Below, piece after piece: positions 1 through 64,000 of a stretch of DNA of 64,000 bases. Under the pieces are notes generated by a model that was not told the origin of the DNA, made no database searches, and saw only the letters and a list, made by a program, of their open reading frames with translations. The stretch covers positions 1 through 64,000 of IMG/VR virus record IMGVR_UViG_3300014502_000006, one strand, 5' to 3'. The translations under genes were made by a program, and so were the position numbers. Positions within the stretch are counted from its first letter, which is position 1. Every line of letters starts with the position of its first letter. The stretch comes from a virus.

Positions 1-30
1 TCAAGACTAAAAAATAGGTTTAAAAACAGT

Positions 31-65
31 AAAAAAATAGGCTACCTCGCGGTAGCCTATTTTTT
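31..65. terminator. Intrinsic terminator, bidirectional hairpin
   Basis: AAAAAATAGGCTACC-TCGC-GGTAGCCTATTTTT inverted repeat with A/T tails, right after the stop of the 64..543 ORF. Confidence 0.8.
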
Positions 66-543
66 ATTTTGTAAAGATTTTTGTAAGTACAGCAGAAATG
101 CCAATTACTATACTGATAGCGGAGAGAATCCAACTCCATGTCACATCTCTTGAAGATGCTTTTGTATCCAATAATAATTTGAAGTCCTGCAATTGTCGTA
201 TTTGTAAATCTACCTTTTCTACGTAGGCTTCATGCGCCGTTTTGGTCATGAATGTGGTACTCTGGTCGCGCAGTGTAGCCCTGAACTCGTTCATTGTATC
301 AAGGCGTTTATCCATTGCTTCTAGTGCCAATCGGCGCGCTTCTTCCGTGGCTTTAAATTTTTGTTCAACCGCATCCAACGCTAACTTGCGTGCCTCTTCA
401 ATAGTAACGAACTTCTCACTCATGCTTTCAGAACGTTCACTAATATTTTTTTCAAGTTCGTTTATCCATAGTGTAAAAAACTCTTTTACTGTGATACCGT
501 TGGAACTAGGTTTGCTGGTGTTTGATTCATCTCCGTTTGTCAT
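64..543 (-). CDS. Coiled-coil protein with C-terminal TM helix (holin/XhlA-like candidate)
   Basis: AAGGAGG RBS; helical charged body; single hydrophobic C-terminal segment; end of tail operon. Confidence 0.5.
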   Translation of the reverse strand: MTNGDESNTSKPSSNGITVKEFFTLWINELEKNISERSESMSEKFVTIEEARKLALDAVEQKFKATEEARRLALEAMDKRLDTMNEFRATLRDQSTTFMTKTAHEAYVEKVDLQIRQLQDFKLLLDTKASSRDVTWSWILSAISIVIGISAVLTKIFTK

Positions 544-609
544 TGCTGCATTTCCTCCTTATACTTTAATGTTTTATTTCTTGCCATCCTCTCACATAAA
601 ATTAGACTT

Positions 610-2442
610 TTATACTTGCACATAACCCACCAATTTTATTGGTAGAACTCTTCCGTAGCCAATTCCTTCATAATATGTGTTAAGGTAATTAAAAAAGCCA
701 TAAGATAAAGGAGGAATACCGCTATTGATAGCTACGTTTACTCCGGTCACCGTTGTAGGTAGTTTTGAAACCGGAATGGAAATCACTGCATCCACCCAAT
801 CTTGTATTTCCCCGGTAGGGGCGAACGTCCAACTCATTGTGTTCATTCCCGCTTTTCCAGCTTTTAATGACATGAACACCTGTGGAGGAGTCGTATCCTG
901 ATATTCGCTGGTCTGACCACTGCCGATAGTCAGCGAACCCACATATTGGTCACCTCCACCAAAGTCCAGTAACAAATCTCCAGCCTTTGAAGGAACTGAG
1001 ACAGAAGCAACCTGTCCAACATGTCCGCTGGCTATATTCATGCCATCCACGTCCAGAGAACCGTTCACGGTTTCAGCCATGATATGATAAGAAATATTAT
1101 CTCCAAGATTAGTCCAGTTGACGATTACCGTTTGCGCACCCGCTGCGGGTGTGAGTAAGCCAAAGAGATAGAGAGCAATATTATCATCGGGAGATGGTAT
1201 TGATTTAAGCAAGGTCATCGGCACACCACCGTAGGATGCAGTTGGATTAATGATGGCTTTTTGCCATACATAAAAAGCTACCAGCGCATAGGTTGGTATT
1301 CCCAATGGAGTATGTGTACCAGTCGCGCTTATATCCTGTACCCATCTGGCACTTGCAATTGAACTGGCGTTTGTTACCTCATCAGGGATTAAGGTCATCA
1401 AGAACCTGTATATACCCGGTTTGAGAACTTTTGCTGTTGCCAGCGTCCATGTTACATTGGAAGTTGCCCCGTTGACAACGATATTTCCCAAATCAGCTAG
1501 TACCGTAGACGCATCATTTTGTATTTGTAGATTGTATGTACCGGATGCATTGATATCCCATTTTACTTCTGTTAATTTTAAAGGTCTGGTTATTTCCAGT
1601 CTTGCACACCAATTTCTGTATGTTGAAGGACTGACCGCATCGGTATCTGCACCATTTTGGGCTGTGCTAACACTGAAGACATACTGGTTTCCGCCGTATA
1701 CTATTTCTAGTTCTGGATGAGTATATACCCCATCGCTGGTTGATGCGAATTGTCTGAAGGCGGTTGAACTAGAGCCATAGTCTGCTATGATAACTCCCAT
1801 TGTATTGCCGGATTGCCAGCCTGACCTGTAGAGAACATCTTGAACAGCATCCGTTATATCAAAATAATAGGTTGTGCCCAAAACCCAATCGGGCACAGCC
1901 AGACTGCTGTAGTAGGATGATGTCATAACTTTGGAGTTCAAACTTGACCAGTCTGTAGGCGCTTGGGAATCATCCACATCTTCACAACCTATTTTTACTT
2001 TTACTGCATCGGATATTCCCGCAAAATTGCAAGTTATTTTCAAGGTTGCATAGAGTACACTTACAGCCCCAACGCTTACTGTAAAAGGTATATAAGATTT
2101 TGATATGCCATTACTACCACCGGGAGATATGTTTCCCAAATATAAACCCGTGCTGGTATTGGAAAAGGTAGTGTTTACCTGTCCATAACAATTGCGATTA
2201 GGAGACTGCGCCGGGAAAACAGGATAGAGCGATGTTTGATACAGCGTGCTTTCGCTGTCGAATTCGCTCACACTGTCAAAATATGTTGCAGCATGATTTA
2301 CAGAAAGCAACGGTGTAGCCGCAAGCGTGGATACGCTATCGAAAACAGCCCTTGAAGAACTTGTTGATGGTGTAAACCCTTTTACTTTTAATGAAAACGA
2401 CTTTGTTGTTTTTCTGTATAGATTGAAAGAATATTCATCCAT
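610..2442 (-). CDS. Virion structural/receptor-binding protein, multi beta-sandwich
   Basis: 610 aa, S/T/G-rich; DNRLRE-like segment (SKSYIPFTV..LYATLKIT); C-terminal domain resembles the repeats in the 43876..45255 protein; tail module. Confidence 0.55.
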   Translation of the reverse strand: MDEYSFNLYRKTTKSFSLKVKGFTPSTSSSRAVFDSVSTLAATPLLSVNHAATYFDSVSEFDSESTLYQTSLYPVFPAQSPNRNCYGQVNTTFSNTSTGLYLGNISPGGSNGISKSYIPFTVSVGAVSVLYATLKITCNFAGISDAVKVKIGCEDVDDSQAPTDWSSLNSKVMTSSYYSSLAVPDWVLGTTYYFDITDAVQDVLYRSGWQSGNTMGVIIADYGSSSTAFRQFASTSDGVYTHPELEIVYGGNQYVFSVSTAQNGADTDAVSPSTYRNWCARLEITRPLKLTEVKWDINASGTYNLQIQNDASTVLADLGNIVVNGATSNVTWTLATAKVLKPGIYRFLMTLIPDEVTNASSIASARWVQDISATGTHTPLGIPTYALVAFYVWQKAIINPTASYGGVPMTLLKSIPSPDDNIALYLFGLLTPAAGAQTVIVNWTNLGDNISYHIMAETVNGSLDVDGMNIASGHVGQVASVSVPSKAGDLLLDFGGGDQYVGSLTIGSGQTSEYQDTTPPQVFMSLKAGKAGMNTMSWTFAPTGEIQDWVDAVISIPVSKLPTTVTGVNVAINSGIPPLSYGFFNYLNTYYEGIGYGRVLPIKLVGYVQV

Positions 2443-2460
2443 TTGTTTTCTCCTTTCAAT

Positions 2461-2916
2461 TTACACAGTATCTAGAGTAAAGATTAGATTTCCTGCTCCA
2501 AAAATAACCTGTGTTGTCGTTACAATTGTAATAGCGGGGGTTAAGTCAGTATAGAACCACACATTCCCCGTTGCACGTGCTGATGTATCAGCAAGGAAAA
2601 TAGACAGTGCTTTACCCCAATCCGCACCTGCTGTTGCAAACGTGACCGGCAGTTTGTTTTGCAGAGTATAGGTGGTTGGCGTGGTAAAATTAGTATCGCC
2701 AACTTGAAGCTGCACTCTGGCGTAGTTTGAACCACCAGTTGTCACTGGCTCAGTTACGCTCGCTATTCCAGTTTCATCCACCTGCGTAAGACTTAAACCA
2801 ACATAATAACCTGTGTTGCCGACCAGTGTGCCTATTGCTGTTGCAAGGTCTCCTGAACCGGTTGTTTGAAAAAGATACTTGAGAACTCTTATTTTTAAGT
2901 ACGTTGTCATTGCCAT
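2461..2916 (-). CDS. Minor tail/baseplate protein
   Basis: YVGLS, NYARVQ, VTFATAGADWG, GNVWFY motifs typical of small phage tail-fibre-associated proteins. Confidence 0.6.
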   Translation of the reverse strand: MAMTTYLKIRVLKYLFQTTGSGDLATAIGTLVGNTGYYVGLSLTQVDETGIASVTEPVTTGGSNYARVQLQVGDTNFTTPTTYTLQNKLPVTFATAGADWGKALSIFLADTSARATGNVWFYTDLTPAITIVTTTQVIFGAGNLIFTLDTV

Positions 2917-2933
2917 AGTTTTATCATCTCCTG

Positions 2934-3284
2934 TTAACTCGCGATTGCGGGTTCGATTAGAATGTCACCCTGTGCCGGACGGTATATCTTTCCTACACTG
3001 TCGGTTATCACAGGCTGATGAGTATACTTGCCGTATAAATCAATCGTATCGGTACTTGTTAGAGCAACTGTAAAGACAGAAGTGGATATAATCGTCCCGT
3101 TCTTTTCCAGTATGTTTACATCCGGTTGCCCCCAAGGGCACAGCATCCATTCTATGCTTGAGCCAGCAAGGTTAATGGGTACACCTAAGTTATCATAAAC
3201 GGTGAAACTCAGCGTTATGTCTGTGCCAGCAATAAAGGCTATTTCCCCAAGGGAATTTAACTCCAAATAATCTGTATATGCCAT
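2934..3284 (-). CDS. BppU N-terminal-like baseplate/fibre adaptor
   Basis: GTDITLSFTVYD..G.PINLAG pattern; immediately downstream of Tal. Confidence 0.55.
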   Translation of the reverse strand: MAYTDYLELNSLGEIAFIAGTDITLSFTVYDNLGVPINLAGSSIEWMLCPWGQPDVNILEKNGTIISTSVFTVALTSTDTIDLYGKYTHQPVITDSVGKIYRPAQGDILIEPAIAS

Positions 3285-3296
3285 ATTATCTCTCCT

Positions 3297-6200
3297 TTAT
3301 AACCCAACCAATTTACCGGGCAATACGCCGGTTTCGCCTATATCATAATCTAAATAGCGGAAGAATTGAAATAATCCTCTTACAGGATATACACCACCCC
3401 CGCCACCATTTACAAATATTCCAAAAGCAGTAGGAGTAAATGGCGGAGTTTGAGTACCGTTAAAATCGCCAAACTCTATTCCGTTTGTAGAAGCTCCATA
3501 ACAATAACTACCACCTGAATTTCTTCTAATTCGGAAATAAATATTATGCTCGCTTGCTATATCATATTCAGAAGCCGGAGCTTTATAATTTGTAAAGGCA
3601 ACGGTTTGCCAGAAGATATTATCCCAACCCCACATCAAATGATTAGTTGCAAGCTGCTTGGTACTATCAGTCGGGTCTTCCCACAACGCCAATCCTATAG
3701 TTGTATAATTATATCTGTGGGATATTAAATTAACTTTTGTCCAGATTGTAAATTCTCCGGCTGGTATTGTTTGATAGATACCGACTATATTGGTATCTAA
3801 ATAGCGAGTATCGATGTCTAACAGTATAGCGTTATACGCACTGCTTTCTGTTACATTCAATATAGCATCAGGGTCAAATACTGTCCATTTACCAGTATCG
3901 AACGAACCATCATCAAATTCATCGTCTATCGCTGATGGAATGGCAGGTGGAGCATCTGCATTCCATACTATTTTACCTCCTCCACCTACTCCGGTAGCAC
4001 CCTGTAAACCAGTTACACCTGTTGCACCACCGGGGTTTCCAGTTGCACCAGTTACGCCTTTTAGCCCGGTTACGCCTGTTGCACCACCGGGGTCTCCAGT
4101 TGCACCAGTTACACCTGTTGCACCGGGTACTATTGAAGAAGCACCTGTTACACCGGTAGCACCCTCTGCTCCTACAGGAGGGGTATCATCATCTGTATCC
4201 AACCACAATCTTCCATCGATAGGATACGGAGGGATTGTACCCTGCACAAACGGGATATCTTCTATTCCTACAATGGTTCTTACACTTATATCGTCCGTAC
4301 CTGTTACATAATTTCCAGCGAATTCCAAAACAGGTTCTTGGGCAAAAGTTACACCATTAATATCAATAGTGTGACCACCGCCCCCTACTCCTGTAACACC
4401 TGTATCACCGATGATGCTCATACCGGTTACACCGGTTGCGCCACCGGGGTCACCCTGCGCACCAGTTATACCGCTATCTCCTTGTAAACCTTGTATACCG
4501 GTTACGCCTGTTGCTCCTGTAGTACCTGTGACACCCGTATTACCTTTTCCGGTAACACCTGTTGCGCCGGGTACGTTGGAAATTCCTGTTACACCGGTAG
4601 GCCCAAGACTTCCGTTTTCCACAAAGGAAACAATAAGGTCTCCTGTAATGGTTGAAGTAAGGTTATTATAGAGGGCTAATATGGTAATAGGAAACATATA
4701 AGCACCACCGGTATAAGTCCAAGTTCCGGTTACCGTGTAGTACCAATAGCTTCCCGTTGATTTAAATTGTAATTCCAGTATCCCTTTGTTATTTGAAGTG
4801 CCGCCATAGGTCATTTGCTGCAACCATGCCGCCATATTAACACCATCAGCATCGACTACGTTTATGTATACATGGGTAGCCATATTCAGATTTATATGGT
4901 TAACACTTACCAAGCCAGTACCGGGGTCGCTTTCAGCCGTGCTGGTGGAGAATGTCCACTCAGCCCCATTCGCTATATAGCCTCCTGTTCCGGTTACACC
5001 CGCCAACCCTGTAACACCGGTTGCACCAATTGTACCTAAACCAGTGACACCGGTTGAGCCAGTTATGCTTGAACCAGTTATACCTGTTGCGCCGGGTACA
5101 TTAGAAATACCTGTAACGCCGGTTGAACCCGTAATACCGGTAACTCCCGTATTGCCACTTCCTGTTACTCCTGTAGCACCGGGTACATTGGATACACCTG
5201 TAACACCGGTTGAACCGGTTACACTTGCACCGGTAACACCTGTTTGACCTAATGAGCCAGTTATACCCGTAGCACCGGGCACATTAGAAATTCCGGTTAC
5301 TCCGGTATTACCTATTCCCGTAACTCCTGTACCACCATAGCCGGTAGTTCCCGTAGCTCCGGGTACATTAGATACACCGGTTATACCGGTTGAGCCTGTT
5401 ACGGAAGCACCGGTTGTGCCAGTAGAACCAGTTGTACCCGTAGTGCCCGTAGCACCCGGAACATTGGAAACGCCGGTTACACCCGTATTACCTATTCCCG
5501 TAACTCCTGTACCACCATAGCCGGTAGTTCCCGTAGCTCCGGGTACATTGGAAATTCCGGTAACTCCGGTATTTCCAATTCCTGTTACGCCAGTCATGCC
5601 CAAGTTGCCTGTAACGCCCTGTATTCCGGTTACGCCCGTATCACCCATTCCAGCATACGAACCGGGTATACCTGTAACACCGGTTGCGCCATGCCCACCG
5701 GTCATACCTGTAGCACCCGGAATGCTTGAAGCTGCACCTGTTGTTCCGGTGCTGCCTTTTATTCCCTGTGCACCCTGTATGCCTGTAGCGCCGGGTACTG
5801 TTGACTGAGCACCGGTAATACCTGTTGCACCGCCGGGGTCTCCTTGAGCGCCGGTAACACCACTAGCGCCGAACGCTCCGGTCACGCCGGTCATTCCTTG
5901 CATGCCAGTTCTTCCAGTTACTCCGGTTGAACCAACCAAACCAGTTATGCCCGTATCTCCCTGATAGACAGCACTTCCGGGTGCACCGGTGACACCCGTA
6001 TTACCAATACCGGTAATACCAGTTGCCCCATGCACACCGGCTGAGCCAGTAACACCGGTATCGCCCATTCCAGCATACGAACCGGGTATACCCGTAACAC
6101 CCGTATTGCCAATACCAGTAACACCGGTTGCACCCATAAGGGCGATACTGCTGCCACCATCCCTAATAACCTTGCCATCTGTACCCTCGAATACAGCTAT

Positions 6201-9200
6201 ATTTCCATCTACCGAAGTATAGGTGTCCGTAGTTACGAAACTTGCGTCCAGTTCCCATTTACTGTAGATGTCCAGTGTGGCATCCCCTTGATTATCAAAG
6301 GTGACAGAACCAAGCGGGAAGATAAGTCTGTCAACCCTTTGTTCGGTTGAAGGTGCGTTGATTGCAATGCATAAATGCGATTCAATATAAGCGTGGTGCA
6401 TGTAGAGGTCTGGAGCATAAGCCCACCCCATCGGGGTTAAACCAGTATGCGTGGCGGTTATGCAAGACATTGCAACCGTTTGCTCAGTATATGGGGCTGT
6501 TCCACCGGGGATTACATAAGTTCTCTCCAGTTCTGCAATAAGTGTTTGCCCGTGAGTGGTTTCTACATTAATAGGGCGCACAAATGGCCCCGTTTGTACG
6601 GGTAACCAGCCGTAAGTAGGAACATGGTCACCAAAATAAGCAACGTCAAAAACAAGGTTATGAGCAAGGGTTGGAACATTTAAAGTCCAAGGCGCAGCAT
6701 CTACTTCTTTCCATCCTGTCCACGTATGGTGGTAGAACGGATAATACTGGTCTACATTATACAATTCTTGCACATACATGTATAGTGCATGACCGTTTAG
6801 ACCTTTTACACCGCCGGATGGGTCAAAGCCAACATGTACGCGATATATACCGGGAGTATCCGGCAAGTCTTCGTCAAGAAGATAATACGAAGCAACAAGA
6901 ATATCTGTTCCTAAAGGAACATCTCCTTGATGGTCTGCCGTGAGTTCGTTCATGGCAACCCCATTAAAGGTAACGGGAGGATTTACATTATCAAAATCAA
7001 CTGCTCCATCAAGACCACAACCAATAAGGAGCAGCGCCATTCTGTTGTTTTTCTTTCCTTTCGTAATGGTAAAATCAACATCCAACTGATTACATCCGAG
7101 GTCAAGGTCAGCATCATCTCCTCCTTGATTACCATCACAATTATCTTGAATATCAAAATTTTTCCATGCTTGAAGGTGTGTCCCTCGTTGTGGAGTTGCT
7201 AGAGGGGCTGCTCCCCTGACAATCACGCCACCGCTCTCAATATCTACATCAGTGGATTTGTTGTTGTGGTTGTCTGTTACTCTAACTCCATTCCCGATAA
7301 AATTGAGGGCTGGTTGTTGTGGAAAGCTTATCGCATTCTGCTCTATAACATGCCCATTAACGCCCCTTTTTGATACAGCACCTGTGCTGTTTGAAGCAGT
7401 GCCTGAATTACCGGTCATACCGCTCAAAGTAGCGGCATTGCCGAATAGGTCGCTGTAAACAAACTTGCTGTTATCCAGCCTGTATCGGTTCGAGAACGTC
7501 ATGGAGAAATTGGCTGGATTTTCATAATCAATGACCATTTCCAGCATGACTGCAATAAGTGCAGCCTGTCCTTCGAACACCTGCACGTTCGCTGTTTTTC
7601 CCAATTCCAGTTGGCTGATAAACGGAATATATTCTTTTAATGCAATAAAATCACTAATATCTGCGGTGAACTCGTATCTTGGCTGAGATACTCTGGAAAG
7701 AACATCGCTTCCTTGATTGTACAAATCTTGAGAAGCTGCTTGCAGTTCGTCCGCATCCGGCTGAGCACTTACAACGATATTTGCATTATTGTACGTATTC
7801 TCATAGATATAACTTGAAAGTTCAAGATATTGGTCTGTTGTAAAGCTAAAATCGCTGTAGGTGACAATATCCAAGTAGTTTGTTAGCTCTGAAATAATAG
7901 TGCTTATTTTAGTAGTTACGGTTGTGTCTGGAACAAAACCATAAAGTAGGTCAAAGAGGGTTTGCAACTGATTGCTTGCAGTTGTGATAGCTCCCTGTAA
8001 TGAAGTCAATTCATCGGCAGATAACGGGTAAGAAGAAAATCCGTTCCTGACCATTGTCTGTATATCGGTTATATAATTGATAGAATCGTTTATTGAGTTT
8101 ATCAGGGTTGGCAACTGTGTGGCAAATAAGTCCACATCAAAGGTTGGATAATCATTGACTGTATCTGCATTATAGGTTATCTGCCAATTCGCGGATATCC
8201 AGTTCATATCTACCAGCATTGCAACCAAGTCCTCTGCGAACATGGAGAACGAATATTCAGATGTGAAAGTGAGGTTGTGTACAATTTTCTTCAATTGTAC
8301 TTTAAGTCCATTAATTTGTATTTGCAGACTTGCTATTCTGTTGTTTTGAGTGGTGATTAGAACCTGCTGGTCATAGATTTGTTGAAGGATTGCGGTAATA
8401 GGCGCTTGTGCTGCCAGTGCCGCAGCTTTCTGGTCTTCCAAACTTTGTAGATTTCCCTGATAATCGGTCAGGGTGTCCTGCGCTGTAATCATAGCCGTAT
8501 CCGCTTCCAGCAAACGATTTAACAAAGCTGAATAGGCAGGTTGTTGGGTATTGGCTGCTCTTTCCCATGTATTCAGCGAATCTATCAGACCTTGGCTCAT
8601 CCACTTTAGATTTTTAAAATAACTGAAGTTATAAATAGCATTTGTACCAAGTGGGTTGACATAATGAATGTCCACTGCATCTCCACCATAGCAGTAGAGT
8701 GCGGTTGCCAATTCATCGGACATTTCCTTGAAATCTATTTTTTTAGTTAGGTTGTACAAACTAAAATAAATGTCCGTAGGTTTGGAGAAGGTCATAATAT
8801 CATGTGCAATAATGGTTCTGTCAAAAGTATTGAACTCAAAAACACAGTTGTAGGCTTTTTCCACATCCGCTATCAGGAAGTTATACATGGTGTTATTATT
8901 AACATCAAAAGTCCTGTATTTAGGATATGCGGCAGAAGCCAGCAGGGTCGCGTCTACTTCCCCAATCGTCCAAGTAGGGAACATGCTGGACATGATACCG
9001 AGCAGAGTAACGGAAGGATTGGCAGTATCATAAAGAGCATACGTGCCAACAAAATCAGTTATCCTACGGAACAGAAGTTCCACTTCAAGAGATTTGCAAA
9101 GGCAGTGCTTTCTTGGTGTCGTACCGTCTTTGCTCTCGTCCGCTTCAAGAATGATATAATAGCCAACGTCTTCTATTAATACCAGCATCTTATTCACAAT

Positions 9201-9401
9201 ATATGCGTATGCCGGGTCAATCGTTCCTAGATTGTCCGTAGACTCCGCTATATCGAATTCAAGTTCTGAAATTGCATTATAGCGAAGCGTGTTCTTAACG
9301 TTATAGGTTCTCCCCAATGAATATAATTTTTCTTTGTTGGCGTTGCAGAGGGTTAATTGGGGTGTTTCCATCTGTCCGTTTATATCAAAATTTATTTTCA
9401 T
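3297..9401 (-). CDS. Tal-like tail tip/central spike protein with collagen-like Gly-X-Thr segments
   Basis: Follows Dit; N-terminal prophage-tail-like domain ([13 protein letters not shown]), coiled coil, then GXT repeats and beta-rich domains. Confidence 0.75.
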
Positions 9402-9414
9402 TGGCTTGTCCTTT

Positions 9415-10224
9415 CTAGCCAGCTATCTTGCGTGCGTTCTGATGAGTTAGTTTTATTGTTTTTACATTGCCGCTAATGGTGAGTTTATTATTACCCTGTA
9501 CGTAACGCAACCAGCTACTAGGATTTATAAAATTGGATAATCTGAGAACATTCTCAGACGATGTTATTGTTTGCAAATCGTTATTTATTGTAAGTACTTC
9601 GTTCATATCCAAACCGACAAAATTAAAAATGCGGGTAGGTTCGGCAGAATTCACGATAGAAACATCTCCGCCGAATACATTCATGGTTATTTCTATTGTT
9701 GGATAAGTATAGAATGTATTGTCGGATGTGTTGTTAATTGCTATTGTTTCATTCATATCATACCCCGTAAAGTTGTAGGTATAGGTCTTCGGAAATTCCC
9801 ATGCCCAAGGCGCATCGCAGGTAAAAGTACCACCAGAACCACGGATGATGTTCCCTGCTTTTTGCAGTTCCGGCTTGACGAAGATACCATTAAAGTAGAC
9901 ATTCCGCATATCTGGCTGGCATATCTGCAATTTCTTATAGGTTTGCCTTCCATATAACCATCTGGAAGCTAGTTCTGCTTCCTGCGCGCTCTGTTCATAT
10001 GGCACGTTCAAGTCAATATCCAATTCAAGAATAGGTGTTTGCTGCACGCCAAACAGATAGGGAACGGGTCTGTGATAGACTTCCTGTGTGTATAGCTTTA
10101 CATCAACACCTGCCGGGGTAACGATTTCTACGGCGGTACGCCTCAAGTTTTCGCAGGTTATCTGTAAACCGTAGAACTCTGAAGGTACACCATCAAAGAT
10201 AAAATGCTTTGCATAAAAAGCCAT
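9415..10224 (-). CDS. Distal tail protein (Dit)
   Basis: [13 protein letters not shown] start, FTCDAPWAW and YPTIEI motifs; between tape measure and Tal. Confidence 0.8.
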
Positions 10225-10275
10225 TGTTGCCTCCTTATAGGAAAACAGGGGATATAACTATCCCCTGCTCTCTTT

Positions 10276-13200
10276 TTAAAAACTATATTTATCCGCAGAA
10301 CGCAAAACCCCTCTGCTATACATGTGCTTCATGAGTTTATCAACCACATCGTTTGTAAGCCTCTGTATGTCGGGTACGACAGTTTTATCCAGATTACCGG
10401 TCACGTTAAAGGTAAGCAGGTTATCAACTTTCCAATCGCTGCTGACACTTTTAGGAGTAGCCCCACCTGTATATCCAGCGTTCGCCATGCTTGAAAGATT
10501 CTTTCCCAATAAAGCGGCAGATTTTCCAGAACTAGCACTATTCATAATGTTTAACATGTTATTTCCCAAGGCATCCGCAGCGGTTTTCTTGATTACAAAT
10601 TCTCCCGGCATCAACATGGCAGGAACAGAATCTTTTCCTTCTTCCCCGCCACCTACTTTTCCACCCTCGCTTTTGTTATGAGCCAGAATACCGTTTACGA
10701 AATAGTTGTGGGTTTCACTCCCTGTGCTTAAGTTATATACCGGACAATCATCTAATATTTTTTCAATTCTCGTAATCTCAACAAATTCGCCGCTTTTTGA
10801 AAATAGCATATCCCCAAGTTTAATATCTTCTGCCAGTACCCACTTTGAGTTCACATATAGAGGGTGCTCACCTGTTACTCCGAGAAAATCGTTCAGTAAG
10901 TAATATCCTTTACTGTTCTCATGCTTGAATGTCTTTATGATTTCAGCAGGGAAGATAAGCTGACTGTTCGTATTATATGAAAGAACAAGGTCACCAATCT
11001 GCATATCTTCAATATTTTTAAAAGTTCCATCTGCCATAGATATTTTCGTTCCCGCTATAAAGCAAGCCGGAGTTTGATAGTAATTTGCCGGACGAACGGG
11101 TGTATACACCTCGTATGGTTCTCGATAATAGTCTTCCGGTCTCATGGCAGGAGGAGGAGTTGCCGGAGTACTAGGCTTAGTACTAGGGACATAACTGCCC
11201 CCGCCACCCGTTCCGCTACCTACAGCGTTTTTATAATTGTTCCAAGCAGCCTGTGCATCTTTCCATGCTTTTACAACATCGTTTTCAATTCCGCTGCCGT
11301 AAATGCCATTCCATTCAATCAGCTTGTTGTATAAATCCTGACCACCGCTTTTTGCCATAGCAATAGCATCCTGCATCATCCTGCCGGGTTCTGCAAGGTA
11401 TTTATCAATAGCATCAATCATTGGCTTGATAGTAGCAGTAAAGTCTGCAAGTTCTTGGTCTAGAGCAGCTTTCTCTTCGGTGATTTGATGAGTTCTCTGT
11501 GTCTTGGCGATATCCGTCTTGCTCTTAGCCAAGTCGTCTTCCAGTTTCACTCTCTTGGCTTTTGCTTCCGCACTGTTATCAAGCGCAAGCGCATCCAACT
11601 GCATCTGGATTTTTGATTGGTCTTTCTCTTTATTATTTAGCTCTTCCTGATAAGTTATTTCCTGCTCTTTCAGGTCGATGGCTTTTTTCTCTGCATCGAT
11701 GATGGTTTTCATTCCATCAATACGTGCTTGCAGAGCAGCCTTCTCATCATCCTTTTGTTTCTTGATGTAAGATTCAACCAGCTTATAATAAGCATCGGCT
11801 GTGGGCGCAGACCCACCTCCACCTCCGCTTGGTGCTTTCATTGTAAATCCACCCGCCGGTACTTTAGCAAGTGCTGCACCTATTGAGACAATAGCCTGAT
11901 ACTCTTCCCATAATGCCGCTGTTTCCTGCGAAAGCGGGTCAACAACCGCGGCTGCTGCCCATGCAACATACGCGGTTGATTGTGCTTTCATTATTTCTGC
12001 TGCGGCGCATGCTCTTGCAACCTCGGCGTTGAGGGTCATCTTTCCGGTTACCGCATCGATGGATATTGCTGTTGCATAACCAGCATCAATTAATTTTAAC
12101 AGGTTATCAATGGTAAGTCCACCGTCTTTTTGCTGTTGGGCATACGCGTCCGCAAGCAACTGCTGGTGAGTTTCGAATGCGGTTAGCATATCACCAACAG
12201 CTTTAGCTTGACCCGCGCTTGCTTCCGCAGAATCAATTTCTCCCTGAATATAGGCTTGCTGTTCCGTGGTTAAATCATATGTTGTGCTTAATTCGTCTTT
12301 TAAACCATCGACATATTTTTTTAAAGATGCTGCTGTTAGTTCATATTGCCCGGTTTGTTGGTTAAGTACAACATCTAAACCTAAGTTTGCGGCTTTGGCA
12401 AGTTCAGCCTCTGTGACAGTTCCTGTCATCAAATCTTTTTGCAAAGATGCTAAATCACTTATCTTTGCGTGTAATTCTGCGGCTTGCCTACCAAACGCAC
12501 TGGCATCCAAGGTAACTTTGATACCGTGCAGTTTATTGAACTCAGCTTGAAGCTTTGCTACATTGGCTGCGGTTTCCGCAACCAACTGGTCATTAAGCAT
12601 ACCTTGAAATACTTTTCTCAGTGCAGGGTCGGTTAATGTTGATATAAACGCTTCCTGTGAATCATGTCCAGCCTTTTTGAAAGCTTCTTCCATTGTACTA
12701 AGAGAGTCTTGATATGATGTTTGAAATTCTGCTTTTTGTTTATCAGTATAGCCCCAAGACCATATTCCCTGCGACCCTTGCAGAACATTGAGTTGCTCTT
12801 GCAAATCTTTAGCGCCACCTTTTAATGAATTATCGGCAGCTTGCTTTGCGTCAGCAGCAGCCGCTTTCATATGGTCTAGCGTTGTCCCTGTTAAATCACC
12901 CATTGCGGCAGAGCTTTTGAGGATGGCGTTTCCAAGGTCATCATATCCAACAACCAGTTCTGGTATAAGTGTTGCCAGTTGATTTGAAACATCGTAGAGT
13001 TTTTGAGTATCGTCTGCTGATAAACCCGCGGTATTCTGTTGTGTTATTAGCGATTGGTATTGAGTCCCAAGGTCAGTGATTTGCTTCATGGAATTGGCAA
13101 GGTCTTGTACTTTTTGGGCAGCTTTATCGGCTGCTGCTGCTAAATCTTGTATATGCTGCGCGGGGGTTACACTTAAAAAGTGTATAGCTGCTGCGCCAAG

Positions 13201-15219
13201 AGCAACGAGTGCCATTATAAGCAAGTTCATTCCCATCGTTGCTCCGGTTTCCGAGCCGGTAATTAAAACAAGCAAATCGTTGAAACTCTCTAGCGCAATA
13301 TCACCTGTTGCCAGTTCTGCTGGAAGATTCATAAGCATGCTTATAAATCCTTCTATGGCAGTTCCAGCCATTAGAAGTTTTGTTTTTAAAAATTCCAGAT
13401 TAAATAATATCAATCCTGTTACCACTACTGCAAGTATGGTAGGAATTCCACCCATTGCATTAATGAATTTTAATATTGCACTTACAACATTTAGAACAGC
13501 AACATAAACAGGAACAAATTGCTCCGTTATGCTCATAGCAAGCCCTTGCGCGGATGCCTTCATTCTGTTCTGTGCTGCTTCAGCGCCTTGCAAATATATT
13601 GCATATCTTTCCTGTGCCAAGCCAGCCGAATCTGCTTCGGCAGTTTGGTCAGCCATAGCCTGACCCATGTTCTCCATAAGAACACGGAACATGTTCGCCT
13701 GACGTATACCGCCAATCATTTTGCCGATATAGGCTTGCGTAGCACTATCCAGAGTACTCCATTTTCCAGCAACCTCCTGAAGAACATCGCCCATGTCCCT
13801 GAAGTTGCCGCTAGTGTCCCTGAGGGTTACATTAGCTCTTGCAAGAGCGGCTTCCACATTGTTGATGCCAATACCATCCGCATCAATCTTTCCTGCCTTG
13901 ATATCTGCCATACGAGCCAGCATGGTCTTCATAGCCTGACCAACCTGCTCGGCGTGTTGCCTTGTTACAGATGAAATAACTCCGATGTAAGAAACCAGTT
14001 GGTCAAAACTTACACCAACAGCATATGCTTCAGCGGCTGAATATCTTAAAGCAGTCGCTAACTCGTTCGTTGTGGTTGCACTTCTGTTGCTTACGGCAAC
14101 CAGCTTATCAACAACAGTTGCTGAATCCTCAACGCTCATATTAAAGGAATTTATGGTTGAGGTCAAAAGGTCTGTTGCCGTTGCCACATCCATAAGACCC
14201 AACTTGGCGAGGTAGGTTGATGCAGTGACCAGCTTTTCTGTTTCCTGAATACTATAGCCCTGCTTTAACCACTCTTGGCTTCCCTTTGCAATTTCGAGAG
14301 TGGTTGTGCCCAACGCCTGAGCCAGATTGTTATAATCCTGTGCAAGACCGGCAATTTCAGAACCAGTTGTTAAACCTTTTATGCCCAATTCCTGAACCTG
14401 AATCATTTGCTTGTTTAGGTCAATGGCAAACTGCACAGCCTGATTTAGAAGCCTGAAAGCCTCCATAACCAGTTTTAAGGACATGGAGTAACTCAAAGTA
14501 CGGGTGAATGCCTGACTGATTTGTTCGCCCCAATTTGCAAAAATGCTAGTGCTTTCCTTTGCAGCGTCTCCAACCTCTTTTACCGGCACAACCAAGCCAC
14601 TAGCCATTTCATTCAATTTCTGAAGGCTTGCCTCGCCTCTTTGACCGAGCATGTCAAAACTTGTTGCTGTATCGAGCACGTTTTGCGCTACTGCTCTCTG
14701 CTCATCAATTTCTGCGCTTTCGCCCGCGGTTGTAGCATCCAAGTATGCTTGTGCAGTTTCTCTTACCTGTGCATATCCTTCATTTACACTGTCTATCGCA
14801 GTTCTATATTTCCCAAAAGCGTCTGCGGTTTTAGTAATCGTTTGCTCATCTACAATTTTTGCTGTTCCACTGGCTAACTTTGCATTTACAGCAGCCACAT
14901 CTTCATATTGGCTTACTACTTTGTCAAGTCCTTGCTGCCAATTGACGGTTTGCTGAACAATATATTTTGTCTGGTCGCCGGTTTCCAAGTCTTCAAGGGT
15001 TTGCACCTTCATGGTTACTTGGTCAATTCCGTCCGCTTGCTGAAGGATGAGATTGAGCTTTGTTTGGGCAAGTTGTAGACTACCCGCATCTGCGGTCTGC
15101 CCCTGAGCCAGAGGGATTTGTAAAGGCTGGCTTTTCAGTGATTCGGCAAAAGATTTAATATCAGAGTTTAAGCCGGTTGTATCTCCTTGAAAGCCTACCG
15201 TATAGGTAAAATCTGCCAT
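10276..15219 (-). CDS. Tape measure protein (TP901-like core) with inserted Hint domain
   Basis: 1647 aa Ala-rich helical; VVDKLVAV..SATT..ELATAL, GQAMKTMLARM; C-terminal DSVPAMLMPGEFV motif. Confidence 0.9.
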   Translation of the reverse strand: MADFTYTVGFQGDTTGLNSDIKSFAESLKSQPLQIPLAQGQTADAGSLQLAQTKLNLILQQADGIDQVTMKVQTLEDLETGDQTKYIVQQTVNWQQGLDKVVSQYEDVAAVNAKLASGTAKIVDEQTITKTADAFGKYRTAIDSVNEGYAQVRETAQAYLDATTAGESAEIDEQRAVAQNVLDTATSFDMLGQRGEASLQKLNEMASGLVVPVKEVGDAAKESTSIFANWGEQISQAFTRTLSYSMSLKLVMEAFRLLNQAVQFAIDLNKQMIQVQELGIKGLTTGSEIAGLAQDYNNLAQALGTTTLEIAKGSQEWLKQGYSIQETEKLVTASTYLAKLGLMDVATATDLLTSTINSFNMSVEDSATVVDKLVAVSNRSATTTNELATALRYSAAEAYAVGVSFDQLVSYIGVISSVTRQHAEQVGQAMKTMLARMADIKAGKIDADGIGINNVEAALARANVTLRDTSGNFRDMGDVLQEVAGKWSTLDSATQAYIGKMIGGIRQANMFRVLMENMGQAMADQTAEADSAGLAQERYAIYLQGAEAAQNRMKASAQGLAMSITEQFVPVYVAVLNVVSAILKFINAMGGIPTILAVVVTGLILFNLEFLKTKLLMAGTAIEGFISMLMNLPAELATGDIALESFNDLLVLITGSETGATMGMNLLIMALVALGAAAIHFLSVTPAQHIQDLAAAADKAAQKVQDLANSMKQITDLGTQYQSLITQQNTAGLSADDTQKLYDVSNQLATLIPELVVGYDDLGNAILKSSAAMGDLTGTTLDHMKAAAADAKQAADNSLKGGAKDLQEQLNVLQGSQGIWSWGYTDKQKAEFQTSYQDSLSTMEEAFKKAGHDSQEAFISTLTDPALRKVFQGMLNDQLVAETAANVAKLQAEFNKLHGIKVTLDASAFGRQAAELHAKISDLASLQKDLMTGTVTEAELAKAANLGLDVVLNQQTGQYELTAASLKKYVDGLKDELSTTYDLTTEQQAYIQGEIDSAEASAGQAKAVGDMLTAFETHQQLLADAYAQQQKDGGLTIDNLLKLIDAGYATAISIDAVTGKMTLNAEVARACAAAEIMKAQSTAYVAWAAAAVVDPLSQETAALWEEYQAIVSIGAALAKVPAGGFTMKAPSGGGGGSAPTADAYYKLVESYIKKQKDDEKAALQARIDGMKTIIDAEKKAIDLKEQEITYQEELNNKEKDQSKIQMQLDALALDNSAEAKAKRVKLEDDLAKSKTDIAKTQRTHQITEEKAALDQELADFTATIKPMIDAIDKYLAEPGRMMQDAIAMAKSGGQDLYNKLIEWNGIYGSGIENDVVKAWKDAQAAWNNYKNAVGSGTGGGGSYVPSTKPSTPATPPPAMRPEDYYREPYEVYTPVRPANYYQTPACFIAGTKISMADGTFKNIEDMQIGDLVLSYNTNSQLIFPAEIIKTFKHENSKGYYLLNDFLGVTGEHPLYVNSKWVLAEDIKLGDMLFSKSGEFVEITRIEKILDDCPVYNLSTGSETHNYFVNGILAHNKSEGGKVGGGEEGKDSVPAMLMPGEFVIKKTAADALGNNMLNIMNSASSGKSAALLGKNLSSMANAGYTGGATPKSVSSDWKVDNLLTFNVTGNLDKTVVPDIQRLTNDVVDKLMKHMYSRGVLRSADKYSF
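10675..11064 (-). other. Hint (intein-like) domain, 130 aa, within tape measure protein
   Basis: Starts CFIAGTKISMADG; VTGEHPLY; ends VYNLSTGSETHNYFVNGILAHN followed by Lys; no endonuclease domain. Confidence 0.9.
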
Positions 15220-15264
15220 CTAAAACCTCCTTCAACAAAGCCCGAAAGAGGCTTTATTGCATCA

Positions 15265-16263
15265 TTACAATTTTAAGTTTTCCAACTCCTTGTATGTCCT
15301 GTCGCGCGCCGTGCTATCATCATAAAGCGTGACCATTTCCAAGCTGCTCCAACCGAATATTTCTTTTATCAATACTTGCGGAACATTCTTCTTGGATAGC
15401 AGTGTCGTCAAATAATGGCGCAGTGCGTGTGTATAAAATGGAACTTTTAAGTGGTCTTCAAACTCCTTTACCCAACCCCTGATGGTGGCTGGAGTTGCAG
15501 GAGTGCCATCCTGTTTTATGAAAAGAAACTTGTGGTCTAACTTCTTCTTCTTTAAAATCTTTGTACGTTCAATTAGCCAAACATTATAATAAGGCAAGAA
15601 TTTCTCACGAACGATATACTTGTAAAGAAGTTTACCGGCTTTTCCCCTGCCTTTTGTCTTTAACTGTCGGGTCGTTTCCAAGAACAAATCCCCAAAAGCC
15701 ATCCTATTTTCGTCTATCATATCTGTTTCAAAACTCAATAATTCTGTGAACCTAGCACCACTGGTAATAGCCAGTGCCACCCAACAGGCTTGCTGCTTGT
15801 TATGTTTGCTTAAATATGCCAGTAATTCTTCAACTTGTTCCACAGTTAAAATAGTTTTTTCCCTGCGTTGCTCTTTTGGTGAGGATTCCACAACCTTCAA
15901 AATAACGTTCCTGAAATCCGGGTATTCCTCATCATAAAATTTTTCAATAAAGGCGGAAAAAGAGGACAAAACACTGCGCATATTGTTTAGTTTTGAAGAA
16001 CCAACCTTTAGCTCATCCACCGCAAAGCTAAAGAAATCTGCGAATTCCAGTTTCTTTATATCTATAAAGAACTTATTGTTGTTATGCAATAAATTCCATG
16101 TAAAGAACATTGTCAGGTTCGAGTCATATACCACAATTGTTTTGTCGCTGGTGCGGGTTGATTTCTCCTTAAGAAATCTCTTCATCAGAGTTATATTTTC
16201 TGGATTTATTTGTGCTGTAAGTTCATCCGATGTTATCTTATTGCGAAAAGTTTTTCTTGGCAT
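15265..16263 (-). CDS. Tyrosine recombinase/integrase
   Basis: GARFTE (R), KTKGRG (K), HALRH (HxxR), FGWSS (W at His-III position), LY (Y); likely start MPRKTF at 16263 with GGAGG RBS (ORF track extends to 16323). Confidence 0.9.
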   Translation of the reverse strand: MPRKTFRNKITSDELTAQINPENITLMKRFLKEKSTRTSDKTIVVYDSNLTMFFTWNLLHNNNKFFIDIKKLEFADFFSFAVDELKVGSSKLNNMRSVLSSFSAFIEKFYDEEYPDFRNVILKVVESSPKEQRREKTILTVEQVEELLAYLSKHNKQQACWVALAITSGARFTELLSFETDMIDENRMAFGDLFLETTRQLKTKGRGKAGKLLYKYIVREKFLPYYNVWLIERTKILKKKKLDHKFLFIKQDGTPATPATIRGWVKEFEDHLKVPFYTHALRHYLTTLLSKKNVPQVLIKEIFGWSSLEMVTLYDDSTARDRTYKELENLKL

Positions 16264-16726
16264 TGCTGCCTCCATGCTCAGCGAAATACGCCATAGCAAG
16301 TGCAAAAGCGTCTGATTCGTCAAGGCTGTTGAATTTCATCTTGGGATATTTTTTTAAGATGATATCCCGTATCTCTTCTTTGGTCATGTTTCCTTTTCCA
16401 CCGACTATTTTTTTTACGGTGGTAGCGGGATAGTATATTTGTTCAAATTCACAAAAAATATAATTTGCAATTCCGTGAACTTTGAATATTGCCTGAGTGC
16501 TTTTATTGTACAGGGTAAATCCCTGCTCAATAATAACTACAGTAGGCATATATTCTCTCATTAGTTTTATGAATTCTTTTCCAATCATTTTAAGTTTCAG
16601 TTTGGATTCATCCAAGCTTTTCGTGTCTATGGTTACTGCTTTTACAAAAATACCATCATTGGTAAAGATACAAACTCCCGTGGAATTCAGGGATAGGTCG
16701 AGTGCGTAAACATATTTTTCTCTCAT
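16238..16726 (-). CDS. ruvC: RuvC-like Holliday junction resolvase
   Basis: ALDLSLNSTG, VIIEQGF, GKGNMTKEE, DESDAFALA catalytic motifs. Confidence 0.85.
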   Translation of the reverse strand: MREKYVYALDLSLNSTGVCIFTNDGIFVKAVTIDTKSLDESKLKLKMIGKEFIKLMREYMPTVVIIEQGFTLYNKSTQAIFKVHGIANYIFCEFEQIYYPATTVKKIVGGKGNMTKEEIRDIILKKYPKMKFNSLDESDAFALAMAYFAEHGGSNAKKNFSQ

Positions 16727-16741
16727 AGTATTATAATTCCC

Positions 16742-16777
16742 AAAAAAGAGAGGCGGATGGTGAGTCCGCCTCTCTCA
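16742..16777 (-). terminator. Intrinsic terminator
   Basis: GAGAGGCGGA-loop-TCCGCCTCTC followed by T6 on the minus strand. Confidence 0.75.
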
Positions 16778-16783
16778 ATTGAA

Positions 16784-17089
16784 TTACTTCCCTTTAAATA
16801 GTGCTTCGTGAACAGCGACCAGTTTGTTGTATGCTTTCTGCAAAAAGATTGCTGCGAATGCTACTGCTGCAATTGCAAAATATGGTGCGATTACCGCTAG
16901 TGTTGCCTGAGGAACGTATGTTATAACCGCATATGCTCCACCGCCAATCACCAGAGAAGCAGCAAAGAAAATCCATTGCCTAATATTCTCGGCTAGAGCC
17001 GCATAGCTAGGGATTTGTCCTAATAACCAAGATGCGACAATCATAAAGCCGCCTCCGGTTAACCAGATTAAGAAATCACTAATATTCAT
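16784..17089 (-). CDS. Small 3-TM membrane protein (holin candidate)
   Basis: 101 aa, three hydrophobic segments, basic C-terminus. Confidence 0.5.
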   Translation of the reverse strand: MNISDFLIWLTGGGFMIVASWLLGQIPSYAALAENIRQWIFFAASLVIGGGAYAVITYVPQATLAVIAPYFAIAAVAFAAIFLQKAYNKLVAVHEALFKGK

Positions 17090-17099
17090 TTTTCTCCTT

Positions 17100-18317
17100 T
17101 TATTTTTTTAATTCTTTTGGATAATTAACAGCAAGAAGCTTATGCTGTTTTTGAAGATTTGCCATTGCCTCAAAGAATGCCAGCCTTGTTGATTCTGAAA
17201 ATAAGTTATACTCTTCTTTATAAATACTTGTGTCAAGCCCAACATGAAGATTCTTTTTGATGTTTAACTCTATTTCAAGGTGCACATTTCCCATACTAAA
17301 AACGCCAGCCTTAAAATCACTAGCAGAGTTAGTAGTTATAGTTACTCTGGCACGTGGTTCGAACAGGGGTGCACTGGGATTATTTTTTACATCGAGCATT
17401 GCTAGTAATTTTGGTACATCTAATCTAAAAAATATCCATGCTGCAAGATATTCAAATAGAAACCATTCAACCCCTTGCCTTTTTCCTTTATCATATACTT
17501 CGGTTTCAATCAGCAACAATGCCATGAGCTTATGAAAAATCTCAGCCAGCCCTACGATAAGGCCAATAATAGGGTTAATAACAACATCTATGTCTATATC
17601 TAGCTTTTTCTTTAAGGCTGCTCCTCCCTCCTCTGCTGCTTTTTTCTCTTTTCTTTTAAGTCTTTCTTCTGCACTTACATGCCAATTAGGGCTTGTTGGC
17701 GTATAGCCTTGCCACGCCCCGGCTGCAATAGTTGCTTTACCAACATTAAGGCTTCCACTGCTAATGGCTTTCATTTCAGGAGCTAAAGCTAAAACAAGTT
17801 GGTCTGTAATACCTTGTCTTTCAGCCTCCAGTCGCAAATCCGGGCCGGATATGTTGTTGATTGGAAATCCTAAAACCATGTTTTCAAAGAATGCCCCCAT
17901 GTACCCACCACCACCACCACCCGAAAACATGGTGGCTTGTGTGTCAATGTTCATGTTGACTTCTCTTTTCGCGCTTTTTCCTGTTCCTATGTTTAAGCTT
18001 ACATCTCCGAGTTTTAAGTTTTTCGGATTGCTACCATGCGCAAAAAACCATCCTTGCGGAAGCCCTGTTGATGTTTCGTAAGATTTATCTGTCATCGCAG
18101 TAATGGCTTGCGGAGTCAAACTTTCCGCCATTATCGTTGTAACAACATTTATCATGTTGTCAAGAGTATATCCAGCCATACCTTCAACTTGCATAACGTG
18201 ACCAGATAAATCAGCAAGCAACACTTTAGCTGCTTCTGGAGTTATATTCCCCTGCGCGTCTACGAGAGCCATTGCCTTTTCTCCCATAATCGTACCAATT
18301 TTCTCTTCAAATGGCAT
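17100..18317 (-). CDS. Hypothetical protein
   Basis: 405 aa ORF with AAAGGAGG RBS; no recognised motif. Confidence 0.6.
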   Translation of the reverse strand: MPFEEKIGTIMGEKAMALVDAQGNITPEAAKVLLADLSGHVMQVEGMAGYTLDNMINVVTTIMAESLTPQAITAMTDKSYETSTGLPQGWFFAHGSNPKNLKLGDVSLNIGTGKSAKREVNMNIDTQATMFSGGGGGGYMGAFFENMVLGFPINNISGPDLRLEAERQGITDQLVLALAPEMKAISSGSLNVGKATIAAGAWQGYTPTSPNWHVSAEERLKRKEKKAAEEGGAALKKKLDIDIDVVINPIIGLIVGLAEIFHKLMALLLIETEVYDKGKRQGVEWFLFEYLAAWIFFRLDVPKLLAMLDVKNNPSAPLFEPRARVTITTNSASDFKAGVFSMGNVHLEIELNIKKNLHVGLDTSIYKEEYNLFSESTRLAFFEAMANLQKQHKLLAVNYPKELKK

Positions 18318-18350
18318 AGATACCTCCTTTCTTACGAAAAATTAAGATTT

Positions 18351-18566
18351 TTATAAAGTTAAATCATCTTCTTGTCTGCGCCTTCTTTTCTGTTCTACCT
18401 CTCGTTCATAGTCGCAATTTCTATTGGAACAAGCAATATATTCTTTTGGAACAATCACCTCGATTCCATTATTCATGGTTTTAACATCAATCACCCTTAG
18501 CTGGAGAACTTTCCCGCATTCGGGGCAGCGCTCTTTTAAGGAATGTTTAAGTCTGCCGAGCGTCAT
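18351..18566 (-). CDS. Small zinc-ribbon protein
   Basis: CPEC...CSNRNC; ATGA overlap with upstream gene. Confidence 0.65.
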   Translation of the reverse strand: MTLGRLKHSLKERCPECGKVLQLRVIDVKTMNNGIEVIVPKEYIACSNRNCDYEREVEQKRRRRQEDDLTL

Positions 18567-19135
18567 TGCTGCGCTTTCACTTCCACTTGCTGCTTCAAAG
18601 CGTCTTCTCCCAAAACAGATGATTCCTTAAGCTTGTCAGCAAGTTCTAATCCTGCTTTTTTTGTGCTCTCAATCTGCTCCGGGGTTATCTCAGCAAGACT
18701 TTTCAATAACGGTTCTGCCCTGTTTACTAGGTCGCTAATAACCGTTCCAAGAGAATTTGCCAAAACAAGTTGTTCTTTTACTTCACCAACAATGTTTTCC
18801 AATCTATATCTAAAATCGTTATAGTTCACAATCTCAGATGTTATTCTTTCAACAAACTCCGGGTCAACATAAGCATCATTATTCAAAGTTTCCACATCTA
18901 TATTTGTGCATCCTTGAAGGATGTAGTTGAACAGGTTGAACTCTGCCGGAATATAGTTGTAGTCTGAAAGAGGAATTAAGGGCTTATCACTCTTCCCAAA
19001 ATAATCGCCCATATAACGGTTGATTAGAACCGCTTGGTGCGCCAGAGCCAGAAAGGGTATTATTTCAATGCTAACACCCTTATATACAATTGTTTTCTTT
19101 TCTGGAATTTTGAATTCCACTGTAACCTTATCCAT
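18563..19135 (-). CDS. Hypothetical protein (possible tail assembly chaperone)
   Basis: 190 aa acidic; downstream of tail tube gene. Confidence 0.5.
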   Translation of the reverse strand: MDKVTVEFKIPEKKTIVYKGVSIEIIPFLALAHQAVLINRYMGDYFGKSDKPLIPLSDYNYIPAEFNLFNYILQGCTNIDVETLNNDAYVDPEFVERITSEIVNYNDFRYRLENIVGEVKEQLVLANSLGTVISDLVNRAEPLLKSLAEITPEQIESTKKAGLELADKLKESSVLGEDALKQQVEVKAQQ

Positions 19136-19155
19136 TTAAATCTCCATTTAGGATT

Positions 19156-19190
19156 AAAAATACACCGCTACTTTTCAGTAACGGTGTATC
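19156..19190 (-). terminator. Intrinsic terminator
   Basis: ATACACCGTTAC/GTAGCGGTGTAT hairpin followed by a T tract on the minus strand. Confidence 0.6.
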
Positions 19191-19196
19191 TGTATG

Positions 19197-19442
19197 TTAT
19201 AGGGTAATAATATCCCCTACCTTGTATTTCTTATATTCTTCGGTTATTGGAATTTTATAACCGTTTTCTTTGTCATCTTTCAGCATCAGGCAACCTTTTA
19301 CAATCCCGGTAACTGTTGCTTTTACCTTGCCCTTTGAAGAATCTTTTTCTTTTGCTGTTTTTACTTCAGCTTCAAGAGGAATCTCAACCTTGGGAATTAT
19401 AGGCTCTTCAAAAAGCTCTTTTTCCGTTTTATCTTTAACCAT
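19197..19442 (-). CDS. Hypothetical protein
   Basis: 81 aa, GGAGGAGG RBS. Confidence 0.6.
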   Translation of the reverse strand: MVKDKTEKELFEEPIIPKVEIPLEAEVKTAKEKDSSKGKVKATVTGIVKGCLMLKDDKENGYKIPITEEYKKYKVGDIITL

Positions 19443-19497
19443 TATACCTCCTCCAAAGGGAGGGGGCGGTTTATCCGCCCCTACTATTGTTCAAAAG

Positions 19498-20601
19498 TTA
19501 CACGATGGTAATGGTAACGGTTGTATCGATTGGGTTAGTCCATCCGGTAGTATTGCTGATAAGAGCAGTAACAATGGCAGGCCCGGTCGCTGTTGCAGCA
19601 GTAACAACACCGCTATGCGCAGCAACACTTGCTCCCGCAGGAGAACCGGCGAGCATTGAGAATAGTAAATCCGCAACCGGTGCTTTGAAGGCAGAGCCGG
19701 ATGAAGGAACAGCCCAAACATTCAGGGTTGTAGTTGTGTTGTGGGTCATATTGAAATCTCCGCCAACAACAGTTAAACCAATTACGTTATCGTACCAGAC
19801 AGCGGTATCGATGACTTCAATAATTTTTGCGTAATATGGCTCAATAGAGCACGGAGTGGTTGTTCCAATTGGGTCGGTATAAGCCAGAGCAGTACCGGTC
19901 AAAGGAGTATTGGAAACACCATCGCTCTTCATTGCAATGTTGAAAGCGCCAGACAAGGTAACGGTAGGTGCGATAATTTGTACAATACCAATCTTGTTGG
20001 AACTAACATCAGCAGAGTTCAACTGTGTTTCCATAACCAATCTTACAACTTTTGGAACAATGTTTGCGTTAACAGTAACATAGTTAGCACCAGCATCGTT
20101 TTCAAAATATCTTACGCAGACATACTCTCCCATCGCTCCCAATATTTCGCCACCGGTGGTTACAAAACTCCACGGCGTACCTGTGGTAAAGGTAACCCTG
20201 TAGGTTGCGCTGCTATCAGCCTTGGTAGCCCAACCATAAATAGTTGTACCACCAATATCGGACAGCGGAACAACATCAGCAGCCATCAAGCCGCCGGTTG
20301 TGGAGGTCAACTGTACGTTTGCCTCCTTGTAAGTGCCTGTGCTGGTTTCAATATCGCTACCAACAGTAGAGCCAAGCAAACCAAGATTCCACTGAGTATC
20401 AGTCAAGGTGAATTTCATGATGCCTGTGTGGTAGTAGATGTACTGCAACTGAGCGCCACGTCCACCGTGTACGGGTGTAGAGCCGAGAGCTACATCTATA
20501 GAGCTATCTAGCAGGGTTTTGCTGGTGAAAATGATTTCATCAGTTTCGGTGTTATAGCCGTAAACGTCTGCAACGCTCGTTAAGAATTTTCTAATTGCCA
20601 T
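19498..20601 (-). CDS. Major tail (tube) protein with C-terminal Ig-like domain
   Basis: FLTSVADVYG, SKTLLDSSI, VHGGRGAQLQYIYYH N-terminus; beta-rich C-terminus; synteny. Confidence 0.75.
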   Translation of the reverse strand: MAIRKFLTSVADVYGYNTETDEIIFTSKTLLDSSIDVALGSTPVHGGRGAQLQYIYYHTGIMKFTLTDTQWNLGLLGSTVGSDIETSTGTYKEANVQLTSTTGGLMAADVVPLSDIGGTTIYGWATKADSSATYRVTFTTGTPWSFVTTGGEILGAMGEYVCVRYFENDAGANYVTVNANIVPKVVRLVMETQLNSADVSSNKIGIVQIIAPTVTLSGAFNIAMKSDGVSNTPLTGTALAYTDPIGTTTPCSIEPYYAKIIEVIDTAVWYDNVIGLTVVGGDFNMTHNTTTTLNVWAVPSSGSAFKAPVADLLFSMLAGSPAGASVAAHSGVVTAATATGPAIVTALISNTTGWTNPIDTTVTITIV

Positions 20602-20632
20602 TTTTCGAACCTCCTAATTTTGTAGTAAAGTG

Positions 20633-21409
20633 CTACTTTTTAGCACTTTCCATAGAAATCGTGCTTTTAACCGCATCCAAACTTATAGAAACATCGGCAT
20701 ACTTATCTTCATCAAGATTGGTAAGCCAGTGCTTTATAATAGACTTATCTTTAAATTCAGTAAAGCCAGCTATGGATGCAGCCAAATAAATCTTGTAATG
20801 TATTAAATTATCCAGTCTCCTTATGCTTTTTGTGAATTTCCTTACGCTCATCGCACGAATATAATCCAGATTCCAGCCAGTTGCCACAGAAAGAGAAACT
20901 ATATAATCCTCAAAGGATGCTGGTTTCGCACCGTTCATTTTGTTTTTATATTCTCTTGCTTTTTCCAGAGAATCCCTGACCTCTTTTGACATGTTCTCAT
21001 CTGGAAGGTCAATTAGATTCTGTTCAGAGATTATTTTCTTAATCTCATCAAAATCCTGAGGAGTATATATTTCATTTTCAATGATAAAGAATGGTTTTCT
21101 CTTTTCATCGAACTTATAACGATTCATGCTCTCTTTTACATCTTCAAATGATTTTTCATCTCTCAAACATATGGAAAGCAATCTATCAAAGAATATCAAA
21201 TAGGGTTTTCCTTCCTTTTCGGTTACATTATATAGATACTCTAATTCTGTCATTGAAATTATTTTTGGGTCTGGTATGCTGTTCTTATCCAGAAGAAAAC
21301 ATTGCGAATATGTATTGAAGAGCATATAGTCTTTTACTGTTGCTGGATATATTTTTATGGTTTTGTAAGGAACTGGTAAATCAAATACGGTATACTGAGT
21401 AATGTCCAT
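20633..21409 (-). CDS. Tail-region conserved protein (chaperone/completion-like)
   Basis: 258 aa between tail terminator-like gene and tail tube. Confidence 0.5.
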   Translation of the reverse strand: MDITQYTVFDLPVPYKTIKIYPATVKDYMLFNTYSQCFLLDKNSIPDPKIISMTELEYLYNVTEKEGKPYLIFFDRLLSICLRDEKSFEDVKESMNRYKFDEKRKPFFIIENEIYTPQDFDEIKKIISEQNLIDLPDENMSKEVRDSLEKAREYKNKMNGAKPASFEDYIVSLSVATGWNLDYIRAMSVRKFTKSIRRLDNLIHYKIYLAASIAGFTEFKDKSIIKHWLTNLDEDKYADVSISLDAVKSTISMESAKK

Positions 21410-21416
21410 GTTATCC

Positions 21417-21998
21417 TTATGATATGGGTGATGCTGCTGCCGAATACGTGCTGAATATCAAGGATTTCCCGCCAAAAGGTATTTGACCAGATTCAAATAA
21501 TCTCGAACTCTGGTCAGCCATTTTACTAAAGCTAAGTAATCCCAAACCGCCAACATCTGCCCCATTGAATACGGTAAGCAACTCTTGTGCAATGCTATCA
21601 ACACGGGTCTTATAATTTGTTAGATGGTTTATTTTATAATGCGCATATACCTCCATGCTTATTTCGATATAACCAACAGTTCTGTTTAAGCCAACGGCAT
21701 AATGCGGCATTATTCTCAGCAAAGCTATCTCGTTCATTAAAACATCCGGCTGTTTTCCATCCATGAATACATGGTACTGAGATGTGTCCTGCTGACCTGA
21801 ATATATCAGGTCGGCTTTTTCCTGATGTGTTAAATCAGGTTTGTTCCAAGCATCTGAAGAATTCCATTTTAATAGTTTCCAGATAAGTTCATTGTTATCC
21901 ATTAAACAGCTTATGCAGTTATATGACAATTCTGAAAATCTCTCAAAACCGTTATAAGCAGTCGCCCCAATATTGGGAGTAATGTAAGGTGTTGTCAT
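21417..21998 (-). CDS. Putative tail terminator/completion protein
   Basis: ELIWKLLKW, RVDSIAQELL..FNG motifs; synteny. Confidence 0.55.
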   Translation of the reverse strand: MTTPYITPNIGATAYNGFERFSELSYNCISCLMDNNELIWKLLKWNSSDAWNKPDLTHQEKADLIYSGQQDTSQYHVFMDGKQPDVLMNEIALLRIMPHYAVGLNRTVGYIEISMEVYAHYKINHLTNYKTRVDSIAQELLTVFNGADVGGLGLLSFSKMADQSSRLFESGQIPFGGKSLIFSTYSAAASPIS

Positions 21999-22010
21999 TT
22001 TTTTTCTCCA

Positions 22011-23327
22011 CTATCCGGCATTGTCGTTCAGCCATGCACCGCGCAAATAAACATCAAATGCTCTGATGCTCGAACCGCCATCGCAGCTTACCGTTAGCTT
22101 ATCTGTAACACATCTTTTTTTGTTCCAGATGTGAAAATGATTATCGTCAACCTGTACAAAACCGTAACATTCAATAGGAACAGTATGAACATCACACGTG
22201 ATAAGGAATGAGTCTGGTTGCTGAACATCATTCTCATACAAATATACGCTGTATATCTGGTCTTCCTTTTCAAGAATATAGTTTCTATCAGGACTAATTA
22301 TTATGCCAGTATTTGTTGCAGGAGAAGCAGTAACTGTTATAGTACAAGCAGCATGTACTGGATTTCCTTCAATGGTGGCTGTTATTGTGCAAGTCCCATT
22401 TCTTACAAGGGTAACAAGACCGGTATCATTAACCGTAGCAACACCAAAACTAGAAGTTTCCCATAGCACTTTTCTCATAGTGGTGTCTCCATTATAGGTG
22501 ATACTTGGGATTAACTGTATAGTATCTCCAACCTTTCCCTCAGCGGTTGCCCTGTTCAAAGTAAGTGTATAAACATTTGTATTAACACTAGCAATTCCGT
22601 TTACAATATCGTCTAATTCCTCATTGACAAAATCAGCCGTTAGGTCAATCACCAATAATTTAGAACTTTCATTATCATCTGTGATATTGTTTCTAAAATC
22701 GTTCAAACCGCTACCGACCACTTTATAGCAAGTCCAGTGTTCAGGATTACCAAACAAAAATCTTTGGTTTTGCCTTATCTTATTGGTGTTCTCGTTAAAC
22801 TGCGTCCACATATGCATGAAACCACCCGGTGTTTCAAATGGAGAACCGCCTGTAGAATAATCTCTAGGCTCTTTTAACTCATATTTAATAGTGCAAGGTT
22901 CTTCATAATATACACCCGTAGGTTCATCAATCCATCTTAACATGTTATTGCATCTACGAATGGTGCAAGTGCCGGTAAGGTTCTTATAGAATTCGGTATT
23001 TACGGTAATCCACGTATTATTATCAAAAAGATAATGCTTACCCAAATCTATCGGGTGGTTAACGTCTTTAAATAGCAAACCCTTCCAGTCATCGCCCAAA
23101 TCCAAACCTGTCTCTGTATTAATAACATGGTTGATGCGTACATCAAGGTCTACATATTCCTTTGAACCAACATATGTTTCTTCCTGTATAGTCCACCAAT
23201 CGGAAGAATTATAGAACTGATTGTTTAGGGTTTGCTGAAATAGTTCAATGTAATCGTCTTTTGGAGTTTTACCTCTTTTGCCCGTTATGAGCAACCCCGC
23301 GGGAACATATTTATATGTGTATGGCAT
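22011..23327 (-). CDS. Putative head-closure protein with Ig-like (Big_2) domain
   Basis: CTIRRCNNMLRW; VGDTIQL..VLWETSSFGVATVNDTGLVT..GTCTITAT Ig motif. Confidence 0.6.
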   Translation of the reverse strand: MPYTYKYVPAGLLITGKRGKTPKDDYIELFQQTLNNQFYNSSDWWTIQEETYVGSKEYVDLDVRINHVINTETGLDLGDDWKGLLFKDVNHPIDLGKHYLFDNNTWITVNTEFYKNLTGTCTIRRCNNMLRWIDEPTGVYYEEPCTIKYELKEPRDYSTGGSPFETPGGFMHMWTQFNENTNKIRQNQRFLFGNPEHWTCYKVVGSGLNDFRNNITDDNESSKLLVIDLTADFVNEELDDIVNGIASVNTNVYTLTLNRATAEGKVGDTIQLIPSITYNGDTTMRKVLWETSSFGVATVNDTGLVTLVRNGTCTITATIEGNPVHAACTITVTASPATNTGIIISPDRNYILEKEDQIYSVYLYENDVQQPDSFLITCDVHTVPIECYGFVQVDDNHFHIWNKKRCVTDKLTVSCDGGSSIRAFDVYLRGAWLNDNAG

Positions 23328-23329
23328 AG

Positions 23330-23785
23330 TTAACCCCTAAAATCTTGATTGAACCATCTCGCCCAATCAACTCTTCTATAGCTGTAATCCTGTAATAGTT
23401 GTGAACATTGCTCCTTTACGACATTCAACTGTGCGACCTTTTCCCTTATGTTTTGTGCCTCGGAAGCGGTCTTAAAATCTTTGTCGGTGATGTGCAAGTT
23501 CATTTGAGTTATATCGTTCACATTTTTTTGCATCCAGAATTTCATCATTAAGGTTGCAAGGATGACTTTGTTATCCCTGCTTAGCGTTTCAGGAAATTCT
23601 TGTGTATACTCATCATAGTTCAAATTTTGGTCGCATACATAGAAATCCGTGATTGCAAATTGCAACCATGCGCTTACAAAGTTTTCAAAGTCATCCTGCG
23701 ATAGTTCGAATAGCTCGTTCAACCTATAATCGGTGACAGTCTGCATAAAGAGGTCGTAAATCTCACTTAGAGTAGTATTTGCCAT
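23330..23785 (-). CDS. Putative head-tail adaptor
   Basis: TTLSEIYDLF...ILATLMMKFW...DFKTASEA; second gene downstream of MCP. Confidence 0.6.
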   Translation of the reverse strand: MANTTLSEIYDLFMQTVTDYRLNELFELSQDDFENFVSAWLQFAITDFYVCDQNLNYDEYTQEFPETLSRDNKVILATLMMKFWMQKNVNDITQMNLHITDKDFKTASEAQNIREKVAQLNVVKEQCSQLLQDYSYRRVDWARWFNQDFRG

Positions 23786-23829
23786 AGACCTCCTTTTTGG
23801 CAGTTTAGTCCTGCCTATTTTCGTTTTAT

Positions 23830-24456
23830 TTATGCTCTTGGTTCAGCAGGTTTCATCAATTCTCTCATATCATCTGCCTTTTCAATAAACTTTATATTAG
23901 AAAGGCGAGATATTTTATCGACCAGATTAAGGTCAATACCCTTCGGGTCTTCTACCAATCTCTGTAAAATCATATCAGAGATAACCTGTTGCTGACCTTT
24001 ACTTGCGGCAGCAAAAAGTGCAACTCCTTCGTCTGTGTTAGAAAAGATATTCTCGATTTTTTCTTTGGTGAGAATTTTTTCATAAGCCTCATCGAGACCG
24101 TGCGCACGAACGACCCTTGGATTTAAAATAATGAAATAACCCTGCTCCAAAAACTCGTGGGCTACTTCCAAAATATCTACCAAATCGCTGTAGATTATTT
24201 TTTTAATCTGATAGAGCGTATCAAATCGATAGACCTTACCCTGTCCTTTTTCCTTGGTGCAGAGGTTCAGTCTATAGGGAAGTAAAGACATGACCTTAAT
24301 ATATTCACTTTGGTTAATAACGATTTCTTCTCCGCTATTTTCGTCAAGTTCTTTAGATTCATATCTTGCCACTTTGTCTTCCAATTCCTTTACGTAGGCG
24401 TTGTAGCCATCACTTGTGCCAGCCACCTTATTTTTAGAACCTTTAGTTCTAGCCAT
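23830..24456 (-). CDS. Conserved hypothetical protein downstream of MCP
   Basis: 208 aa; AAGGAG RBS. Confidence 0.6.
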   Translation of the reverse strand: MARTKGSKNKVAGTSDGYNAYVKELEDKVARYESKELDENSGEEIVINQSEYIKVMSLLPYRLNLCTKEKGQGKVYRFDTLYQIKKIIYSDLVDILEVAHEFLEQGYFIILNPRVVRAHGLDEAYEKILTKEKIENIFSNTDEGVALFAAASKGQQQVISDMILQRLVEDPKGIDLNLVDKISRLSNIKFIEKADDMRELMKPAEPRA

Positions 24457-24527
24457 TTCAATTTCTCCTTGTTTTTATATAGTGGGAGGGGTTACCCCCT
24501 CCCTTTAAATTTTTAATTATGCCGTAA

Positions 24528-25664
24528 TTATACGGTCATAACTGCACCAACTGCGTTAGTAGCAACACCAACACCCCAAGACTTAATCATAGTGCTAGTC
24601 TGAGTCAAATTGGCATTTGCATAAACGTCAGTTGTATAGGCAAGAGTATTGCCTTCCAAAACAACCTTTATCAACTTCTGAGCGGTAGGACTTACGAACC
24701 ACAGATAGTTGTTGGAGATTGCTGTAGTGAAAGGTGTGCTCCAATCAGCAATCTGTGGGATGATAACAATATCAGTGCCCATGAAGTTGCGGATGTAGCC
24801 CAATTTCACATAGTCACTCTCGATGTCGTAACGATAGTTAGCATCGGCAGGGAAAATGTTTGCAAGAGCAAGCTGAGTGCCAAGAACAACGGGCTTAATA
24901 CCACCGTTCCATGCGGTAACTTTCTGTGCAAGCGTTACGAAATCGGTTTGAGTATAACCAACAACCTTCAAACCATTAGCACCAGTTGAAAGACCAGCCA
25001 TAGCGGGTACAAAAGCGTTGTAAACATCGATGGTAAGCTGAGTCTCGAAAGAGCGAGCTACCTTGGCTACGAAGTCAGCAAGGGATTCCTTGCCAGCAAG
25101 TACGCGGTAAAGAGAAACACCAACGGTCAATTCGCGCTGCTCAGGGTTGATAACAACCTGTCCTCTGAACTGCTTGTGAACTTCACTGGTTCTCTTAGCA
25201 CGACCATTCTTAGAAACCACGAACAAATCACGTGGCTCGATATCGAAAGCAGCAGAATCGCCCCAACCAATCGTGCGAACATCGGAGTAAAGACCGATGC
25301 TGTCGATGATGGTCTCAGGGAGAATCATATCAACCATTGCAGAAACAACGGCAAAGGTTGCCCAACGAAGGGTAGGATGTGTAGCCCAAGTTTCCAGAGG
25401 GAACGCATCGAAGTTTGCAACACCAGCAACACGCATAATCTCTTTCTTAAGAGCAGCGTTCATTGCGGCTTCTTTCTCATCGTAAGAGATGGATACAACC
25501 TCACCATCTTTATTAACGGTGGTTGTAGAGAATTCGAGACCCTCTACGCCGGTGCGAGAACGATACTGATTCCAGTAATCGTGAAACATCTTGTAGACAG
25601 CCATGTTGTTCTCACCTGCGAACATAACAACCTGTGCAGGAATTTTTGTAGATGAAATAGTCAT
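24528..25664 (-). CDS. Major capsid protein (HK97-fold, inferred)
   Basis: 378 aa after protease and decoration genes; GAGGA RBS; followed by a GC hairpin at 24484-24503. Confidence 0.8.
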   Translation of the reverse strand: MTISSTKIPAQVVMFAGENNMAVYKMFHDYWNQYRSRTGVEGLEFSTTTVNKDGEVVSISYDEKEAAMNAALKKEIMRVAGVANFDAFPLETWATHPTLRWATFAVVSAMVDMILPETIIDSIGLYSDVRTIGWGDSAAFDIEPRDLFVVSKNGRAKRTSEVHKQFRGQVVINPEQRELTVGVSLYRVLAGKESLADFVAKVARSFETQLTIDVYNAFVPAMAGLSTGANGLKVVGYTQTDFVTLAQKVTAWNGGIKPVVLGTQLALANIFPADANYRYDIESDYVKLGYIRNFMGTDIVIIPQIADWSTPFTTAISNNYLWFVSPTAQKLIKVVLEGNTLAYTTDVYANANLTQTSTMIKSWGVGVATNAVGAVMTV

Positions 25665-25694
25665 TTTTTCCTCCTATAAATATGATAGTTCAGA

Positions 25695-26231
25695 TTAGCT
25701 CTGAACAAGAACTTCCATTAGATAAGCGGTAACACGTCCAGTATCCCCAAATCCGCCCGTTCCGATACTGATGTACTGAGTAGCAATATACTTCAAGCTT
25801 AGAGCACCGGCTGTCTGAGTAGCACCCCAAACAAGCTGTACCTGAGAATCGGTAGCGTTAGCAAAAGTGTTCACGCCTTTTACACCGGTAAAGCAATCCT
25901 CATCCAGCAGAATCAAATCATAAGGCTGAGGCAGGAACGCACTAAAAACACGCCCTATCCCAACGTTAAAATTACGAACATCAGGGTCTAACCCACGATA
26001 GTTACCACTCCAAACCAGTTCGGGGTCATATACCATCCAGCATTTACTGAGAGAAGCGGTAGCAGGAACTGTAGCAGTCCATACTTCTGCCTCACCCTGT
26101 GTAGTGGACTTTGCTAATAGATTCACTAAACCGCCGTTTTCCAAAATATTTGTTGCGCAAATACCGGGGCGATTCCATGCGTCTACATTGGTCGCTGCAA
26201 TAGCAGTCGGAATCATAACACCATAAGACAT
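25695..26231 (-). CDS. Capsid decoration/cement protein, paralog 2
   Basis: Between scaffold and MCP; paralog of 26252..26791. Confidence 0.6.
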   Translation of the reverse strand: MSYGVMIPTAIAATNVDAWNRPGICATNILENGGLVNLLAKSTTQGEAEVWTATVPATASLSKCWMVYDPELVWSGNYRGLDPDVRNFNVGIGRVFSAFLPQPYDLILLDEDCFTGVKGVNTFANATDSQVQLVWGATQTAGALSLKYIATQYISIGTGGFGDTGRVTAYLMEVLVQS

Positions 26232-26251
26232 TTTATTTTCCTCCTATAAGA

Positions 26252-26791
26252 TTAAGCGCTAACAACTTCAAATTGATAAGCGGTTATGCGCTGAGTATCC
26301 ATCGCACCAGTAGCAAGACTGATGTATGTTAAAGCAATATATTTTGCACAAAATACAGTCAGGTCAACAGCATGAACCCATTCGGGTTGCACACCAGAAC
26401 CGTTGGTTGCCTTGATGAATAAATCAGCAGGGCCTGTACCAGTGGCAAGACCATCTTCGGTAATTACAAAAAGGTCGCCAACTTGTGGCTTGAAGGCACT
26501 GAACACTCTTGTTGCCTTAGTGTAATAGTTACGAACATCAGGGTCTAACCCACGATAGTTACCACTCCAGACAAGTTCGGGTTCATAAGCCATCCAAAGA
26601 CCAGAAAGACCAACACCGGCAGATGGTGCAACGGCAGTCCATACTTCTGACTCTCCGCTGGCAACACCATAGGTGGTCAGTTTAAGAAGATTACCGTTAT
26701 CAACATCTGAAGCGCACACGCAAGGGCGGTTGTAGCTATCGATGTTAGTAGCAGCAATTGCACTAGGAATTAATATAGAATGAGTAGTCAT
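26252..26791 (-). CDS. Capsid decoration/cement protein, paralog 1
   Basis: Shares IAATN.D..NRP and PELVWSGNYRGLDPDVRN with its neighbour. Confidence 0.6.
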   Translation of the reverse strand: MTTHSILIPSAIAATNIDSYNRPCVCASDVDNGNLLKLTTYGVASGESEVWTAVAPSAGVGLSGLWMAYEPELVWSGNYRGLDPDVRNYYTKATRVFSAFKPQVGDLFVITEDGLATGTGPADLFIKATNGSGVQPEWVHAVDLTVFCAKYIALTYISLATGAMDTQRITAYQFEVVSA

Positions 26792-26806
26792 TGTTTATTC
26801 TCCTAG

Positions 26807-29230
26807 TTATTTTGTGCCAGCCCAAACATCGCTGTTTGGTTTAAGTTTTCCGGTAGCCCAAGGATTGCCGAGTTTCTTTGGTTCATCCTTGCCGGTTTCT
26901 CTCATAGCAAAATCAAATGACTTTGCCTTTACATACTGCTTCCACTGTTCGAGGTCAGCATATGCAAATTCGTCAGCCTTTGCAGCCATTTCTTTCTTGG
27001 CTTCATCAGGAAGTACAACTTTTGCAGCCATTTCGTTCAAGGTTTTCTCAACTTCGAATTCCTTCTTCTCGGCTTCGACTGCGGCTTTGAACTTCTTGAG
27101 TTCCTCGTTCTCAGCCATCATGACCTTATCTTCCTCTTCCTTTTTGGCTAGTTTTGCTGCCATATCGCACATCTTGGAATACATGGCGTGCACAATAATT
27201 CCGGGTTCATAAGTTTCGCCCTTTTTTATTTTGGCGCATTCCTCTTTTGCCATTTTGAACATGTTGCCATCTTGACCGTCTTGACCGTCTTCGCCATCCT
27301 CGCCAACGATAATGACGGTGGTATCAAACATTTGGCTCATCTTGTCCCAATCAAAGTGCTTAGGAAACTCAAATTTCTTGTTTTCCTTGTCCACTTCCTG
27401 CTCCTTTTTCTCTTCTGCGCGAGTTTCTTTCTCCTCTTCCGCAGGAGAGCCTTCGGCGGGTTTTGCAGCCATTTCCTCTTCTTTCTTTTCTACTTCATCT
27501 GCCATTTTTTCTTCCTCCTTTTGGGGTTCAAGCCCTAATTTTTTTTGTATATTTGCTGCTTTACCCGCAGCGACAGATTGGTTTTGCCCCTTGGCTCTGC
27601 CAATTGCTGACGATAAAGCGCCAGAGTTATATACAAATTTCCCGCCTACTTCTTGCATTACGGGATATTTCAACGACTGTGAGGGATGGTCTTCCCATCC
27701 GTTTTCTACGATGAGATAAACATCATCGACCAAAGACTTATAATTACTTGCACCCAATACTTTATGCATGAGTGCTGTCTTATCAACATCACCCCAAGCC
27801 GTATTGGACACAGCCTCTTTGGATTTGTCTGTTTCAATTGCTTCGCCTTTTCCCAAGTCTTCTTTTGCAAACTCTTTTTCTTCCTCTGTGGCATTTTCCA
27901 CAATCTTTTCCGTTGCATTTTCTACAAGGTTTTCAGTTGCATTTTCTACAACTGCATTTTCTACAACTGCATTTTCTACAACTTTTTCAGGCTCAGCGTT
28001 TTCTACAATTTTTTCTTCTTCTGCCATACTTGCTGCATCCTTTTCTACCCAATGTCCGTCCTCGACTTTATGGGTCTTTTTGAAAGAACTAATGGCAATA
28101 GCCCACCCGTTCTTTTTTTCGTCAGAACCAATTGCATCAGCCTGTTTTGCTATTGCGTTGGCTTGTGCAACACTAATAGGAGGTTCTATTCCTTTTAACG
28201 CAGGATTCGCATCTTTCATGGATTTATAAGGAAACGTTACAATCAGTTCTTTCATCCTATCGTTTTCCTTTTCGTTCAATTCATCTCCAATTGTTTCATC
28301 GGTGACTGACTCGGTAGGAAGCGTAGAAACCAATTTCTTCATTTTCTCGTCTTCTTTTTTACCCAACTCGTCTGCGATTGACTGCGCCCACACCATACCA
28401 GCAGTACCACCCCACAGCAACCAGTCAATATGCTCTGGAGAACTGCTCTCGGCTAAACCAGCGCTTTTATGCTCTGAAAAATATGCCGCCATCTGCTTTA
28501 TCTTTTCTGGTTTTGCTTTGTTCTCGGTAGCTAGATATTTTGCAGTGGCTATACTAGCTGCCCTCCAGCGTCCGGTCATGCCGGGTTGCACTCTGAGCAT
28601 CAAACCATTCTTTGCATTATCTTTTACATCAGCGGGTATAATCAAAGCAACATCAGGAAATTCTTCCTCTAGTGCTTTATTATATTCCTTTTTCACATCT
28701 GCAAAAGATAGAACGTTTGCAACTGCTCCCGGTATGGCAGGTGTTACGAAAGTACCTAAAACGGTTATGGCATCATATTTAAAATTAATAAGTTCTGTCA
28801 AACCGTTTCCCATAGGCTTTGCATCAAAAACTTCTATTTCCACACTAACGGGTTTTATACCCCCATCGCGTTTAAAGAAATTGAGCAACTCTCCGGTGTA
28901 TTTCTTCCACACATAGGCAATAACGGACAGCATTGTTCTGCCATCCTCCATTTTTTTGCTTTTTATTTCAGAACTTTCTGGCACAAACCCGCATGGAACT
29001 TCCTGAATATCGTGCGTACCAATATCGTCCAGTTCAGGGTCATATTCCCATACGATAGGGCAGTTCTTGATTGTACCTGCGGTCTTTGCCAACGTATCTT
29101 CTGAAACATACATTTCGTGAAGATTCTTTCCAGAAGCAAAAAAGTCTAAATCCAAGATGGCAAAATTAGAATTGGGATTCTCGTCTATCATCTTGGCATC
29201 TTCAATTGTAAAACTTAGTTTTTTTGTCAA
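26807..29230 (-). CDS. Prohead protease/scaffold fusion with inserted domains
   Basis: N-terminal protease-like region (GKNLH, GTHD, PCGFVPES, VSVEI, ITVLG..PAIPGA); acidic coiled-coil C-terminus; between portal and MCP. Confidence 0.75.
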   Translation of the reverse strand: MTKKLSFTIEDAKMIDENPNSNFAILDLDFFASGKNLHEMYVSEDTLAKTAGTIKNCPIVWEYDPELDDIGTHDIQEVPCGFVPESSEIKSKKMEDGRTMLSVIAYVWKKYTGELLNFFKRDGGIKPVSVEIEVFDAKPMGNGLTELINFKYDAITVLGTFVTPAIPGAVANVLSFADVKKEYNKALEEEFPDVALIIPADVKDNAKNGLMLRVQPGMTGRWRAASIATAKYLATENKAKPEKIKQMAAYFSEHKSAGLAESSSPEHIDWLLWGGTAGMVWAQSIADELGKKEDEKMKKLVSTLPTESVTDETIGDELNEKENDRMKELIVTFPYKSMKDANPALKGIEPPISVAQANAIAKQADAIGSDEKKNGWAIAISSFKKTHKVEDGHWVEKDAASMAEEEKIVENAEPEKVVENAVVENAVVENATENLVENATEKIVENATEEEKEFAKEDLGKGEAIETDKSKEAVSNTAWGDVDKTALMHKVLGASNYKSLVDDVYLIVENGWEDHPSQSLKYPVMQEVGGKFVYNSGALSSAIGRAKGQNQSVAAGKAANIQKKLGLEPQKEEEKMADEVEKKEEEMAAKPAEGSPAEEEKETRAEEKKEQEVDKENKKFEFPKHFDWDKMSQMFDTTVIIVGEDGEDGQDGQDGNMFKMAKEECAKIKKGETYEPGIIVHAMYSKMCDMAAKLAKKEEEDKVMMAENEELKKFKAAVEAEKKEFEVEKTLNEMAAKVVLPDEAKKEMAAKADEFAYADLEQWKQYVKAKSFDFAMRETGKDEPKKLGNPWATGKLKPNSDVWAGTK
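27888..28010 (-). repeat. Six [IVL]VENA peptide repeats in scaffold, including a 15-bp tandem x3
   Basis: tgcattttctacaac x3 at about 27938-27982. Confidence 0.85.
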
Positions 29231-29271
29231 TTTTTACCTCCTTCCTGTGGGACTTGTATCTCACTAGGATG

Positions 29272-29475
29272 TTATTTTGCCAAACCAGCCAATATTTTTA
29301 AGCGCAAAGGCATTTTCTTTAAAGCTGCGTTTAGCCTTTCGGTTTTGGCGAAATAATAGGAATCTCCGTCAAGACCAAGTACAGGCAAAGAACATTTATA
29401 TACAAGATACCTCATAACAGGTTTTTTGCATTTATACTTGTTTTCAATGACTGAGCTATTAACTATCATAATCAC
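29272..29475 (-). CDS. Small basic hypothetical protein
   Basis: 67 aa; GAGGTG RBS. Confidence 0.55.
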   Translation of the reverse strand: MIMIVNSSVIENKYKCKKPVMRYLVYKCSLPVLGLDGDSYYFAKTERLNAALKKMPLRLKILAGLAK

Positions 29476-29477
29476 CT

Positions 29478-29975
29478 CTAATCGACTTCTGTAGAATCAT
29501 TCCATACTTTGACCCTATACCAGTCACTACCGCAAAGTTCTGCGTTATCGAAAAACGTTGTTGCTTCCTCATACTCGTTTTGCTGCTTTGTAATCATTTC
29601 ACGCATTTTTTCCTCAACCACCGGGTTATTTTCTGAAATCGCCATCTTTTTAATTTCATCGATACTGGTTGTAGTAAGAATTTCGCGGTCTACATAAGCT
29701 TGCGCAATATCAACAACAGAATTAAACTTAATGTCTATTGCGTCAATTTCTGGAATGATTATGTCTGCGTTAATATCGGTAAGCAAGTTGAAGAATTCTA
29801 GCGAATGTCCTGTTTCCTCTTCGTGCTGTTGTTCAAAATGTTTGGAGAGATTGTCAAAACCCTTGTTTCTCAAAAATCCACATATGAACAGGTAGAGATT
29901 CGCATTGTATTTTTCATGCCCTATTTGTTCACAAATAGCACTACGCAACGCTTCACTTATTAGTGAATATCCCAT
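29478..29975 (-). CDS. Ferritin (non-heme, Ftn-like)
   Basis: EQIGHE..NANLYL, F..Q.EEETGH, EILTT.SI, Q..EYEE ferroxidase pattern; 165 aa. Confidence 0.85.
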   Translation of the reverse strand: MGYSLISEALRSAICEQIGHEKYNANLYLFICGFLRNKGFDNLSKHFEQQHEEETGHSLEFFNLLTDINADIIIPEIDAIDIKFNSVVDIAQAYVDREILTTTSIDEIKKMAISENNPVVEEKMREMITKQQNEYEEATTFFDNAELCGSDWYRVKVWNDSTEVD

Positions 29976-29977
29976 TT

Positions 29978-31720
29978 TTACCTTGCCTTTCCGCCACGTC
30001 CAATATTAGTTCCCTGAGCACGGGTTTGTTCACCTTCATCAGATATTTTCGAATCGCTCTTTGTTGGTCTACCTCTTTGGGCTGGCATTCCTGTATCCGG
30101 TTTCCCGGTTGTTGGTGCTGTTGGTACTTTCGGCACTGGTGGTGCTTTTGCTGTACTCGGTGCTGGCTTTGGATTTAACTTTGCTGTTGTTTTAACAAGG
30201 TCTTGTTGGTCTTTAGCCGTTTCTCCAAGAATCGCTTCTTGGTTCAGAACAGATGGAACGGTAAGCATACTCATAAAGTCCATTGATTTTGCTTCCGCCA
30301 TGTGCTTAATAAGGTCTGCTGGTTTCATGCCCATTGCAGCCGCAATCTTCTGCGGCAGGACAATACCCTGCGAGAATAAAGTCATTGCGTTCTCAAGTCT
30401 TGCAGCCCTGTTCAGATAGAAATCAGTGCCCTCAAAGACAAATCTAAAATGGTATGTCTTTGTAAACTTATTCACCCAATAATTCATGAAGTCATTAAAC
30501 TGGTCATAAAGTATTGTCATCATCTGCTCATCAACATTCAAACTTAGTTGAGTTTCAATAGCATTTGGTTTAATATTGCTGGTGAATATAAGATTGGTAT
30601 TAATACCACTCATCCCCAAGGTAGTTCTTACATAGCTGTCATACATACTATTGTCCGCATCAAAACTAATAGCCTTTATGTTCTGTAGTGGCGCGGATGC
30701 TACCCGGATAGAATCTGAAATAGCACTTCTTACCAAAGCCATGAACTTGCCAAGTAAATCAGGACTAATCCCAATCGTATCTTTTACCGTAGATTTTGCG
30801 TCTTTATTGAGCATGGGAACTTCGCCCATAATTAACCTGCTTGCAGCAGCCATGTTGCTATTTTTTTGGAGATTACGCATCAATCCTTGTAAAATTAAAT
30901 CGCTGAACAGAGGGGTAAAGTAAGGCAATCTGGTTGCCAATTCAGGTGTGAATTTAAAACAAACCCCAATGGTTGTAGGTACATCCACCCAATAAATCCA
31001 AGAACTTTTATCCCTTTTTTCGGGAGGCAAAGCGGGGTCATAACTTCGTGTAATATTTGCATTTTTCCATATTTCATTGAATTTCTTTTTAAAGAAATCT
31101 GGATACATATCAATATCGACACCGGGCTGAATGAACCAATACATGTTGAAACTGAATAAGAAACCACCGTCCCATCTGCCTGTTATTTTGCAATACTCAG
31201 AAGGTAATTCCTGTAAAACAAATTTATCACCTGTATCGACAAAACAGGCAAAGAAGGCATCGTTTCTCAACATCTCTTTTACAGCGCTTCGAAATTCTTT
31301 TCTATATTCGAAACGGTTCAGGAATTTTTCTACAGCGGCAAGGTCTTTCTTGTATTTCGGTGCATCATAATCATCCGCTTCTGCGGTTGATGTATAGGTT
31401 ATATCAAAAGAAAGCATATCCCCTAAATAAGAAAGCAAGCGCTTATAAACCATGCTTGTCAGTTCGAAAGACTGTGAGAATTCCTGTATTTGCCTTTCAC
31501 TTTCCTTGGGGTTTCTCATTGCCGCATCGAGCATATCCTGTGTGGCTTGCATCGGGTTGAGAGTAACATCTCTCATTCTGCCGCTTACCAAATCAGGATT
31601 TAGGTATACATTACCATACATCCCGCTCATAGACCGTGCAAATTCTATAACTGACCAAGTTTCTTTCTCAGTTAGCAAGGGTTCTTCTGAGTTGTTTTTT
31701 ATTTCATCATTTTCTGCCAT
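29978..31720 (-). CDS. Portal protein
   Basis: Directly after TerL; LQELPSEYCKI..FNM.WF; 580 aa. Confidence 0.75.
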   Translation of the reverse strand: MAENDEIKNNSEEPLLTEKETWSVIEFARSMSGMYGNVYLNPDLVSGRMRDVTLNPMQATQDMLDAAMRNPKESERQIQEFSQSFELTSMVYKRLLSYLGDMLSFDITYTSTAEADDYDAPKYKKDLAAVEKFLNRFEYRKEFRSAVKEMLRNDAFFACFVDTGDKFVLQELPSEYCKITGRWDGGFLFSFNMYWFIQPGVDIDMYPDFFKKKFNEIWKNANITRSYDPALPPEKRDKSSWIYWVDVPTTIGVCFKFTPELATRLPYFTPLFSDLILQGLMRNLQKNSNMAAASRLIMGEVPMLNKDAKSTVKDTIGISPDLLGKFMALVRSAISDSIRVASAPLQNIKAISFDADNSMYDSYVRTTLGMSGINTNLIFTSNIKPNAIETQLSLNVDEQMMTILYDQFNDFMNYWVNKFTKTYHFRFVFEGTDFYLNRAARLENAMTLFSQGIVLPQKIAAAMGMKPADLIKHMAEAKSMDFMSMLTVPSVLNQEAILGETAKDQQDLVKTTAKLNPKPAPSTAKAPPVPKVPTAPTTGKPDTGMPAQRGRPTKSDSKISDEGEQTRAQGTNIGRGGKAR

Positions 31721-31731
31721 TATGCTCCTTT

Positions 31732-33555
31732 CTAGGATACAGTAAACGCTGCCAAGAACGCTTCTTCATCAGTTCCTGTATTCCTGTCTTTCAATAGCTC
31801 TGTATCCATTAAGGACACGTAATAATTAAGATAACTGCACGAGGTATAACGGTCTTTTCTAGCCCCGGCAGGTTCAATCAAACGAACTAATCCATTCGCT
31901 AATGCCATTTCCAATGCAATCGATTCGTTTATCAGTAAGGTTGTTTGTAAATGTGCTTGCAGCAAATATGCTCTGATACCAGTATTATCTTGGTCTAAGA
32001 TATCTTTGTTGCCAGATTTTATCAAAAAGTCCTCCTCGGTATTATCATCAACTAAAAACGTCAATAATTTTTTCTTTAGCCTTTCCCTGAATTTAACTGC
32101 TATCATCGAGTTTAACTGTGCGGTAGCAGAGATTGGGAAGATACAACCCTTTGCTTCTTTCCCAAGAGTTCTGGCTATCAGTTCTTCATAAACCTTGTCG
32201 TCAACATTTTCGGAATTCATCGCCGTATAAGGCGGATACTCAATATTTCTTGTCTCATCCTTGGTTACAGATGAAAGCGCATCGAACACACTAATACCCG
32301 CATTTGCCAAGTCTAATACAAGAATATCTCCCTGAAACTCCTCATATATTTGTTTTATACGCAAAGCTTGTAAACTTGTATTTTTGCCATTATGGGATTC
32401 CATATAGCATATTTCTGTCATCCAACCTTTCCTGCTTGGGAATAATCTTCCGCAAGTTATAATCGTATTATCGTTCGTAGACCCGGCACGCATAGCCACG
32501 TCTACAGAAACAATACGCATTTCGTCTCCTGTTTTTGGTATATCGTAAGGGTTTTTTCTTGTGGTTATATACATCTCATCGGTTATTGGTCTCCAACTTC
32601 TTTTTATGGAACGATTGAACAAGCCAAGCTTATAAAAAGAATTTGTTGAAGAGCCATACGGGATATTGCCATATTCCATCAAGAAAGTAATTGGGTCGAG
32701 GTCTCTTTTCTCCTTTGCCATCTGCTTTTTGGTTTTTATGCCATGATGTAAAGATATCCAGTAATCAAAGAAAATTCCCTTGATATCCGGGTCATCGTTT
32801 GCCATCATCTTTATGAATTTCTTGGCTTCCGCCCACCATTCATAGGATTTATAATATACGCTCGAAATAATGATTTCCAAAGGTTCTTCCCGTAGCTCTT
32901 CTGTTTCCGCATATTCTGCCTTTTTCAGATATGGAGGTTGACGAGCAACCAAGAAAGGGCGTATGATTGAATCAATGATAACAGTTGGAATTAAACGCCT
33001 TTCCTCCAGCACGGTTACATGACTTCTGTGCCCACGTCCACCTTCACCCGATACCACCACGTTTATTTTTGAACCGTTTACAAAGGTCATTTCCCATTTG
33101 TTCTGGTTGGTGACAATGCTTACGGTTTCTCTTGCAATATTAGGGTGTTCGTTATGCAGACTGACACATTTTTCAGAGATAATTAAGCCAGCCTGTGCTT
33201 TTGTAGAAGAAGCCAAAGCCACGATTGTACCCGGATAAAGAATGCAACGCGCAATTGCATATACAGCGATAAGCCAACTTTTTGCACTGGCGCGAGACGC
33301 ATATCCAATAAATTCAGTAGAACGGGAAATAAGATTAATCCAAAAACGCTGATAAGGATATAGTTTTACATCCATGTAATGTTCCACAAAATAGCTAGGG
33401 TTTTTTCTGTAGAAAGTAATCCAAGATTTTAACCTGTCTATTTTCTGTCTGGTCATTCCCTTGTCTGTCACCATTTTAACAGGCTCGCCCTGTCTAGAAT
33501 AAGGTTTCATGTTTCTCAGAAAAGGGGAATCGGTTCTCTGTATTTTTTTTGGCAT
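31732..33555 (-). CDS. terL: Terminase large subunit
   Basis: LYPYQ, ASRASAKS (Walker A-like), GRGHR, VTVLEE (Walker B), VSVDVA and RKDRYT nuclease motifs. Confidence 0.9.
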   Translation of the reverse strand: MPKKIQRTDSPFLRNMKPYSRQGEPVKMVTDKGMTRQKIDRLKSWITFYRKNPSYFVEHYMDVKLYPYQRFWINLISRSTEFIGYASRASAKSWLIAVYAIARCILYPGTIVALASSTKAQAGLIISEKCVSLHNEHPNIARETVSIVTNQNKWEMTFVNGSKINVVVSGEGGRGHRSHVTVLEERRLIPTVIIDSIIRPFLVARQPPYLKKAEYAETEELREEPLEIIISSVYYKSYEWWAEAKKFIKMMANDDPDIKGIFFDYWISLHHGIKTKKQMAKEKRDLDPITFLMEYGNIPYGSSTNSFYKLGLFNRSIKRSWRPITDEMYITTRKNPYDIPKTGDEMRIVSVDVAMRAGSTNDNTIITCGRLFPSRKGWMTEICYMESHNGKNTSLQALRIKQIYEEFQGDILVLDLANAGISVFDALSSVTKDETRNIEYPPYTAMNSENVDDKVYEELIARTLGKEAKGCIFPISATAQLNSMIAVKFRERLKKKLLTFLVDDNTEEDFLIKSGNKDILDQDNTGIRAYLLQAHLQTTLLINESIALEMALANGLVRLIEPAGARKDRYTSCSYLNYYVSLMDTELLKDRNTGTDEEAFLAAFTVS

Positions 33556-33559
33556 GGCG

Positions 33560-34570
33560 TTATTCCTCGTCTACCGTTCCATCGTCAATGCCTTCAAATT
33601 TAGCGGTTTCCTCATCGGTTAATGCAAACTCGTCTTCGTCCTTATCTCCTTCTTCTACGTTAAAATCTTTACTGTTTGTGATAAAATTTTTTAAAGGTCT
33701 TACCACGTATTTTTGAAAATATTCTTCCACATTGCCTACATCTCTATACATATCTCCGCGCGGGTCGGTGGATAGCCATTGCGCTGGCTCTTCTTTTTCT
33801 ATATCCTCTATCCATAGCCCAAATGTTTCCAAGCCTTTATCGGCGTTGGCTGCATTAACAGCGTTTGGAGAGATAGCCAGATGTATCATTAACTCCTGCA
33901 ACTCTTTTACCAACTTGGAAGTATCGTTCGGTGGGGTGTTTGCCCTTGCAGATTTAATATCCAGCATGGTATAACATACCTGCTTGAGTAAAACAATTTC
34001 TGCATAGGTATCTGCTTTATGGGTTTGCTTGAAATTTGCATATTGCTGTTCCAAAAACTCAATATCGTCTCTTTTTAAATCCTTACCCCAAAATGTAACA
34101 ACATCCTGCGGAATAGGTATCTCTTTGGTATTGATTGCTTCGGTAGTGAAAATAGTACCTACATCTTCATAGGTCTGGTCTTCCATACCTTGTTTATCCA
34201 TGCTCTTTTTAGTAGCGGTCAATTTCATTTTAAAAATACTAAAGATGGCGTTGACTTTCTTTCCACTTTCCAGCAGAGTATTGATGTGAGCCTTTGTTGC
34301 AGAAACAGCCTCATTGGAAAATTGCACGTTCAAAGACGTGCATAGTTTATGTATCGTCTTTTCCATGCTGTTACTTTCTGCATACAATTTATCATACATC
34401 AATTGGATGCAATCTTTGCAAACGCTCATCAAACCGTTCGCATCAATAAAGCCAGCATCCACGCAATCATAGAATTCCGAAGCAGGGCGCATTTGCATAC
34501 ACTTTCTGCAATAGGATTCTTTGATAACAACACCTGTCTTGGTGGTTATTTCTTTCAATTCTCTTGGCAT
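33560..34570 (-). CDS. Zn-finger protein upstream of TerL (putative terminase small subunit)
   Basis: CRKC...EFY...CKDC; likely start MPRELK at 34570 with GGAGGG RBS (ORF track extends to 34648). Confidence 0.55.
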   Translation of the reverse strand: MPRELKEITTKTGVVIKESYCRKCMQMRPASEFYDCVDAGFIDANGLMSVCKDCIQLMYDKLYAESNSMEKTIHKLCTSLNVQFSNEAVSATKAHINTLLESGKKVNAIFSIFKMKLTATKKSMDKQGMEDQTYEDVGTIFTTEAINTKEIPIPQDVVTFWGKDLKRDDIEFLEQQYANFKQTHKADTYAEIVLLKQVCYTMLDIKSARANTPPNDTSKLVKELQELMIHLAISPNAVNAANADKGLETFGLWIEDIEKEEPAQWLSTDPRGDMYRDVGNVEEYFQKYVVRPLKNFITNSKDFNVEEGDKDEDEFALTDEETAKFEGIDDGTVDEE

Positions 34571-34607
34571 TTCGCCCTCCAGACAAACATAAAATCTGAA
34601 TTTTATT

Positions 34608-34649
34608 TGGTGCGGAAGGAATCGAACCTTCCTAAACAGCCAGTGCACC
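34608..34649 (-). ncRNA. tRNA-minihelix-like element (T-arm plus short acceptor-like stem ending in ACCA)
   Basis: GGTGC-12nt-GGAAGG-TTCGATT-CCTTCC-GCACC-A. Confidence 0.5.
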
Positions 34650-34660
34650 GGTTTTTATAA

Positions 34661-34927
34661 TTAACCCTGTGGGACTTCTGAAGCAGGGATGGGTTCAGGA
34701 GCAGGTGGAACAACTGGAGCAGGGGCAACTTTATCTATCTCAGCTTGTATTCCTGCTACTACTGTGGTGATTTGCTGTGCATTGACAGCAATAGCAGCCA
34801 AAAGTTTGCTCTCTATATCGTTGGCTAATTCTTCTATCTTGGCAGTAGCAAGATTACCCTGTACAACAAGGTCAGCCAGAGCCGCATTTACAATATCAAC
34901 ACTAACCATTTCTATTCTCCTTTCCAA
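34661..34927 (-). CDS. Small Ala/Pro-rich hypothetical protein
   Basis: Probable start MVSVD at 34909 behind AAGGAG. Confidence 0.55.
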   Translation of the reverse strand: MERRIEMVSVDIVNAALADLVVQGNLATAKIEELANDIESKLLAAIAVNAQQITTVVAGIQAEIDKVAPAPVVPPAPEPIPASEVPQG

Positions 34928-34931
34928 ATAC

Positions 34932-35675
34932 TTACTTTTTACTTTTAGGAAATAAGTTTGTTATAAAAGCTTCAATCAAACCACTACAGCTTCCGTTTAC
35001 GGGGCTTGGGTTTGGGCTTGGGTTTTCTAAAGGGAGTTCGACTGCGGTGACAGCTTCTCCTCCATTTCTAAGTAATAGAGTAAGGTCTGCTTCCGAAATA
35101 TAAGCCTTGCCGTTTATACCCCATCCGCCATCCCAAGAATTCTGAATGCCGTATAGATTGTTCTCGGTAACCTCGTTTATTAAATAAGCATGCCCACCTG
35201 CCACATCTCCTGTGGCGTGCACAATGTTATCCGCATCCGGGGTGAACATGTTATTTGTCCATGTCGTACCCATGATAACTGGGCCTTGAGTGAGCAACCA
35301 GTATTTTAGTTCTGCAACAGATGCAGCAAACGCATAAGCGTTCATTCTACCTGCGCTTTTTAGCACCTTTGCGATAGAGCGTACACTTGAACCGTTTTCT
35401 TGATTTGGTTCTCCATCAATTATTTTACATTTATAATAGAAATTATGCCCATCCTGATTAGTATAATTATCCTGCACAGGATTGCAGATACCCCAATCCG
35501 CACCGCTAAAGCCCACGCAGTGTGGGGTTTCTCCTTGGTTTAAAGGCTCAGCAAGAAAATCCCACTTCATGCTTTTAGGGACTGGAAGGTTATAATAATC
35601 CTTTGCCATAAACGCAGAGAGAGCCATATCTCTTGCATCGAACGCGGAAGGATTTCTACCAAGATAAAATTTCAT
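34932..35675 (-). CDS. Papain-like (C1) cysteine peptidase
   Basis: NQGETPHCVGF (Gln/Cys), GGHAY (His), QNSWDGGWG (Asn); likely start MKFYLG at 35675. Confidence 0.85.
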   Translation of the reverse strand: MKFYLGRNPSAFDARDMALSAFMAKDYYNLPVPKSMKWDFLAEPLNQGETPHCVGFSGADWGICNPVQDNYTNQDGHNFYYKCKIIDGEPNQENGSSVRSIAKVLKSAGRMNAYAFAASVAELKYWLLTQGPVIMGTTWTNNMFTPDADNIVHATGDVAGGHAYLINEVTENNLYGIQNSWDGGWGINGKAYISEADLTLLLRNGGEAVTAVELPLENPSPNPSPVNGSCSGLIEAFITNLFPKSKK

Positions 35676-35730
35676 ATGCTCTCCAATATATATGGGCGGG
35701 GGATTCACCCCGCCCATACTCTAATTGATA

Positions 35731-36375
35731 TTAACTAACAAAGTAAAGGTCTAGTTTTTTAACGCCGTTCATTGTACCGGCGACAGACCAAACACACAGG
35801 CTGAGCGTAGCACTAGCGGTAAACGAACCAGCATCATTTGTGCCATTGAAATCATGTGCAAGCAAAAGAGCAGCATCGTTTAGGGCAACCGGCAAGCCGA
35901 TTTTAACACCACGACCAAGGGATACCGTATCACCCGGAGCGCTTCTGGCAGGAAAATCAATGGAAGTAATTGTTGCGAAAGCCACAACACCATTTGTAGT
36001 GGTAGCATTCCCTTCAGCAATCGTATCGCTGACAACATTACCGGCATAATCCGTACCATGCACAACTACGTTGCCAACTTGGTTGGCGGACGTAGTGATG
36101 CTAACTGTTCTTGGTACATCCGGGCTGGTGATACCGGTGATAACACCGGGTTGTGCTAGTCCGGTCAAAGTAAGGGCTGCGTGTACAGAAACCAAATCGT
36201 CCACGAGAGGGGCAGTGGTATATTTTACCTCAGCAACCGCAGAAAAAATACCCGTAGAAGAAGATGGTGGAGTAATTCCACCCGTGAGAATTGTGCCAAG
36301 ACCACCGGCACGCTGTGAAGCAACGTTCATATGGTCTAAATCATAAATCATTTTCGCAGTTAAGGCTTTTGACAT
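35731..36375 (-). CDS. Virion structural protein, paralog B
   Basis: Near-identical N-terminus to 36393..37043; A/T/G-rich beta protein. Confidence 0.6.
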   Translation of the reverse strand: MSKALTAKMIYDLDHMNVASQRAGGLGTILTGGITPPSSSTGIFSAVAEVKYTTAPLVDDLVSVHAALTLTGLAQPGVITGITSPDVPRTVSITTSANQVGNVVVHGTDYAGNVVSDTIAEGNATTTNGVVAFATITSIDFPARSAPGDTVSLGRGVKIGLPVALNDAALLLAHDFNGTNDAGSFTASATLSLCVWSVAGTMNGVKKLDLYFVS

Positions 36376-36392
36376 TTTAAATTATCCTTATA

Positions 36393-37043
36393 TTAATTGA
36401 CAAAGTAAAGGTCAACTTTTTTAACGCCATCCATTGTTCCGCTGATAGCGCAGACGCATAGGCTGAGAGTTGCACTAGGAGTAAACGCACCGCCATCGGC
36501 TGCACCATCGAAATCATGTGCAAGCAGAAGTGCGGCATCTGCCAGAGCTACCGGCAAACCAATCTTAGCACCACGCCCAATAGAAACCGTATCTGTACCA
36601 GCATGCGTCTGTACAGGGAAGTCAATTGACGTAATCGTTGCGAAAGCAACCACACCCAAAACTTCTACAGCAGCATTCAAAGCAATCGTATCGCTGACAA
36701 CTGTGCCAGCATAATCTGTGCCGTGAATTACAACGTTACCGCCGATACCAGCCGCATTACCCTTGATGGTAACATTTCTTGGCACATCTGGCTGAATGAT
36801 ACCAGCGGTATAACCAGTCTGTGCAAGAGCAGTCAGCGGAATTGCTGCGAGTGTACCGGTTGCGCTTTTAACAGAAGGAGCGGTAGTATATTTTATACGT
36901 GAAACCGCAGAAAAAGTACCCGTAGATGAAGATGGCGGAGTAATTCCACCTGAGAGAATCGTACCGAGACCACCAGCACGCTGTGAAGCGACATTCATGT
37001 GGTCTAAATCATAAATCATTTTTGCAGTTAAAGCTTTTGACAT
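36393..37043 (-). CDS. Virion structural protein, paralog A
   Basis: Start MSKALTAK at 37043 with AAGGAGG RBS. Confidence 0.6.
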   Translation of the reverse strand: MSKALTAKMIYDLDHMNVASQRAGGLGTILSGGITPPSSSTGTFSAVSRIKYTTAPSVKSATGTLAAIPLTALAQTGYTAGIIQPDVPRNVTIKGNAAGIGGNVVIHGTDYAGTVVSDTIALNAAVEVLGVVAFATITSIDFPVQTHAGTDTVSIGRGAKIGLPVALADAALLLAHDFDGAADGGAFTPSATLSLCVCAISGTMDGVKKVDLYFVN

Positions 37044-37162
37044 TTTGTATCCTCCTTGATTGGATTGATTAAATTGTTCGTCAGGCAAGCATCGAAGTCT
37101 TGAGTGGCGAGATGAATGAAAAACATCGCATGTGTGCGATGGTATAACTTATAAAATTTTGC

Positions 37163-37495
37163 CTAACCCTCAGCGTCTACTTCTGCCCAATCAGTACCAG
37201 TCCATCTTTTTAATTTTTTTGAGGTGAACGTAGCTCCATCATAAACTTCTAGTTTTGCTTTTACCCAAGCAGTACCCGTCCATCTTTTTAAAATACCATA
37301 ATATGTAGTAAGTAGTTCGAAATTAACTCTATGAAAAGTTGGTAGGGTATAGGCGACTTCATCAAAATCTATCGCATCTAAAGATGGTTCACTATACGAA
37401 GATAGTATGGATTGATATGTGCTTATGTCTGGTTTGATATAGGCAGATGTAAGGGAAAAATTTACAGCATCAAGTGCGGGTTTATTGTATATCAT
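37163..37495 (-). CDS. Small fibre-associated protein
   Basis: C-terminal LKRWTG..W / LEVYDG..F / LKRWTG..W repeats. Confidence 0.55.
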   Translation of the reverse strand: MIYNKPALDAVNFSLTSAYIKPDISTYQSILSSYSEPSLDAIDFDEVAYTLPTFHRVNFELLTTYYGILKRWTGTAWVKAKLEVYDGATFTSKKLKRWTGTDWAEVDAEG

Positions 37496-37504
37496 ATTTT
37501 ACCT

Positions 37505-38293
37505 CTATTGAGATAAAAACGGGCTTCCGGGTGCAGTGTAATAAACACCTCCGGTTGTATACTGAACAAATGCCGCACCTACCTTGCCGGATACAATTGA
37601 TGAACTCCATGTTCCATCAGTTGGTGTTGTAATTACTTCAACAAGGATTGGATTGGTTAGTAAGTTGTCGTCTGCTTGAATCACAATAACTTTTGCACCT
37701 ACAACCGGAGAAGCGTTCAGTGTAACCGTACCGCTGATTGAAAATGTTGATAATGCCTCTTCTTCAAACATAACTTCAACAAAGTAGTTATTAGCTATAG
37801 CAGAATTACTTGTTCCTGCTGCCGCAATTACTTGAACCAGAATCTCATCACTTGGACGAAGTTTAAATTCCATACCTGCGTTGCCGACTATACCGGGCAA
37901 CAGATTTTTTCCAATATTAGGTCTCTGTTGTTCAACTGCTGTATGCATCCTGTTATCAAATTTTTCCCATATAGTAATTCCGGGGGTAGCAGTAATACGA
38001 GCCATTTCTAGTAATGCTGCCCTGAATACCACATTGGGGTCAGATGACTGTGTGGTATCAAATCCGGTTTTTTCCACAAGTTGTCCGCCGCTTATTGCTG
38101 TAGCCCTGCTTGCTCTTAACAAAGGGGTCACTACTGCAAGAACTACTGTATCATCTACTGAAATGTTTATTGAACGAATATTTACATTTACGCGCGATGC
38201 AGATTGGTTTTCAATAGAAAACAGGTTCTGAGTGACAGCATCGTTCCCCAAAATAACATGGGTTCTAGCCATCCCTCTATACGTTATGGTCAT
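37505..38293 (-). CDS. Structural protein; paralog of 38294..38827 plus a C-terminal beta-sandwich
   Basis: QNLFSIEN, RMHTAVEQ, VQVIAAAG; C-terminal ISGTVTLN..VGAKV. Confidence 0.55.
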   Translation of the reverse strand: MTITYRGMARTHVILGNDAVTQNLFSIENQSASRVNVNIRSINISVDDTVVLAVVTPLLRASRATAISGGQLVEKTGFDTTQSSDPNVVFRAALLEMARITATPGITIWEKFDNRMHTAVEQQRPNIGKNLLPGIVGNAGMEFKLRPSDEILVQVIAAAGTSNSAIANNYFVEVMFEEEALSTFSISGTVTLNASPVVGAKVIVIQADDNLLTNPILVEVITTPTDGTWSSSIVSGKVGAAFVQYTTGGVYYTAPGSPFLSQ

Positions 38294-38827
38294 TTACACC
38301 TCTTCCCAAGCACATGCCACAATATAATGGTTGGTTGCAGGGTTAGAACCACCTGCTGGAGCAACAACCTGAACCAGCATAGCTTGATTCTGACGAAGAA
38401 TAAAATCTTGTGTATCAACAATATAAGGCAATAACTCACTATCGGGCATGAGTATCTGTCCAACAGCGGTATGCACGCGCATCACGAACTGTTCCCATAT
38501 AGCATCACCTGCCGTGGCGGTAGGGCCGGAGTTTGCACCACCATCAGATGATGTTGAGCATCGGCAGATAGTATTGGCATTAGATGAATTGTTGGTGTCA
38601 AACTGAGCCTTGTTAAGAGTAGTACCACCAGTGGGTACGCCTGTTGCTCTTGACACACGATAAATAGGTGTAACGGTTGCAAGTGCAACTGTTTCATCTG
38701 CCATCACAATTAAACGCCTTATCTTTACCAAGTTCGACCCGTCTATGTTCTCAATTGAGAAAAGGTTTTGAGGCGTAGCTGCTGTACCTACCATACGCCA
38801 TGTAGCGACTGAAAAATATCCTGCCAT
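38294..38827 (-). CDS. Structural beta-rich protein
   Basis: QNLFSIEN, RVHTAVGQ, VQVVAPAG. Confidence 0.55.
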   Translation of the reverse strand: MAGYFSVATWRMVGTAATPQNLFSIENIDGSNLVKIRRLIVMADETVALATVTPIYRVSRATGVPTGGTTLNKAQFDTNNSSNANTICRCSTSSDGGANSGPTATAGDAIWEQFVMRVHTAVGQILMPDSELLPYIVDTQDFILRQNQAMLVQVVAPAGGSNPATNHYIVACAWEEV

Positions 38828-38839
38828 TTTTATCTCCTT

Positions 38840-39169
38840 TTAATTTGTATCAACCCATAGGTCTCCGGCAACAGCACCTATAGGGCTTACCGTATCAACC
38901 GTTATTGTTGTTAATCCATTTCCGGTTATACCTGGGCCGGTTACACCAGTATCTCCTATACCAGTCACACCAGTATCGCCAGCAACAGTAGAAGCTGCTC
39001 CGGTAACGCCCGTAGCACCTATACCGGTAACACCTGTAGCACCGGTAATTCCGCCCATGCCGGTTACACCGGTATCACCCGGATTACCCAAGCCGGTTAC
39101 TCCCTGTATTCCTTGGGAAACATATTTCCATGTAGCCGTCACCGGGTCATAATATTTTAATTGTGACAT
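38840..39169 (-). CDS. Short collagen-like fibre protein
   Basis: MSQLKYYD...WKYV, GXT repeats, ends GDLWVDTN. Confidence 0.7.
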
Positions 39170-39196
39170 GCGCTATGCTCCTTCTTGCTGATTAAT

Positions 39197-40045
<849 letters not shown>

Positions 40046-40058
40046 TTTCTGCCTCCTG

Positions 40059-40430
40059 CTATTTAACACGCAATACCAGTACACCCGCTAGAACAGTTTG
40101 AACATAACTGTCAGGTGCTGGTGTTGTCCAGTTCATATACCAACCATGCTTTGCCGGTAACAAGTTTATCAAATCATTTTCTGTTATTATTATATTCATC
40201 TGTCCTAGCGAATAATTGGTCACATCAACAGTAACTTCAATTTCGCTGCTGCCATCTTCAGGAATGACGTAGGCATTAAAAGTATAATCTGTTAAATCCA
40301 TATTAAAAACGTTATCCTGATAAGTATATTGCCATTCGATTGAAAAAACGAGGTCGTTGCCTTTGACCATTTCAATGTTTAATTCGCCCGGAACTTGAGT
40401 AACATAATTACTTACTGTCGAATTTGTCAT
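40059..40430 (-). CDS. BppU N-terminal-like adaptor
   Basis: LNIEMVKGNDLVF...DLTDYTF...VLAG.L.L; paralog of 59484..59804. Confidence 0.55.
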   Translation of the reverse strand: MTNSTVSNYVTQVPGELNIEMVKGNDLVFSIEWQYTYQDNVFNMDLTDYTFNAYVIPEDGSSEIEVTVDVTNYSLGQMNIIITENDLINLLPAKHGWYMNWTTPAPDSYVQTVLAGVLVLRVK

Positions 40431-40459
40431 ATATCGACCTCCTTTTTAAAATCATTATT

Positions 40460-41572
40460 TTATTTCAAACGTTCTATGCAAACCTCACAAACCTGCCATG
40501 TATCATATTTAGCATTATCTTCTGCAAAAGCAAGGTACAGGTTTTGCGCACCTGAGGTAACCGCTGTGCTTGCCGGGGTTAGAACTGTTATTTCCGCATT
40601 TGAATCCGTACCCTCTGCGGTGGTAATATGATTCTGGCAAACTCCTGTTGTCCAGATATGAGTAGTATCTACACCGGTTAGAATGAATTCAACAGCCCAA
40701 TATGTTGTTTGGGTTGTACTTGTTGCTATTGGTATAAAAAAATATGGCGATAATTGAGTAGCACCCCAAAAACATGCCATCTCAGCGTTTCTTGCACTAC
40801 TGCTAGAAGCTTGAAAGTTACCAATTGCTTTTACTCTCCAAACACTACCAGCAGCCGCCGTACTCGACAATACAGGCGATGGATTATTATAGCTGGTTGT
40901 TGACATGGTGTATGTCCAGTCAGCGGTTAAACCAACCGATATACCGAGATACACACCCATTGCACCGGTTTGCCCTGTTACCCCGGTTGCACCCGATGTG
41001 AGTCCGGTTACACCTATTCTTGTAGCACCGGTTATGCCTATTGCACCGGTCACACCTGTTTGACCCTTCAAACCGGTAACTCCTGTATTGCCTATTAGAT
41101 TTACACCTGTTATGCCGGTTAACCCCTGCGAGCCGGTTACTCCGGTTGCACCCGTAGTTCCGGTTGCACCGGGTTTTCCCAAACCGGTAACTCCAATCGC
41201 ACCGGTTACACCCGTGCTACCCACTTTTCCTGTTTGCCCGGTTATTTGTAAACCGGTAACGCCTGTTTTGCCCTGCAAACCGGTGACTCCTGTCGCACTA
41301 CCCTGTAAGCCGGTAACGCCGGTACTGGTTATTCCGGTAACACCCACCAAGCCAGTAACACCGGTATTGCCCCCTGCACCGGTTACTCCGGTTGCACCCG
41401 CACCGCCTAAACCTGTAATTCCCTGTAAGCCGGTAACTCCGGTATTAGTACCCGGTAAACCGGTTACGCCAATAGCGCTTCCTAAACCAGTTACACCGGT
41501 ATTACCTAATACTCCTACGGAAACATATTTCCAACTAGAAGTGCCAGCATCCCAAATTTTTAATTGTGACAT
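40460..41572 (-). CDS. Collagen-like fibre, paralog 3
   Basis: [21 protein letters not shown] stalk, ~160-aa tip ending IERLK. Confidence 0.75.
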
Positions 41573-41584
41573 ATGGCTCTCCTT

Positions 41585-42715
<1,131 letters not shown>

Positions 42716-42730
42716 ATGCGCCTCTTTTCC

Positions 42731-43837
42731 TTATTCCAGACGTTCTATGGAAATTTGGTCAATAGTAAAAACATCGCCAGTACGCGGTAAAAACAAAAAT
42801 TGGAAATCAATAGTTTGTGCGCCACTGCTAACCGTAGTGCTGGCTGTTTGCATTAAAATTATCTCGCCAATAGTATCTGTACCATCTGGTTTTGCAAGAT
42901 GGTTGAAAAGGACTGCCTTAGTATATACGGTAGTCGTATCACCGCCGATTATATAATAATCGCACTCCCAACCCGCTGTGAAAGCACTGCCGGAGGCTGA
43001 TAGTGCCCCCGATATGGCAGGTAAGGCAGTTGCACCCCAAAACGCTTTCATATAAACAGTATTTGCTGATACCGAAGTTCCAGTTATAAGCTTGCCGTTT
43101 GCGCGAATTCTCCATGATGATGTTGCTGTTGCTGTTTGACTTGTTAAAGTAACGCCGCCAGTAATATAACTTGCACTGTTAATAGTTGCGGGGCTGAGTA
43201 AAGCACCGGAATATGACAGGAACGCCCCGGTTACGCCAGTTGCTCCAGCATTTCCTCCGAGACCAGTAACACCTGTTGCACCGCCAGCGTCGGTTTGTCC
43301 TGTTACTCCGGTTGCTCCGGTTGTGCCGGTTATTCCCTGCAAACCGGTGACTCCTGTACCGCCCAAGCCGGTTACTCCTGTAGCGCCTTTAACCCCGGTT
43401 ACTCCTGTAGCACTCGCTATACCGGTTACACCAGTGCTGCCAGCCAATCCTGTTACACCGGTGCTGTTACTTAATCCTGTTACCCCTGTAGCTCCTGTAA
43501 CACCTGTTGCCCCCACTAAGCCGGTTACACCTGTTAAACCAGTTAATCCGGTTACACCAGTATTGCCGGTTAAACCGGTAACCCCGGTAGCTCCTAGACC
43601 TGTAACTCCTGTATTACCTGCTAATCCGGTTACACCCTGCGTACCGGTTACACCAGTTGCACCCACGCTTCCACTATTTGCTCCAGTATAACCTTGTATA
43701 CCGGTTACACCAGTATTACCGTCCAAACCAGTAACTCCCGTATTTCCTGTACCTGCAACTCCTGTATTGCCGGGTGACCCTTGAGAGACGTATTTCCAAC
43801 TGGTATCGCCCAAATTATATGCTTTTAAGTTTGGCAT
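42731..43837 (-). CDS. Collagen-like fibre, paralog 1
   Basis: [21 protein letters not shown] stalk, tip ending IERLE. Confidence 0.75.
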
Positions 43838-43875
43838 GATACGTTTCTCCTTTCCAATAAAACTCTTCTTTTATG

Positions 43876-45255
43876 TTATGCAGGATAGATGCGAGCAAAA
43901 GAATATGCAAGGGTTATACCACCCGCATTAGCCCACTTTAGGGTTACATCTCCTCCAGTTCCCCATCCGCCTGTTGTATAAACACATCTTCTATAAGTAC
44001 AAGCCTGTTTCCAAGAACCATCTGGCGATTGTCCACCCCACCAGCTTGTGGAATAAGGGGATACTATCTCTTGATTTGCGACATCTGCGATATAGTTATT
44101 CCCTGAATTATTCCAACCACCAACAACTCCCCACAACATTTCATCCGCACCCAATGTGATTGTTGTAGTGATTGGGTCTGACGCTCCTGTACTACCAGAA
44201 CCGGTGGCAGCAGTCGTTTGGTTAACCCCGAACATGCTCACGCACCAATATGAACCCCACATATCACTAGCACCTACGGTTTGGAAATCAACTGTATTTG
44301 CTCCTGTAGATGGATTTTTTTTATAAAAAATATAACTATATGTACTACCGGTGACACGTGTATCTAGTTGTGTCATTGCAGCACCGTTATAGGTAGCCGT
44401 GATAGTATCATTACCACCAACTCCATATGATACAAATAAAAACAGTGCCCTGTTACCGAATTCAGTACCCACTGTATGCGTCCAACTTACATCATTAGCT
44501 CCAGATGTTGTTCCATAAGTTATATTGTCCAATAGGATTGGAGGAGGAGCGGGATTTGCATATTGTTTCAGCATTAATCCAACATGAACATTTGGGGTAC
44601 TAGGATAACCCCAAGTTATTGCTTCCGTGTTAGTTCCGGTAAGAAGGCTACATTCTGCTACTGAGAGGTTGCCGGTAACGCCGTTAGCGTCTATTACCAT
44701 TGTTGAAGGTGAGTTAGCAAAAAGAGGGTCGGTTTGTCCTAGTGTTGCAAAAAAACTCACACACACATCACCGGGTACGGGTTTGAACTTTATTGTTGAA
44801 CTAACCCTAGTATAATAATCTTTGACACATTCACCAATACTACCTACATTATCCCAAGAACTGGCAACAAAAGCCATATCTTGTGCAACCGCAGTGGTTA
44901 CCACTACGTTGTGTGCCCCTGATGCCGGGAGATTCGTTTCCAATAAATACCATATTTGAATGGCTATATCTCCTTGCAAGTTATCGGTAATACAGCATGT
45001 CATTGATGTAGCATTATATGTAACTCCTGTGGCATAACCACTAGAACGATACGCTGTAGCTACAAGAAGGCATCTGCTGAAATTTCCATCGATTGTATGG
45101 CTGAACGTGGAAGTTGTTTCTCCGCCCACATATGTTACATACTTAGTTACAGCATCCAAAGTAGGACTAAGAACTACTGTTTTTTGATTATCGGGTAGCC
45201 CAAAACTATCAAGTTGCCCGACATTGTATCTCATTCTTTCGTGTGTTATTGCCAT
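43876..45255 (-). CDS. Structural protein with two tandem beta-rich domains
   Basis: Repeated SHT/THT...R.L.....TYN...MT....Y...P.SG/TG...V pattern. Confidence 0.6.
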   Translation of the reverse strand: MAITHERMRYNVGQLDSFGLPDNQKTVVLSPTLDAVTKYVTYVGGETTSTFSHTIDGNFSRCLLVATAYRSSGYATGVTYNATSMTCCITDNLQGDIAIQIWYLLETNLPASGAHNVVVTTAVAQDMAFVASSWDNVGSIGECVKDYYTRVSSTIKFKPVPGDVCVSFFATLGQTDPLFANSPSTMVIDANGVTGNLSVAECSLLTGTNTEAITWGYPSTPNVHVGLMLKQYANPAPPPILLDNITYGTTSGANDVSWTHTVGTEFGNRALFLFVSYGVGGNDTITATYNGAAMTQLDTRVTGSTYSYIFYKKNPSTGANTVDFQTVGASDMWGSYWCVSMFGVNQTTAATGSGSTGASDPITTTITLGADEMLWGVVGGWNNSGNNYIADVANQEIVSPYSTSWWGGQSPDGSWKQACTYRRCVYTTGGWGTGGDVTLKWANAGGITLAYSFARIYPA

Positions 45256-45256
45256 A

Positions 45257-45607
45257 TTACGTTATCCTATTTACAAAACCGTGTATCACCATTTTGTTTG
45301 CAACAGATGCAAACGCTGTGACAACCAGAGAATTTTGTAATACCAATCCGGGTACAACAAGCATCAAGCCGTTATTGGCTTCAACATAATTAATGATGTT
45401 GCCGTTTGGCACGGTAGTTTCACCCCACTCGATAGTTAATTTACCTCTTTGAGTATCGCTGTTAAAACAATACAACCATATTTCGTCCCAACTTGAAGTG
45501 CCAGTTACCGCTGTATGAATGGTAGTACCGGTGGTAGCCGTAGCTACCACCTTTATGCCTTTTCCGTTTGTACTACCTGATAGAATTACTTTAGCAAAAG
45601 TTGACAT
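45257..45607 (-). CDS. Small conserved virion protein
   Basis: STNGKGIKVVATAT.GTTIHTA, DEIWLY, LTIEWG, GLVLQNS..V.AFA, VNRI pattern seen next to phage fibre genes. Confidence 0.6.
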   Translation of the reverse strand: MSTFAKVILSGSTNGKGIKVVATATTGTTIHTAVTGTSSWDEIWLYCFNSDTQRGKLTIEWGETTVPNGNIINYVEANNGLMLVVPGLVLQNSLVVTAFASVANKMVIHGFVNRIT

Positions 45608-45618
45608 TTAGGTAACTC

Positions 45619-59804
<14,186 letters not shown>

Positions 59805-59844
59805 GTTTTCCTCCTTTCCCGCCATTTTGAGACGAAATTAAAAA

Positions 59845-60339
59845 TCAGCCCAACCCTACGGGGGTTGTTGGATTCGTGTTTGTGGTTGTTGTGGTGCTAC
59901 CGCCAGTATTATCAGAAGGATTGGTAGTAGTTGTTATAGTGCTACCGCTGCCTGTATTATCGGAAGGGCTGGTGGTAGTCGTTGTGGTAGTATTTGAATC
60001 ATCGGATAAAGATAAAACTTCTGCTTCGATATAAGCAGAAAGAATATCTTGGCCTATTATGATTTTTCTACCCGTAAGTATCTTGGTAGCCGTATCCATC
60101 GCATATTGTTTTCTATCGGTTATTTTTTTGGCATTGTATAATTGTTGTGCCGCACTCACCGCCATATTAGCAACAAATTTTATTTGTTCTCCCCTATCAC
60201 CTGTTAGTTTTAATCTTGCTATATTGGTGTTTGCAGCAGCCAGTTGTATTCTTTTCGTAAGCAATATTCCAACCGCAGCAGCGATGGGGAGTAAAAGTGC
60301 AGATGCAATTGATGCAAGAACAGGCCAGAATGCTTCCAT
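59845..60339 (-). CDS. Phage holin, LL-H-like, with Thr/Ser-rich tail
   Basis: N-terminal TM; AVSAAQQL...RKQYA...IEAEV; GGAGG RBS. Confidence 0.65.
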   Translation of the reverse strand: MEAFWPVLASIASALLLPIAAAVGILLTKRIQLAAANTNIARLKLTGDRGEQIKFVANMAVSAAQQLYNAKKITDRKQYAMDTATKILTGRKIIIGQDILSAYIEAEVLSLSDDSNTTTTTTTSPSDNTGSGSTITTTTNPSDNTGGSTTTTTNTNPTTPVGLG

Positions 60340-60362
60340 AATAACCTCCTTCTTTGGATAAC

Positions 60363-60393
60363 AAAAAACTCCTACTAAAAAGTAGGAGTTTTT
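60363..60393. terminator. Intrinsic terminator, bidirectional
   Basis: AAAAAACTCCTACT-AAAA-AGTAGGAGTTTTT. Confidence 0.75.
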
Positions 60394-60406
60394 AAAAATT
60401 TTATAG

Positions 60407-60478
60407 AGCCGAATAGTGGAATTGCACCACTTACATTCTCTTTACAAGGGAGACGTTCTACTGGTGAACTAATCCGGC
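60407..60478 (-). tRNA. tRNA-Thr(UGU), atypical
   Basis: GCCGGAT/ATTCGGC acceptor, GTTC/GAAC D-stem, CT-TGT-AA loop, AGTGG/CCACT T-stem with TGCAATT loop; no encoded CCA. Confidence 0.8.
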
Positions 60479-60518
60479 ATTTTGGGGGAAGTAAATTTCC
60501 CCCTTTATTGCGAGTACC

Positions 60519-60743
60519 CTAGCCTCGACAGCTACAATCTTTTCTTTCAATTTCGGTAAGGTCAAGCGGATAGCTGCATAGTATTTCACATACTACGTCT
60601 TGCCATGCGTGCCTTACTTCTTCAGATAATTCGTCAAATGGGATGGTTTCACCCATCCCATTTTTCCCAACCATTTCGTCCAAATATCTATGATAGGCTT
60701 CATAAGCCTTACGTGCTAAGATTTCTCTAGCCCACTTTTCCAA
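60519..60743 (-). CDS. Hypothetical protein
   Basis: 74 aa; AAGGAGG RBS before a TTG start. Confidence 0.55.
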   Translation of the reverse strand: MEKWAREILARKAYEAYHRYLDEMVGKNGMGETIPFDELSEEVRHAWQDVVCEILCSYPLDLTEIERKDCSCRG

Positions 60744-60908
60744 TGAAACCTCCTTCTATTCGTCAAAACAGGTACGGCAGGGGTCTGACCAAAACCACAT
60801 CCTCCTATAAAACTTCACCCCAATAAACCTAACTGGAATAAAACTCGATAAAAGAATGCCGCTTTACCGCTGGTTGGGCTGACCTGATATGCCCCCGAAG
60901 GGACTGCA

Positions 60909-62390
60909 CTACACTGCAATGCAGTCGTACTTCGGGTCGCTCAAAGTTTCTACCATCATGTCGTATGGGGTCAAGCCAACACCCTTCAAGATTGCCTTGA
61001 AAACGCTAGGTGACTGACCGGAAGCCAACTGGACACCGTGCTCGTCCATTTCGGCATGGAATACATTTCTGTTGCGTGAGTCTACCTGCCAGTAGACCAT
61101 GTTAGGCAACTCGTAACCTGCACGAGCAAACTTCTCCTTCATCGCCTTGTTGAAAGTCTTTCCTCTGCTGTTTTCAGCAGAATCAATTTCCATATCGGAA
61201 ATGATGATGATAGACTTTGGCATATCCGCCTGTGGCACACTGTACTTTACAGCAGTATCCAGAACTAGCTCGAATACAGCCTGTAGGTTGGTGTTCGCCA
61301 CAATGGATGGCACGCACTTAATCTTGTCCTTAAGCGTCTTACCGGTCAAGGTAACGAAGCTAGGACTCTCGGAGAAGGTAATGAACTGGTTCTTGAACTG
61401 ACCGGTGTTGCGCTCAGCAAAGTAGACAGCCAAGCCAACAGAGGTGCAGATAGGGCGACCTTCCATAGAGCCGGAAGTATCAGCAACGATAAGTACATTG
61501 TCGCCATCTTCCACATAGTTAGGAAGTGCCTTCCACTGCTCTTCAAGAACTTCATCCCAACTGCTCATGTTGAACTTTCCACCATAGCCGTAGCCAAAAC
61601 CGAACCCCATCTTCTCGAAGAGGTCGTATGGATACAGGGTAGCAGAGTGAATAACTGCTTCACCCTTCTGTACCTTGGTGATGAATGAAGTGAAGCCCTC
61701 AGGGTCGTGGCGACCAAAAGCCTTGCGATAGTTCGCCATAGCCTTGCTAGGTACTGCGGAGTAGTTAATCTTATCCCATGCCTTTGCAGACATGAAAACT
61801 TCGGTCAACTTCAACCAGCCACGAAGCATAGCCAGATGCTTACGGTAATCGCGCTCGCTGTAGCCAATGTGCTTGGCGGTCAACTTACCAAGCTTGCGAG
61901 ATTCCGGGCTACTGGTATTAATGGACTTCAACCACTTAGCCATTAAAGAGATAGGCTGTCCATGCTCGTAAGCGTTAATATCCTTGCTCCACTGCTCGGC
62001 AATCAAACCCCAAGCAATGCCCTCGGCTTCTGTTCCGATGAACGAATAGATATCATCCCAACGTCCGAACTCAGGGATGTGTGCCATGTTTCGAATCATA
62101 GTGTCACGATGGGTACTGGCAAGCCAAGCCCACATGCGGCGTGCAACTTCACGCTCGCCCAAACCACCACGCACGTTACGCGCGTAGAAAGAAAGCTTGG
62201 TGGCAAGCAACGGATTTTCGTTGTATGCCTTCTCGAACATGGAGTCCACATCATGTGGGCGGGTGCGCAATGCGCCTACCACGCCGAACAAGTCCAGTAA
62301 AGGACTTCCGGTAGAGCCAATGGCATCCGCACCATTCTCAGTGCGAGTCCAACTGGAGTTAGTAGCAAGTCGCTGTGCAAAAGTATTCAT
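60909..62390 (-). CDS. DUF2828-family TROVE/Ro60-like helical protein with C-terminal vWA domain
   Basis: TENGA, LLDLFG, RNVRGGLGER, GRWDD, AKWL, VPSKAM, LYPYDL, QWKAL; MIDAS DTSGS, FITFS, NTNLQAVF, IISDME; AAGGAG RBS (ATG at 62390 or TTG at 62396). Confidence 0.85.
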   Translation of the reverse strand: MNTFAQRLATNSSWTRTENGADAIGSTGSPLLDLFGVVGALRTRPHDVDSMFEKAYNENPLLATKLSFYARNVRGGLGEREVARRMWAWLASTHRDTMIRNMAHIPEFGRWDDIYSFIGTEAEGIAWGLIAEQWSKDINAYEHGQPISLMAKWLKSINTSSPESRKLGKLTAKHIGYSERDYRKHLAMLRGWLKLTEVFMSAKAWDKINYSAVPSKAMANYRKAFGRHDPEGFTSFITKVQKGEAVIHSATLYPYDLFEKMGFGFGYGYGGKFNMSSWDEVLEEQWKALPNYVEDGDNVLIVADTSGSMEGRPICTSVGLAVYFAERNTGQFKNQFITFSESPSFVTLTGKTLKDKIKCVPSIVANTNLQAVFELVLDTAVKYSVPQADMPKSIIIISDMEIDSAENSRGKTFNKAMKEKFARAGYELPNMVYWQVDSRNRNVFHAEMDEHGVQLASGQSPSVFKAILKGVGLTPYDMMVETLSDPKYDCIAV

Positions 62391-62420
62391 TTTCAAAAGT
62401 CTCCTTTAAAGAATTTTACT

Positions 62421-62965
62421 AGACGCATATAAACGAGTCAAATTTGCGGTTTGATTGGTTGGGTTGCTGTTAGCGTCTTAATAATTTAAATTTGTCACGA
62501 CAGTTTTCCCACTTTTTGTTTTACAAGAGAAGCTGGAAACTCTTTTTTTCTGAGAGTAGGCTTTCGCCCCTCTTTCAGAATCATGAGTTGTGACGTGTTA
62601 GGTCTGTTTTGGGTTGCTGAGCCTGTCGTTAGTACTTTTTTTAATATATCACGGCGGTTCTTTTTTTCCCCGCCTACGGGGAGTAAAATCCCGTTGGGAT
62701 TTTATTGGATTCGAACCAATCAGTATTTTGGGTTGCTGCACCCGCCGTTCTTTATAATTCCTCAAGACCCTTATTTATCAATTAACAGTTGATTTATTTT
62801 GGTTGCTGTCCGGGTCTTCTTACTTTATAATTCATCACGACCCATTTAAGATTCTTCTGATAGAATTTTTTATTGGGTTGCTGTTAGGGTCGTATTTTAT
62901 AATTTCTCAAGGCTCTATTTTTTTCCAGTTTTCATATTGGTTTTTTGGGTTGCTGTATGAGCCTT
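62421..62965 (-). ncRNA. Tandem array of six structured RNA units (closing stem + CAGCAACC motif + variable hairpin cargo)
   Basis: Units 62909-62965, 62837-62893, 62764-62818, 62651-62748, 62497-62629, 62421-62478; closing stems differ in sequence but all pair; AT-rich linkers. Confidence 0.8.
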
Positions 62966-62980
62966 TCAAATCATATTACT

Positions 62981-63009
62981 ATTATACCACACTTTTCGAT
63001 TTTTGTCAA
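62981..63009 (-). promoter_or_regulatory. Consensus sigma70/sigmaA promoter with extended -10
   Basis: TTGACA (63009-63004), 17 nt spacer ending TGG, TATAAT (62986-62981); points into the RNA array. Confidence 0.85.
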
Positions 63010-63063
63010 GGGTAAAAAGCATTTTCCATTGGCATAAAAGTAAGATTTTAAATTACAATATAT

Positions 63064-63222
63064 TTATAGCAGTCCAAGTAAATGTAGTATTACCAAAATG
63101 ATTATGATAACAATCAGAGTGTGAATCCAATTACCGGTTGCAGGAAAGTTGGGAAATATATTTCCACCAAACGCACCAAGCAACCAAAGAATAAGTAAAA
63201 TTATAATAATTGTCCACAACAT
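63064..63222 (-). CDS. lmo0937-like small membrane protein (52 aa)
   Basis: Manual translation MLWTIIIILLILWLLGAFGG...GNWIHTLIVIIIILVILHLLGLL; below the ORF-track cutoff. Confidence 0.7.
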   Translation of the reverse strand: MLWTIIIILLILWLLGAFGGNIFPNFPATGNWIHTLIVIIIILVILHLLGLL

Positions 63223-63234
63223 GATATTACCTGT

Positions 63235-63378
63235 TTACCAAGGGATAAAGGCAGCAACAACAAAAGCAAAACCTAAATTCATAAAATCAATCGGGACATT
63301 TTTAGGAACTCCAAATGCTTTCAAGACAAAACAAATAAGTGCTATAATCAAAAAAACAATCGAAAGACTAAGCTTCAT
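63235..63378 (-). CDS. Small 2-TM membrane protein (47 aa)
   Basis: MKLSLSIVFLIIALICFVLKAFGVPKNVPIDFMNLGFAFVVAAFIPW; GAGGAG RBS. Confidence 0.65.
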   Translation of the reverse strand: MKLSLSIVFLIIALICFVLKAFGVPKNVPIDFMNLGFAFVVAAFIPW

Positions 63379-63493
63379 TTTTTATCTCCTCTCTTAAACC
63401 AAGAATACTCATCTTATCGGTATATCGCTTGCATATCGTCTAGATGTGACAGTGTAATTCGCTTTTATTATAATAAAACTTATATTTTATGCT

Positions 63494-63560
63494 AGACACA
63501 TTTTAGGGGTTGAACCTATCTGCCCGAAGGCATTTAACCTAGAGATTGCTGTATGTGTCT
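63494..63560 (-). ncRNA. Seventh, stand-alone CAGCAA RNA unit
   Basis: AGACAC-ATA-CAGCAA...GTGTCT enclosing a TGCC-TTCG-GGCA hairpin and a TAGG-TTCAACC-CCTA T-arm. Confidence 0.7.
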
Positions 63561-63564
63561 GAGG

Positions 63565-63635
63565 CAGGTAGTGAGAGACTTGAACTCCCATCAAGAGTTT
63601 TGGAGACAATTATCCTTCCATTAGACGAACCACCT
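63565..63635 (-). tRNA. tRNA-Trp(CCA) with degenerate anticodon stem
   Basis: AGGTGGT/ACTACCT acceptor, CT-CCA-AA loop, GGGAG-TTCAAGT-CTCTC T-arm; anticodon stem ATTGT/ACTCT has two mismatches. Confidence 0.75.
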
Positions 63636-63653
63636 GAGTAGAGGCTTTAAACC

Positions 63654-63773
63654 CTATTTAGAATACGGGCCTCTGGTATATACTTTTTTAGCCGCGGGGC
63701 GGCGAGTTTTAGGCCATGAAAGGCGAGTGCTTTTCCTGCCCCAAGTTTTACTGTTTCCGTGTACTATTCGCAT
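63654..63773 (-). CDS. Small highly basic peptide (39 aa)
   Basis: MRIVHGNSKTWGRKSTRLSWPKTRRPAAKKVYTRGPYSK behind AAAGGA. Confidence 0.4.
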   Translation of the reverse strand: MRIVHGNSKTWGRKSTRLSWPKTRRPAAKKVYTRGPYSK

Positions 63774-63976
63774 TTTATTTTCCTTTGTTGACTATGTTTA
63801 GAACTGGTAAACTGCTGGCTTACATGGGATACGCTGAATCGGGTATCGTCCTCACAGCCGTTCGATATTAAGGCGATTTTTATTATCGCCTGTCCTTATG
63901 TCCAATATGCAGTTTTTCGAGACTACCTTGTTCCGATACTCATCCTCCCCATTGAAGGAGGCATCTAAACATAGAG

Positions 63977-64000
63977 TGGAGTAGATGGGACTTGAACCCA
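63977..64000 (-). tRNA. 3' end of a tRNA truncated by the window edge
   Basis: TGGG-TTCAAGT-CCCA-TCTACTCC-A; identity cannot be determined. Confidence 0.65.

What the first reader, a model, noticed from the sequence alone, without database searches (positions are those of the whole stretch)
62421..62965. Array cargos mimic tRNA anticodon arms for different amino acids
Seen: 62777-62793 is ATCAA-CTGTTAA-TTGAT, a perfect 5-bp stem with the 7-nt tRNA-Asn loop CU-GUU-AA. 62438-62454 is TCAAA-CCGCAAA-TTTGA, a 5-bp stem with a 7-nt Cys-like loop (GCA). Weaker cases: ATTCT-ATCAGA-AGAAT (Leu CAG-like), CCAAT-ATGAAAA-CTGG (Phe GAA-like), and TCACAA-CTCATGA-TTCTGA plus CTTGTAA in the long unit (Met- and Thr-like). 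Established: defence systems such as PrrC, RloC, PARIS AriB and several TA toxins cleave anticodon loops. Inference: a panel of anticodon decoys or inhibitors of host anticodon nucleases, or ligands for synthetases, modification enzymes or T-boxes.
Basis: partly seen in the sequence, partly recalled or inferred. Interest (0 to 1): 0.85.

Follow-up and report, generated by a model that had tools for sequence, protein, structure and literature searches.

The report
Anticodon-arm mimics on phage Y-like RNAs
Two of the seven small RNAs that this peat-soil phage encodes beside its Ro60-like protein carry a hairpin built like a tRNA anticodon arm; related phages show this design far more often than chance, and it may bait proteins that read or cut tRNA anticodons, but that role is untested.

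Summary
The two strong hairpins are real, at the stated coordinates on the minus strand. Unit 3 has ATCAA-CUGUUAA-UUGAU. Its loop is identical to all 12 genuine tRNA-Asn loops in related phage loci. Unit 6 has UCAAA-CCGCAAA-UUUGA, which is Cys-like but has C where tRNAs have the near-invariant U33. The four weaker cases do not hold.

The units are not free-standing decoys. Each has a closing stem plus a UWACAGCAAYC handle, and they lie beside a DUF2828 gene whose model matches only Ro60/TROVE rings.

Across 237 non-redundant units from about 98 phage groups, 5-bp/7-nt CU-NNN-AA hairpins occur in 37 units, against 0.44 in shuffles. T-arm loops occur in 38, against 0.14. Of 58 anticodon-like loops, 43 equal a real tRNA's whole seven-base loop. 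Long units are circularly permuted tRNAs.

So mimicry of tRNA anticodon arms is supported. The decoy function is plausible but untested. Lys(UUU) is over-represented among the mimics, and a Bas63 homolog counters a defence system, though not a tRNA-cutting one. I found no support for T-box or synthetase-ligand ideas.

The scan found this RNP, and this same reading, before on other DNA (at least 74 genomes). I found it neither in Rfam nor in the papers I searched.

The parts
62981..63009 (-). Sigma-70-type promoter of the array (TTGACA, 17 nt, TGgTATAAT)
   Evidence: 12 of 12 consensus match with an extended -10. Contigs from RNA libraries start downstream of it or cover it.
62909..62965 (-). 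Unit 1: closing stem AAGGCUC/GAGCCUU, handle AUA-CAGCAACC, weak cargo hairpin with a UGAAAA loop
   Evidence: Matches model R1 at 34.4 bits although it was not in the seed. The cargo stem has only 3 bp, a mismatch and 1 bp.
62836..62894 (-). Unit 2: closing stem, handle UAA-CAGCAACC, cargo AUUCU-AUCAGA-AGAAU (6-nt loop)
   Evidence: R1 gives 37.0 bits and the unit was not in the seed. The ortholog in L001 has the 7-nt loop CUAUCAC.
62764..62818 (-). Unit 3: closing stem AAGACCC/GGGUCUU, handle GGA-CAGCAACC, cargo is an anticodon-arm mimic
   Evidence: R1 gives 58.1 bits, but this unit was a seed member.
62777..62793 (-). Anticodon-arm mimic of unit 3: AUCAA-CUGUUAA-UUGAU (Asn GUU type)
   Evidence: Read directly. 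The loop is identical to all 12 genuine tRNA-Asn(GUU) loops of the related loci. The same loop sits on different stems in L002, L011, L015, L094 and L186.
62651..62748 (-). Unit 4: handle plus a T-arm (AUUGG-UUCGAAU-CCAAU at 62704-62720), an 8-bp hairpin and a G+C-rich hairpin. YrlA-like tRNA-body mimic without an anticodon arm.
   Evidence: Fold. Weak Rfam tRNA-Sec match over the T-arm. Relatives with the same layout give sub-threshold YrlA matches.
62497..62629 (-). Unit 5: handle plus a 108-nt multi-hairpin cargo, conserved in L001. No anticodon-like hairpin.
62421..62478 (-). Unit 6: closing stem AGACGC/GCGUCU, handle UAA-CAGCAACC, cargo is a near anticodon-arm mimic
   Evidence: R1 gives 49.6 bits, but this unit was a seed member.
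62438..62454 (-). Hairpin of unit 6: UCAAA-CCGCAAA-UUUGA (Cys GCA type, but with C33)
   Evidence: Read directly. CUGCAAA occurs in 5 non-redundant relatives and in 7 of 11 real tRNA-Cys.
60909..62390 (-). DUF2828/DUF7788 gene (493 aa): Ro60-like ring plus a vWA domain with a MIDAS motif. Presumed protein partner of the units.
   Evidence: Pfam and PHROG matches. AlphaFold2 model with pLDDT 88.9. The top 12 PDB matches are all Ro60/TROVE. D304, S306, S308, T367 and D399 are invariant.
63494..63560 (-). Orphan seventh unit directly 3' of tRNA-Trp: handle AUA-CAGCAAUC, cargo with a cUUCGg hairpin and a T-arm-like UAGG-UUCAACC-CCUA
   Evidence: R1 gives 25.6 bits and the unit was not in the seed.
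63563..63635 (-). tRNA-Trp(CCA), a genuine phage tRNA next to the orphan unit
   Evidence: ARAGORN and Rfam.

Best explanation
The six array units, plus an orphan seventh, are small Y-RNA-like partner RNAs of the adjacent Ro60-like DUF2828 protein. Each has a constant docking handle and a variable body.

- Handle: a 6-8-bp closing stem of free sequence, then 3 nt (usually UWA), then CAGCAAYC left single-stranded.
- Body: built from tRNA parts.

In units 3 and 6 the body is an anticodon stem-loop mimic (Asn-GUU type and Cys-GCA type). In unit 4 and the orphan unit it is a T-arm or tRNA-body mimic. The array is transcribed from one strong promoter as the leader of the DUF2828 mRNA, and is presumably cut into single RNAs.

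The ring protein holds the handle. The displayed tRNA part engages proteins that recognise that part of a tRNA. My preferred use is counter-defence: the anticodon-arm mimics titrate, or tether to the ring, host factors that read or cut specific anticodon loops.

Shown here:
- the architecture;
- family-wide selection for true anticodon-loop and T-loop features;
- the Ro60-like fold;
- the gene-RNA linkage;
- presence of the array in RNA libraries.

Inferred: protein binding, processing, and any action on nucleases.

My odds: about 0.85 that these are protein-partnered tRNA-part mimics under selection, and about 0.3 that the specific role is as a decoy or inhibitor of anticodon nucleases.
For: Linkage and geometry:
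- 298 distinct units lie on the gene strand outside the gene, against 31 on the other strand.
- The closing stem ends exactly 3 nt before CAGCAA in 63 of 101 motif occurrences, against 3 of 32 on the opposite strand.
- Covariance model R1 finds 95 matches, all on the gene strand.
- The handle recurs with DUF2828 genes in Felix O1, Bas63, Listeria, Bacillus, Staphylococcus, Enterococcus and Mycobacterium phages.

Protein:
- The model matches Ro60/TROVE structures only (E 9e-9 to 3e-5, full length).
- The MIDAS residues are invariant.

Mimicry:
- Shuffle tests.
- Loop logo and 5-bp stems.
- 43 of 58 loops equal real tRNA loops.
- 17 of 23 units with a T-arm are called tRNA by ARAGORN after un-permuting. 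For L008, L086, L094 and L097 the called anticodon equals the mimic triplet: Phe GAA, Lys UUU, Ser UGA.
- Long units in relatives give YrlA matches of 25-45 bits.
- MAFFT plus RNAalifold recover both helices, with compensatory changes in all 5 pairs of the anticodon-like stem.

Expression: contigs from four metatranscriptome runs of four studies cover the array at 100% identity.

Counter-defence:
- Bas63 gp130 is a homolog (36% identity, E 5e-76, locus tag bas63_0130). It is reported to counter the Ppl defence (bioRxiv 10.1101/2024.10.10.617714).
- Lys(UUU) mimics are over-represented against real phage tRNAs (P=1.6e-6). Lys(UUU), Thr(UGU) and Asn(GUU) are the AriB targets (PMC12409363).
Against: - No binding, processing or functional data exist for any unit.
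- RNA-library contigs do not prove transcription or show RNA ends.
- Ppl, the only defence shown to be countered by a family member, is an ATPase-PHP protein thought to act on DNA, not an anticodon nuclease.
- Only 56 of 237 non-redundant units carry an anticodon-like hairpin, and 152 carry neither that nor a T-arm. So anticodon display is one option among several, not the family's purpose.
- Unit 6 lacks U33.
- Triplets within one phage are no more diverse than chance.
- Enrichment of U-rich triplets is partly expected in A+T-rich cargos, and related units are not fully independent.
- No RNA-repair gene and no identifiable nuclease-related gene was found in the 75-kb record, which is 53% complete.
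Confidence: 0.45

Rival explanations
1. Classic Y-RNA tether. The tRNA-like bodies recruit a tRNA-handling enzyme to the Ro-like ring for tRNA or RNA surveillance during infection, rather than blocking a defence nuclease. Candidates are RNase P/Z, the CCA-adding enzyme, modification enzymes, RtcB-type ligase or PNPase.
For: - Ro60-Y RNA precedent: YrlA is a substrate of TruB, DusA and RNase P (PMC4201824).
- Thermus phage Ro60 with its Yrl RNAs assembles with host PNPase (PMC12135203).
- The gene sits in or beside tRNA arrays in many phages.
- An RtcB ligase gene lies 1.3 kb from the gene in a Listeria phage.
- Many units carry T-arms or whole permuted tRNAs rather than anticodon arms.
Against: - Short units display only an anticodon stem-loop. 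That is a poor handle for elbow- or acceptor-binding enzymes.
- The strong bias towards Lys(UUU), with weaker trends for Asn(GUU) and Cys(GCA), is not predicted by a general tether.
- No repair genes were found in this record.
Confidence: 0.3
2. Structural relics. The units descend from tRNAs, and the 7-nt U-turn loops persist only because they are stable or contact the DUF2828 protein itself. They have no tRNA-directed partner.
For: - Permuted-tRNA ancestry is evident.
- Unit 2 (6-nt loop) and unit 6 (C33) show decay of the signature within this very array.
Against: - The signature C32, U33, A37, A38 is kept on unrelated stems across very distant phages, with compensatory stem changes.
- 43 of 58 loops equal a real tRNA loop in all seven bases.
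- No loop-to-handle complementarity beyond permutation controls.
Confidence: 0.12
3. Cis-acting leader. The array acts only as a structured 5' UTR that controls DUF2828 translation or stability. This includes T-box-like sensing or titration of synthetases.
For: The array lies between the promoter and the ribosome-binding site of the gene.
Against: - Units occur downstream of the gene, inside tRNA arrays and far from it in other phages.
- Here an orphan unit lies upstream of the array promoter.
- In L001 a homing-endonuclease gene separates the array from the gene.
- No Rfam T-box or riboswitch match.
- No acceptor end is present for a synthetase.
Confidence: 0.05

Closest known systems
Ro60 (Rsr/TROVE2) with Y RNAs, especially the tRNA-mimicking YrlA of bacteria and mycobacteriophages (Rfam RF02553; Chen et al. 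2014, PMC4201824), and Thermus phage phiLo Ro60 with Yrl1/Yrl2 (PMC12135203)
   Same: - A ring protein with a vWA domain, encoded next to small RNAs on the same strand.
- The RNA 5' and 3' ends pair into a stem next to a conserved single-stranded protein-binding motif.
- The variable body mimics tRNA (T-arm, closed acceptor-like stem, D-arm).
- The long relatives give sub-threshold YrlA matches.
   Different: - The protein is Pfam DUF2828/DUF7788, with no TROVE match by sequence.
- The handle is UWACAGCAAYC, not GNCGAAN0-1G or CGAA.
- The RNAs come in arrays of up to 9 units.
- Many units are only 55-65 nt and display just an anticodon stem-loop. YrlA lacks one, because its Ro-binding stem takes that place.
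Class I RNAs of dictyostelid amoebae (Rfam RF01414; Kjellin et al. 2021, PMC7919456)
   Same: About 60 nt long, with a 6-bp terminal stem of free sequence. The motif CCUUACAGCAA directly follows the 5' arm and is unstructured, and the rest is variable. Unit 1 gives a weak RF01414 match (18.6 bits).
   Different: - The score is far below the gathering threshold (41.5 bits).
- They are eukaryotic RNAs, suggested to be Pol III transcripts, with a DUSE promoter.
- Their known direct binder is the RRM protein Rnp1A.
- No anticodon-like cargo is reported.
- A link to a DUF2828 protein in amoebae was not testable here.
Phage-encoded tRNAs that evade or neutralise tRNA-cutting defences (T5 tRNA-Lys, tRNA-Thr and tRNA-Asn against PARIS AriB; PMC11464382, PMC12409363)
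   Same: - Both are phage RNAs carrying Lys(UUU)- or Asn(GUU)-type anticodon loops.
- Both are encoded in or beside tRNA clusters.
- Both plausibly relate to tRNA-directed immunity.
   Different: The T5 RNAs are complete, chargeable tRNAs that replace cleaved host tRNAs. The units here have no acceptor end and cannot decode, so any effect would be by titration or tethering.

Membership tests
Ro60/TROVE ring proteins | Ring-shaped HEAT-repeat domain followed by a vWA domain | tested here: met
   AlphaFold2 model with pLDDT 88.9 and pTM 0.89. Foldseek's top 12 PDB matches are all Ro60/TROVE over about 530-560 columns, TM 0.42-0.58, E 9e-9 to 3e-5.
Ro60/TROVE ring proteins | MIDAS motif (DxSxS ... 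T ... D) in the vWA domain | tested here: met
   D304, S306, S308, T367 and D399 are invariant in 11 and in 33 homologs.
Ro60/TROVE ring proteins | Sequence-level match to the TROVE domain or to solved Ro60 chains | tested here: not met
   Pfam gives only DUF2828 and DUF7788. phmmer against PDB sequences finds nothing below E=0.5.
Y RNA / YrlA (RF02553) | Terminal stem formed by the 5' and 3' ends, encoded near the Ro-type gene and on the same strand | tested here: met
Y RNA / YrlA (RF02553) | Ro-binding motif GNCGAAN0-1G / CGAA near the 5' end | tested here: not met
   The conserved motif is UWA-CAGCAAYC in all units.
Y RNA / YrlA (RF02553) | Score at or above the Rfam gathering threshold (69 bits) | tested here: not met
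   No YrlA match in the window at E<=10. Relatives reach 25-45 bits.
Y RNA / YrlA (RF02553) | Physical binding to the ring protein | not testable with these tools
   No RNA-protein assay or RNA-protein complex predictor is available here.
tRNA anticodon arm (as the thing mimicked) | 5-bp stem closed by a 7-nt loop | tested here: met
   Met by units 3 and 6. Not met by unit 2 (6-nt loop), unit 1 or unit 5.
tRNA anticodon arm (as the thing mimicked) | Y32, U33, purine 37 (usually A37 and A38) | tested here: inconclusive
   Unit 3 (CUGUUAA) meets all. Unit 6 (CCGCAAA) fails U33. Across the family: C32 in 49 of 58, A37 in 53 of 58, A38 in 42 of 58.
Genuine tRNA | Cloverleaf with an acceptor end that can be charged | tested here: not met
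   ARAGORN and Rfam call none of the units a tRNA. Units 3 and 6 have no T-arm, D-arm or acceptor end.
Dictyostelid Class I RNA (RF01414) | About 60 nt, 6-bp terminal stem, 11-nt motif CCUUACAGCAA after the 5' arm | tested here: inconclusive
   The architecture and the ACAGCAA core are shared. The Rfam score is 18.6 bits against a gathering threshold of 41.5.

The most novel reading that the evidence does not exclude
The CAGCAA-handle RNAs form a modular display system. A Ro60-like ring carries exchangeable copies of tRNA anticodon arms, preferentially of tRNAs that defence nucleases cut (Lys UUU, Asn GUU). In this way it disarms or senses anticodon-directed immunity. The same handle-protein pair would be ancient enough to survive as the unexplained Class I RNAs of social amoebae.
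Probability: 0.2. Interest if true: 0.85.

Novelty: new variant of a known kind. Interest (0 to 1): 0.6.

Why it matters
- DUF2828 proteins occur in at least 709 deposited phage genomes, including the laboratory phages Felix O1, Bas63, P100-like and Twort-like phages. They have no assigned function.
- Recognising that they travel with handle-bearing RNAs that display tRNA parts gives the family a testable molecular role.
- It extends the Ro60/Y-RNA principle to a second handle type.
- It offers a new candidate strategy in the conflict over tRNA-cutting immunity. That conflict is so far known to be met by replacement tRNAs, not by non-decoding mimics.
- Bas63 on E. coli K-12 carries both parts and already has a knockout phenotype for the protein, so the question can be tested directly.

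Tried and rejected
1. Loop-to-handle pairing. CUGUUA of unit 3 is complementary to UAACAG in the handles of units 2 and 6. Over 58 loops, complementarity to the unit's own handle does not exceed handles permuted among units (P=0.93). Rejected as a general principle.
2. 'Panel' test. Duplicate triplets within a phage: 5 observed, 2.3 expected. My grouping merged strains, so the result is inconclusive.
3. RNA-library contigs. They cover the array, but depth cannot rank genes. The uncovered stretch 62751-62801 in three runs, and contig ends near 62802-62809 and 62742-62750 (one with adapter letters), cannot be read as processing sites. No DNA run was laid beside them.
4. Sequence search of the protein against PDB chains: nothing.
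5. Rfam at gathering thresholds: no family on the array. At E<=10 there were only weak matches.
6. Full-text search for DUF2828: no functional paper.
7. RNA-repair or nuclease genes in the 75-kb record: none found among 20 ORFs scanned against PHROGs. The record is about half complete.
8. Identity of DDB_G0281243, the protein of unknown function pulled down with a Class I RNA: not resolvable from the papers held.

Full report
**What is there.** All features lie on the minus strand. A consensus sigma-70 promoter (63009..62981, TTGACA-17-TGgTATAAT) is followed by six units and then by the ribosome-binding site and start of a 493-aa gene (62390..60909). Each unit has four parts:
- a 6-8-bp closing stem whose sequence differs from unit to unit;
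- exactly three bases;
- the motif CAGCAACC, usually followed by an A-rich run (CAAAA in four of the six);
- a variable cargo before the 3' arm.

The unit coordinates are:

| Unit | Coordinates |
|---|---|
| 1 | 62965..62909 |
| 2 | 62894..62836 |
| 3 | 62818..62764 |
| 4 | 62748..62651 |
| 5 | 62629..62497 |
| 6 | 62478..62421 |
| orphan | 63560..63494, directly after tRNA-Trp |

No other credible unit exists in the 75,146-bp virus record. That record comes from peat or permafrost metagenomes. It encodes terminase, portal, collagen-like fibres, holin, endolysin and PhoH.

**Checking the observation.**
- The reverse complement of 62777-62793 reads ATCAA-CTGTTAA-TTGAT, as stated.
- The reverse complement of 62438-62454 reads TCAAA-CCGCAAA-TTTGA, as stated.
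- The first is a canonical anticodon-arm shape: 5 bp, 7-nt loop, C32 U33 GUU A37 A38.
- The second has the shape, but C at position 33. Among 375 genuine tRNAs of the related loci, 360 have U there.

The weaker cases fail:
- Unit 2 has a 6-nt loop. Its ortholog in the closest relative, L001 (79% protein identity), has the 7-nt loop CUAUCAC on the same stem.
- Unit 1 pairs only 3 bp, a mismatch and 1 bp.
- The two motifs in the long unit 5 are not hairpin loops in the minimum-energy fold, and the first is not conserved in L001.

DUF2828 homologs occur in 709 deposited phage records. I fetched about 215 loci from viral contigs and named phages.

A simple detector was used: a closing stem ending 3 nt before CAGC[ACU]A[ACU]. 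Results:
- It finds 298 distinct units on the gene strand outside the gene, against 31 on the other strand.
- The 3-nt spacing is a sharp optimum: 63 of 101 motif occurrences at d=3, against 6 at d=0 and 12 at d=8. On the opposite strand it is 3 of 32.

Among 237 units no more than 80% alike, cargo hairpins with stems of 5 bp or more behave as follows:

| Feature | Observed | Shuffles |
|---|---|---|
| 7-nt loops | 150 | 47 +/- 7, max 66 |
| Units with a T-loop (UUCRANN) | 38 | 0.14 |
| Units with another YU-NNN-R loop | 46 | 3.2 +/- 1.8, max 8 |
| Units with CU-NNN-AA | 37 | 0.44 +/- 0.72, max 4 |

The 43 pseudo-units on the opposite strand show 0, 2 and 0 for the last three rows.

The 58 anticodon-like loops were collected with stems of 4 bp or more:
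- C32 in 49 and A38 in 42. U33 (all 58) and a purine at position 37 (A in 53) were required by the search pattern.
- U or G at position 34 in 49, as real tRNAs do.
- A 5-bp stem in 32.
- They start 6-15 nt after the handle.
- 43 of 58 are identical in all seven bases to the anticodon loop of a genuine tRNA called by ARAGORN in the same loci. CUGUUAA equals all 12 tRNA-Asn loops.

Further structural support:
- A sequence-only MAFFT alignment of 26 short units, folded by RNAalifold, recovers both helices. All five pairs of the inner stem show compensatory changes.
- That set was chosen for having the hairpin, so the unbiased evidence is the shuffle test.
- A covariance model built from these units finds 95 matches, all on the gene strand. 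These include window units 1, 2 and the orphan, which were not in the seed.

**What the units are.** Long units in relatives contain, in order: an anticodon-like hairpin, 4-6 nt, a T-arm, a closed acceptor-like hairpin and a D-arm.
- When cut in the acceptor loop and rejoined at the handle, 17 of 23 such units are called tRNA by ARAGORN.
- For L008, L086, L094 and L097 the anticodon called is the mimic triplet: Phe GAA, Lys UUU, Ser UGA.
- These units give sub-threshold matches to Rfam YrlA, at 25-45 bits against a gathering score of 69.

So the cargos are tRNA-derived. The family ranges from whole circularly permuted tRNAs to isolated T-arms (window unit 4 and the orphan) and isolated anticodon arms (units 3 and 6). 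The handle is inserted where the D-arm meets the anticodon arm.

**The protein.**
- Pfam gives DUF2828 plus DUF7788. PHROGs gives 'RNA-binding protein'.
- The AlphaFold2 model has pLDDT 88.9.
- Its twelve best PDB matches are all Ro60/TROVE proteins, aligned over their full length. They include Xenopus and human Ro60, Deinococcus Rsr and Thermus phage phiLo Ro60.
- The vWA MIDAS residues are invariant.
- Sequence searches do not see this relationship.

The gene sits in or beside phage tRNA clusters in Bacillus, Enterococcus, Campylobacter, Listeria and Felix O1-like phages. The handle accompanies the gene, with small variants such as CAGCAAAU, CAGCAAUU and CAGCCAAU.

**Comparison with what is known.** Ro60 binds Y RNAs through a terminal stem and a conserved motif. 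Bacterial and mycobacteriophage YrlA RNAs carry a tRNA-like domain and lie next to the Ro60 gene on the same strand (PMC4201824). Thermus phage Ro60 binds two Yrl RNAs through a CGAA motif and assembles with host PNPase (PMC12135203).

This system works like that, but differs in four ways:
- the protein family;
- the handle (UWACAGCAAYC, not GNCGAAN0-1G);
- the array organisation;
- the presence of isolated anticodon arms. YrlA lacks one, because its Ro-binding stem takes that position.

The handle also closely resembles the dictyostelid Class I RNAs: about 60 nt, a 6-bp terminal stem, then CCUUACAGCAA, then a variable rest (PMC7919456). Unit 1 gives a weak RF01414 match. I could not test whether amoebae pair these RNAs with a DUF2828 protein. 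One protein pulled down with a Class I RNA, DDB_G0281243, has no known function (bioRxiv 10.1101/2020.04.05.026054).

I found no paper on DUF2828 function and no Rfam family for the units.

**Function.** Two points bear on the decoy idea.

First, the mimic repertoire is not a sample of phage tRNAs:

| Triplet | Mimic loops (of 58) | Real tRNAs (of 375) | P |
|---|---|---|---|
| Lys UUU | 10 | 5 | 1.6e-6 |
| Asn GUU | 6 | 12 | 0.02 |
| Met/Ile CAU | 1 | 43 | 0.018 |

Pro UGG and Trp CCA mimics are absent. Lys(UUU), Thr(UGU) and Asn(GUU) are the tRNAs cut by the PARIS nuclease AriB (PMC12409363). This phage also has a genuine but unusual tRNA-Thr(UGU).

Second, a preprint reports that Bas63 gp130, 'structurally similar to Ro60' and upstream of tRNA genes, counters the Ppl defence system (10.1101/2024.10.10.617714).
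- I confirmed that bas63_0130 is a homolog of the window protein (36% identity, E 5e-76).
- Handle-bearing units lie unannotated between Bas63's tRNA genes.
- However, Ppl is not known to cut tRNA.

Points against a decoy role:
- Most units have no anticodon-like hairpin.
- The within-phage 'panel' is not statistically distinguishable from chance.
- Related units are not independent.
- A+T-rich cargos favour U-rich triplets.

A classic Y-RNA tether role, recruiting tRNA-handling enzymes, fits the T-arm and whole-tRNA units at least as well.

**Expression.** Eight metatranscriptome runs hold the array. Contigs from four of them, from four studies, cover it at 100% identity. This shows presence in RNA libraries. 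It shows neither RNA ends nor expression levels.

**Verdict.**
- The mimicry reading is supported at family level.
- The decoy mechanism remains a plausible, untested minority hypothesis within a firmer frame: Y-like partner RNAs of a Ro60-like phage protein that display tRNA parts.
- The scan has reported the same RNP (207 notes in at least 170 genomes) and the same anticodon-mimic reading (79 notes in at least 74 genomes) on other DNA. My tests here were run independently and agree with those reports.

Noticed in passing
window 60407-60478 (-): A tRNA-Thr(UGU) with loop CUUGUAA. Rfam finds it at 51.7 bits but ARAGORN misses it, probably because its T-loop is UGCAAUU rather than UUCRANN. Thr(UGU) is one of the AriB targets (PMC12409363).
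   Followed up: partly
L224:2273-2339 and L224:2440-2497 (Escherichia phage JohannRWettstein = Bas63, MZ501086): Unannotated CAGCAA-handle units lie between the annotated tRNA genes, downstream of bas63_0130. That gene is the Ro60-like protein reported to counter the Ppl defence. This makes Bas63 a laboratory model for the system.
   Followed up: partly
L001:786-1510: In the closest relative, a GIY-YIG homing-endonuclease-like ORF is inserted between the RNA array and the DUF2828 gene. That array has four units and lacks the counterparts of window units 4 and 6.
   Followed up: no
record 64105-64189 (L217:206-290, -), just beyond the window: Near-threshold match to the Rfam wcaG RNA motif (39 bits against a gathering score of 42). 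It lies in a promoter-rich non-coding stretch with tRNA-Ala(GGC) and further T-arm-like hairpins.
   Followed up: no
window 62742-62750 and 62802-62809: RNA-library contigs of three runs end at these places: the start of unit 4 and the CAGCAA motif of unit 3. One end carries adapter letters. Unit 3's body is uncovered in three of the four runs. This may reflect processing, reverse-transcription stops or assembly, and remains unexplained.
   Followed up: no
short units of many loci, e.g. L017:2338-2398, L053:2073-2136, L088:4100-4159: The anticodon-like hairpin is usually flanked by a second, outer helix of 3-7 bp across an internal loop. The arm on display is therefore longer than a bare anticodon stem-loop.
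   Followed up: no
window 62909-62965 (-) and the whole family: The architecture and the ACAGCAA core are those of the dictyostelid Class I RNAs (RF01414, weak 18.6-bit match). A protein of unknown function, DDB_G0281243, was pulled down with a Class I RNA. Whether it is Ro60-like is unknown.
   Followed up: partly
window 45619-59487 (-): A 4622-aa ORF with long 9-, 24-, 27- and 90-nt periodic repeats (collagen-like Gly-X-Y). It lies beside several collagen-like tail-fibre genes.
   Followed up: no
L013:1809-2013 and L062:5129-5199: Sub-threshold Rfam matches in related phage loci near the DUF2828 gene: a group I intron (46.6 bits against 50) and a twister-P1 ribozyme (34 bits against 67).
   Followed up: no
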